The notes beneath the pieces were generated by a model that made no database searches, was not told where the DNA came from, and was given only the letters and a program-made list of their open reading frames with translations. DNA of 63,764 bases, the filler included, from Hyphochytrium catenoides (taxonomy: Eukaryota; Protista; Hyphochytriomycota): NCBI GenBank assembly GCA_900088475.1. It is 6 parts of 6 records of this genome, joined end to end, with 100 filler letters (N's around TTAATTAATTAA, not from the genome) between each part and the next. Parts side by side here need not be neighbours in the genome. Positions count along the whole stretch, not along the records: positions 28,087 to 38,519 come from FLMG01002358.1; 5 more parts are not named here. One strand, written 5' to 3'. The translations under genes and the position numbers were made by a program. Below, in pieces: positions 1-63,764 of this stretch (position 1 is the stretch's first letter; each line of letters opens with the position of its first letter).

Positions 1-1118
1 TGGAGTTTCTAGAGTCCGCGTTTGTTTGGCATGGAAGAGACAGGAAGAAGATGGAGGAGTCAAAAATGCGATATAGTTCCCTTCCCCCACAGAAGAAGGG
101 AGAGCTCGAGGGAATAGTGTGGGGGGGTGGACTGACTGCAGAGAACACAACCGTGCAATACAGTTTTATAGCTCTTGCTAATAACCAACAACCACCTTCT
201 GTCCTGCTTGTCTTCTCTACATTACGGTCCCCTTGGTTCCTGGTTACCCCCTTCTTCTTGAAGTTTTAAACAGTAGTGTCTAGTAAAGTAAAGGTGGGCT
301 AATTCAATCTCCCCCGTTATAACCTTGAATCAGAACCTACCATACACTGCTGTACCTGTAAATAAAACAAGAAGGCCCTAGAACTACTGTAGTAAAATAA
401 GGCCAGCCCTTTCCCAGTCCTTCCTGATATTATAGCGGTTAACCGTCGGTATGTGGTGGATTGTAACGGCTGCCTTCTGGTGGGTGCACTACTGTACAGT
501 AGGAAGGGAACTGTCTGCCCTGCTCCTGGCTCATCACATGCCCGCCGCCACGCCTTCAGCTCCTACAGTGGATCATCAAGAATCCTTCAGCACCGAGACC
601 GGTCTGCGCCTCCTGCTGGGGGCGGCCAGCACTCCTTCTTCCTGTTGCTCGGCCATCGTCTCTTCTAGGAGGTGCGTGCTAGATGTTGCTGTCCAACTGA
701 TGATCAGCATCACTCTTCAGTCATCATTGTCACTCCAGTAGAGTGTGATGTGGAAGAAGAGACACCATTTTCTTCCTGCTAAGATTGATTTTGAGTAAAG
801 TAACTAGTGGAGAGTACCAGGCAGCCCGAGCGTAGTACCATGATGATGGAGCACTCGCTGTTGTTATAGTGAAACCTTCATCAGATACTTTGCTCTGAAT
901 CATCATGGTCAAATGGTGGGAGGTAGTGCATCGCCATCTCAGACTGGAGTTTACCTGTTGCAGAATAGACGAGGCTCAGCCTTTCCTCTTGCACATTCCA
1001 TTTGCTGTGTGCAACGCTCTCCTGAGGATTAGCCCCAAATCAGACTAAGGCTTATCCTTTGCAATCACCTTGGGAGAACGCAGGGCGGCTCTTGAGCAGC
1101 CTCTGATTATAAGGAAAT

Positions 1119-1377
1119 ATGAGCGCTACTCCCAATTCTCAGACGACGGGGTTTCCACGCATCTTTGACAAAGAGAGATTTCGAAAGGTGTGGCCACAGA
1201 CTTGCTTCCGCTTCCGCTGCGCAAGGCCGGTGGAGGTTCTTCTCATCATCTTCTACACCACCCATTGACAGGTCTTTCCAAGCAAGGTCTATGAGACTTT
1301 GCAGTACTGGGAGCTAGTCACTGTATGCAGGGGGNNNNNNNNNNNNNNNNNNNNNNNNNNNNNNNNNNNNNNNNNNN

Positions 1378-1409
<32 letters not shown>

Positions 1410-4400
1410 CTTTCCTCTCTCTCTTCTCTCTCTCTTCTTTTTGTCACTATCTCTCCCCCTCTCGTCGATTCCCAATCTCTGCCTTTCATGGCCATTTTCC
1501 CCTCCTTCTCTGCTGCGGTCTCCGACATGGTTTGCGGGCTACTCTGTTGGCTCGATATGCTCCGCTGCTTTCCCATAATGTACCCACTAAACTGACGAAG
1601 AGTACAAGACTGCAGTGATCACCCTCGACTCGCTCTACCTTTTGAATTATGGAGATTCCTCTCGAGGACAGCCTGAGAGACTTCACTTCAGGAATATCAG
1701 GCTCATAGAATCTATGCTTGAGGGAAGATCACTCTTCGTTGATCAAAGAGTAGAGAAAAGGAGCAAACGCTTCCGCATCGTCCTGTCGGTCCCCATCAAG
1801 CGTTCTCTCGCTGCTGACGAAGCGAAGAAGAAAACGTCGACAGAAGAAGAAGCGAAGATGGCTGAAGAAAAAGGCACAATAGCAGCGGACAAAGATGAAG
1901 AAGAAGAAGTGACATTCGCTACAGTTGACAAGCAAACTAAAGTGCAGTTCTACCTGGTTAGCTCTTGGTATGCCTGGTTCTTTAGTCCGAAGAAGGTAAG
2001 ACCACTCTAACTTCAACCCTTGACGAGGCTCTCTTTCTATTTAAACGCACCAATAACGCGCACAGATCCATGAAGGCAACACAGAGGAGGAGGAAGAACG
2101 CCTCTTGGTCAAGGAGTACCGGTCGATGGAAGAGACCTACATCAAGGCAACTTGTGTGTCTCGACGGGCTCTTCTCTTGGAGCTTTGGACCTCTAAAATG
2201 CACACAAGCGGCACCCTGAAGCAGGAATTCTTCTTGGTAGGTGGAACCGACGAACGAAGTAGTATCCAGTACCATTGTCACTCTCTTCCCCGTCAATTTG
2301 TTGCAGCAAACCCTGTGTTTTCCTCTCGCCCCGAAGACCTCATCGCGTTCAATCTACTTGTTGGCCTTTTCTTGACTCTACTTCTTCCTCTCGTTTCCAG
2401 AATGAGATGATCTCTGGTCCAAGGGAAGATGCAAGATCACAGCAGCAGCAGATGGACGAGGACCAAGGAGTTTACGAGATGGATAGAAGAACAGCTAACG
2501 AAGAGAACCGCCTTGTTGTGCCATTTCGAGAGCACTTACTTCTTCAGCTGCTTCGCTACGCCTCAACTGATCCCACAAACCACACAGCGAATCACCTGCG
2601 GTACGTGGCACCCTTTTATACTCTCCCTGCGGTATGTCCCACGCCTTATACTATCTATTGTTCTCTCTCTTCTTCTCGCTCCTCGCCTACCCTAGCTTCT
2701 TACACTTCGCCACCATCCTTTGTCTACTATCATCCATCATCATTTTCTCCTTCTCTTTCGGGTCTCTCCGTCTGACTTTCTTCTATTAGTTCCTATCTCT
2801 TCCTTACCTTCCTCTTTGCGGTCATGGACTCCAACCTCTTCTTTCCTACATAGTCACATACATGCGATGCTTCAATTCCTCTGGGCAGCCTTGCATGGCG
2901 ATTATGGGAATGTGGCGCGCGTTCGATCCCTGCACCAGAAGACCTACCGGTTAGACCCAACGAACGATCATTGGCTCGCATGATTCCATATTTCTCTCTC
3001 TCTTTTAGCTCTCCCAATGATGACAATGCTTTGTGCTGTTAGGAACTTCTGGAGTGATCTATTGAAGGTCTCCTTGGTAGCCTTTGAACCCCTAGATGCC
3101 GAGGATGAAGCAGAGAGCAATATAGAGAAGAAAGCCAGGGAGCGTGAAGAAGTTGTTGATGGGAAGCGAGACCCGAAAGCTATAAAGCTTGGCCAGAGAA
3201 GTACCTGTCCATCTAAGACTGAGATTCCCCTAAGAGCACCACGACCTCCTGGCAAACCAGCTCCTTCGTCGACTACTCTTACGGCCAAGGAGGAAGAGAC
3301 CTACGGACCAGATCAAGAAGAGGAAGATAAAGAACTAGACTTTATTCGCAGCCTCGGTGGTGCCACTTTGGATACCGACTCTAAAGGAGACAGGATGGAC
3401 CGAGAGGAAGACATGGATGCGGTTGAAAAGAGGGTTGAAAGCCTGAAGGAGACGAAGTCTTTGCAAGCAAGCGGTCAAAGCAAGACGGGGCCCCTCTCAC
3501 ACGAAGACATTCGCTGGGCCCAGGTCTCACTTCTGTTAGAGGTTTACTGGCTGCTGATGCAGGTAAGCTATCTGGCAATTTGAGGGTATGCAGAGGCCGT
3601 CGTGAAAGAGGGATTAATAAGCGAAGAGAGAGAATCAGATAAACAGCGAGAGGAAGAAAGATAGCTAGAGATGCGGCATAGAGAAGAGAGAGAGAGAAGA
3701 GAAAGGAGAGGGAGAAAAAGAGGACAAAGAGAGAGAGAAAGGAGAAAAAAAGACGAGAGAACAGACACAGACACGGCATCTGTTCCGCCCTCACTCATCT
3801 ACTCAATCTTTCATGATTCCTATATCAGATGAAGGTGGAAGATAGTCACAATGCTCCTTCCTCATCGATACCGGACCTGGTACTGCAGTTCAAGGGGTGG
3901 AGAATATTCATTTCCTCTCTATTGTCGATGGTCCTAGCCATCATAAGACGAAGGACAAGCCTAGAAGAGGCCGATGGGCAGCAACGGCCTGTCCAGGCAA
4001 CCATAGGAATCAGCACGAGCCACCGGAAGAAGGACCTTCAGCTGGGGTCCCACGGTAATGCTCGGGTTAAAGTCCTTGCTCACTGTCACCACGAAGCCTG
4101 CTCTTCTAAATCACTGATCTGACAGAAAGCGACGGGAGGAAGGAGGAGGACAAGACAATCACGCCTATGAACAGAGGAGAACTAGACGATGACCTTTCTC
4201 TTTGGCGAGCTAGCTATCTCCTGCTGATCCTTGCTGAGGGCAGTCCAGCGGTCCGTGCCCACCTGCGGAATAAGCTTAACGAGGGTCATTGGAGGTGAGG
4301 AGCCGTGGTTCTGACCTATGGAAGAGCGAGAGACTAGAAAAAGGAGAAGAAAAGCTACCAAGGAAAAGAGAGAGCGTCGCCTAGGTGGAGTGCCTAGAGA

Positions 4401-4743
4401 GAGTGGGCAATCTTCATATTGGAGAACGTACGCTATGCCGAGGTGATAACTGTCATTGACACAGGACCGTCCAACTTTTCTGTGTGGAAGAGAGGAAGAA
4501 GCTCACTAAGCCACAGAGTCGGATGACGAAGAATGGCAGGAGTGCAATCCCACGGTACAATGCCCTTGCCAGATTGGTAGACATTATCCACCTTCTTGAT
4601 CCCGAAGGGGAAACTGATGTCTAATCTAGATATAGGAGCTCACTTGTTAGCGTTGAGGACAGAGGATATCAAGCCCATGCACCACCAGACCCTACAGCTG
4701 CTTTCCCTTGCTTTATCACTTTCTTTTCAGTGCCATTTGCTAG
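1119..4743 (+). CDS. Multi-exon C12orf56/DUF4551-like protein (3' end uncertain)
   Basis: Spliced exons 1119-1187 (MSATPNSQTTGFPRIFDKERFRK), 1272-1322 (VFPSKVYETLQYWELVT), ~1600-1995 (YKTAVITLDSLYLLNYG...RFRIVLS), ~2065-2236, 2401-~2600 and ~3043-3562 have GT-AG boundaries. The N-terminus recalls the C12orf56 pattern (LPPEVYDAVRAYEPCIV..KYVVLSDRLVYL..QHIRIIY). A gap lies in intron 2, and exons after 3829 are tentative. Confidence 0.5.
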
Positions 4744-5594
4744 GAGCCGCCACTTAGTCCAGCGCTGTCTTTTCGTTTACGAGGAGTTAGACAACGCGTT
4801 CTAGCTCCTTATTGGTGGAATATCAAGGCACTTCTAGGAGCGGGAACAGATGGTTTTATTGATAGGATGACGAACGAAACACCATCACATACAAGCGAAA
4901 CAAGGACACTGAAAGATGGGAATCTGCCAGGACCCGACTGTCTACTTAGAGAGGGCAAGGCAAGGATCCTTGTAGAGACATCGTATCGCTCCCGCCCTCA
5001 TTGCCCTGCTACCACTGGTGGCGTCGTTCCTTAACTCTAGGACGGGCGCACACTAGAGCTAACAGCCAAGGTAATGAAGAGACTGGTACCTGCAAACAGG
5101 CTATTAGCCCGGGACTGCACCGCCTGGCCGATGGGAGGGCAACAGTTCGCTGAAGCAAGGGAAGCTTGAGTCTCTGGTTGTTGCTGAGCGTCTGAGCTGG
5201 GGCAGCGGGAGGAAGAACAGACGATCTTCTTTCTTCTTCTTGTCTGGAAAGAGAGGAATCAAACTTTTCAGAGGATACTCCAATTTAAGGCCGGAAATAT
5301 ACGAAACCATTTGTGATGGGGGAAGAATCACTAGGGCTCTCTGTGCCACTTCAGTTCTTATTATACGGTTTCAAAGTGGTAAATGGGTTTTTGGTGCGTG
5401 AAGGCGCAAACTCTCAGACAAAAACTTTCCTAGAACAGAGACTGAGAGCCTCCGACAGAGACATCTGAAGCTCGACTTCAGAAGTTCCTTTAGGACTTGG
5501 GATCCATTTGTATGGGCGTGGACTGTCAATGAACGGCTGAAAGGGCTAAGTATTGTCCTGAAGTCGAGGAGAAGACAAGTGGGAGCCATTCAGG

Positions 5595-6064
5595 ATGGGT
5601 GGAGGCGGCGATAAGTACTATTGCGACTACTGTGACAAGTCGTTCGTTGACACACCAGAGTCTAGGCGACGACACGCTGCGGGGAGGAACCATAGGATGA
5701 ATGTACGGATGTGGTACGATAGTTTCCTAGGTACGTTAGCTCTTTAGGGTTCCCGATGGGAATGAAATCGTAGACACTGATTGCTTGATTGTACTCAGAC
5801 CCCGCTGAGATCGCCAGAAGGCACATGATGAGAGGGGGAGCTCATCAGTCCGCAATGATATCGGGAGATCCTGCATTTGTCAACCTTGAATATACAAGCA
5901 CGTGGACCCCAGTGCAGGACGACTCTCGACAAGAACAAGCGACGGGCCGGCCTCCCGACGACCAAAGACCCACAATAAACCTCCAACGTGCCGAACTGCC
6001 TCCATCTATGGTACCTCCCAGACCTGAAGACTTCTACGTGATGAGTCCGGCAGAGTGGGGCTGA
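5595..6064 (+). CDS. ZMAT5: Zinc finger matrin-type 5 / U11/U12 snRNP 20 kDa protein (2 exons: 5595-5730, 5799-6064; 133 aa)
   Basis: Exon 1 reads MGGGGDKYYCDYCDKSFVDTPESRRRHAAGRNHRMNVRMWYDSFL (U1/matrin C2H2 finger). A 68-nt GT-AG intron keeps the frame. The C-terminus LPPSMVPP...AEWG matches the ZMAT5 LPPSL..P...WG ending. The ORF track misses exon 1. Confidence 0.85.
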
Positions 6065-7825
6065 CAGCATACCTTCATCTGCTTCCTCTTCATAATTGCA
6101 AGGTTGTGGACACAGCAGGGCGGACACCGATTGTTCTGAGGTGGATGTGAAGGGTTATAGTTGCGACCTAAACGATTTACTACGAAAGGTCAAGCACCAT
6201 CAGTCCCGACCCACGCATGCCAGACGCTTTGCTATCAGGCAGTCTTCTCGGAGTCTCCAGTATCTTTCTCTCGCAGTGGCACGCTGGCAGAAGACATCTC
6301 CTTTGACCTTCCCAACGATTACAAGTCCTTTCGGTGGTTGCCTCTCCTGCCTCCAATAAACAGTTGGGGACAAACATTGGAGGGGTGAATGGCCGGGCCG
6401 CCTGAATTGATTATTACTCCTTCGATGTCAAGAGAAGCTAAGCTGCTCCACATTTGGACCAGTAGCCAGACTTCAGACGAACAGTGAACTATCTCGTGAA
6501 CGTGTACCAGAACGGATGGACAAAAGTTGACGGCCACGTCCTAAAGGTGTCCGTCCTATTTGCTGCCTTCCAGATCGGGGAGCACCCTTCAGTCAGGCCA
6601 TGTACACAGACAGTGTGGAGCTTTATCCTCAGGTTTCGAAGAGATCTCCGCCCTGCACTCTCACTCTTCCACTTCAAGAGTCTTCCATCTCTCTCAGAGC
6701 CCGGTGAACCTTCCTTCCTCCCTTTCCGTCAACCTTGGGCAATCGGGGCTCTTTTCTTCCTCTATCATCTCCGTGAAGCCGGAGTCCCTCTGCTCGCCAC
6801 CAAGTGCGCCTTTTACGGAGTGGGACTCTCCTTCAGCTCTACAACAAAGCAACAGCCTTGACGGTCTCTTCGCTCAAGAGAGACTGTAGCCTGTCGTTGG
6901 CTTCAATAGGGAATCTCGTTCTTTTAAACTCTCATAAGTCTAGAGCCACGAGTAGGAATAGGAGGATTGGTGGCAGGGCGAGTATGAGGATGGCATAGCC
7001 TTCTCCCGCGGAAATACCTGCAGTGCCATGCATTAGTAAGCTCTTTAAATTTAAGCTTCCTCCTCCTTATCGTAACATTTATGTTTGCCCGACGGGTTAA
7101 TCCTCTCTTTTGTCTCCCTCATTTTCATGAGTGTTCGTTCCCTTGTTTGCTTTCCAGCTAAAGCTGGTTCTCATGAGCCTGCCGAAGGAGCCCAGTGCAA
7201 ACCAAGGGACAGAGGATCTCCCTGAGCATGACGCGATCTGCCATCTTTGGATGAAGAAGGAAAGGAAATGATCGATTCATAACCCATACCAATTGGGTCC
7301 TGACCTACATGGCCACGGTTGTGAAGGAGTAGACCGAGAGACCTCAGAGGTCCTGCAAGTGATCAGTCTCAGAAGACCCCATCCATATGATTGAGATCTG
7401 CACTAGCCTTCAGAGCTCAGGACTGATGACGGCTGCCGCAGGTCCTCGGAGCTGGATCCCTCGAACAGTGTGACAGCTGGTGACACATTGCTTCTCTACG
7501 ACCAAAGGATTCTGAAGATTTGCCCTTGTCTCTGTTGAGCGTAACGCCTTTTTATCCCTAGTTGGTGTAGCCCCCCAGTAGCGCTAGCCGCTGCCGTCCT
7601 TCATTACAACGCCATCAATATGCACAAACAGCCCAACGACTACGACATACTCCAAGCCCTCACAGAGGTCTTCTTTGGCACCTGGGCATACTCCTTGCCA
7701 ACTGAAGCCTGGCCAGCCCTAGAATGTCCCATCGAGCGGCCAATTTTCGGTTCACCGACCTTCCAAGCCAAGCACGATGAAGGACAGGTACGGCTGCGTA
7801 CTACAACAACAGGTCTACTGAGCCT

Positions 7826-8014
7826 CCACGTGGTGGTTTTGCCACGTGGAAGTTCATTCCCGAAATTGTAGATTTGGTCGGGCCCAAGCTGTAGAAATGA
7901 GGTCTAAATATGTAGGATTGTACGCTTTGAAGTGCTTAGTAATATTATTCTCTCGACCAATTATGAAGGCTATAATGCACGTGGTATGAAGGTTCTAGTC
8001 ATAGTAACACGTGG
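7826..8014. promoter_or_regulatory. Cluster of four CACGTGG (G-box/E-box) motifs upstream of calreticulin
   Basis: CCACGTGG at 7826-7833 and 7842-7849; CACGTGG at 7978-7984 and 8008-8014. Confidence 0.35.
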
Positions 8015-8452
8015 CGAGGAGGTTCTAATGGAAGAAGGATATTTAACGATACCCTACTATTATGACCAGCGTTAAGTTTGCTTGAGCTTCTCATTAAGCT
8101 ATTAATATTACTACTGCCAGTGAGGCTTCAACAGCGAAGCTGAACCACAACCCCAATCCCATACATTCATTTAGAGCCCCTCGTTTTTCATCTCTCTCTC
8201 TGTCTCATGTTTCTTTATCTCTAGTTTCTCTGTCTGCCATCATCATTCCTTTTCTTTTTCACCTCCCGTCTCTCTTTCTCTCTCTCTCTCTTTCTTTCTC
8301 TCTTTCTTTCGCTCTCTCTCTCTCTCTCTCTCCTCTTCCCACAAAGTCTCACTCATACTCTTCTGCCCTATGATCAGTAGAATAGGATCTTGTGGGAAGT
8401 ATCTGAAGCGATGATGATTTGTATGTCAGACCTTGATAGCCTGCCACTTGGT

Positions 8453-8527
8453 CAAGCTTCATTAGAGCTTCATCAGAGCTTCATCAGAGCTTCATCAGAG
8501 CTTCATCAGAGCTTCAGTAAAGCTTCA
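8453..8527 (+). repeat. 11-bp tandem repeat (AGAGCTTCATC) x4-5 plus degenerate flanking units, just upstream of the calreticulin ATG
   Basis: aagcttcattagagcttcatcagagcttcatcagagcttcatcagagcttcatcagagcttcagtaaagcttca. Confidence 0.9.
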
Positions 8528-8538
8528 CAATAGCTACG

Positions 8539-9786
8539 ATGGTGTCCCTACGGAGTATTATCTTTGGCGCCCTCCTTGTCGCCCCAGCGATGGCTGAGGT
8601 GTACTTCAAGGAAGACTTCAGCACTAAGGATTGGGAGAAGCGATGGGTGAAGTCCACAGCGAAGCCATCCGCGGAAAGAGGAGAGTGGAGATGGACCACT
8701 GGTCAGTGGTATGCCGACAAGGATGACAAAGGCATCCAGACGAGCCAGGATGCACGATTCTATGGCATTAGTGCCAAGATGGACAAGGTTTTGAACAACA
8801 AGGACAAGGACCTAGTCATCCAGTTCACTGTCAAGCACGAGCAGGTCATCGATTGTGGCGGCGCATACATCAAGCTCCTGAACTCTGGTCTGGATCAGTC
8901 AAAATTCGGCGGTGACTCGTCTTACAGAGTCATGTTTGGACCGGATGTCTGCGGTATGACCAGGCGTACGCATGCTATTCTAAACTACGCTGGCCCCGAT
9001 GGCAAGAAGGAGCCTGAGAACCTTCTTCACAAGGGAGACATCAAGACCGAGACTGACCAGCTAACACACTTGTACACCTTCATCCTGAAGAAAGACAACA
9101 CCTACGATGTCCTCATCGATGAACAGAGTGTGCAGTCCGGCAAGCTTGAGGAGAAGTGGGACTTCCTGCCTCCCAAGAAGATCAAGGATCCAAATGCAAA
9201 GAAGCCTGCTGACTGGGTAGACGAGAGTATGATCCCTGATCCTGAAGACAAGAAGCCCGAGGGATACGACGATATCCCTGCTCAGATTCCAGATCCTGAG
9301 GCCAAGCAGCCAGAAGACTGGGACGAGGAGGATGACGGAGAATGGGAGCCTCCAATGATCGCCAACCCAGAATATAAGGGTGAGTGGAAGCCTAAGATGA
9401 TCCCTAACCCTGAGTACAAGGGTGAGTGGGTACATCCGGAGATCGACAACCCAGACTACTTTGAGGACGCGAATCTCTACTACCGGTGCCCAGACTGTGA
9501 GTACGTGGGCTTCGAGCTCTGGCAGGTGAAGTCTGGCACGATCTTTGATAAGATCCTCATTACCGATAGTGTGGAGGAGGCTAAGGAGGCAGCAGCTGCT
9601 TGGAGAGATATGAAGGATGCAGAGAAGAAGATGTTTGATGAGGTGCAAAAGAAGAAGGAAGAGGATGAGAAGAAGAGAGCAGAGGAGGCACGGAAGGCGG
9701 AGGAGGCGAAGAAGGAGGAGGAAGAAGACGATGATGATGAGGACGAGGAGGAGAAGAGCTCAACTGAGGGGAAGGAGGAGCTGTAG
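8539..9786 (+). CDS. CALR: Calreticulin (intronless, 415 aa)
   Basis: Signal peptide, KHEQ..DCGGAYIKL, MFGPDVCG, P-domain repeats (IPDPEDKKPEGYD, GEWEPPMI, GEWKPKMI), GFELWQVKSGTIFD, acidic tail and C-terminal KEEL ER-retention signal. Confidence 0.98.
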   Translation: MVSLRSIIFGALLVAPAMAEVYFKEDFSTKDWEKRWVKSTAKPSAERGEWRWTTGQWYADKDDKGIQTSQDARFYGISAKMDKVLNNKDKDLVIQFTVKHEQVIDCGGAYIKLLNSGLDQSKFGGDSSYRVMFGPDVCGMTRRTHAILNYAGPDGKKEPENLLHKGDIKTETDQLTHLYTFILKKDNTYDVLIDEQSVQSGKLEEKWDFLPPKKIKDPNAKKPADWVDESMIPDPEDKKPEGYDDIPAQIPDPEAKQPEDWDEEDDGEWEPPMIANPEYKGEWKPKMIPNPEYKGEWVHPEIDNPDYFEDANLYYRCPDCEYVGFELWQVKSGTIFDKILITDSVEEAKEAAAAWRDMKDAEKKMFDEVQKKKEEDEKKRAEEARKAEEAKKEEEEDDDDEDEEEKSSTEGKEEL

Positions 9787-10259
9787 GCGTGTGATAGGTA
9801 AAGAAAGAGAGAGAGAGAGTCGGAGAGAGAAAGAGGGGACCGGCAGCCAAAGAGAAGGAGTAGATGAGGAGTCCTGATCTTATTGTTAGACCTGTGGGCG
9901 ACTGTATAGTTTCCCTTAAATATTAACCAGACGTCAAGGGCGTTCCACAGCCATAACATTCCTTGATCGTTCTTCTTCTCTCAAACCCTTTTGCGACTCC
10001 TAGCCCTCTGGCCTTGCCGCTTCGTCTACTGGTCTCGCAAGTCCTTGCAGCGCCTAGACAGATTCCCCTGGCTCCTTCCTAGGCGGCTGTCTCTTCTCAT
10101 CCTGTCCACCTCTTCAGAAATGGACTTCACCTTCATCCCTGAACTTGTCGCTCTCGTCTACCAGCCTGGGGTTCATGCCTCGAAGTCTGGGCTCCCTGGT
10201 CAAAGCCCTCTCTCTATTGTACGGGGGGAAGCCTTTCACTGTCGGCTGCTTTCAATTCT

Positions 10260-11509
10260 TCAGGCTATAGGGTCGGAGGTGGAGATGAGCCGCAGCACAC
10301 CTGCCAGAGCGTCTGAGAGATGTGGAAAATCTGTCTGGAGCCCATTGATCACTTCTCTCGCATTTTTCAGGTTCTCAGACACCGTGGCTAGATCTTTGTC
10401 AACCTTGGCGCTATCTTTCATGGGAGGGGTCTTCCCGGCTGCGATAGCCTCGAGCTTCTTGGAAAAGTTATAGTGCCGCGCGACCTTTGAGGTATCATAT
10501 TAGAAGGTAAGAGGATTACTGTCGCGCAGGGGCCACAAGGAGATACCGCACTAAAGGAGAAGACCACGAGAGAAGACCACGAGAGAAGAAGGGCCTAGAA
10601 GACCGTTGAGAGAGAGGTAGGAAAGAGATAGACACCTAGAGCATTGAAGATGCTGAGGAGCGCCATCTTACCAAGTCGATGTTCCTCTGCTTCTCATAGA
10701 TGCTATTGTTGATGGACTTCTGTAGCACATTCGAGTGATTGTCCAGCTGGGCATATTCCCGTGCCATTCTTTCCTGATCTTTAGCCATCTGGGACATACC
10801 CAGAGCAAGAAAGATAGAGAGACAGAAAGACAGGCACGGAGGGAGAAAGGTAACAGAGTGGAGAGGGAAAGAGGGTCAATGTGGCTACGTTCACCCTCTG
10901 GCGCTGAGAAGTCATCTTTTTCTCCTTCTCTTTCTTCCGCATAATTCTGATGATCCCCCTCCGTCCTAACAACTCCCATTTCCCGTCCTCCAGAGACAGT
11001 GGTCCTAAGGGCCCTGGGCTTTGCCTTCCCCTACTCTGTAATCAGATCCTTCTCTTCCCGTGGCCTCCTATCTTCCCTTATAGTCTCTTCTCCCTAGCCT
11101 TGCCACTCACAGCGTCGATTCCTTTGATTTTCTCCTTTATCATGTCATCGTGCTGATGTGCCTCTCTGCTCAGTTGCTTGAGCTCTCCTCTCAAGCTCTG
11201 GACCTTCTTCAAAATGGCTGCCTGCGTCGCCTCACTTCCTTTCTGACCCTTGTACTTGTTAGAGATAGCGGACCGCTGGCGTGAGGTGAAAAGAAGATGA
11301 TGTTAGCGAAAGCGCAGGAGGTCGTCTGAGTTGACGAGTCAAAGAGGAGAGAAAGGATGATGTCTTTGTAAGAGGTGGAAGGTAGTGTCAGTGCACTTGG
11401 GAAGTGCCCTGCTCGGTAAGGAAAAGTAAATCGAAAATGTGTGTGTTTGTATGTGAGTGAGAGAGAGAGAGAGAGAGAGAAAGAAAGAGAGAGAGACAGA
11501 GAGAGAGAC

Positions 11510-11553
<44 letters not shown>

Positions 11554-14500
11554 GTTGAAAACATTCGGGCTGAAAAGAAGAGCGGGGTCAAGGAAAGAGA
11601 GAAGAAGAAAGGACAGAGATGGAGAGAGCTAGATGAAGAGAGACAGGAAGAGAGAGACGATAGAGCTATTGAGAAGACAGCAAAGCGAGGGACTCATAAT
11701 GAACCTTATAGATAGCCTGCTCCATTTCCTGCGCCAGTCTCTCTTGCTCTTGCTCGAGAGCTTGCAGTCTGATAGACATTCTATGAATCTCCTTCTCCAT
11801 CTGACGCACTTCTGCTTGGCCCACTTCTGGATCTAGCGCCGTCTAGTGAGACAAAACCGTTGGAAGATATGAAGGTAATGGTGTGAGGAATGTGTGAGGA
11901 AGGGTAGAGAGCGACGGAAAGACTGTGAGAGCGAGAGATGAAGGGTGCTTGTGAGAGAGAGAGAGACGAGTGAGAGAAGGGGGGAGAGAGGGAGAGAAAG
12001 AAAGAGAAAGAGCCAGCGCAACCACTAAGAGAAAAGGGAGAGGGCAAGAAGCTTGTGACTATGACACAAAGCCGAGGATGTACTGTCTCTCTATTCCGTC
12101 GCCTTACCTGAGTCTCTTTCTCCAATAAAATCTTCTTCTCCCAGAGCATGATCTGTCTTTCTGTCTCCAGAATCTCATCAATCAGGTTCTTCTTCTGCAT
12201 CTTCACCGCTTCCACTTGCTGCTCCAGCGCTGCACTCTCTCCCTCCAACTCTTTCAGTTCATTGACAAACTCAAGCTCGAGCCCGAAGTTAGTGTTAGAG
12301 AGATTCTCCTTCAAGCTCGTGTTCTTGGCGATGAGCTCATTGAGCTTGACCATGTCCGTGTGCAGGCCTCCCAAGCTGTTACGCAGTTCACGGATCTCTG
12401 GAATGGTCGTACAAACGAAAGAGTGAGATAGAGGGAGATAGAGAAGGGGGGCCGGGGAGAGAGACGGAGAGAGAGAGAGATGGAGCGAGAGGGAAAGAGA
12501 AGACGAGGACGAGCAAGAAGTTTGGCATAAGATTGGTGATGGGAGAGAGCGACGTAAGAAGAGAATTCAGGCTGAGGGGAGAACAGCGTGACAGGAGGAG
12601 GGAGGGGCGAGAAAATTGAACAATGGAGGCAGCACCAGGCGAACAAGAGGGCTGACACAAGGAAGAAATAGAGAGAGGGGAAGAGACACAATGCGAAACT
12701 CTCTCTTAAGCCCGACGCCAGAAAGATGTTCTCACCGCTCTGGGCATGACTGATGGACTGCAGTAGGCGAAGCTTCTTCTGTTGCATCACATTCAACTTG
12801 CTGTTTAGCTGGTGGTTCGTCTCCGTCACCTTCTCACTCTCTGCTGACAGATTCACCTGGACGCCGCGGGAACGAAGTAACGAGAGAAATAGTAAGTGAG
12901 ATGAGCGCGAGGGCTGGGAATTGAGGAGAGCGAAAGGAAAGCAGAGAGGCACACAGAGAGCTAAGAGATAGATTGAGAGAAAAGAGCGGGACAGGGACAG
13001 AGAAGAGACAGAGAGAAACAAGGAGAGAGAGAGAAAGTGAGTGTATGACAGAGAGGAAGAGTGAGAGAGAGAGAAGTGCGTGTGAGAGAGAGAGAGAGAG
13101 AGAAGGTGAGGAGAGAGAGACAACAACAGACAAAGAGAGAGAAGAGCTGATGTACCAGGTTGGTCTGTGTGTTAAGCCACTCGCGCTGTAGGTTCTGATT
13201 GTCCTCTTGAGTTGTCTGGATTTCCTTCTGCAACGCTTTGATCTGTGCCTCGAAGGGACCAGTCTCCGGTCCTTCCGCCATATTTGCCACCAGCTGCTCG
13301 TACTTTCGGTTCAACCGTGCCACGCGGTTCATCTGATTGGATGGAAAGGATGTCGGTCAAAGAGAGAGAGCGCAGAAGAGAGAGAGACAGAGCAGAAGAG
13401 AGAGAGACAGAGCAGAAGAGAAAGAGAATGGGAGAGAGGGAGTTAGGAGGAGAGAGAGAAAGAGACACAAAGAGCGAGCGAGAGGGATAGAGCTGAGCGA
13501 GAGACAGAGGGAGAGGGAGAGAAGTGAAGAGAAACATAGCGGAACGAGGGGGCCAGAAGAGCAAGAAAAGGCGCCGAGAGAGACACTGAGAAAGAGAGAG
13601 GGAGAGAACGGGTCCAATCCTTTCAAGGTACCTTCTTTTCAATCTCATCATTTCTCTGGCGGACCTCCAGCTCCGCTTTCTCTATCCTGCTCTCTCTCTC
13701 CTTCAGTTCCGCAACTGACTTATCCAGGACCTCCTTCAGCTGCACAGAGTGAGCCTCCGTGTTCAGAGCATCCACTCTCAGTCGCGCCAGCTCGTTCTGA
13801 AGAGACGCGCGCTCTATCTCTTTCTCGTGCACTTTCTGCTGGACCTGCACTGACGCCTTGAAGAGGTTGCGAGACGCCTTGTCCGCTAGAAAGGGCAAGC
13901 GCATCGCGAAAAATTGAAAATGAGAGTGATAGGGAAGCAACGATAAAAGAAAATGGGGATGGACATACAGAAAACGAGCAAGTGAAAGACACGGAGAGAG
14001 AGAGAGAGACAGAGAGAGAGAGAGAGGGAGAGGGAGAGAGACAGAGAGAAAACAGGGAGAGGAAGAATGGGTTAATTTCGAAAACTAGCGCTCTCTCCCA
14101 GTCCCTTCCAGATTCAGATGTCTTTCAACTCGTTCCTCTTTCTGCCAAAGCTTTGCGGCCATGGCGCACCTCTATTTCTGTCCTTCCTCTCTGTCTGTCT
14201 GTTCTTCTCCCTCCCTCTCTCTCTGTCTGTCTGTGTCTCTCTACCTTCGTTTTTGTTCTCTCTCTTCTCAGTTCATCTCCCTTACTAACGGAAGGTCCCT
14301 TACCTGTCATTCTTTCATTCTTGATTGCCAGAATGTCCTCCTCCACCCTCTGTCTCTCTCTGTGGACGACTTCAATGTTCTTCTCCACTGCCCCAACTTC
14401 GTGCTTCAGCGTCTGTGTATGTGTCACAATCTTCTGCGCCTCTTCCTCTGTCTGAGAGAGAGACTTCTGCAGCATCTCATACCTCTCAGCCAATCGCTCT

Positions 14501-16237
14501 CTCTCCCCTCTGATCTTCCCTAGTTGGTCGTCCACATACTTTATCTCCGCTTCTATCTTCTCCTTGGTGGCGACCAGCTTTTCATTCTCTTCTTGCTCTT
14601 TCTCTATTGACTTCTTGTAACCTTCCACTTCCGTCACCGACACGAGGATCTCTTCTTGCTGCTTCCTGATGGCTGCCTGGGTGGCCTGTAGCGCCTCATC
14701 GCGCTTCTGCATACCTAGAGCGACACAGAAAGAAAGATACAGTGAGGACAAGACAGAGAGAGAGAGAGAATGAGAACGAGAGAGAGAGAGAAAGCGACAG
14801 AGACAGAAAAGTGATAGCATGAGGTTATCCTCTCGTATTTCTAGAAGCTTTGGACGAAGAAGAAAGGAGAAGTGAATCGTTATCTCTCTGTCTCTTCGTC
14901 TCACCAATAAGCGAGCTCTTCCACTGCTGGAGAAGCTGCTTTTTCTCAAAGGCGATTGCTTCCATTTCTTTTGCTGCATTGGTTAAGGTTTCCTGAGCGG
15001 CTGCTGTTTCCTACGGATGCAAGACAGACTTCAGAGAGAAAAATGACACAGAGAACGACAGAGAGAGAGAGAGACCATTGACGGAGCGAGAAGCCTGGAG
15101 ACTCTGTAGAGCCAGTGTGGAGCCAAGGCAGAAGAAGGAAGATAGGCTAAGGAAGTAAGAAGTATGAGATGGGCTTAGCCAAGGAAAGGAAGGGAAAGTC
15201 AGAGATATGATATCAACCTCCCCCTCGTCTCAGCCCTCAATCAAGCGCCTTCCCCTTTCCTCACCTTCTTCTGAGCGTTAATTTGTCCCTCATAAAGTGC
15301 AAGCTGCTCTTGCAAGCCCTTAAGCTGCTCTGTCAGGGTAAAGATATAGAGATCCTGCATAGATAGAGTGAGGGAGAGAGAAGGAAAGAGTATCAGGAAA
15401 ACAGTGGACTGCCCGAGCGAGAGACAGACACATTGGTAAAAAGAGGGAAAGAGGGAAAGCGAGAGAGAGAGAGAAGAAGGAAGAGGGACAGAGAGGAAAA
15501 GCGGAAGAGAGAGAAAGAAAGAGAGAGGGAGAGAGATAGTACTGGAAGACAATGCTGATACCTGCTTCTCCTTGGTCTTCTCCAGCCCTTGGACATTCTC
15601 CTCTGCCTTGTACGCTGCTCTTCTAGCGGCCTCCAGGTCTGAGGCAATCTGCTCGTTAAACTGCTCCACCTGACGCAGCGCCACGTTCAGAGAGTCCAAC
15701 TCTGACTTCGTCTTGTACAGACGCTTCCGCCCTTCCTCCACTGTCCCTTGCTTGTCTAAAGCCGAAAGAGCATCCAGGATAGCGAGAGAGACGGGAAGAG
15801 TTAGAACCAAGAGGCAAGAGCAGTGGCATGGTATATTCAGAGAAAGAGCAAGGGCAAGAGATGCAATAGAAGGAAGAGTGAGGTGACAGAGTTAGGAGAA
15901 GGGAGATGCAGAAAGAGCAGAAAGGGTAGGAGCTTTGGATAGGTCATCAGAGTATTAGGAAAAGAGGCGCACCGTCGAATGTGGTTCTCAGAGATTTGGC
16001 TGTATCTTCAGCCTGCTCTCTGAGGTCTGCGAGTGTGTTGAAGGCGAGATGACTCTCCTCTAAAGTCCCCTGGAGCTTCGCCAGCTGCTGTTGCAAACCA
16101 TAGAGCTCCACGCCTACGTCCTCTCGCTTGTTACGCAGCCTGGCTCAGAAAAGAAGGGAAGGCAAGTTTTGGGGAGGAAGAAGAGATGGTGCAGACAATG
16201 TGAGGAAGGGACAGAGAGACACACAAGCAAGAAGAGA

Positions 16238-16268
<31 letters not shown>

Positions 16269-16895
16269 CAAAAGAGAGAGAGAGAAAAGAGAGAGAGAGG
16301 CTGTCAGATAAAAGGGATCGGCAAGAGGGAGTGTGTCGGTGAAGGATGAAGCAACAAAATTAGAGATGGGCTGAGGGCCCTTCGGACTCTCTATTCCTTC
16401 ATTCTTCTCTCACCTTTTCAGCTCTTCTTCTCTGTCCTTCAGCTCCTCGACAAGCGCCTGACGCTCGGCTGTCAACTGGCTTCTGAGCGCCGATTGCACG
16501 CGATCCAGCAGTGGATTTCCGTTCATGTCTCTCACGAGCTGCTCGGGGTCGATCTCTTCGTCTTCCTCCTCCTCCTCCCGCCGAGGAGTAGGGGTCGGCG
16601 CTGTGCGGGGTGGTGGCGTGGCGACATTGCTGCGAATGAGAGTCAAAGAAAGAGAGCCAGAGGAAAAAATGAGCTTACGAGTGGGAGACGCGCGCCCATG
16701 ACATGGAAGCCCCATGGTAAAAGCGCAAGCGAGAGAAGAGACAGGAACGGGTTGACCCATTCAATCAAGAGGGATAGAGAGATTCAAGCTAATGCTAAGA
16801 GAGCGGATTAGGACAGCGGTGCTTGGAATACGCTACAACCTGTCGCTTCCTTCTTGCTCCTCAGTGGTACCGCGTGCTGGGTTTGGACTGTCCAT
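10260..16895 (-). CDS. CCDC40: Coiled-coil domain-containing protein 40 (axonemal ruler, FAP172), ~15 exons
   Basis: Spliced exons give KREDVGVELYGLQQQLAKLQ, RRAAYKAEE, QDLYIFTLTE, EKKQLLQQWKSSLIGMQKRDEAL, LQREWLNTQTNLV, ETERQIMLWEKKILLEKETQ and EVRQMEKEIHRM. TGA stop at 10260-10262. Start at 16895 (MDSPNPARG) is tentative. Confidence 0.9.
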
Positions 16896-19441
16896 CCTTC
16901 TGTCTTCTAGCCAGTCGACTGGCTGCTCTCCTAGGGCTCCTTGATCTTCAATCTAATGTTTCTGTACGTTTCGATGGATCTATCTGTGCAGATGCGGTTT
17001 TGCACTTCTCCCTTCTGCTGCTTGCGACCAAAACAATTTGGAGCGCTGCTCGGCTTCTGACCTTTCTTCCTTTCACTGCCGCTGTGGAGCTCCTTTCTCC
17101 TTGTTCTCAGCTCATTCTTTCTGCCTCCATTGGCATTCCCCACTCCATCCGTGACTTTCGTTGCTTGACCCTATACTTGCCTGACCCACATCCCAGCACC
17201 GTTCGCCGCCCTTCTTACTTTGTCCTTCACGGCTCATCTCTCGTTCGTCCCCTTCGCGTCCTCTCTCTCTTCTCGCGCTTCCTCTCTTTTCTCTCTCTTC
17301 CTCTCGTCCCTCACTTTCTGTGTCTCTTTCTCTCTCTCTCTCTCTCATCATCCCCTTTCTCTCTTCCTCTCTCTCTCTTCGGCCTACTCTGACTGAAGCT
17401 CATGAGCCTCACAGCTGCACTTCCGAAGGTTGATGACCTGCCCTGTGTCCACTTCGCACTGAAACCGCTCCAAAAGTTACGGCGAAAGGTATCCGAGTAA
17501 GAAACATTCAAAAGGTTTCACGCGTGTCATAGGAAAAACACCTACCTTGCCCCTCCATGAAAGAATCGCAACTATTTTGATGAAGCTTTCACAGTGACCG
17601 CTAACGACCATAAACATTTGGAAGCTGAGCGCGACCACTTTTCTTCGTTATGATGATGAGTTCTGCAGACCTGAAGCTCATCGAGCTTCCTGACACCCAG
17701 GACATGCTGAGGCGGGCGCTGTGCTCAACGCGATCACGCTGTAGAAGCAAGGCCGCCGAGTGCCGGGCGCTGGGTCCAGCAGAGGATGATGAGCTGTGAA
17801 GGAGCTTGTCAAGGGCGAAGCCACCAGCAGCAGGACGGGCTTTCTCAACAGTGAATGGCTGGGGACACGAGATTGTATGTCGTGTGTGTTCATGGCGTGA
17901 AGGCGATACGAAGGGCAAAGTCAGAGAGGTCCCTGCGCTGACCCGACTTCGCGGTGGCTTTGATTGCAAAGTTCTAGACTCTCTAGCCAATCTCAGAAGA
18001 CCGTTGAGATGGTTTTTAGCTTACAGATTGGACCTTGGTGAGCATCGCGAAATGAGGGCTCACTATATGGAGTTGTTAGTGAATGAAAGAGCTCAGAGGT
18101 TCCATGTTCAAATCTTTAGGGCCCTATCGGTCAAGCGTCCGCTGCCATCTTATTTCAAGCTAGGAAACATTCAATGCTTTTGAACTGATGAGAAGAAAGG
18201 AAGAAAGAAGTAGAGCTGTAGCACTCACGGGTTCTTATCGCCTACCTTCACACATGGGTGAAGGTAGCTATCCTTATCTCTCTCGCTATTCATTTTGCTG
18301 TTGAGTTAATGGGAGACGGTGTTGCTGGTAGTGCGAAGATCTGGCCGGGACTACCTGCCAATCGTTAATCTGCTGGGTGGTGCGGATCTTACTTAGGCCT
18401 TTGTAGCTTCTACTATTGAAGTCAGAAAGTGAAGCTACTGTCGAAGGAGTGCTGGTGCTTCTTCTTAGAACCGTCATCATAATCGACCGCTATGGTGGAT
18501 GGAGGCGCACCTTCATTAACACCTTGGGAAGTACCAACAGCTCTTTCTAGCGGTGGCATGATAGAGGCATCAACGCTGGACCCGCTTTATGTTTTACGTT
18601 ATGAAGCCTCCAACCAGAAGCAATTATGACAGCTCATCAGTCTCGTCCATAAGTAAAGAAGCTAAGCTCCCTATCGTCTAGCAAAGCAAGAACAGATGAA
18701 GACAGATCTCTTTTTGACTCCCGCTGGTGGATAATATCTACCACTCGCATGGCCCCGCTTGTTGCTAACATTCTATCACCACTGAGAGGAGAGGAAAGTG
18801 CAACCCATTGAAAAAAGAGCTCAGTAGTAGTTGGAGTCTTTACGTACAGACGTAGTGCATAAGCAAGGGTTGACCAATCGGAACCGTCAGAGGTATTGAG
18901 CTGGATGAGAGCTAGCCGAACCATCACAAGCGATAATCCGAGATTGTCTCTTACAGCGAAGGCCCTCCCAAGGAGACGTCATCGTATATCTTCGTACCAC
19001 GCTAATGAGCATTGTATGCCATGACCGTAGGCTTCAGGTGCCTCCGCCCTGGCCTCTGCTTCACACCGACACCATGGAATCAATCTTGTCGATCATCATC
19101 TGGCCGGCGCAAGGCAGAACTCAGTACAGCCGCGGGAAGCGAGAACTTAATATAGCCGTGTGGCCTCCAAAAGCGCCCAGCAAATAGGCCTTCAATTGCG
19201 CACATTGTAAGGGAGAAGGGGTGAGATTGATGGAACTGCTGGTGCCCTGGTCCCGCTAATTCGGACTCCGATGGCATGGGCGCTTTGCACGAGGACCGCT
19301 TGACGTGCTAAAGGAAGAAGAAAGATCTCCCTCCACAACTCCCAAAGGCGCCTTCTATCCCGGGCTCTATCTTCCGTCTATTCAACCAACAAACAAAGCT
19401 ATCCATTGCTTCTTTCCTTTCCATCAGTCCTCCTTCTCCAT

Positions 19442-20740
19442 CTAGTCCTCAACTTCCGTGCGTGACCTTTCTTCCTCCTGCACTTGCTCTGGGTTGGCTG
19501 AGCTGATGAGGTTCACTCCTAACAAAATCACACAGGCACCGAGCCACCACTGCAGGGAAAGGTTCTCCTGGAAGAGAACACAAGCAAAAAGACCCTACAT
19601 AACAATGAAGAGCGAAAGATCTATCAATGAGGAAGGGCAGAGACAAGACTGATGGCTCAATGAGCCCTAAAAATTGGCAGAGCACGTGGACGAGGATATA
19701 GAGAGGTTGTCTAGGCCGAAGAGAGAGAATGTATCTGTACTACTTCTAAAAAAAAAGCTCCAAGGTAGCAGAATATCCTAGACAGCAGAGATAATCAAGC
19801 CACCTTACCCTCCTTACCGCTTACCGTCATGAGGAAGTTAGCAGAGCTATTGATAACAGTGGCAGGAAGAGTTCCCATTTCTTGAAGGGATTGTACGAAG
19901 AAGGAGAGCATCAGCCCGTTGCTCAACAGCATGAGGCCGTACAATGACGCGCGGACGGCAATAGAGAGGGAGGAACAAGGAAAGAGAGAAGACGGAGGAC
20001 TGTGCACAGCACAGAAGTCAACTAGATATGACGAGAGACTGGAGTCCGTCTCGGACGTAAGCTTCATCGCCCAGGTCAACACGAGAAAGGCCCCGATATG
20101 GGACAGCAAGCGAGGCGAGGAGAAGAGAGGGCGGGAGCAGACGAGTAACCAGAGAGAGAGTGGATGACGGCGGTAATTGAACCTGGCATTAGTATTTGCT
20201 CCTGTTAGAATAGGTAGAGAGAAAGAGGTAGAGGAGGAGAGAGAGAGACGGAGAGAAGGAGAGAGAGAGGGAGGTAGGAGAGAGAAAGTTGCAGCTTAAA
20301 GAGGATCCGATAAAGAACTGAGGCAGCAGAAGCGTTTGAAAGCGAGATAGCGTGGTAGCGATGGCTCCGGAACGCTTATATTGAGCACTAGTCAAGGCCG
20401 CCAGAATAGCAGCTTACCTTGCCAAAGACAGAGGATAATGCCGCCAAGGAACCACTAAGGATGGGCTTAACATAGCGTGGAGACAGTCTGCGAGAGCGGC
20501 AGAAGTTTGTAAGCAATCAAGAGTACATGTAAGACAATAAATGTATGACAGCGACGCCAGGAGCTATCATACAAACACAAGGAGCTGAGCTTGAACGTGA
20601 AGAACGCCTGACCTTCTCTGCTTTGCGAAGGCCTGGGAGGAGTCGGAAGCTAAAACGAAGCCATCTGATGGTGGTTTTTCCTCTCCCCTTCCCGCCAGCC
20701 CTGACTCTGTCGTTCTACGTCGTCTTGCCACGCCAAACAT
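19442..20740 (-). CDS. TMEM42: TMEM42-like small multi-pass membrane protein (EamA/DMT-like), 4 exons
   Basis: Spliced: MFGVARRR...RRLSPRYVKPILSGSLAALSSVFGK | ...YGLMLLSNGLMLSFFVQSLQEMGTLPATVINSSANFLMT | GLFACVLFQENLSLQWWLGACVILLGVNLI... TAG stop at 19442-19444. Confidence 0.75.
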
Positions 20741-21483
20741 ATCTGAAATCTTTACACTCTGGTATGGGAAGGATCGTCTGCCCACGGTTGGACCACGACC
20801 AATCTCTTCAAACGGCTACAACGCTCTGTCCATTCCTCACTGTCCTCATATTATTGCTCTTCAGCTCTGTCTCCTTCGTCTCTCCAACCTCGGTGTCTGC
20901 AAGTTTGGCGGTGGAAGCAGAGGCCCAGGCAGAGGCCAAAGCGGCGTCGCTGGGACGATATTCAGAAATCTTCAACAACAGATGCCAGCTTAATAGCCGC
21001 TAACGGGTTGCAAGAGAGGACGGTAACGTCATTCCGTGATGGGATGCTGTTATTACCTTAGGACTTTGTCTTTGTGGAAGCTGCGGGAGAAGGAAGAAGA
21101 ACGACGATGAAGAGCTGCCAGATCTGCTGATGAGAAGCTCAGAGCTGAGGGATGCGACTGAGGAGGAGGAAGGACGAGGGAGCTGCTATCCAGAAGAGAA
21201 GAGGAGTGACGAGAAGCAGAGAGATTGTGCCACAGGTACAAGAGCCCACTGCTTAGGGATCGGCGGCAGAGAGAAAGAGACAGGGGCGCGGAAGGAGAGA
21301 GAGAGAGAGGGTTATGGGGAGAGAGGGAGGAAGGAGCAAGACAAGAGAGAGGAAGGGACAAAGCAGTGCTTCTTCTTGTCTGGCATCTGGCCAGTGATTC
21401 TCCATGTTCGGTCCCCTCAGCGCCGTGCGGTAGCCGTCATGCCATCGCACCTGATCGCTCTCTCATACATATAGTCCCCGACC

Positions 21484-24400
21484 ATGGCCAACAAGAGGAG
21501 GAAGCAAGCTCAACCTGTACGCCGTGCGCGTTCAGCTGAGTTAGAAGAGGAACCTCAAGCCACAGTGGCTCCTCCTCTGATCGGTCGAAAGAGGAAAAGA
21601 AATCGAGTACCTGTTGGTCCTCAGCTCGTTTCTCCTCCCGCTGGAGCAGCCGAAATAGACAAGAAGTACTACTTCGTCGGCTCTCTTCCTCTTCCTTCCG
21701 TGATCTCTGAACTTGCGAGCCGGATGGAGAGAACAAACGAAGATCAGGCAGTTGAGAGCTACGCCTTTCTTTTCCAGGCAGGAGAAGCCACTGAAAATGG
21801 GGAAAGCGAGTTCACAGTGCTCAAGAGAGGCGTAGGAAGAGATGAAGCCCTCTGCAGCTTTGACTTCAACGCCTTTCCCTTCTCCTCTGCCGTAGGTAGA
21901 GAAGGAAGGCAAGCGATTGATAGGCTTCTTACGTCAAGGGCTGTTTATTGGTCTATCACCGCAGCGCATGGGGATGGAACAGAGACGGAGAGAAAGAAAG
22001 ATGGAGATCACGAGGAGAAGCAGGGAGAGAGAGGACAGTGCCAGGAGGAAAAAGGCAACGGAGCTCTCCTTGTCTCCGTCTTTGTCTCAAAGTCACTAGT
22101 GGACAGACCGCTAGGAGAGGAGCTTCCTGTTCTTCCCCGGAAGCAGCAGTACAGAGACTGTAGGCATCTTATGAAGCTCCTCTATCCTTCTCTGCCTATT
22201 TTCTTCTCTTCTTCCGAAGACAGAGAAGGCCCGACGCCTTCGTCCTTCTCCTTCCATCCTCCTTCGTTCTATGAGAGCGTCAGAGCCCCAAGCGTCAGAC
22301 TGCCACAGGGAGAAGTGCTTCATACTCCTCCTCAGCTGATCCCTACTTTGAGGCCATATCAGCAGGCAGCTGTGAAGTGGATGCTAGAACGGGAGGGCGG
22401 AGGACGAGAGAACGTCGAGGATGGCTTAGAATCGCAAGGTAAAGAGGGAAGACAAGATGGGGAAGAAACGGACTCTGTAGAGCTCTCAGGAGCTCCTGTC
22501 TGGTTCTCCGTAGGAAGCTCAAGGAAAGCAAAAGAGACGAGCTTCACCAGGAAGCAAGATAAAGACCCAATGCTTCCCTCTAGACACCCAGAAGCGCTAT
22601 CGGGAAGAGAGAGGAATATACTCAATGAGCACAAAGAGACTAAAGGACAGGAGGAGAAGGGGCTATTCTACAGTCCATACACCGGTGTTTTCCGCACTTC
22701 CCTTCCTGGCCCTCTTCGAGTGAGCAGAGTTCAAGGAGGTATTCTTGCAGACGAGATGGGGCTTGGGAAGACCGTCGAGACTCTTGCACTTGTTCTCTTT
22801 CACCAATGGCAAGGAGAGGGAAGGGAAGAAGAAGCTGCTGAAGGAGAGAGAACGGAACGAAAGAAAAAGGAGAACGGTGCTCTTGATACGGTACAGAAGG
22901 GAGACAAGAGGGAGGAGAATCGTAAGGATTCGAAAGCCGAAGGACCCGAAGATCTTACCATATCCGAAGAGACAGATGAGGCGCTTGAATCACGCGGGAG
23001 AGGAAAAAAGTGTGCCGCTATTTCGGGAAATAGTGCCCGGAGGAAGAGGAAAGAGAATCAAAAAGACAACTATTGCATTTGTGGCCAGGAAGTGGACTTT
23101 GAGAGCCAGAACATCGTTTGCTGTGAGGGCTGTCAAGTGCCTCAACATCTGCAGTGCTCGATCTATGGAGATGAATCGGTCAGCTTTGCCCCTCAGGGTT
23201 TCACCTGCCTTCCTTGTTTATCTCTCTCCTCAGCTTCCCCTAGACGTTGTGGCGCCACACTTATTGTCACCCCCACCGCGATCTTGGAGCAATGGATCTA
23301 CGAGATAACGAGGCATACAATTCCTGGAGCTGTCAAGATTGCGGTGGGTAGAGACGAGAGAGAGAGAGAGAGAGAATAGGGGGGCGAAGCCCAACAAAAG
23401 TTGCTAATTAGAGAAGGAGTAGGATGGGTCAAGTTCTGTTAGCAGGCGCGATGTGACAGAGTAAAGGAGGCGGAGTTGAGGCAATGGTAGACAGTGCGTC
23501 AGAAAGGAGGTCTAGATGCCACCCTCATTCAAAAATGGATAGATCCTCTCCTTTGCTGTCAATACACTCGTTCTTCCTTTAATTCTCTGGCCCTACAGGT
23601 CTATGAAGGAGTGAAGCACACAATAGAGAAGGCACGACGAGACCCTGAGGCTCTGCGTTACCTCGACCCAAGGCTACTGGCAAAGTATGACGTTGTAATA
23701 ACCACGTAAGTCAAGAAGTTCTTGAGCGCATTACTTGTGGCATTAGTTGATGCACAGTATCTCTGACTGACCCTGGTCTCGTCCACGTTCTCGCTGGCGC
23801 TCACTCTTTCTCTCTTTTCGTGTGTTCTCATTGTTGTCCCTCTCTCTTCTGCCTTCTTGCTCTGGGCATCGCCGGTGCCCACCTCATTCACGTACGTCCA
23901 GCTATGATTACCTTCGCGCAGACCTCTATCACACAGACACAGAGGTCAACAAGAAGGCTCTTCGCTACTCGAAAAGATACAGACCAGTGCCAACTCCTCT
24001 CCTGGCCCTTTCGTGGTGGCGCGTCTGCCTTGATGAGTGCCAAATGGTAGAAAGCACATCTGCAAAGGTGGCTGAAATGGCCCTTCGCCTGCAGACGAAG
24101 CACAGATGGTGTATAAGTGGCACGCCCATTAAGGTCCATTTTATAGTGCCACTTTCCTCAAGGTTTCCTAGGGGTTCTACAAGGCCCATGTCTCGTCTCA
24201 CATCTTCATATCTACTTGCTCAACGATTCCACTCCCTCTTGCCTCGTTTCCCCTTCTTCGTTGTTAATGTCTGATCCTACGTAATCTGGCGGAGCGTCTT
24301 CTATGGGTGTGGCATTCTCTTTTGGGAGAGAGATCATTCCCTAACCGATTTGTGTGGAGTTCCTCGGTTCTTACTTTCCCTTGTCCTGCTCAATCATTTG

Positions 24401-27400
24401 TAGAACGGCCTAGATGACCTCTACGGCCTTCTGGTCTTTCTGAGAGTATCTCCGTTCAACGACAGGGGATGCTGGGAACATATTATGAAAAAGAATTACG
24501 AGAGGGATAGACCTGAGTATCTCCTCTCCCTCTTACGGGAGATAATGTGGAGGAACAATAAGAAGGACGTGATCGATCAGGTGAAAATCCCGCCCCAGAC
24601 TGAGAAGATTGTGAGGTTGAGATTTGCACCGGTGGAGGCTCATTTCTATAGGAAACAGGAGGAGGAATGTGCCAAGTAAGTCAGCACGCTCTGCAGTCAT
24701 CTTAACCTCCTGATTCTGCCTCTGCTTACTTGGAGGTTGCCCTCAAGGTTCTCTTATTTTTTTATTATCTGACTCTTCCCAGTTCACTAGTTTTCGCGCC
24801 ATATTATGCCTCCCTCCTTCCGGGTCGCGCTGCGCCATCTTTTCAATCTCCCTGGGTCCCTTTGCTCAGAATTTCACTCTATTAAGACTAATAGCTCGAC
24901 AGGGCTACCTCCGTGCTGCTAAGGAAGAGACAGAGCAAAGAGCCTGGAGTGAAAGAAGAGACTCATCTTCAGAGCTTTACACCTCTGCTTAGACTTCGGC
25001 AGGCCTGTTGCCACCCGCAGGTGGGCTCCTCTGGTCTACGATCCCTGCAGCACACACCGATGTCGATGGAGCAGATACTTGATCAGATGATAACCAGAGC
25101 CAAAACCGAGGTCAGTGTGACGAGTGTGAGGCAAGGGCAGAGAGGATTGTAACAGTGATATTGCAATAGGGCAGTCCGGAAGAAGAGATTTTGATGCCAT
25201 CGTTCCCTGTGTTTGCATTTTTATGGAGCTAGGGCTAAAGTCTGCTTTCCCTACCCCTTGTCGCTCTCGAACAGTGCGAAGAAGAACAGCGCCAGCTCGT
25301 TGGCGCTCTGAATGGTTTGGCTGCGCTTTGTACCCTTCGCTCTCTCCCCCTTCAAGCAGCATCTTGCTACCGAGAGGCTTTGACTGTGATAGAAAGCAAC
25401 GCTCCTCTATTTAGAGTGGACGATTTGCAGAAACTTCACATCTATCATAATCTTGGGAGGGTGTTGAAGGACCTGGAACGGAGGAAGGGAGCCTCCTTTT
25501 CAATTCTCAACGTTCCTTCCTTTCAGGCAGGAGAAGGATTAATGGAGGAGATAGGGGAAGAAACTGCAAAGGACCTAATCATTGACATGACTTTAGATGG
25601 GCGAGATGACGGTGAACAAGCAAAAGAGGGCGCTTCTTCCTCGTCTCTTTCTCTTGCAAAAATGACGACCCCTAGTGCAAACGCAATAGACTCCGCAAGC
25701 CTCGCTGTCTCGACAGCGGCAAAGGGGTCCGACGAGAGGGAGAAAAGTACACCAGCAGGGAAAAGGAACCAGGGCCCTCACTCTGTAGAGAACGGTAAAC
25801 AGCTACGGCACGACAATCAAACGGGAGTCGGCAGTGAGAGGACGGGAGTCCACCTAGAAATCTGTCGCCTTGAGACGCTGGAACGGAAGCTGAGAGATAA
25901 GTATGTCGGACAGGCACAATTGAAGCTGCAAATAGCCGCAGCAAAACATAGTCAAACCTCGGCGGACATCACAAGTAAGTTCAGCAAGAACCATTCTGAG
26001 CAATGGTGGGTTATGGCCTTGGATGCGCTACACGGAGGAGATGTTATGGAGCTGATGGAGAGAGTAAGACGAGAAATAGGTGGGAAGGAATATGCCTCAC
26101 TGTCGCTGTGCTTCTCGGAGGACTCTGGTTTTCGATTCGTACTCCATGGAGCTATGAAGAAGCTTGTTGATTCTAGAGAAAGAGCTCTGATAACTCTAAA
26201 TCAGCTCAATGGACAACCAACGGCAGAGCAGGTCAGAGAAAGCGGACAGTGTAGGAAATGCAGGGCAGGTAGAAGCGGCAGAGAATGCTTTCAGTGCAAG
26301 GCAAGAGCCGTTCTAGACGAATATGATGCTTGTCTTCACGCCTATAGACGACAGCAAAAGGACGGAGGCGGCGCACCGGCTGCTTCTTCTTTTGCGGTGG
26401 ACGACCACGATGGACGTGACCAAAGCTTAAGAGAAAGTGAAGAAGAGGAAGAGGAGGATGCTGTAGGAGAAGCTCTGGCAAAGAGAGGGAAGGCCTTTAG
26501 AGAGGATGCAGAGCTCATCCAAATCCTAAAGGTCTTGCACCGAAGTCTACGTGCTGCTGGAGGGAAGAGGAGCTTGCTAGAAGCAGGGACCAAGCAGCTA
26601 GAGCTCTTTCAAGAGATGCAGAAAGAGATCGGGTAAGCTCTCGGTTTGCCCTCATATCAATGCTGCTTTAACTCTAACTTGGGAGACCTTACTCTGTGCA
26701 AATGATAACAGCACCTGTGCCATCGTACTTCGCGTCCTTTGCTTCTGAACAATACTGGCTTTTGCCTCTGAACAATACTGGCGTCGGAATGTCTGGTCTG
26801 CCATCCGCTCACCCTCCCCGTCTGCCTCCTTTTTATGCCAAAGGTTGTGCACCCAATTGTGGATGGCTCAGCACGAGAGGCTGTCCGCCCTGGATGAGGT
26901 TGATATGGCAGTGATCACCATCAGGCTCGCCCAGGCAGGGGAGAAAGTGAATGAGGCCGACCGAGGCTTTATTATCCAAGAGCCAGAGGTAGAGTGATAG
27001 AAGGAGCTGATATGTGGAAAGGAGAGTTCGGACGAAGGGAAGACACAGCTTGCGGTCGGCAGGCAGTCTCTCTCTTCCGAGGACGATGTATAGCATCTAG
27101 TGGAAGAGAAGGAGGGATGAAAGTGAGTGGAAGCTCAGGAGCACAGGGTAATTCTTCAGGCCACATAGAGAAGAGCAGATTTATTATGTTCCAAGCATAC
27201 GGGCAGAAAAAAGCCTTATAGGGTCTAATGCGATCTGCTGTTTCCCTCCTACAGATCCCCGTGAAGACATCTGAGCTTAAGACGGATCGCATAGTGGCTG
27301 CCCACGCACTGGAAAAGGCGAGGAGACAGCTTTGCTATTTGCAGAATCTCTCACAGGCCAGGAAAGGAGGAAGAAGGGAAGACACTTGCGCTATCTGTCT

Positions 27401-27986
27401 TCATCCAGTTGACAAAGATAGCGTCTTGCTGCCATGCGTCCACTCCTTCTGCTTTCAGTGCTTTAGCTCTGTTCTCTCTCGCCATAGAAAGGAGAACAAA
27501 GGAGGTGTCTATACTTCTCCAAGAGCGGAGAGGAGGGAGGAGAAGGTCCGATGCCCCACTTGCCGGCAGGTATCTGTGGTGTCAGAGGTTCTGGCACTGC
27601 GGGAGGAGGAGAGCCAACGAACTGCGAGCGGTACGAAATTTTTTCTCCTTCCATTGGCTCCCTTGACTCCTCATTTTTTTCCCTCTCTCTCTCTGCATCG
27701 CTGGCGACAGTTCCTCAATTTCTTGTCCAGTGGTTTCCAGTTTAGGGCTTAAGGAGGGGCGGCACGGCGCTAAATATTTTGTTATCCTTTTCAGGTTCGG
27801 AGGGGGTTAAGGGCAGCTTTGGTACAAAGATCAACTCCGTCATCAGAACATTGTTCTCCATTCAGAAGGAAGAAGCGGAAGCCAAGTCCATCATATTTTC
27901 TCAATGGGACGACATGCTGAGGCTCTTGGCTGACGCACTGGCGGCTAACGATCTTCCACATGCTAGAATAGTCGGTAGCCGTTCCT
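21484..27986 (+). CDS. SHPRH: E3 ubiquitin ligase SHPRH (SNF2 ATPase + PHD + RING + helicase C); 3' end truncated by gap
   Basis: LRPYQQAAVKWM, GGILADEMGLGKT, PHD finger (YCICGQ..CCEGC..QHLQC..FTCLPC), WWRVCLDECQM, RWCISGTPI, LLRLRQACCHPQ, VDDLQKLHIYHNL, RING (CAIC..LPCVHSFCFQC..CPTCR) and GSFGTKI..KSIIFSQW. Confidence 0.93.
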
Positions 27987-28086
27987 NNNNNNNNNNNNNN
28001 NNNNNNNNNNNNNNNNNNNNNNNNNNNNNNTTAATTAATTAANNNNNNNNNNNNNNNNNNNNNNNNNNNNNNNNNNNNNNNNNNNN
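27987..28086. other. Assembly join: 44 N + TTAATTAATTAA + 44 N (same linker at 38520-38619, 43680-43779, 48012-48111, 59610-59709)
   Basis: An identical 100-nt spacer with a six-frame-stop linker occurs five times. Plain N gaps lie at 1335, 28560, 44773 and 49912. Confidence 0.95.
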
Positions 28087-28470
28087 AGATTTAGAAAAGA
28101 GAGGGATGGCAGGGAGGAAGGCTAATAAAAAGGAGAGGATCTCACGGTCAAGTGCAAAAGTGTGGCGGGCATAGACACAAGGAACAACTAGGAAGAGAGA
28201 GAGAGACCTGGTAAGCTGAAGATAGTGCACACAAAATCTATGAGAGAGAAAGAACGGAGCGGTGACGACACGAACAACCTAGGAAAGGATGAGAGATAGA
28301 GAGCCGAGCTAAAGGGAGAGCGGGAGAGGAGGAGAAGGTATCAATGAAGAGCCGTACAAGTACGAACAAGTAAGAGAAAAAGGGGAGCTGAACACCGAGC
28401 GGGAGCAAGAGATGGCCCAGAGTGAGAGAGAGTGTGAATGAGGGAGGGAGAGAGAGCGAGAGCGAGAAAG

Positions 28471-28504
<34 letters not shown>

Positions 28505-28514
28505 GGAGAGAGAG

Positions 28515-28559
<45 letters not shown>

Positions 28560-30534
28560 NNNNNNNNNNNNNNNNNNNNNNNNTGTGATGAGCAGTGATG
28601 TTGAACCTCGTTTTGCCATCATCGCTATTCTGAAAAGAGTGCCTTTACTGCCACCGTTGGGAGAATAGTGCTTATCCATGTCCTAAATACTTGCGACTAG
28701 GGCTAAATATAGCTGATGCGGATGTGGGGAAGAAGAGCCTATCCTAGGAAACATTTTTACGAGGCTTAGAGTGTAGCAGGAGGATGGCCGTCTGTACTCC
28801 ATCCTACTGGCGGAGGAAGGAGATAGAGTTGGAGGCACCTGAGCGAGGGAGACGCCAACACTGTGGGTGTGCAAGAGAGAGGCAGGATGTACAAGGGCAC
28901 TCACTGCTGAGCTTTTCTCAACTCCATAGTAGTCCCACCGCAGGAACACTTGCAATTTGAATCAGACAAGCTTTCCCGGCCATGAATTTGGATTAGCTCG
29001 GTCACCCCAAACAGGTAGATGCCTTCAACGGCCTCCTTTGTGCAGTTTCCACTTCTTCGGATGGGGTGAACTGGCTTGATTAATGGATCTGTTTAACTGA
29101 ACTAATCGAAGAGCCTTGTGAGCTCTCCAAACATTCCAGATCGCAATAATAAGGCTTTGGAGTCGGGGAGATCCAGATGAGTCCTCTGACCTAGGTTGCA
29201 TTCATACTGCTCAGTACCATTCTGCGAGCGACCCTCCTTAGTGATCTCTACCGGATGTATTACAGAGGCGAAACCAAATTCTGAGACTACTTGTATCGTT
29301 CTATCCTTATCAAGGTTCCTGTTTGTTCTAGGAAGGAGCACGAAGTGGAAGGTCCGCGAGCTCTGTAGGTGGCGCAAGAGCACAAAGAGAGTAGACATTC
29401 AATGGTTGATCGTGTTGCGGCATAGACATGGCCTTGGAGGGCTTGAGGCCTCGCGCCCGTCTTCTGCATTGCTCCCAAGTTCGACTCCTGATCCTAGTGG
29501 GATTATCTAGCGTTTGCGTCCGAGTTTGCTTGAACGGTGGACGACAGGAGCAGAGCTCAGTAGCTCCCCAACCTTGCCATGACATGAAGTAATCTTACTC
29601 ACTTTTAAACGGTACTATGCGACCCACAGTGAACAACACTGCTCAATATTGTACGATAGAGGAGCCTTGTTTGTTGTTACCACTTAAGAGCCCAACTAGG
29701 TAACTTGAGAGGAGACCGGACAAATCACGCTGAAGCTTTGCCAGGTAAAAGGAGGAAGGCTGAGGTTGCAGGAAGTCATTTGTCCCCGGCCATAAGATCA
29801 AGATCAGACGTGCAGCTTGTGTAAAATGAAATAAGGAACTATATGACCTTAGAAAGCGCCAGTATCCATTGAAAGATGGGCGGAGGGGTACAAAGATCCT
29901 TGAGTGCACACGCCGCTGGAATACTGCTGACAATGAAGAAGAAGTGGGAGAGAAGAGATAAATAAGTGATCGAGGTGGTAGGCAACCACTCCGAGCAGCC
30001 AGCTTGCACTTTTGAAGGCGCTGCCACAACCGACGACACAGAATCTTTCCGCGGATTTGATCATGATTCCTTGGGTAGATCGTAAATAGAGGCTTTTGAA
30101 TTCATGATCTAGGCTGATTTGGGTCTAATATTCAGAATAGAGTCGTATCTGCGGTGGTGGTGCACTTTTCATCATCAACAACTTTCTTCTTTGAACTGCC
30201 TTCACATGGTCAAGATCATCGCGGCCATCACTCTTCACCCAGTCACCCAGACATCATGACACCCAGATCAGTGCCTTTGTGAACTGCATGGAGGCTGCAG
30301 GTAAAAAGCTAGGAGGCTGCTAGGAAAGTACACTGGGAGATTCCAGGAAGGCTCAGTTAGGTCGTGCATGAGCATTGCTAGTCCCAAGGACCAGAAGATA
30401 GTGTCGCCAGTTCATCCCAACGCCGATAGGTGTGCCCTTTGGCAACCCTAATAGCCTATGCAAGTTACTGCGTCCTGTTAGGCAATTGAGCCTGAAGCTG
30501 CGACTCCTTGCGGAAAGGGAGAGCTACATTAATT

Positions 30535-33500
30535 ATGACCGAGGATGCCTTAGTCGCTGAAGTTATCCAGGAGGTCTGTGGCGCATCGTCAGTTTGCGTC
30601 ACTTGATCTTCAAGCTGACTCGTTGTGTCAACAATTGACAGGTCACCACGGAGTTCAAAGACGATGAAGCTCGATGGAAAGCACTCGCAGAGCTGTCAAA
30701 GTCCTACCTACAAAGAAGGTCTATGTAGAATGAGTTTGCTGATGCTGAGGAAATGCACTAACATGATCCTGCTGGGCTACGTAGTGTTTCTTCTCGAGAG
30801 CTCATTGCCAAGCTCACAGAGCTTTTTGAATCATCCCCTCTGCTGAGTTCCCTTATAAAAAAGAGGGCCTGGAAGAAGAAAGATGCTGCTGCACCCAAAT
30901 GTCAGAGAGTTCTTCTTCTTTGTCACTGTCTCTCATGCATCTTGTCTTGCCTCAATAGCCTTATAAGTCTTACTGTGCTTTGATCACTCTAAAGCACTAA
31001 CAACTGTCGTCTTCCTCACAGCCATCTTACCGCAGTGGGCCTTCTCCGACGCGGACTTCAAATTACGCCAGGAGTTCAATTCAACGAACTTCATTCCCTT
31101 CCATGCCTCTGGGATGAGGTTTAGGGTATGTTGTGGGCTGGGCGAGCTTTGCATCGCATCTTTCTTACCGGGGCAATCACTTCTAGGATCTGACACCAGT
31201 CGACCTCGGACAACCAGACGCTAGCCGAACTGTCCGGGATCTAAGAGAATGCGGAATCCCTTTCACTATAGTTGGGCAGTCAGACTACTGTCTCTTCGCG
31301 AAGGAGTGGCTAACCCCGGATGGCAAGCTGAACGCCTCAAACCTCAAGGAAAAGCTGGGTGACGAGCTCGTCCCAGTTTTGACTCGCGATTACGATCCTC
31401 ATGACCCGATTAAGGAATGCATGACACTGTCATCTTTTATTGAGAACCATTGGGAGATGGGAGACAGCGACGTCTACATGCATCAGGTATGGACATTACA
31501 GGAGGTGTGAGTGCCACGTGGCGCCAAAGCCAAACAAGGCAAAGTATATTCAGGATATTAGACAGCTAAGATCCTCACTTTCTTCTTGCAGTGGCAGTTC
31601 CCGCTTTCGAAGACTGCATCTCTTTTTATGTCCCAGAAGTCGAAACCTGTTCCCTGTCTTGGGGACAACATTCTCCGTTATTGGCTAGATATCTGCAGAG
31701 GTAGGTTGTTCTTAGACTATACTGGTCATTGATCTACTCCTCTATGCTACCACTACGTGCCTCTAACCATGATACTCTACTCAGCTGTCTCACCATTCTG
31801 CGCATATCCTGCTCCATTGCCGGTCTGACCTTTACTGAGCAGGTGACAACCCGCTTCAGTATCTCTTCATCGGCTGTGCTGGGACGAATACAAAGCTGCA
31901 TAATGACCCCGGAGGACTGGATATCATGATAACCTGCCTTTATGTACGAACCGATGTTGCGATGAAAGTCGTCCTTAACGCTCGATTGACAATTTCTGGC
32001 CTTTAGGGTGAGAAGGAGGTGCACTTAGTTCATCGAGAAGATGGCTGGAAGTTCAAGGATCTTGAGGTATTGTGACTGTAGAGAGGGTGTTGGTCCCAAT
32101 ACTTTGCAACCTTTCCCGCAGAGGTTTGCGTTCTGATCTACTCGTCCTCTATTCTGTTCAACATGACCCCTAGCTCATAAAGCCCCTCATTTGCTGGACG
32201 CTAGTCCTAGTGTGCCAAACGCTCGTCTCCTGAAGTTGCCCAATTAGGCTCTTCCCGTACTAGGGTCTCTTGACACCGCTCGGGCTGATTGTTCAATCCA
32301 CATCTAATCACATTTTTTGCATGCACAGAACTTTGACGCTCTAGACCTAGACCAGTATCCTCTTCTCGCCTCTACTCGGGTCTGGAAGCATATACTGAAG
32401 CCTGGAGAGATCCTCTACCTTCCGGAGGGAACCTTTCACACCGTGAAGAATCTTAGCGATTGTTTCTCGTACCACCAGCTGCAGCTTGACACCGTTAATC
32501 TCCCCAACTTCTTCCGTTCAATGATGGCTGACGATGCGCCTGAATTGCATCATGCAGAAATAATATGGAATGCAGCCCATGACATAATGAAGGTATCGTG
32601 ATGTTGCTTGGCCCAGCTGGTACTCTGCTGTCTTCTTTTTGCTCTCTCGACCTAAAAGCCATTGACATCTCCTCCGTCAAGCATAGATTTGTTCCCTGTT
32701 CGTGCCCTAAGGCCTTTTACCCATCCTCAACTTTTTGATTGTTCTAGGTTGTGGATTCAGTCAGAGATATGCCCGCGCCTAGTAGAGATCAACGACTTAC
32801 TGCTGAGAGCGGCATTCAGACCTTAAAGGCCCTGCGGCACGTGATAAGAGCCCAAACTCTGGACGAGGGCTATTCAGGCGTGGACTTCCTGGACTTTTTG
32901 AAGCTACTGGGGGACATTGATCAGTCCATTCTAAGGTGATGAAAATCTAAAGGCCAAGCAAAGTGGGGTTAGCGGCCAACATATTTGCCAAATATGCTAC
33001 AAAGAACGATTTGTCCTAAGCAATATGTGATAGTGAGCAATGCAGGACAAAGATATTAGCAAGGCCATGGCTAACATGCGCTCTGCAGCTTCGAAGGAGG
33101 TGGAACAGATGGGGCGCCGCAGTCTTCAAGAGAAGATTATAGCTACACACTCACGCTTAAAAGCAAGGAACGACACGTCAAAGCTCAGCAACTGGCAGCC
33201 CGGAAGGCCTGGGATCGCCTAAACCTCTCCGTACGAGATATCGTCTCGGTACGGACTGCAGATGGAAGGCACCTCAGGGCGGAAGTGGTAGAGCTGCTGG
33301 AAGAGGTGAGGTACCTTTCTCCATAACATGTCGACACTCTACCTATGGCACGACCCAACCTATCTATCCGATCTTTGAATCTTATGTCACTTGTTCATCC
33401 TTGGTCGCCTTCTCGGTGTCCTCTTTATGGATCTCGAAGTGAAACACCTTTCGGCTAGACCTAATAGATCTATTCCAGGCGGAGGTAGCGAAGGTCCACT

Positions 33501-33778
33501 ATACGGGATGGCCCCGCTACTATGATGAGCTCCATCTCATCTCTAGTCTCTCCCGAGGGGAAAGCAAACCTGACGGGAAGAAGAAAAGGAAGAGGACAGA
33601 GGCCAGCGACATCTCCCCACTTGAGATTGTGCGCGTCGTATGGACAGATAAACAGGAATACGATGCAGTTGTCCTCTGGGTTTGCAAGCAACCTGTAGTT
33701 CGAGTACGCTATCTACAGTTTGGAGGAGATAGTTGGCTGCAACTGGTCAGTCCTGTACAGGTTGCTCGAGTGCAGTGA
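30535..33778 (+). CDS. JmjC-domain 2-oxoglutarate oxygenase with PAH-like N-terminus and C-terminal Tudor/chromo-barrel modules, ~12 exons
   Basis: In-phase GT-AG splicing gives ...GIPFTIVG...YMHQWQFP...QYLFIGCAGTNTKLHNDPGG (HxD)...GEKEVHL...LKPGEILYLPEGTFHTVKNL (distal His)...DIVSVRTADGRHLRAEVVELLEEAEVAKVHYTGWPRYYDE...IVRVVWTDKQEYDAVVLWV..VRVRYLQFG. TGA at 33776-33778. Confidence 0.8.
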
Positions 33779-34780
33779 CCTCAAATAAGCTTGCAAGGGC
33801 AAGCTGTCGTATCAGGATAGCTCTCTGCTGTGTCCTCCCTCCTCATACCCTCCATCGGTCTTTCCATGGAGCTAGGTCTATGTTCTTACTCTGTCCGGCT
33901 TCGTCGTTCCTCATTTATTTTGAAAAGTTCTTACTGCCGAGGTCTGCTGCTAAGTGCTATCGAGTGGGCGGTACTGGCAGTCTATAAAAAACAATAAATT
34001 GCCTCTTGAGCTATTGACGCCTTTGTATTATCTCTGTCGGTCCGGCTGTTCTCTGCGAGTGCCCTGACCAAGGCCACTAGGAGCAAATGTCAAGGGAAGA
34101 AACCCGCATGACATCGCGGAAAGAGTCTCTCAAGGCAGCTATGGCTCCGTCAGGTCCTCCATCGGGCAATGCAATGGGTTATTAAGAGGTACAGATGCGA
34201 CAGAGATGTTGGTCCGTCCATTTCAAGCTAAGCTTGGACTTCTAGACGCCCAGCCAGTCTCCTGTCCCTGCAAGTGGCAAGGCTATTTGCAGAGTCCTAC
34301 GCCCAGCCAGGACTACTGACCGATTAGCGCCGTGCGGAACTCCTAGTGAAAGGAGAAGGGGCGACATTGCAGACCGTCATCTCTCACTCTGAAGGTTCAC
34401 GTTCTGTGGATCTCACACACTATCGAGTCTTCACCAGTCAGATAAGGCCGTTGGCGGCTAACAATAAATCTTTCAGATCTTTCATGAACTCCGAAAGCCT
34501 GAAAGACTCATTTCCCTCACGCTGTGGTACATTAGCGGCCACCTCTATGGTCTCCTCGAAGCTTAAAACCGGAGTTTCACCCTGTGATGGAAGATTGTTT
34601 TTTGTCTGCACTTTTGACGCTGGGAAAGACTCAGATCGGCAGCTTTTGAAGCTTGAAGCTTTGGCGGGCATTGAGGTCCTGCCGGTCAGGTTGCTAGAAC
34701 CAGGGGCAGCTAGAGCTTAAAAGTTTAAGAAGGCTGTTGTTCGTCAACCTAGAGCTCTAACTTGGGAGCCTATCGGCACC

Positions 34781-37700
34781 ATGTCGAGCCAAAGTACAAG
34801 GCGTAAGTCTTCCAAGAGCAAGAAGGACTTTGCTGGGGCTTCAAGTGCAGCAAGTTCGGTTTTTGCTGAGGTGAGTCCTGGCCCCATCATCATGTCCAAT
34901 GGAGTCCACTTCTTATAACGCCCTATCATTACCAGCCAAAGAGAGATCCACTCGCAGAGATTGTTGAGGAGCCTACGATTTTCGGGGTGGACCCTAACTC
35001 CGGCGATGTCGAAGACGAGTCTCATGTCCTTGCACCGATCGCCAAGTACGCCATACTAGGCATGATCTGCTTGATGTCGTTTGCGATTCGGCTCTTTGCC
35101 GTGGTCCGCTATGAGAGTGTGAGTAGAGTCACTCCGCAGGCTTCCCACCAGCGACCGTCGACCTCATCACCCATCTCTTTCCACAGGTCATACACGAGTT
35201 TGATCCTTACTTTAACTTCAGAACAACCAAGTATCTTGCTCAGGAAGGCTTTCTAGAGTTTTTGGACTGGTTTGATGATCGAGCTTGGTATCCACTTGGC
35301 CGTATCATTGGTGGCACTATCTACCCTGGGCTGATGTATACAGCTGCGCTCATCTACTGGGCGGCCAATAAGTTGGCCATCACCATTAACATAAGGAATA
35401 TGTGCGTGTTCCTGGCGCCAATCTTCGCAGCAAACACAGCCATTGCCGCGTACCTTTTGACAAAGGAGGTTGGTCATAACTTCCTTTGCCTTTCTATATT
35501 GCTCGCATCAGCGCTTTTCTGGGACTGGGCGCCACTTTCTACCTGTGTCTGCGTTGATGTAGAAAATTATCTTGATCTAACGTGAGACAACTCTCTTGAT
35601 AGGTCACAAAAAGGACGAGTGCTGGGCTCTTAGCTGCTGCATTTGCCGGTACAGTTCCATCGTATATCTCTAGGTCTGTTGGCGGCTCCTACGATAATGA
35701 AGGTGTAGCCATCTTCGCGCTCATCTTTACCTTCTACCTTTGGATCAAGGCAGTGCACACTGGTTCCATGTTCTGGGCTGGTTGCTGTGCGCTGGCCTAC
35801 TTCTACATGGTGGCAGCCTGGGGTGGTTACGTGTTCATTATCAATATGATCCCAATCCACGTCTTGGTTCTGCTCTTCGGAGGGCGCTATTCTCCCCGCC
35901 TATACGTAGCATACTCGACCTTCTACGCTCTGGGTAGTCTTCTGGCGATGCAAGTACCGTTTGTAGGCTTCAATGTCGTCAAGCAAGCAGAATGTGCAGG
36001 GTCCCATGGAGTCTTCGTCGTTCTGCAAGGTAAGATGGAAGCGCTGTTCACGACGCTATAACGCTTTGATGTCATACGTTCTCTATCGTTAGCCGTTCTG
36101 TGTCTGCCATAGCTACATCTGTCCACAAAGACTAAGTTACTGACCTTCCCGCTCTGTTCCTGAAACCTTGCTCACGGTGCAGTTTACGTCTTCGTGAACT
36201 GGATCCGAACATTTTTCACCGCGAAGGCATTCACTCGGCTTATCACGTTGGCGGCGGTCGCTTTGACGGCGCTAGTTACTGCTTTCCTAGTGGCGCTGCA
36301 GTTGATGGGCAAGGTCCAATGGACGGGTCGAAGCTTGACTTTGCTGGATCCAACCTACGCGTCGAAGTACATCCCTATCATTGCTTCCGTCAGTGAGCAC
36401 CAACCCACCACATGGACTTCCTTCTTCTTTGACTTGCACATTCTTGTGCCATTCTCCCCAGTTGGATTGTACTTCCTATTCCAGAACATCACAGATGGCG
36501 GCATCTTCGTCATACTCTACGGAACTCTTTCTTGGTACTTTGCAGGGGTCATGGTGAGGCTAATGCTGACGCTCGCCCCGGCTGCGTGCATTCTGGCTGC
36601 CATCGGTATGTCCTCGGTCATTAGACGGTTCTGCGGCTTCCTCAAGATCATTGACGGCCCAGAGCCTGCCTCTGAAGCTACAGAGGCTGACAAGAAGAGG
36701 AGAGCTGCTTCCATTAAGCCTTCAAAAGTTGCAACGCCATTACCTAAGGGTCTTGCCTTGGTCGTCCTTGGAGGTGCTACTTTGTTGCTTGTCAAGTACG
36801 CTTTTCATACCACCTTCGTCTCTTCTATGGCCTACTCCCATCCTTCGATTGTGATCGAGGCTGGCAGGCAGCGTGATGGAACCAGAGTCATGTTTGACGA
36901 CTATCGTGAGGCGGTAAGTACTTGCCCTCTAGGGACAAGCCTTACTTCTATCAACTAACATTCTTCTCTTTCACTCCCTTTCCCATCATAGTACTACTGG
37001 CTTAGACAGAACACTGATCCAAATGCAAAGATTCTTTCTTGGTGGGACTACGGCTATCAGATGTCAGCGATGGCCAACCGCACGGTCATCGTAGACAATA
37101 ACACCTGGAACAACACGCACATCGCAACGGTGGGTCGTGCTCTGGCATCTACTGAGGAGAATGCCTATCCAATCTTGGAGAGCTTGGACGTAGACTATGT
37201 ACTAGTCATCTTCGGAGGAGTGACGGGCTACTCGTCAGACGATATCAACAAGTTCCTATGGCCAGTCAGGATTGGTTCCGGCGTCTTCCCTAACGACATG
37301 CCCAAAGAGCACGATTTCTACTCAGCTTCAGGAAACTTTGACGTCGGGCCCGGCGGCTCTAAGCATCTACTCAACTGCGTAGCTTACAAGCTCTGCTACT
37401 ACCGCTTTGGAGAGCTAATGACAGACTATGGCAAGCCTACAGGCTATGATCGTGTCCGTAATGCTGAAGTGGGCGTGAAGAACGTAAAGCTGACGACTAT
37501 GGAGGAGGCTTTTACCTCGGAGCACTGGATTGTTAGGATTTTTAAGGTGAAGAAGAGGCCCAACTTTATTCTCAGCCGCTCGGCAGCTGTTCGCCAAGCG
37601 AAAAGCGATGACGGTCCAGACCTCGCAAGTAAGTTCATCTCCCTTATCGTGCTCATTATAGTTAGTTCCTTAATGACTGATATGCATCTGCTTATGCAGA

Positions 37701-38061
37701 GGAGAAAACCAAGTTCTTAGGATGCTTCGTCTCGGAGGCAGCTTTGGGCGACGATAAGGTTTACAACGGCGGCTCCACTGGTTCTAACTATCAAATGGCC
37801 CTTGCGCACGCCGTAGCAAAGGAGAAGAAATACTTTGCAATCTCTCGCGTTGGGGGCGAAGGCCATGTCTTTGCCTTCAACCGATTGAAAAAATCCAAGT
37901 TCGATGGCAATGATGGCGGTGGCTGTCAGAGACCGTGCTTGGACCTCAATGACAAGTTCTGCGGCTGTGCTGATGCTGCATGTGACGAAAGTGGCTCTCG
38001 AAGGCCTGCCACTGAAGAGCATAACCGGCGATGGGCTGTCTATGAGCGACTGTCTGCCTAA
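34781..38061 (+). CDS. STT3: Oligosaccharyltransferase catalytic subunit STT3 with C-terminal Cys-rich extension
   Basis: [80 protein letters not shown] and [13 protein letters not shown]. The last exon (37700-38061) splices in frame. Confidence 0.96.
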
Positions 38062-39111
38062 GGAAAGAGGAGGAGCGCGCCCTGGCAGAGTGAACAGCAG
38101 GACGAGTGCAGGCTTTTTGGAATTGCTTCCTTCTCTTAGAGTTCAGTGGTGGTACATTCAGAATAGATAGGGGATTTATCAAGGTTAATTGACTATTTGA
38201 GATTGCTTAGAGGGTAATGAAATGCCATATATCGGAGTGGTCGGTGTTTCTTTGTTATGAGAAGAGAAAGGGAGCTGCCTCTTCTTACTCCGCTAAACCT
38301 ACACGGCACAATAAATGCGTGGAATTTGGCGGGGTCATTATTCCTGAGAGTGGCCCTCAGTGTTCTGTGTCCGACCCTCTTGCAGCACTCTGTCCCCCCT
38401 GTTTGGGCTTGGAAGGTCTAACCTTCGTGCCCCCTCTCCTTACCATTATTACAGCATTAGACTGTCTTTCTTTCTCTCTCTCTCATCCTTTCTCCCTCAC
38501 TCTCTCTCTCTCTCTCTCTNNNNNNNNNNNNNNNNNNNNNNNNNNNNNNNNNNNNNNNNNNNNTTAATTAATTAANNNNNNNNNNNNNNNNNNNNNNNNN
38601 NNNNNNNNNNNNNNNNNNNTATGGAATCGTGCACTCGTGCAGTTCACGACTTTAATCAGGCCTGTAGATAGAACTATGTTCTGTAAGAGGAAAGCAACGA
38701 GTGAAGCTTGCTTCCTTTATTTCCTTTAATTAACCTCAAGCCTCGTCCCAAGCAAGAACCAAGCTTTTCTTCCTTTTGAAAATCTTCACTTCAACACTCC
38801 CCTAAGGCCTTACATTATTAATGGCTCTGCCAGTTGATAAAGAACCCAAACATCACATCAAAGCTAAACTGTAGTAAGGCCTTAGTTCATAGGAAAGAAG
38901 GGCTTACAGTTCTATCTCCATATCTCAAGCTTTTGTGACTTATGAAGAAGAACACCAAAAAAATAGCTGTTTCAGCATCAGTTCATTGACAAATCTTCCA
39001 ATGCACGTCTCCAAGCAATAGCACTAAAGAAAGCGATGGTCAGCACCTTAACTTGCTACCTCAGCGTTTCCTACGTCGGAGGTCAACCATTTGTATTCTG
39101 AGGATAAGTAT

Positions 39112-39339
39112 GAAGATGCACTGGCGTTACTGGAGGACCTTAAGGACGATTCTCCAGGAGAAGGTTCTCTCCGTACCTAGTTCTAGTTGAGAAAGAATGG
39201 TCCGGCACCGCCAAAGCTTAAGCTGAAAGGATCTCCCAGTAAGGGACCGTCCAATTCCTTAGAAATCCATCAGGCTACTACTATGCTGCTGGCGCTCTCT
39301 AAAGCAGTACGCTACGCTCAGCTAGAGCATTGGTCTTCG
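39112..39339 (+). repeat. Left copy of a ~230-bp imperfect inverted repeat
   Basis: Aligns by eye with the reverse complement of 41374-41595 (e.g. ctctccgtacctagttctag, gccaaagcttaagctg, tccaattccttagaaatccatcaggcta, ctacgctcagctagagcattgg). Confidence 0.9.
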
Positions 39340-39552
39340 TCGGCAGTAGCGCTGTTATCCAGACACGTACTGTAGCATACAAAATCTTTGAGTATACAAA
39401 CATACAAACTTCGTCCTTCTGATAATCTTTTATAATTAGTCGTTGGTAGTGATTGTTTCTAGTTATAGTAACAACCGTTTGTCGAATGATGGGGCCCCAT
39501 CACCAACAATCACTACGAACATTAACACTGAGGCTCATTGGCGTCCATAATT

Positions 39553-40170
39553 CTACTTAGGACAGCCGCCTTTGGTTTCTTTTGATGCATCGTAGGCACT
39601 CTTTGCATGAACTGCTTCATCGTCACAGTCGTTGAAGGCTGGAAAAGGTCTGTCACTGCGAACATAGGACTGACAGACGTCGTGGACCAGTATGCTGGCG
39701 TAGCGCTCCCCGTCCTTTCCCTTCAGGCAGTTGCGCCCACATAGGCCGAGGCAGAGGGTGGGAAAACCCACACCGGAAGAAGTAGATTTAAGGGTCATGA
39801 AAGTCACATCACCATCCACCGCCGCTTGGTCAAAGCACGTACATGTGCACTCCCTCTTTAACCCACCACAGACCAATGCTCTGCGGGGGGAGTAAACTGC
39901 CATTCCCATTCCACCAGGCTTCAAAATCACCAAATCTTTTCCATCCTTAGCCCCCTTTTTCTTTCCGTGTCGGCACTGGTTGAAGACGACTGTGTTGTCC
40001 TTCATATCAGACTGTCCCGTCCCGCAGTTGCACTCAAATGAGTGGCCCGAAGGGACGTTTTGGCAACCAGTTCCCACTCCAAGTCGACGACGACTGCTGC
40101 CTACAAGGTTGGCGTCAGTGGCGGAGATGAGGAGTCCAGCCAGGAGACTCAGGAATAGGGCAGTCTTCAT
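39553..40170 (-). CDS. Secreted cysteine-rich protein (205 aa, intronless) with phospholipase A2-like HD motif
   Basis: Signal peptide MKTALFLSLLAGLLISATDA, RRRL pro-motif, many Cys, and C-terminal CLGLCGRNC...ILVHDVC...NDCDDE. Confidence 0.7.
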   Translation of the reverse strand: MKTALFLSLLAGLLISATDANLVGSSRRRLGVGTGCQNVPSGHSFECNCGTGQSDMKDNTVVFNQCRHGKKKGAKDGKDLVILKPGGMGMAVYSPRRALVCGGLKRECTCTCFDQAAVDGDVTFMTLKSTSSGVGFPTLCLGLCGRNCLKGKDGERYASILVHDVCQSYVRSDRPFPAFNDCDDEAVHAKSAYDASKETKGGCPK

Positions 40171-41373
40171 CCGATTCTGGTTCTTGTTTGTTGCAGCACG
40201 ATGGTGCAACAACACACTGTAGGGCTCACTGAAGTCTGCTTGTTAACAAGTTGAAGCTCCAACACCTTGTTGAGTGAATTGGTTGCACTAGTAGATTCAA
40301 GTCGTGGGCTTGTGAGCTCTTGCTGTTATGGTAGGCTGCTGGCTCTGCTGTGGAAGGATATTTGATAAATGAACCCGGACTGAGACTCCATAAAAAGTCA
40401 ACATTTGACCAACGAGATCTTTGCCGCCCAGCTTACTGAGCTGCGAGAAAAGAATTTAGAAGGCTCTTCCTACTACAAGCTCCTAACAGTGCATTGCGGG
40501 GAAGCTTAATTGCTACTACAAGTAACCCCTACATGCGGGCAGGACGGCCCTATGACTTATTACCAGTCCAAATGGAACTTTAAATAAAAACGTCTGGGTT
40601 GGAACGGGTCGAAGGAGTTTTCATTAGCAGGAAGGTCCTAGCAGCAAGCAACCAGTACTAGCTCTCTGACCGTTTTGGAGAACAACAAGAGACGAGAGGG
40701 TTGGTCAGGCAAGGACGACTCTGGGAAATTGCTGAAGAAGATGGATGGAAAGAAAGAAGGTTGGCGAGAACATAAGGGAGGAGGGCGATGTAAAAGAGTC
40801 TCTCATGATATCCTCATTATTATATATAAGGAAGCAGGAACCTTGCGACTGACCTTGCTGAATACACTATTTTGTAAACTAGTAACCTGAATGCTCGTGA
40901 CGTTATCTCATGACCACATGACTCAAGGAGGCTGCTGCTGCACAACAACTTATTACTTAGAAGTAGCAAACAACAAGAGCCGCCTCCTAGTGATTGATGC
41001 TGCTGGTAGTAGACTGTGGACTGCCATTGTTGGTTTCATTCAGTTTTAGTAGAAAACCTTTGCCTTACCGCTTTTAACACAGTAGGGGATGTTTCCATTT
41101 ATTGCAAGAGATGGGAACCACAATCGAAAACCTACAGCGTACAATATTGGGTGAGAAGTGCGAGGATCTATGTGAAGGATCAAGTCCATCAGAGCATGGA
41201 GATAAGCTAGGGCATTCAAAATTGTAAGTGGGTTTATTAGTCCTTTAGACAAGAGAAGAAGAGTTGTTAATGCTGACGACCTCGCCGTTGTTCCTTCTTC
41301 TCCTTCCGTTCCACCCCTTCCTTCTTCTCCCACTCCTCCTCCCTCCATCGCTCCTACCTTCTTCCGTCGCTGT

Positions 41374-41595
41374 CGAAGTCCAATGCTCTAGCTGAGCGTA
41401 GCATACTGCTTTAGAGAGCGCCAGCATTAGCCTGATGGATTTCTAAGGAATTGGACAGTCCCTTGCTGGGAGATCCTTTCAGCAGCTTAAGCTTTGGCGG
41501 TGCTGGACCATTCTCTAGAACTAGGTACGGAGAGAAACCTTCTCCTGGACGAATAACCCTAACCCTAACCCTCCAGTAACGCAAGTGCATTCTTC
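41374..41595 (-). repeat. Right copy of the ~230-bp inverted repeat, containing (TAACCC)3 at 41554-41571
   Basis: Reverse complement of 39112-39339, with small indels and a telomere-like replacement. Confidence 0.9.
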
Positions 41596-42377
41596 CTCTC
41601 TTCCTCCTCCTTTTTCTCCCCTCGTCATCATTGAGTTTCCATCGACCTCGGTTCCCCTTCTCCCTCTTCTTCTTTTGTTGCTGCTGTTATTGGTTATTGA
41701 TGATGATGATGCAGCTCCTCTTTGCCCCCTCTGGTTATTATTCCTTTCTCCTTTCTCTTCTGCCTTCATAGCTTAGCTCATTATTAGTCCTTGCCTTTTA
41801 GTCTCCTTATATAATCAGAAAATATCAGAAATCAGAAGTCCAAAGAAAAAAAAAGAACAATACTAATCTCTTGATAATAATGGCCAAATCAAAGTCAAAA
41901 AATAAAAGTAATACATAGTTGCATCTTTTCTTCTTCTTCAAACAGCAGTCGATCATACATTCCCTTATCAATCTCTTGATAGCCAAGGCCAAATCAAAGT
42001 CAAAATAAAAATAAAACGCGTACAGTTAGTAACACCCTAAAAATAAGTACTGTACACAAAAAAGAACTGCTGCACTCCTACCTGTAGCCGCACTCCTTTT
42101 CCTACACTTTTATGATAAGTTTCCTACGAGTTAGTTTCTCCAACTAGTAACTAAATGAAAGTACAGAACCTTGTACAAGGACCAGTATGATGTTTGAGGG
42201 GCGAGGGGGACATTTTTGTACTATAAGTTCAGAAGAATGAGTGAGCCCTGTGATTGGCTGACGCTTATCACCACATAACAGAATCGGAACCCCCCACTCA
42301 ACCCTGCGACGGATCGTTGGTGGTTGTACTTTATATCATCATTATTACTACTACTTGATGATGAAGAGCCGGTGATA

Positions 42378-43508
42378 CCTTGTCCATTGATGACCAGATC
42401 TTGCGCGTGTTCTCATTCCAACAACTACGCAATGGCAGCTATTTCAGGACCATTCGTTACGAAAAGAAGGCTTATTATAGTGCGATCCTCCAGAAGGTGA
42501 AGCGAGCCAAGAAGCTCACAATTATACGGTACCCGAAGGCTTTGATTCTTCTATCTAGTCCTAGGCTACGCGCATTACAAAGTGTCTGAAATCAAGGAGG
42601 CTCGTACATGCTTCGAGGAGATCCGCAAAGTGGGGCCTGACGCGCTTCTAGAGCTCAAGCAAGGTTTAGTTGGGACACTTTCAAGGGAGGTTGGGTCAAT
42701 ACCATAGCAACCACAGCAGTGATGACCTTTCCTCGTAAATACTCAACTCTCATCAGGACATAGCAACAGCGCTTGTATATTTTTATAAAAGGCAGAGAGC
42801 TTTCGTTAAACTATACTGTTGGACTCGGTATGAATTTTGGGGAGTTTGTCATCATGTTCTCCAAAAGGCAGAATGGCATAGGCTTCCTACGTCGAGATTT
42901 GTTACAGTACCTGGTACAAACTTCGAATGAGAACGCGACAGTTCGCTGTTCAAGTTATGTCAAAAAGAAATACGGGAGACCACGAAGGAAGAGGAGGGCT
43001 GGACATACGTGGCTAAAGCTCGATACTCTTATCTTTGGGGTCATTGGGAATTGTAAACACAACCATGAATTTGCTAAGCTTCACGCTACCTGGTATACAG
43101 CCGCAGCGGACACAATCTGCTCTCTTTGGCAATGAAATAGTTAGCCGTGACAACAGCTCAATCAATCTTTGGGATCTGCGCAGCAACAAGAGTAAGGTGA
43201 TTCATCTGGAATTTCCGTCGTCTTCTACAAGTAATAATAAGCGGAACACTTCCCGGCACACCATAGAAAGGTTTGACTTGACGCTACGGTTTGGCAGCAT
43301 TGCAACAGGACTCAATCAGAACACTGTCCTGGTCTACCGACTACGTGAATCTATCTCTACGTATATAGACTTGACAGAGGCATCACCGGAACCGAAACAC
43401 CTGACGCGCTGGACTTCAGAAGCGACCCTAGCCATGGCAACCGCCGGTGGAGATGTCATCGACTTTGTTACGTACAATCCAGGACCCGCTCTATCTTTCA
43501 ACCAATAA
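42378..43508 (+). pseudogene. Possible degenerate F-box / beta-propeller protein relic
   Basis: LSIDDQILRVFSFQQLR..FRTI resembles an F-box, and LFGNEIVSRDNSSINLWDLRS resembles a WD-like blade. The reading is broken over three frames without clear introns. Confidence 0.3.
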
Positions 43509-44447
43509 ATCTGTAGGCACATGCTAATATCAAACGTGCAAGTGACCCGGAGAGAATTATTGAACTCCTTATCGTTATGGTCTCTGATGTGAGAGTGCAA
43601 ATCTTTATCATTGAGAGTACGCATTCATAAGCGATGAGACCAATTCATAAATCGAAGTAGGTCAAACACATAGGAGATCNNNNNNNNNNNNNNNNNNNNN
43701 NNNNNNNNNNNNNNNNNNNNNNNTTAATTAATTAANNNNNNNNNNNNNNNNNNNNNNNNNNNNNNNNNNNNNNNNNNNNAGAGAGAGAGACAGAGAGAGA
43801 CAGAGAGAGCGAGAGAGCGAGAGAGAGATATGAAGGATGAAGAATCGATAAAGGGGAAGGCAGCAGGAGAGGAGACCACGACGGGAGTGAGAGAGAGACA
43901 GGCAGAGACAGACAAAGGGAGAGAAGAGAGAGAGTAAGAAATAGGAAAGAAAGAGAGACAAATAGAAATGATAAGGAGAAATAGCGGGAGAGGAGAAGCA
44001 AGAAGCAAAAAAGAGACGGTACGAGAAAGAGCGATAGAGGAACAACAGAAAGAATGAAAGACAGAGATGACCAATTTATAAGATTGGCGCGGAGGAGAGA
44101 GAGAGAGAGAGCGCGAAGAGAAAAAGGAAGGAGGAGAAGCGAGTGAGATCAGCAGCCGGCCAGCTGGATGGGAGAGACAAGAGAGAGAAAGAGCGAAAAA
44201 AAGAAGGAAAGAGAGAGAGAGAGAAGTAAACAACTAGAAGGGGAGCCAAGAACGAGAGAGACGAGGACTACAAGGACGAGACCTGTTGGGCCTTTGCGGT
44301 CTCTCTCTCTCCTGTTTCTTTTTCTCTCTCTCTCTTTCTTTCTTTTTGCCCCTGCTGCCCTCTCTTACCTTTCCCGGCATTGCTCTTATTCTCTTGTCCT
44401 CTTTCTCCCTTTCTCTCTCCTCCGTCTTTCTCTCCGTCTCTCTTGAC

Positions 44448-45262
44448 TGCAGGAGGCGGAGGCGGGTGCCCTCCCTCTCCCTCTGCAGCGCCACCTTCGA
44501 GGCCTTTAGTGCCCCAGGAGAGGTCGTGAAGGTTCGAGAAAGAGTAGACGCCCATGATGTTCACGAAAGAAGGAAGAAGGACAAAGTACTGGAGAGATAA
44601 AGAGAGAGAGAGAGAGAGTTAGAGAGAGAGAGTGGGAGAGAGAGAGGAGAGAGAGGGAGAGGAGAGAGAGAGAAATCTAAGGTGAGGAGACAGAATGACA
44701 AGACGGAGGCCCAGAATTAAGCACTACAGAGAGAGAGAGAAAGGAGACACTAAGAGAGAGAGAGAGCGAGAGNNNNNNNNNNNNNNNNNNNNNNNNNNNN
44801 NNNNNNNNNNNNNNNNNNNNNNNNNNNNNNNNNNNNNNNGAGATTCCGGACAAAGTGAGGGAGAGGGTGTAACGCTTTCACTGAGAGAAGTAAAGAGACC
44901 GTCGCGCAGAGAGAGGGAAAGAGAGAGGAAAAGGAAAAAGAAGATAAAAAAGGGAGAGAGGAGACTGAGAGCGATTACCTGGACAGCGGTAAGTAGGACA
45001 TGATGGAGCTCTCCGTGCAGTAGACCCGCGAGAAAGAAGATCCCAAACTGGAAGGAGAGAGCGAGAACGTGAGGAATGAAGGAGGGAGAGAGAGAAAAAG
45101 TGAGAGAAAGAGAGCGAGAGAGAACAACTTATAAATTCTCTTTCTTCTTCCGCCCCGTTCTTGCTCTCTGCTCCCCGTCCCCTCCCCATTCTTGCCATTT
45201 TGCTTCGAAAGCTGTCTGGACGATTTTCTCTCTCTCTCTCTCTCTCGTTCTCTCTCTCTTTC

Positions 45263-45293
<31 letters not shown>

Positions 45294-45461
45294 ACATGGC
45301 ACTTACCCCTGCCACGAAGGACCAGATCATCAGAGGAGTGAATATGTCCGTGCTGGCGATGAGAGCGAAGATGAGAGGAATGCAGATTCCCATCAGCAGA
45401 GCCCAGAAGCTAGAGGCAAACGAGAAGAGAGGGGATACAGCCTGAGGAGACAGAGACAGAC

Positions 45462-45525
<64 letters not shown>

Positions 45526-46140
45526 GAGGAAGAGAGGAGAGAGATGGATGCGCAGGGGGACGTGTGTTATTATGTTAGACCCAATTGAGTGGTGGGGAAA
45601 AGGAAAAACAGAGAGAAGAAAAAAGAGAGAGAGCCTTTGAAGGAGAGAGAGAAAGACATGTAGAAGAAGGGAAAGATTCTTTATTGCTTGCAGGAAGAGA
45701 TGGGAAAACGGTGGAAGGGAGAACAGAACAGGAACAGCTACAAAGAAGGAGTCCAGGAGGAGAGACGTACAAGAAGAGCTCAAGATGATGAGGGAGAGGG
45801 AAGAGATCGAAGGGAAGAGAGAGAGCTTCAAAATGCTAAGAGAGAGAAAGAGGAAAAGGACAGCGAGGACGATGAACAAGGAGATAGAAATAAAGAAAGG
45901 AAGTCAAGAGAGAAACGGACGTAAGAGGATACGACGGGAAAGCAGGAGGAGACCATAAAAAGAGCAAGAGGAGAGTGTGATTAACGACAGAAAGGGAGCA
46001 AGAGAGAGAGAGAGGAAAACGGGAGAGGGAGCGAGAGAGAGCGAGAGCGAGCGAGCGAGAGAGTGAGAGAGACAGAGAGACAGAGAGCGAGAGCGAGAGA
46101 AAGAGAGAGAGAAAGAGGGAGAGAGAGAGAGAAAAAAATA

Positions 46141-46196
<56 letters not shown>

Positions 46197-46472
46197 AAGA
46201 GAGAGAGAGTGAAGGGAAACTCACATCAATCCTGTTCCCTAGGGATACTACGACTAGCGCGACCACGAGCAAGATATAGATCGTGTTCGAGAGAGGGAGG
46301 AGGAAGCGAGAGACCACCAAGACAGAGTGACCCGCAACCTGAGACGCCGTCGTCTCATTCGTGAAGGCGACAACCACGACGAAGTAGTACTGCAGAGACA
46401 GAGAGGGAGAGAGAGAGAGAGAGAGAGCGAGAGAGCGAGAGAGCGAGAGAGCGAGAGAGAGAGACAGAGACA

Positions 46473-46523
<51 letters not shown>

Positions 46524-47804
46524 CGAGAGAGCGAGAGAGCGAGAGAGAGACAGAGACAGAGAGAGAGAGACAGAGAGAGGAGAGACGGAGAAAGAGAGAA
46601 CGAAGAGGGGGAGAGAGAGAAAAAAAGGAGAGAGTGGGAGAAGAAAGGAAAAGGAGCAGGAGTGAGCGAGGAAAAGAAAGAGGCAGAAAAGGAGAGGAAG
46701 AGGGAGCACGAAAGAGAGGGAGAGAGAGAGGAGAGAGAAAAGAGGAAAGAGCCAGAAGGGTCGAGGTATGAGAGAGAGAGTTAACTCAGGAAGAGGGGGT
46801 GAGAAAGTGGAGGGTACAGAGCCCGAGCATATTTCTCTTGCTTCGAAGAAGCCTCTCTCACGTTTTCTTTTGCCACAGTGTCCTCCCTCTCTCTCTGTCT
46901 CTCTCTCTCTCAGTCCCTCTCCCTCTCTCTCCCGTCCTCCTTCTCTCTCCCCGCTACGCTTTTTTTCCCTTTTTTCCACTCTCTTTCTCTCATACTCTCT
47001 CGCAACACCCTTCTCTCTCTCTCTCCTCTCTGTGCCTTGCCCCCTTTTCCACGTGCCTCTCTTTCTCTCTTTCTTTCCTTACCGTGAGGTAGAGGTTACT
47101 GATAAGGAACCAAGAGAGAAGAGTCGAGCAGCAAATGTAGAGAAACTGGAGAGAGAGAGAGAGCTTCCTTCCCCAGGAGTGTTTCGTCTCTTCCAGGACG
47201 CGACGGAAGTGCATCAAAACATAAAGCGCAGCGAAGAAAGAGCCGTTCAGCCACCGACGGCGTTGTTTTGTTAGAGATACGAGAGTCAGAGGGACGTCCG
47301 TGCGGGCCACCTTCGGAAACAGAGAGAGGGAGAGAGAGAGAGAGAGAGAGAAAGTCAATGTTAGTGGGAGACGCAAACAGGGAGAGCAAGAGAGAGAGAG
47401 ACGAAAGAAGAGAACGAAGGGAAAGATTTATACCTAGTTGACGGACGATTAACAAGAATATGGTTAGCGCTAACAAAAAATTTCCGAGCACCAGGAAGAG
47501 AGGACAAGAGAGAGAGAGAGAGAAAGAGCAAAGAAAAGAGAGAGGAAGGAGAGAGAGAGAGATAATGAAGAAGAAAAAGAGGGAACGTATGATAGAGGGA
47601 AAGAAAAGGCAACCAGATGGCTGCTTAAGAGAGAGGAGAGAGAACCAAGAATTAACCCCAGTCTCTCCTCTTTCTTTTCTCTCCCTCTCTCACCGCGTTC
47701 TTAACGTAATGCATAATCCAGTCCGAGTCTCTCTTTGCGATGAGCTCAAAGCAAAGGATTCGATCCTCTGCCAGGTACATGTTTCCTTGGAAAGGGCCCA
47801 TCTC
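44448..47804 (-). CDS. CHS: Chitin synthase (GT2, division-1/oomycete type), partial: six exons, both ends lost in gaps
   Basis: [21 protein letters not shown] (EDR), [19 protein letters not shown] (QRRRW), transmembrane helices, and [15 protein letters not shown] (WGTKG). Confidence 0.93.
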
Positions 47805-48111
47805 CTACACGGTAGGACGAGGGAAAGAGAGAGAGAGGGAGAGAAAGCAGAGATGGAGGTGGGAGAAGAAAAAGAGACGAGAGAGAAGGGCAAGAAATTT
47901 ACAGAGTGAGAGAGAAGAAAAGAAAGAAGAGGTTGTGAAGAGGAGCAAGAAAAGAGAGACGAAGCGGAAGAGTGAGAGAAGAAGCAAAGAAGCAAAAGAG
48001 GGAGACAAAAGNNNNNNNNNNNNNNNNNNNNNNNNNNNNNNNNNNNNNNNNNNNNTTAATTAATTAANNNNNNNNNNNNNNNNNNNNNNNNNNNNNNNNN
48101 NNNNNNNNNNN

Positions 48112-49569
48112 AGATCCTTGTTATAACGGTGGAAATAGGCGTTCCGAAGCTCGATAATCTCAGCGTTCGAGCGGCCCACCACCACCTAATATTAGCTATG
48201 AGTTAGGGATCTCATGTGCAAAGAAAGAGAATGCAGAACTGAGACAAAAATCAAGAAGAGAAGAAGAGAAGAAGCGGCGGGGGAGAGAAAAGGAAAAGGA
48301 GAATAAGCCTTGACGTAAGCGAGAAAGCGAACGTAAGGAACAAGGAGACGGAAGGAGGGAAAGAAAAGAGATAAAGAGCTGCTTGGTTAGGAAGAGGAAA
48401 GAAAGAAGAGAAGAGAAAAGACAGCGAAGAAAGACAACGAAGAGCAAGAAGAGGTGGGGAAAGAAGAAGAAGCTTTATGGAAAGCAAGCAAGTAGGAGTA
48501 AGAGTGGTGCAGTAGAGCTAGGGTAAGCCTTAGATGTGGCGCCGCCAGTCCCTTCACTCTTCCCTTCAGTCTCTCTCACTCTCTCTCTCTTTCTCTTTTC
48601 TCTCTCTCTTTCTATATCTTTAAACATTTCCCTACGTACCTGTATGATATCCTTCTCATTGGTGCCCATTCCCTTCATGGCATCGCGCAGGATCTCACAT
48701 TCAACTTCCACCAGTGGAGTGGCTGCCATACGCAGAAGCTTGCCAAAATCGCCTGAGCAGGTTAAAAAAGAGTGGAAGAAAGTGCAGAAGGGAGTGACAA
48801 GAAGGACTACTGTGAGGCGGGACGAAGGGTAGGAGTAGGAGTAGCGGAAGAGAGAGAGAGGGAGAAGAGGGAAGAGAAGACGAAAAGAGAGAGAGAGAGA
48901 GACAGAGAGAGAGAGACAGAAAGACGGACAGAGAGAGACAGAAAGACGCAGAGAGAAAGAGAAGACGGAGAGAAAGACAAAGACACACACACACACAGAG
49001 AGAGAGAGAGAGGGCGCTAGAGAAGGGGAGAGGCCAAAGAGAATGAGAGAGGGCCAAAGAGAAGGAGAGAGGGCCAGAGAGAGTGCAGACGGAAGAGGGG
49101 ATGGGACAATCTACCTGAGGTTTCACTCTTGATTTCATCCACCAGCGATTTGTTATATTTCTCTCTGTACCGGCGAGCAATAGCAGCCCTTCAAAGACAG
49201 AAGAGGGAGAGAGCGGGGCCCAAGTGAGAAAGGAAGGGAACGGGCAAGAGAAAATATAGTTAAAGAGAGAGGGGGAGAGAGAGAGAGAGAGAGAGAGACC
49301 CTACGTGTGATTCGTCCACCGGGCTTCCCCCATCCTTTTTCTCTCTCTGTCTCTCTTTCTCTCTCTTCTTTCCACCCATCTCTCTCTCCCTCACTCGCTC
49401 TTCCGCCCTCCTACCTCTCAAACGGATTCCGTCTCCCTAAAACGCTGATAAGTTCATCTTCATCCGTCCCGATTCCTCTGCAAGCGCGCTCTATAGCCGC
49501 ACAGGCAGCGTCCACCTCTGGAGAGACAGGCTGACTCCAATAAGCAGCGGTCGGAACACCAAGGATCAT
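48112..49569 (-). CDS. Annexin, partial (first ~1.5 repeats in 4 exons; rest lost in gap)
   Basis: MILGVP..EVDAACAAIERACRGIGTDEDELISVLG..|AAIARRYREKYNKSLVDEIKSETSG|DFGKLL..ILRDAMKGMGTNEKDIIQ|VVVGRSNAEIIELRNAYFHRYNKD; two endonexin GxGT motifs. Confidence 0.92.
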
Positions 49570-52500
49570 CTTCTTTCTCTATTTGTTCTCTCTACGTCTA
49601 TCGACTCCTCGGTCTCTCTTTCTCTGATCTTGTAAGTTAATATAGCCCCAGAGGTATCAGCTCACGCTGAGGAGGAACTTGTGCCTTTCTTGTGCGGAAA
49701 CTTTCTTACAATGAGGCGCCCCTTATCTCAAGGTCATGTCAAGTGGGTTTCTCTCTCTTCTCTTCGTTTTCTTCCTGCTGTTCAACCTCTCTCTCTTTCT
49801 TGCCTTTCTCTTAACCGAATATCATTGACAGGTCGTTGCTGAAGAGAGAGTAGACAACAAGAAGGAATCAGTGCAAGGAGGACAGAAAACATGACAGAGA
49901 GATCGATAACANNNNNNNNNNNNNNNNNNNNNNNNNNNNNNNNNNNNNNNNNNNNNNNNNNNNNNNNNNNNNNNNNAGAGAGAAAGAAGGGTGAAAGAAA
50001 GGAACCCAGAGAGAAAGAAGGAAGGAGTTGCAACGACCTTTCCTGGCATCAACAACCTATTGAAGGCAAACCATCTCTCGTGCGGATTACTAATAGGTAT
50101 AGCCGCCCCTCAGGCCTGCAGCGACAGTAGTAATGATAACAGTATTCACCAGACAGAGTTCGCTAATGGTAGTGTTTCTTATGGCCCTTCGCGGGGAAGA
50201 TAAACAGAGACTCCAATAGTAGTAAAGTACCAATTCCGAATTAGACTTGCAAAGATCCTGGATGCTGCGAGAATTCACGCGCTGTACTGGTGTACAGCTA
50301 CAACATATTTTATCTGAAGGATCACGTGTTTTTACTGTAACGGACAGCGGTGCAACTAATTTCGGCAGGAGTGTAACCTTGGTAGTTTAGGCTTGCCGTT
50401 AAAGGAGAAAGATAGTGGGGCTCAGCTGTTAGTTTCGGTAGCGGTGTGCCAAACAGCATTCGGGAAGAGAGGAGTAAGAAGAGAGAAGCAGCAGGGGCTC
50501 GTAGTACTACAAGGAGGAGGAGGAGCACGACAAGCGTGATGATGAATTACCTTGCGAGACTGTGGGAGAAGGGACGGAGAGGAAGTGCCCAGAGGGGCAG
50601 AAGAGCTAGAGAGTAGCCCACGCGCAGTGCCTCGGATCAGAAGCTGCCGCTGGAGCCTGAATCCTTGATGATGAGATAAACTCTAGAGAGCAACCGGCAT
50701 TTCTACCCAAGAAAGTTCGCCGTGTTTATCTTCGCCTTAAAGTCGAGAGGGAGCTGGCCGCCATCCTGACGTTGCGCCTAATGAGGGAGAGCTTCCTCTA
50801 TTTCAGATGCACGGCTGATAGACAAGTGGATTGAGCCGCACATCGCCAAAGCGTGAACTTCCTCCATGGTGACGGCAAAGAGGAGCACTTCCCCTCCACC
50901 ACTCCCCTCTCCGTTCGTTTGCATTTCATTGGGAGATCTAGTGCCTTTTCTCTCTCGTTATAGATCTCTTGAGTTGAGTTGTTCCTGTTGATCTCTCACT
51001 GTCTCTCTTTCTTTCTGCGTTTCATTCCGAACCCTCTCTGTCTGCTAACCTTTCCCAGTTGTTCTCTCTTCTCCTCTTCTCTTCCCTACTTCCCTATCAT
51101 GACTCCACCGTTACGTATCCCGAGGCCGATCAAGAGGCTACTTCTTTGCCGACGGTCCGTTCTCCCTTATACTTGTCTCTGACTCACTCCAGTGAGGTCA
51201 CAGAGGTGACTTCTTGTTCTTTTTCTGCCCTTTCCTCAGTCTCTGTCACCAAAAGAAAGATTTTTGAAGGTAGATTATCAATAAAACTATAAGCTCTCTA
51301 AATTGAAACGAAAGAATAAAGGAAAGGACCAGCAAGGGGAGGAGGAGGAGGACAGGAAAGAGTGACGGGTGAGTACACTTTCAGCAAAATATAGAGCTTT
51401 CAACGACTAAGCAGAACCAAGAGAAATAGCAGAGGAAGAGGAAGAGGAGCCGAAAGAGCGGAGAGAAGCATGACGGTGCGGTCAGTGCGATAGAAGAAGG
51501 AAGGAGAAAGCTCTTCCCAATGATGGAAGACGTGGTTGCTTATGGCCACAGTTATTCCGATATCAAACCTATATAAGAAAAAAAGGGAAGGTGGATAGGA
51601 GAGGAAAAGGAAGACACAGCAGGAGCCTTTCAGCAGGGCACGTAAGTGACGTAAACCTCGAAGTCAAGGAGTAGAACTGGTAAGAGTATGAAGTAAAGAA
51701 TTTAGTACAGAGGAGACACAGATAATAAGCATACAGTGGAGAATGAATGAGTGCAATGAATGGAGGGGAGAAACAGAAGAAGTGGTCAGGATCCCGGAGG
51801 CAAAAGGCCAGCAAGATAGGAGTGTGATGGGAAGAACAGAAGAGCTTCTGCTTGACAGTTGAAGCTGAAGAAAAGGATGACAAAGTCCGAACGAGAGGAG
51901 GAGCTCGACGAAGGAGGATGATGGGTCCGTTGCCTCAACTCTGCCATGCAACCAAGGAATGGAGCAGAGGCAGCGTTGTTGGCCCAGGAGTTGTGCTCTG
52001 TTATTTGTCATGTACAGTCTCAGTTCTGGGCAGTGTTCTCCAAACTTTCTTGGTGCATCATTCGCCTTGTTTCCGGTGGATCTCCCCTTTATGATCTCTA
52101 TTGTCCGCCTCCTATTCCCGACCTTCATAGATGATCTTGTCTTCTACAGGAAGCCATTTCATAACTATCTAAGAAACTTCTTTAGGGGAAGACAAAGAGG
52201 AGAAGAGACATAGAAGTGAACGTACGCATTGAAGTCAGATGGCACAGCATCATAAAGAGTTAAAGATGCTCTTTCACTGATGACGTACTACGGACAAGCT
52301 CTCTTTCTCTCTCTCTCTCTTACCTGGCCGCTCTTTCCCTGACCGATTTATAAGTTTTTATCCCTTCTGTCTGTGGTTATTCTGTTCTCAGTCGTTCTCT
52401 GCCTTGCATCCTTGCGCCCTCTTCTCCTTCTCTCCCACTCTTTCTCTCGTTCAGCTGATGCAGAGAAACTTAAGCTCCGAAATTTCTGCGGCGTATCTTC

Positions 52501-52840
52501 TTTCCTACGGTCAGCTCTTTGGGGCACAAGAGATTCGACAAAACATATAGTTTTCCTATGGAAGGATTGGGAGCTTCTAGATAGGGGAAATCAACCTCTA
52601 AAAAGTGAAACATTTCAAATGGAAGCTTTCTTGTCGCCTCGCTCATCCAATCATTCCTTCCCCGCTCCACTGGCACGGGTTCGGAAGGGTTATTATTCGG
52701 TATGCTTCGTTATTCTAGGGCATAGATGTTATAGCAAATCTTGAATATCCAAAATTATTACTTTCTGATCGTTGGTTTGGCCAGACGGTTTATTCTCGGT
52801 CCGTACCTCTTCGGGTGGTGTGGGTGGCGGGAGGGGCTTT

Positions 52841-52878
<38 letters not shown>

Positions 52879-53722
52879 TCTCCCTTGTATTTGCACATTC
52901 TTTGATGCTCCACTATCCTTGAAATCCTCCTTTCTATGTTCAACATCTCTCTTCCTTGTTGACATGCGAACTTCATAGAAGATACGCCCACAAGGTTCTG
53001 ACTTCTACCTGGACCGCCTCTCTCAGTCTAGGTCTCCACCTGCAAGTATTCTTATCCTCTCTTATCTTCCTTCCACTTTATCTCTCACGAGTTATATCTC
53101 TCTCTCTTTCTCCCCATCTCTTTGCTTTTGTAGAAAGTAAATATATCTCCGCTCTCTCTTTTGCTCTCTCTCGCTGTTCTCTCCTTGATAGCGTATTGTT
53201 TGTTACTTCTTGCCTCCCTGTCGCTTCACGTCGGACTAGAATGTTTCAGTGCTTGCAGGTTGTCAATCAGCTTGAGGCTGACATGGCACTCCATAAACAG
53301 TCATCTCCTCTCGCCAGTCTCCTTAGAAGACTTCCCTCCATTTCTTTCTTCCTTTTACCCCCACTTTCCCCCGCCTACACACAGAAGATCTCCCCTCCTT
53401 GCTCTCTTCCTCTCCTTGTCTCTCTCCGCTGTGTCTCTCTTCTCATTGACCAACTTTGGTTTCTGTGCTTTTCTTCAGGACTTCACCTTCTTGCTCTTCC
53501 TCTCACGCTATCCTTTCGTCTATAGAACTATCTACTCCGTCTATTGCGGCCCGCTTTCTTCATCACTTTATCTTCGGCAGTGAGTCTCGCAAGAGCTCTG
53601 CTCGCACTTGTTTCCCTTCTCGACCAGCCACACTCTTTCTCTATTTCTCCTAAGAAAAAAGCGAGCACCTTTCTAGCACAACAGAGAACCACAACTGCGG
53701 ACAGAGAAAGCAAAGAAGGAAG

Positions 53723-55708
53723 ATGAAGCTCGCTTCTCTCTCTCTCGTCCCTCTCGCCTCTTCTCTCTTTCTCCTTCTCTCTTCCTCTTCTCTGTCTTCT
53801 GCCAACACCCGCCGCCTTGGCTCTCGATCCTTATTCTCTCCCAAGAACACCGAGAAGGCATCGAGTGACTCCAAGGCCGCCTGGGTCTTTGACCACATCC
53901 CTTACCCTGTCAATGAGCAAGACTTCCGGAAACTCTCGGCGTCAAAATGGATAGGCAACCAGAATGGGGATCGCGAGTCGATCGATGTCCGAGTTTTGTT
54001 AAGGACCGGACAGGAATTTCCAAATGGAGGCGTGTTTGGCGGCATTATGGACCGAAATGGCCGTCCGGTCTATAGAAATGCGACTACGGATCTTCGAATT
54101 TATGGTGTCTCTCCCGACTTTTCGTCGTTCCACGATGGTCCTAAGCCGAACCAGTATTGGATGCTCACCCACATCGAGACGCCAGGCCCGGGACAGGTCT
54201 ATAAGACGCTGATCCAGCAAGATCCAGAGACAGGGACCCTCCGCCCTCTCACTACCGAACACGTAGATTTCTCTTCGCTCTCGGGTGTGTGGACACCGTG
54301 CACCGGGTCCCAGACAGAATGGGGCAACCATTTAGGAAGTGAGGAGTACGAGCCAGACGCGAGAGCCTTCCTTGAGGCCAATGACACGAGTATGGACAAA
54401 TATGTCACCAACTATCTCAAGTACTTTGGTGTCTACGAGAATAACGTCACCAAGAGCAACGCTGAGGCCGTGTTCAATCCCTATAACTATGGCCACCCCT
54501 GGGAGGCGGGTGTCGAGAAGGACGGCAAGACTACAGTGGAGAAACGATTGGCGATGGGACGACTAGCCTTCGAAATGTACCGCTGTATGCCTGACAAGAA
54601 GACCTGCTACGGCGGCGATGATGGAGACAACACGATGTTGATTAAATTTGTCGCCGACGAGCCAGAGGAGCTAAGCAAGGGTACAATCTATGGGGCAAAG
54701 TTCTTGCAGAAGGATGATGCCAAAGAAGGAGAGCTCGGGCCATCTCTTTCAATCTCTTGGGTGAAGCTCGGACATGCTGCCGACTGGGAGATCCAGAAGT
54801 ATCTAGACCAGAAGATAACCTTCAACGATATCTTTGAGACGGCGGAATGGAGCGAGGCGGCGGGGTGTCCTGAAGGCTTTCTCTCTGCAAACACTCTGTC
54901 TATCGCTGTGGTAGAGTGCCTTAAGGTGGAGAAGGGCATGGAGAAGGCAGCTGCTTTTCTTGAGACTCGAAGATACGCGGGCATGAAGCGTGTGACTACC
55001 GAGTTCAACAAGATGGAAGGGATTACTTACTCCAAGTCTATGAAGAAGCTCTTTGTTTCCATCGCTAATGTCCGGTATGGGATGGAAGATAAGGCCGCTA
55101 AGGGCAAAGCGACTGACAAGTATGACAGAGGAACGGACAATGACATTCGGCTCCCTTGGAACCCCTGTGGCTGTGTCTTTGCCTTTGATTTTGATGAGAA
55201 GTACAGCCTCACAGGAGGCGCGCCTTACATCTGCGGCAAGCCTAAGGTTTACGGTCCAGCTTCGACCTACGGAAGAGCGCGGGGTGGCTTCTCCAACAAG
55301 TGCGATGTCGAGAACATTGCTAATCCAGACAATATACACTATGTCGAGGAGGCGAAGACCTTATTAATCTATGAGGATACGGACTCGCATACTTCAAACT
55401 CTCTATGGGCCTACCGCACTGACAAGAAAGAGCTCACAAGAATATTGACCTCTGTCTATACCTCTGAAGTCTCTGGCGCGTGGTACCATACCGTTGGAGA
55501 CTACGGCTACATCTTCGTAGCCGTGCAGCATCCCTACTTTGACGATCAAGGGTTCAATCCTCCTGAGAGTGAGTCGCAGAAAGAGTTGCGATACTGTCAG
55601 GCTGGCGTGGAAGGAAATGTGAAGGAGTATGTGGCTGGTAGTGATGATCATAGGGGTTATGTAGCTTACATCGGGCCGCTGAAGGACACGGCTGTCTTTA
55701 GGGACTAG
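53723..55708 (+). CDS. phoX: Secreted PhoX-family alkaline phosphatase (DUF839), intronless, 661 aa
   Basis: Signal peptide plus RRL; CTGSQTEWGNHLGSEEYEPDAR, MGRLAFE, GDDG, AAAFLETRRYA, EFNKMEG, NPDNI, EDT and AVQHP. Confidence 0.9.
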   Translation: MKLASLSLVPLASSLFLLLSSSSLSSANTRRLGSRSLFSPKNTEKASSDSKAAWVFDHIPYPVNEQDFRKLSASKWIGNQNGDRESIDVRVLLRTGQEFPNGGVFGGIMDRNGRPVYRNATTDLRIYGVSPDFSSFHDGPKPNQYWMLTHIETPGPGQVYKTLIQQDPETGTLRPLTTEHVDFSSLSGVWTPCTGSQTEWGNHLGSEEYEPDARAFLEANDTSMDKYVTNYLKYFGVYENNVTKSNAEAVFNPYNYGHPWEAGVEKDGKTTVEKRLAMGRLAFEMYRCMPDKKTCYGGDDGDNTMLIKFVADEPEELSKGTIYGAKFLQKDDAKEGELGPSLSISWVKLGHAADWEIQKYLDQKITFNDIFETAEWSEAAGCPEGFLSANTLSIAVVECLKVEKGMEKAAAFLETRRYAGMKRVTTEFNKMEGITYSKSMKKLFVSIANVRYGMEDKAAKGKATDKYDRGTDNDIRLPWNPCGCVFAFDFDEKYSLTGGAPYICGKPKVYGPASTYGRARGGFSNKCDVENIANPDNIHYVEEAKTLLIYEDTDSHTSNSLWAYRTDKKELTRILTSVYTSEVSGAWYHTVGDYGYIFVAVQHPYFDDQGFNPPESESQKELRYCQAGVEGNVKEYVAGSDDHRGYVAYIGPLKDTAVFRD

Positions 55709-56625
55709 AGAGTGAGAAGCGCCAAGACTGTGCCTCTTTATCGCTAGTTACTTAGTTATTGCCTTATCACCTCCTACACCAACTGGTTTTGATTTTTATA
55801 AAATTAATTATGAACAGCGTCGACTTTCGTTTTTGGTTAGAGAGAAACTGTAGAAGAGTGGAGAAGGGCCCATACTAACGATAATGCTGGGACTTGGCTC
55901 GTCAAGTCCACCTGCCGACCCATCTTGGCTCTTGTCGGAGCACTATTTCTGGACTTGGTGCCAGACTGTGCCTCCAAACACTATTTACACTACCCATGGC
56001 AAAAGCATCTACCACAAATAGGTGGAAGTAACTCGTTGGAAATCTGGCTCTATCTGTTACCAAGCCAGCGAGAAACGAGCAGAATAGCAAAGACACACAA
56101 ATCCTTCCTGCATCTTCTATCTCAGCAGGCTCTACTTCAGAACCGTGCTCTTCTCCAATGAGTTAATACTCTCTTCTGCATCTTTGAATAACCACTTGAC
56201 TTTGCCCATCCACACTTGGTTCAAATTCTATGACTTATTCTGTTAACTCTTCTTGACGCCAGACGTGAGCCAACGAAAAACGGTGAGTTTAAGCTTGTGT
56301 CTCACAATTTCCCACAAAGTACCAGGAAGAAGGTAGGAACATAGCACGCAGCACCTTTAGGAGAGACTTTAGCGTTCAGAATAGCTGCATGAGGAGCTCA
56401 AGAAGCAGATCATCATCAATGAACATCACTTCTCATCATCTTGCAAAGCAAAGCACAAGCGCCAACAAACTTTCATTACAACTTCTAAAGTTGTTGTTGT
56501 CAGAGACTGCTCTTCTAGCGCTCAGGTAAAAATTGCTACTTTTTTTTTAGATTATCTGAAGGAGCTGCACAGCTGTGAGGCAAGCGCTGAACGAAGCAGA
56601 TGTTAGCAGAAGGGGAGGGGGGAGC

Positions 56626-56681
56626 GGTAATGGAGCTGACTCTGGTAATGGAGCTGACTTTGGTAATGGAGCTGACTTTGT
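56626..56681 (+). repeat. 18-bp minisatellite (GGTAATGGAGCTGACTYT) x3
   Basis: ggtaatggagctgactct ggtaatggagctgacttt ggtaatggagctgacttt. Confidence 0.9.
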
Positions 56682-59262
56682 CAAACAGCGCTAGGCAGGA
56701 CCCTGCTCTACTATGAAGCAGATGCAACCAAGAAGAAAAGAGAGATTCTAGACAGCTGGGATAAAAAAGATATATTATGAAGAGGCGAGAACCAGGTAAT
56801 TGAGAGAAAGGGTATATCTAAACGTTCATACAAAGGTAAAAGTAATGGACAATGGGAGGAATTATGATCAAGCGATGATTCAAGAAAAAGCCTATAGTAG
56901 AGACTTATGATGATGCTAATAATCAGACAGCGAATGGTACGCTTGTGCGAATAAGAAGAGAAGACGGGCGTCTGAGGCCTTCCTAGGTGTGGCGGAAGAG
57001 GCGCAATCATGGCGCTGACAGCCAGAGCGTGTGAACTGCTTATTAATAGGGGGAGAGAAGGTCTTTCGTCCTTTGACCTCTGCTTTTTTGCTCTGTTTGC
57101 CCCTTTCTGTGATGTTGCTCCTGCTTTCTTCTTGTTTCTACGTCTACATAATACTTGCTTGTTAACCGCAAAAATCTATTTTAGGAAGGGCCATGCGCTT
57201 CTTTCCTCCTCCCTGCATGTAAGAATAAATAGTAAGAGGAGACCATCAGCCTTGCTATTTTCTCTCAAAAGAAAACAAGCTTTATTGCGGACTGAAGCTT
57301 CTGTGTTGCTTAGCGAAGACGATGAATTTCCTGCTCGCTCGTGTTGTTACTTTCTCTCTGTGGAATTCATACCACCTCAGAGCTCACACCCCTTCGCATT
57401 AAGATAGTGGTCCAGATCATGCCATGATCATAAATGTAACAACATGAACAGATTCTGACATCTACTACCATATCGAGCCAAAGATCTTGGCAGAAACCGC
57501 CATGGTGCTCAACCTTCCCCCAACTTTCTCGTCAAGTCACTGCTAAGGACTTATTGTTAGACTGGAGGAGAGCAAGAAAACGTAGCGAAGAGCCGTCCAT
57601 GTTAGTCATATGGGAACAGTACCCATGAGGCAATCGACTTCTTCCATTTTTCATGTAAGTACTTAATGGTCAGGGCTCTGTTGTTCCTCGTCTGTCTTTT
57701 TAGCGTTGATCGTTTCATCATAGTCGCAGTGGGGGGCCGAGCTAAGTTCAGTCTCCCACCGTCAATGATGCGCCTCTCTTCTCTCCGCAGTCAGACTTAA
57801 ATTTGTCTCAAGATAGAAAGCACCCTAAGAGAACCTATCTTTATTCCCCCACCTCAGTCAGAAAGCCAGTTTCGCTATCGTGTCCACGAGCCTACGTCCA
57901 CAAGTGCCCGAGATATGATGCTGCAATACGTTCAGCACCACAACTCCTGCCACTGCTACATAGTCGTGACGCTCATTCTCGCACAACATCCTGTGGTATC
58001 ACTTCGTCCAGTCTCCGGTCTCCTTTCGCCTCATTAACTCGAACCACCTCTCTTCGTGATCATCATAGGTACTTAACCTCGTCCTTCTCCTTTCTCCCTT
58101 ATTTCTCTTTCTCCAAGTCTTCAAATGGCTTGTTGTCATTTGGCCGTCCATGATTTGACACAAAGACTTCGGTGATTCTCTTGACCTCTCGTTCCCCTTT
58201 CCCTTCTCAGCTCGGGTGTTCCCTTATTTCGCGTTTCATCGCTTTGTGGTTCCATCTCCTTCTCATGTTCTTTCATGAACTCTTCCATGTTAACTCTAGA
58301 GAGCAATGAGTTTGTTAGGAGGGCTGGGCGAGGCCAGAGATCTATCGAGAGACAAAAGACTGACCTATCTCACTCAGTCAAATACCCCTTAGATCATTAC
58401 AGGTTTCTTTCTATCCGCTCATGTAGCTTAATAAGCTCCGACAGAGCTTCAGGCATCGGCATCTACCTCAGTGAAAATTCATCAGAGAGAAAACGACTCG
58501 CATTGAAGAGGGACAAATTGGGTGTATGTATTGAAACAGCAAGCCTCAGTTTAGACAAGTGCGAAAAGGTTCTGCGAAAGCGGAGGTTAAGCCGCTCTAG
58601 AAGTCACTACGAAGATTGGGGGCAATATCTTCCTCCTAAGGTGCAGCAATGGCTGTTGAAGACACTTGAGTGTTGCTTGGGAAACTCCAGAACGAGTTGA
58701 CTGAGCAAAGGTGCCCGATCAGTCCCTTTCGCCTTGAACAGTACACCTATTGTAGAGTCTACCCAAAGTCCTAATGTTACCTATGGGCTAATCACTCTCT
58801 CGTCCTATAGTAAGTCTCTTGAGTGCCAAGTGGGCCAAGTCTTTCTCCTAATATAAACTATAGAACAAATTACTGTAGAGCTTCTACGTCCATTTCTCTC
58901 AAGGACCTTCATTCTAATTTTCTGTTCCTGCTTGCGTGTTTCCTGTTGTAACTCCTACGCTAGTCGTAATGCTTTATTCTACCTAAAATTCGCCGTGATG
59001 ACTATCCTGTCTTTTTAGCTGTAGAAGCTGAGGGTGGGGGTGACAAGTCAGGCGGCACCTGCGGCAGTCGAGAGTTGAGAAGGTTTCGCCATTCACTCAC
59101 TCACTCACTCCCTATTCTGCTGCTGTAGGGAGCGTGGGTGAACGAGTAGGGAGATCCTTTAGAGAGTGTGCCTACCTAGGAAATATCGATAGAAGATGTG
59201 AAGAGCTCCGAGTGTTACAGTAGAACTTGTACGACTAAATCAGTGGTCGAAGCATCTTCCAC

Positions 59263-59609
59263 CAGGGTTTCGAAATTGCATGCAATTTATCATAAGTCGC
59301 ATACTTGCATGCAAATTGTATGCAACGTCACGTGATAATCACGTGTGATACGAATTCCCGATCGGGCTCTTTATTCGCCATCTATCAGTTAAATTCCTGA
59401 GACTATCCAGGATAGTGCGATAATATTCTTTGTTCCTTGTTTTAGATGGCTGAGCAACCCTCCTTGCGATTGTTAGATTTTTTCATTGATGATAAAAGAG
59501 TGACGATATGATTGCCCACTATTATTGGCGAAGGCAAATGACGCTTTCGTCTCTTTGAACATGCAAATCTCCTTTCATAAATCAACCGGTAAGATCGTCA
59601 TCATCATCA
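59263..59609 (+). mobile_element. Probable terminus of a second DNA transposon (CAGGG start, palindrome-rich), truncated by gap
   Basis: CAGGGTTTCGAAATTGCATGCAATT followed by repeated TGCAT/TTGCA and CACGTG palindromes. No partner end is visible. Confidence 0.35.
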
Positions 59610-60159
59610 NNNNNNNNNNNNNNNNNNNNNNNNNNNNNNNNNNNNNNNNNNNNTTAATTAATTAANNNNNNNNNNNNNNNNNNNNNNNNNNNNNNNNNNN
59701 NNNNNNNNNCTTGCCAGCTTGTAGTCCACATAGCTGTGCCCTCAGACTCCAACAGCAAAAACGGAGATCAGTCAATATATTAGGCGGAGGGAAAAGCGGA
59801 GATCGGTCTTTATATTGGGCGGTATTAAATAGCGACTATTTGCATAAACGATTATTTGCATATTTGACATATATGCGACTAATTGAAAAATCGAACCATA
59901 TCGAACAGCATTCTAAGGCCTGCTCGCTTTTTTCGACTATAAAAGCATTTAACATGACCCAAAAACATTACTACTGCTACCTACTTGTTATGAATACCTG
60001 TGTTTGGGACTGCCTATTACTAAATAAGAACCGCAATCCTGAAAGTGCTTCAACAGTCTTCTGCTGTCAATCATCATGTCTCACTTCTTCTTCTGATTCT
60101 GCTCGAGGGAATAGAAATAGAAGAAGGCGTATGCTGCGACGACAGCAACAACCAATAAA

Positions 60160-61618
60160 ATGACTCTTGACGTCGTCTTAAAGCTAGTTGCCTTATCCGA
60201 TGCCTATTGCCTGGAAGAGCTCGAGCGCGGTAGATGCCGAACAGGAAAGCGAAAGCGAGAATACGAAAGTATGATCAGCTTCTTCAAGGCTTTGGCTCTT
60301 CACGTCACGTTGAGTGCGAAGAGAGCAGCAAGGTACACTTCTTGTCAGAGAAGACGAAGAAGCCTGCCTCGCTCTCTTGCTGCAATAGGTCTTCATTTAG
60401 AGTCTCTACAGGAGCGTTATCGTGGCCTAAGACAAAGGCCAGGAGGGCGTTATTACTTCACCAGGAAGGCGCTGTTTGCCAAGCCGCAACTGACTTCCAC
60501 GTGGGTTCGTCTGCGGAAGAATGGAAGTGATACGGATTTTTTGGCGGCCACTGGCATCAATCGGCAAGCATTTTGCATACTGTTGGAGCATTTAAAACCC
60601 CTCTTCGACTCTGCCTCTCCCTTCGGAAGTTCATTATTGCTTCAACCACCTAGACCAGAACGCAGACTATTATCGGCTGATGCTTGTCTGGGGCTCGTGC
60701 TGCACTGGCTCACCTCACGAATGTATCAAAAAAGACTGGGCCAATTATTCTCACTTACACAAGGGACTGTCTCTGTCTATCTGAGGTATGGGATGGCCAT
60801 TTTAGAGGTTGTTTTGTCAAATCTTCCTGAAGCGAGGTGGGGATGGCCGAAGGATGAGACGGAGCTTACCAAGCTCGCCCGTCTTGTCGGGGGCAAAGAG
60901 CCAATATTAAATCACGTCTGGGGCTTTGTAGACGGACTGAATGTGCAAATCCTGGAACCTTCCAACATGGATGAGCAGAACGCCTATTACAACGGTTGGC
61001 TATCAGGCCACGTACTGCTCGCAGGTCATTCTTTTCGCAGCTGATGGGACTATAGCTTACGCTATATTGAACATGCCGGGTTCTTTTCATGATGCTAAGG
61101 TGGCTAGAGAAGGTGGACTATGGGAGGCCCTTAGGGCCATTCCGCGACCATTCGCCATCGTTGCTGATTCCGCATTCCCGGCTGCTCCCAAGAACGACCC
61201 TCTCCTTTACGGAAAACTTCTCCGGGTTCGAAAGGTGAATGAAACCTCAGAATATGTCGCTTCAGCTGATGCTGAGGCCATAGAGCGGACTCTGGCGAAA
61301 GCTGTTACTTCACTTAGGCAAGCGGCAGAATGGGGTAAGTAGGCCTTCTAAGAGCAAATGTTTGGGTGTCTATGATGATCAATTATTATGGAAGCCGTGG
61401 CTTACATTTGGTTTCGCAGGAATGAGAGCTCCGCAGGGAGCGTTCCTAGACTCAAGGCTATTCTGACCGTCGACCATCAAGAGCGTTACAGGATCCTTTA
61501 CGTCATTAAGAGGATGCATAATTTTCGTTGTCGTGGTGGTGGGTCTGAACCAAATACCTCCGTCTTCAAAGAAACCCCAGTAGAAGGAGCAAGCAGTGTC
61601 TGTCCTACGATAACATGA
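60160..61618 (+). pseudogene. Harbinger DDE transposase (DDE_Tnp_4-like), frameshifted, one intron at 61335-61419
   Basis: HTH region (LGLVLHWL..LGQLFSLTQGTVSVYL), GFVDG, QNAYYNGW, NMPGSFHD, ADSAFP, RQAAEW|GMRA and MHNFR. Frameshifts near 61006, ~61445 and ~61535. Confidence 0.88.
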
Positions 61619-61802
61619 TGACAGGCCACTAGACCATGTAAACTACTCCACGTTCCGGCACTGATACATTATCGACACTATTAGCTGTACAAGAACTTTT
61701 TTCTTTTATTAGCTGTTTATTAGCTGACCTAGAAGAGTTATAACAACATCATTCCTCCTATTTAAGGCGTTGAGGTTGGCTACAACGAGTGGCTTAATTG
61801 AG

Positions 61803-62967
61803 TTAATTGAAGCTCCTCCCTTCACGTAATGGTGCAAGTGGCGCTGGCGTAGGAGTTTTATGCTGGAGTTGGCTGAGGGGGGATTGAAGGGCTGCATTCG
61901 CCGCTGGTGGAATGTGCTCGGGAGACCGCAATGTAGCTATTCCAGCCTCATGGGAAAGGGCTTCCCTCCCTCTATCATTATTGTTGAAAACCACCGGCGA
62001 AGGAGGCCAAGACTGGGTAAACTGTTGTGGGCGGAACGCGTGCTGTTGCAGTAACAGCATTTTGATGTCATCAATGCCTTTCCTCATATCACGGACGTCA
62101 TCTTCAACTCTACTTATGCGATCATCATCCAGGACATGAGTACCGGCGTTGGATGCTAGGGCTTGACCTCATATATCGCTAGTGCCTGAGCCACGACCAG
62201 TTACAGGTTTCCTCTTGACAGGGTCGCCGGCTCCGGGCAATCCCGCTGTAAGACAAGGTTTCCGCGCCCTTTTATGTCTGCCCTTATCCTCTGATGGGTT
62301 GGGTCTGTTACTAGAGGGTGGCAGATTTTCGTCATTCAGATGATGTCCCAACATCTCCCGTTCACCATTTGGTCCCTGCGGAGCGTCAGGCGGCTCCGCT
62401 TCATCAAAGCTCTCGTCATCGTTTCTGTCCTCTTCGCTATGGGACAAACCATGGCCACCGGCGTAAATTACCTCTTTTATTGCGTTGTTGATCCTCTTGG
62501 CACGGCGGACATCCTCAGGTATGGTGCTGTCTCCTGTCGGCTTCCTTGTAGATACCATCTGCTCAAACTTTCGTTTCAAAGCGTCCCAGTCTCTCGAAGG
62601 CCTTCCATTCTGTTCAGCCCATTCGGTAAAGTCGTCTGCCACCCGACCCCAATGGTTAGCTCCGTAAGGGAGATAGCTCTCCACAAGATCAGGAAGAAGC
62701 TTTTTGTCCTCGCGCTATAGTTGTTGCTGCTGCCCTTAGGTCCTCCTCTGCCTTTCCTCAGGTCCCTTTCGCTAGATTGATTACCTTTCTTGTTGAGTTT
62801 CTTGCTCGCTGCCGCCAGAGCCCGCCTAGATCTTCCGTCACTTGCCGAAGTCAAAGAATCCTTAGTGGCAGCTGCCGCGGGACCATCGGCTGCTGTCGAC
62901 CAAAAGCTTCCTGCTGCTGCTCCTCGTCGCTCTCCTCGGCCCTCTTAGCATCCATATCTGAAGACAT
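61803..62967 (-). pseudogene. Harbinger partner ORF, Myb/SANT-like (DUF6818-like), frameshifted
   Basis: GRGGPKGSSNNYS(fs)EDKKLLPDLVESYLPYGANHWGRVADDFTEWAEQNGRPSRDWDALKRKFEQMVSTRKPTGDSTIPEDVRRAKRI. Confidence 0.75.
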
Positions 62968-63764
62968 TTTGTAGACCTAGGTGGTTCTTGGATAGTAGTG
63001 TAATCAGTAGCTAGTGCTCAGGTGGTGTAACTTGACGTCGGATGAAAACCTAGAGGTTGCCGCGAAAGCGTAAGGTGCTGCTGCGTAGAGCCACTAATAC
63101 AGTGTCATTCCTCATTCACGAGACATGAAAGACAAGAAGTGGGCAGCAGCGGCCGCCGGCGGGCGGCGCTGCTATCTCAATCATCCTCAATTCCCTATAG
63201 CTACAGCCAGGGCCTATCTTCTGACCGTGCTCGACAAAGATTCATCATTCTCACAGTAGGCGAGAGAGGCAATAGGTCATGCATCATCATCTGGAGATCG
63301 GAAAAATCCTCTTGCGCTTCTGCACGAAGAACATCATGCACAAAGTGTAACCAATCAGCAACTTCATTCACCGCAAGGCCTCCCCCAGGAAATCCAGGAG
63401 GTGGACTGATGTATTCCTGGGGAGCTCCTGGCGCAGTCCAGGAGAAGGTCTGCACAGTCCTGGGGTTCTTCTCCAGCATATTTATATGCAAAAATAAAGT
63501 TTGGCGACCCCCCCTTGGGGGCCTTACCAAACCTATTTTCTCTCGACTTTTTCGATTATTTTGCACAATCGCACACAATGCCTCTGGCCAATCAGTGCCC
63601 AGAATTCAGAGCACCCCTGGTAGGAGCCAATATGCAGAAAATGCAAATATGCAAATATGTCTATTTAACACCACCCATTAGGCAAGGCAAAAACGGAGAT
63701 CAGTCATTATGATATTGTTATAATGTATGGGATTTGAAGACACTCTTATTTAGGTTATGTGTTC

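Follow-up and report, generated by a model that had tools for sequence, protein, structure and literature searches.

The interdigitated hybrid double Tudor is most familiar from the KDM4 demethylases of humans, and in KDM4A-C (JMJD2A-C) it lies at the C-terminus of a JmjC enzyme. The interdigitated double Tudor of ARID4A/B (RBBP1) has no oxygenase attached, and for ARID4 it has been connected with ligands besides methyl-lysine. JMJD5/KDM8 and JMJD6 carry an HxD...H iron triad and have no Tudor or chromo modules. KDM4 enzymes, for their part, contain a JmjN domain, an HxE iron motif, a Zn site and two PHD fingers; the histone-demethylase clade, to which JMJD6 also belongs, has an HxxxN motif as a synapomorphy, and the FIH/JMJD5 clade shows few chromatin fusions (PMC2938197). 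In diatoms, JmjC-CHROMO proteins were tabulated in 2011 (Maumus et al., PMC3145265). Full-text literature searching found no functional study of the oomycete proteins that we describe below as their probable relatives.

Here we report a gene of Hyphochytrium catenoides (assembly GCA_900088475.1), located within a 63,764-nucleotide stretch of DNA that we refer to as the window. Like KDM4A-C, it appears to join a JmjC enzyme to a C-terminal interdigitated hybrid double Tudor, yet it differs from KDM4 in having an HxD motif and a Cupin_8-type core, sharing the HxD...H triad with JMJD5 and JMJD6 and the HxxxN motif with JMJD6. Membership of KDM4 itself is ruled out by the HxD motif and by the absence of Pfam matches to JmjN or PHD, both for the exon pieces and for the 58 family members scanned. 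In our judgement, the gene quite probably encodes a predicted Fe(II)/2OG JmjC oxygenase with a KDM4-like hybrid double Tudor reader, which would play a mark-guided role on chromatin.

Results

An intact, intron-rich gene

The gene occupies positions 30535-33778 on the + strand and comprises 12 exons (Table 1), separated by GT-AG introns of 61-262 nt. Spliced together, exons 1-12 give a single 1821-nt frame of 606 codons, whose sole stop, by a local count of length and stops, is the TGA at 33776-33778, and the exon phases close exactly across the model. When frames were scored by codon usage, the proposed one was the best in each of the 12 exons (narrowly so in exon 4, a near-tie), and exons 1-3 scored above every intron frame. 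Exons 5-12 are each colinear with family proteins and follow one another, residue for residue, along the uninterrupted sequence of their oomycete homologues (given for Peronospora P0015 in Table 1), with the end of exon 11 coinciding exactly with the start of exon 12; the junctions of exons 5-12 are therefore validated. These results bear out the preliminary description, which had proposed 12 exons splicing in phase into one ORF. The locus is, as judged from its sequence, an intact, intron-rich eukaryotic gene with a predicted protein of ~606 aa, or of 624 aa if the exon-3 donor at 30900 is used. A pseudogene is ruled out by the intact frame and the retained invariant residues, and an RNA gene in the region by the lack of an Rfam match. 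Word searches with exons 9 and 12 returned no match within the length band searched, and no exon-sized ORF from a sister genome.

Table 1. Exons of the predicted H. catenoides gene, with the evidence for each; P0015 and P0005 are the Peronospora and Pythium homologues.
Feature	Position	Strand	Evidence and remarks
Exon 1	30535..30573	+	ATG, 13 codons, GT donor; codon LLR +0.28/codon in frame; no homologue; predicted only
Exon 2, predicted helical N-terminal region	30642..30718	+	AG/GT sites and phase; codon LLR +0.24; predicted only
Exon 3	30785..30846	+	Donor uncertain; alternative at 30900, same phase, adds 18 basic NLS-like residues
Exon 4, weakest exon	31022..31125	+	Splice sites and phase; codon LLR ~0, tied with another frame; predicted only
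Exon 5, N-terminal part of JmjC/Cupin_8 domain	31187..31486	+	Aligns to P0015 246-334 and P0005 298-393
Exon 6, JmjC block WQFPL...YWLD	31592..31700	+	phmmer 6e-12 against family; P0015 335-370, directly after exon 5
Exon 7, strand with HxD iron ligands	31843..31943	+	H 31899-31901, D 31905-31907; alignment to homologues; P0015 372-404
Exon 8, GxK strand with predicted 2-oxoglutarate-binding lysine (32013-32015)	32007..32066	+	P0015 from 405; family-invariant G, K, H, R kept
Exon 9, C-terminal half of JmjC barrel and following helices	32329..32592	+	Pfam Cupin_8 E 5e-8; third iron ligand H 32437-32439 in HxxxN; P0015 427-514
Exon 10, helical region after JmjC	32748..32935	+	phmmer 1e-5 against oomycete proteins, colinear; P0015 from 515
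Exon 11, linker and strands 1-2 of first Tudor repeat	33089..33305	+	phmmer 2e-6; P0015 to 668
Exon 12, rest of first repeat (VHYTGW...YDE), basic linker, second Tudor repeat, stop	33479..33778	+	Family C-terminal-module profile E 1.7e-17; P0015 from 669

The start of the protein

Exons 1-4 are a prediction from frame, splice sites and codon usage only, because the N-terminus has no match in Pfam, in the PDB or among family homologues. Alignment, phmmer, profile and tblastn searches all detected no homology of these exons to any family member, and exon 4 gave no consistent alignment to homologues.

We consider it somewhat unlikely that the 5' model is wrong, i.e., that exons 1-4 are partly or entirely UTR or mis-joined and that the true start or splicing differs. 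In that case, the donor at 30900 could be used, adding the basic NLS-like stretch, or there could be further upstream exons. The donor at 30900 is equally good and in the same phase: its sequence, GTCAGA, is like those of introns 1 and 2, and the codon usage of the extension is coding-like, while position +3 of the modelled exon-3 donor, GTTCCC, is a T, unlike in any of the other ten donors. The missing homologues of exons 1-4 and the frame tie of exon 4 point in the same direction, as does the length of the region preceding the JmjC domain, which is 94 residues in this model versus 130-300 in homologues. Speaking for the model as drawn are the codon usage of exons 1-3, the exact closing of the phases and a stop codon immediately before exon 5, on account of which an upstream exon is required. 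Moreover, no family N-terminal domain (the oomycete four-helix type or the diatom-type chromodomain) was detected on either strand, whether by profile (28600-31300) or by tblastn (28600-31200); for the oomycete domain, the search over ~28.6-31.3 kb used profiles of 4 and of 19 sequences as well as tblastn with every family protein as query.

Relatives in oomycetes and diatoms

With its JmjC core invariants and colinear C-terminal module, the predicted protein is a divergent member of a stramenopile family, PITG_16720-like, that combines a Cupin_8-type JmjC domain with a C-terminal double Tudor. The family is found in oomycetes and diatoms and is uncharacterised. Its oomycete orthologues comprise proteins of Pythium oligandrum (TMW58044.1 / A0A8K1C7H4), Peronospora effusa (CAI5723638.1), Phytophthora infestans (PITG_16720) and Plasmopara halstedii. 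They share with the window protein a colinear JmjC core (~50-56% identity in exon 9), the same helical region after the core and the C-terminal double-Tudor module (~30-34% identity). Unlike the window protein, in which neither is detectable, they also have a conserved ~100-residue N-terminal domain, in which a VLATSAPL motif is combined with four helices, as well as a long low-complexity linker. The H. catenoides gene contains 11 introns and encodes a short N-terminus without a detectable relative.

The diatom JmjC-chromodomain proteins (e.g., Attheya P0014 and Corethron hystrix A0A7S1BU11, P0055) belong by sequence to the same JmjC family and follow the same logic of a reader coupled to an enzyme. 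The Corethron protein has the same C-terminal module as the window protein, and many of the diatom proteins carry an N-terminal Pfam Chromo domain, which the window protein lacks. The diatom 'JMJ-CHROMO' class of 2011 is probably this same family. An N-terminal Chromo domain was present in 29 of the 58 family members scanned. Of note, the N-terminal domain varies within the family.

The architecture had initially been taken to be lineage-specific and uncatalogued, and neither view can be upheld. It is the usual architecture of the family across oomycetes and diatoms, the C-terminal module being present in 66 of 150 family representatives, and members such as P. infestans PITG_16720 are already found in NCBI and UniProt, that of Plasmopara halstedii under the automatic name 'JmjC domain, Chromo-like domain superfamily protein'.

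The oxygenase core

Exon 9 alone matched Pfam Cupin_8 with 33.6 bits (cut-off 27.4), a family on which the homologues score 38-49 bits; exons 2-8 and 10-12, scanned singly against Pfam and the PDB, gave nothing useful. The JmjC core matched family members at E 2.8e-28, and exon 9 retrieved 157 relatives among 1.84 billion representatives, the best with 56% identity. H 31899, D 31905, H 32437 and K 32013 align to the family-invariant H163, D165, H236 and K180, so that both the HxD...H triad, described as intact from the outset, and the 2-oxoglutarate lysine are in place. By analogy with FIH and JMJD6, K 32013 is predicted to be the strand-4 lysine that binds 2-oxoglutarate in the JmjC fold. Overall, 41 of the 46 family-invariant residues are identical in the window protein, with exon 5 keeping F, W, P, Y, P, Y, H and Q, and the HxxxN motif is present as H-TVK-N.

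In the PDB, exon 9 matched PHF8 and JMJD5. A profile search against solved structures placed JMJD5 nearest (2.5e-12), followed by KDM7/PHF8, TYW5, JMJD6 and FIH. JMJD5 aligned only to the C-terminal half of the profile; JMJD6 was the only solved enzyme to align over nearly all of it, but did so at E 3e-5, behind JMJD5 and KDM7/PHF8. The original comparison with a JMJD4/6/8 hydroxylase type was roughly right with regard to the Cupin_8 core; the nearest solved relatives by profile are JMJD5 and then KDM7/PHF8, and the HxH motif of JMJD8 is absent from the window protein. The nearest solved enzyme by profile, JMJD5, is an arginine hydroxylase, which speaks against a firm assignment of demethylase chemistry.

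The C-terminal module

Exon 12 alone had no Pfam match and no PDB sequence match, and neither exon 11 nor exon 12 matched the Pfam Tudor-knot (PF11717). Exon 12 was recognised by a family profile of the C-terminal module that had been built without the window rows (Table 1), and its language-model neighbours were Tudor-knot/Agenet clusters. The homologous segment in P0005, P0015 and P0002 scored 21-25 bits on PF11717, above the cut-off of 20.8, and the Tudor assignment of the window protein is made because these homologous proteins match. Window rows align ungapped to the homologues through both long strands, the chromo-barrel signature keeps its aromatic residues, and the C-terminal ~130 residues are, on this alignment, homologous to the Pythium module. 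The chromo-barrel/Tudor pair recognised at first sight is hence confirmed through homologues.

The fold was predicted for the Pythium homologue (P0005:726-862), which is ~30% identical to the window protein. The model, with a pLDDT of 91.4 and a pTM of 0.83, contains two uninterrupted strands of 20-21 residues. In a Foldseek search, its top 17 PDB matches were the double Tudors of KDM4A/B and ARID4A (RBBP1)/ARID4B (E 1.6e-5 to 1.3e-3), with KDM4C at rank 21, and its Atlas neighbours were RBB1NT and KDM4 Tudor_2 clusters. Matches to the single chromo-barrels of TIP60, MRG2 and Esa1 (Z 7.8-8.7) covered stretches of the model from about 5 to 137, and each lobe is therefore built from both halves. 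TM-scores to the KDM4 Tudors were only 0.33-0.39, low values that reflect a different orientation of the lobes, and the best whole-module VIA match was bacterial YdhK (Z 10). Sequence identity of the module is only 12-18% to the Tudors of KDM4A-C and 12-14% to those of ARID4A/B, which have the same swapped-strand topology as the model. Taken together, these data give a high-confidence model in which the module of the Pythium homologue is an interdigitated hybrid double Tudor, similar in type to those of KDM4A-C and ARID4A/B, with two lobes exchanging long beta2-beta3 strands.

Proposed function

In the reading that we favor, the double Tudor would read a methylated lysine on a histone tail via its conserved aromatics (HY-x-x-W...YDE) and would thereby hold the oxygenase on marked chromatin, where the latter may demethylate or hydroxylate a nearby residue of a histone or chromatin protein. 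Such an arrangement would be analogous to that of KDM4, built on a different JmjC clade. An enzyme joining partner recruitment, methyl-mark reading and oxidation had been put forward in the preliminary description; JmjC oxidation and a double reader in one polypeptide are retained from that proposal, and recruitment through a PAH domain is not.

Alternatively, the protein could be a hydroxylase of the JMJD5/JMJD6 kind that acts on a non-histone substrate, with a double Tudor that binds something other than methyl-lysine, e.g., nucleic acid or methyl-arginine. The position of JMJD5 as the nearest solved relative (2.5e-12), the nearly full-length alignment achieved by JMJD6 alone, the placement of the core in Cupin_8 by Pfam and the rarity of chromatin fusions in the FIH/JMJD5 clade (PMC2938197) are all consistent with this. 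We nonetheless regard it as unlikely: half of the scanned family members also contain a classical chromodomain, the next-best profile matches are KDM7/PHF8, the chromo-barrel aromatic residues are conserved, and HxxxN is the synapomorphy of a clade of histone demethylases, JMJD6 included (PMC2938197).

The predicted helical N-terminus

The first ~60 residues, split over exons of 13, 25 and 20 codons, are predicted to be helical, and had been likened to a PAH domain. In full, this earlier model holds that they form a Sin3-type PAH four-helix bundle recruiting a partner helix, making the protein a three-part enzyme, which we find very unlikely. Its starting point was the hydrophobic spacing over exons 1-3, which, judged by eye, follows the PAH pattern ungapped, including LF...P.L; this comparison is a lead only. 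The exon 2 and exon 3 pieces had no PDB sequence match and no Pfam PAH match even at E 10, although pieces of 20-25 aa could hardly score, and exons 1-3 are themselves only predicted. For the N-terminal domain of the oomycete homologues, the model is indeed a bundle of four helices and comparable in size, with SIN3B PAH1 among its structural matches (Z 5.7, rank 49). However, in VIA-align this PAH domain is outranked by bromodomains (Z 6-7.6), every Z lies below the level expected for helical bundles and within noise, Foldseek finds nothing (best E 0.9), and the window N-terminus is not detectably homologous to this domain. Nor was there a PAH match in any of the 58 family members scanned, in the oomycete N-termini, or in their profile against the PDB, which returned no Sin3. 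A PAH-like N-terminus, and with it a PAH partner-recruitment domain, is thus unsupported.

Discussion

A wider reading, which we put forward tentatively and hold to be somewhat less probable than not, is that these proteins represent a non-KDM4 JmjC clade, restricted to or centred on stramenopiles, which has a KDM4/ARID4-like hybrid double Tudor and often a chromodomain and would erase or hydroxylate a histone mark still unassigned in these organisms, and that the window copy adds a third, N-terminal partner-binding helical domain, possibly PAH-like. If this reading is true, JmjC enzymes would have acquired the hybrid Tudor on two occasions, or else it would have been shuffled from clade to clade.

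As far as the window is concerned, the outcome is chiefly one of annotation: a new, divergent member of the family with an unusual, short N-terminus. The wider interest lies with the oomycetes and diatoms; important crop pathogens and primary producers are among them, and their chromatin enzymes are poorly characterised. Since it combines a hydroxylase-like JmjC core with a hybrid double Tudor, the family stands out as a candidate mark-guided histone demethylase or hydroxylase of these organisms.

Gene structure

The sequence spanned by the exons listed below is a real gene. As the preliminary description had proposed, its twelve exons (E1-E12) join in phase: all 11 introns (61-262 nt) are GT-AG, and a count of length and stops gives one frame of 1821 nt whose sole stop is terminal. 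Each intron contains stop codons, 7 of the 11 being closed in all frames, and in several a branch-like CTRAY motif lies 18-27 nt from the acceptor. Database searches with the spliced protein used its exons singly.

Searching 1.84 billion representative proteins with E9 recovered a small, distinct family (157 proteins at E ≤ 1e-3; P-numbers below are its members). The best identity was 56-57%, with nothing above ~57% in the collections searched, these representatives among them, so that the window's organism is unsampled in those collections; the range of the family makes a stramenopile its likeliest source. By tblastn, the 157 proteins matched E5-E7 and E9 of the window colinearly, and a subset also matched E10, E11 and E12. 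In per-exon local alignments, the exons tile the continuous sequence of the Peronospora effusa homologue P0015, and in the multiple alignment the E12 row begins exactly where the E11 row ends, with no residue missing or added. Because the exons tile the homologues' continuous sequence, seven junctions are supported by homology.

That the 5' end of the gene model is wrong appears somewhat unlikely. E1-E4 matched no family member by tblastn or in per-exon searches and alignments, and stand as predicted exons. Under a codon-usage model trained on the neighbouring STT3 exons, the proposed frame ranked top in all twelve exons, E4 being a near tie; upon retraining, E1-E3 scored +0.19 to +0.28 bits per codon and E4 ~0, with introns at -0.28 ± 0.24 on average (maximum 0.115). 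A second E3 donor (GTCAGA, 30900|30901) shares the phase of the originally proposed GTTCCC donor at 30847. The resulting extension (30846-30900) adds 18 residues, basic, lysine-rich and NLS-like, whose codon usage is coding-like and above that of every intron frame.

Downstream on the same strand lies a multi-exon gene for STT3, the oligosaccharyltransferase catalytic subunit, three ORF pieces of which match Pfam STT3 (1e-17 to 1e-23).

Exons of the gene, their placement on P0015 by local alignment, and surrounding features
Feature	Position	Strand	P0015 residues	Remarks
Gene	30535-33778	+		
E1	30535-30573	+		
E2	30642-30718	+		
E3	30785-30846	+		
E4	31022-31125	+		
E5	31187-31486	+	last residue 334	
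E6	31592-31700	+	335-370	residue 371 is a split codon
E7	31843-31943	+	372-404	
E8	32007-32066	+	from 405	
E9	32329-32592	+	427-514	88 aa
E10	32748-32935	+	from 515	
E11	33089-33305	+	to 668	
E12	33479-33778	+	from 669	
STT3 gene	~34987-37720	+		multi-exon
ORF (possible gene)	37744-38061	+		105 aa, Gly/Cys-rich, directly after STT3; no Pfam match
Microsatellites	28419-28559; 38465-38519			near the part's edges; one (AG)n, one (TC)n

The catalytic domain

The JmjC domain with an intact iron triad was borne out. E9 alone exceeds the Pfam Cupin_8 cut-off (5e-8; 33.6 bits vs 27.4), with JmjC_2 and JmjC also touched. A profile of 15 family cores, run against solved structures, matched JMJD5 (2.5e-12, C-terminal half only), KDM7 (~2e-6 to 4e-6), PHF8 (~1e-5 to 2e-5), TYW5 (1.6e-5), JMJD6 (3e-5, most of the profile aligned), and FIH and JMJD7 (~2e-4 to 7e-3). 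The window's protein keeps 41 of the 46 family-invariant residues, including K 32013 in the GxK strand, as well as the iron triad (H 31899, D 31905, H 32437). The third ligand lies within an H-x-x-x-N motif, which Iyer et al. (PMC2938197) count among the synapomorphies of their 'histone demethylase clade', JMJD6 and JMJD4 included. Since the triad, the GxK lysine and these invariants are kept, the sequence predicts an active enzyme. The present data are compatible with demethylation as well as with hydroxylation.

The C-terminal module

Taken singly, E11 and E12 had no Pfam match and no PDB sequence match; in a language-model search, the clusters closest to E12 were of Tudor-knot/Agenet type (score 0.89), which we treat as a lead only. 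The homologous segment exceeds the Pfam Tudor-knot gathering threshold in three relatives, P0005 of Pythium oligandrum (24.3 bits), P0015 (25.4 bits) and P0002 (21.2 bits), and in relatives it also gives weak MSL3-chromo and KDM4A Tudor_2 matches. A module profile built without the window's rows recovered E12 at 1.7e-17.

AlphaFold2, run on P0005:726-862 with a 19-row alignment, returned an all-beta model (pLDDT 91.4, pTM 0.83) in which two strands, one of 21 residues and one of 20, run without a break. In Foldseek against the PDB, its best 17 matches were the interdigitated double Tudors of KDM4A, KDM4B, RBBP1/ARID4A and ARID4B (E 1.6e-5 to 1.3e-3), with KDM4C at rank 21; the side-by-side tandem Tudors of UHRF1 and FMRP gave E > 0.09. 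By VIA-align, the single chromo-barrels of TIP60, MRG2, Esa1 and PHF1/19 (Z 7.8-8.7) range from ~residue 5 to 137 of the model, and therefore each lobe of the model is built from both halves of the module. KDM4A aligned over 103-113 residues (Z 7.8-7.9), and bacterial YdhK was the top whole-module match (Z 10). ESM Atlas neighbours were RBB1NT (ARID4) and KDM4 Tudor_2 clusters and an oomycete JmjC cluster. In the module alignment, the window's rows run gap-free through both long strands; the aromatic signature VHY-x-G-W...YDE is retained in them, as is its second-repeat counterpart. The earlier 'double Tudor/chromo-barrel' is thus correct and can be sharpened to a predicted hybrid double Tudor, its fold modelled on a ~30%-identical homologue.

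One reading frame encodes both an intact JmjC oxygenase core and a module homologous to the hybrid double Tudor. The Tudor module would read a methyl-lysine mark and tether the oxygenase to chromatin that bears it; there the enzyme may remove or hydroxylate a nearby residue. KDM4 follows a like logic of reader plus oxygenase, but the window's protein belongs to a different catalytic clade. A non-histone hydroxylase, whose Tudor ligand is something other than methyl-lysine, is an unlikely alternative to this chromatin-directed action.

The N-terminus

A three-part protein, with a PAH domain ahead of JmjC and double Tudor, is unsupported and improbable: by eye, the N-terminus follows without gaps the hydrophobic spacing of PAH1 (a lead), but a PAH domain occurs in none of the 58 family members scanned with Pfam, and the E2 and E3 pieces matched nothing in Pfam (E ≤ 10) or the PDB, a weak negative given how little chance stretches of 20-25 residues have of scoring.

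Oomycete orthologues have a conserved N-terminal domain of ~100 residues, which is absent from 28.6-31.3 kb of the window and has no detectable kinship with the window's N-terminus. Its model (pLDDT 89) comprises one helix, a hairpin and a four-helix bundle. The domain belongs to no Pfam family, its profile found no Sin3 in the PDB, and Foldseek gave no match (best E 0.9). In a wide VIA search, bromodomains were the commonest weak matches (Z 6-7.6) and SIN3B PAH1 ranked only 49 (Z 5.7, rmsd 4.8), all Z falling below the level deemed meaningful for helical bundles. Across the orthologues (P0015:1-112 and others, alignment A2), an invariant LAT..PL core sits inside a VLATSAPL motif.

The family

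Members include Pythium oligandrum TMW58044.1, Peronospora effusa CAI5723638.1, Phytophthora infestans PITG_16720, Phytophthora sojae PHYSODRAFT_481811 and a Plasmopara halstedii 'putative JmjC domain, Chromo-like domain superfamily protein', with others in Albugo, Lagenidium and Bremia, in the diatoms Corethron hystrix (A0A7S1BU11) and Attheya, and among many environmental sequences. Pfam (E ≤ 1e-3) found Cupin_8 in 57 and Chromo in 29 of the 58 members scanned; Tudor-knot, HMG box and PDZ were single cases. Reader domains are modular, the chromodomain being N-terminal (29/58) and the hybrid Tudor C-terminal (66 of 150 representatives by module profile, mostly at the extreme C-terminus); some members, e.g., P0013, carry both.

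The diatom 'JMJ-CHROMO' proteins, listed in a 2011 review (PMC3145265) as of unknown specificity, are probably chromodomain-bearing members of this oomycete/diatom JmjC family. Full-text literature searches found no functional study of family members. The reader-plus-oxygenase architecture is real, yet not 'unusual' as first described: judged from sequence, JmjC plus double Tudor is the norm of the family and already present in databases. The window's protein adds a new and divergent member to this known but uncharacterised family.
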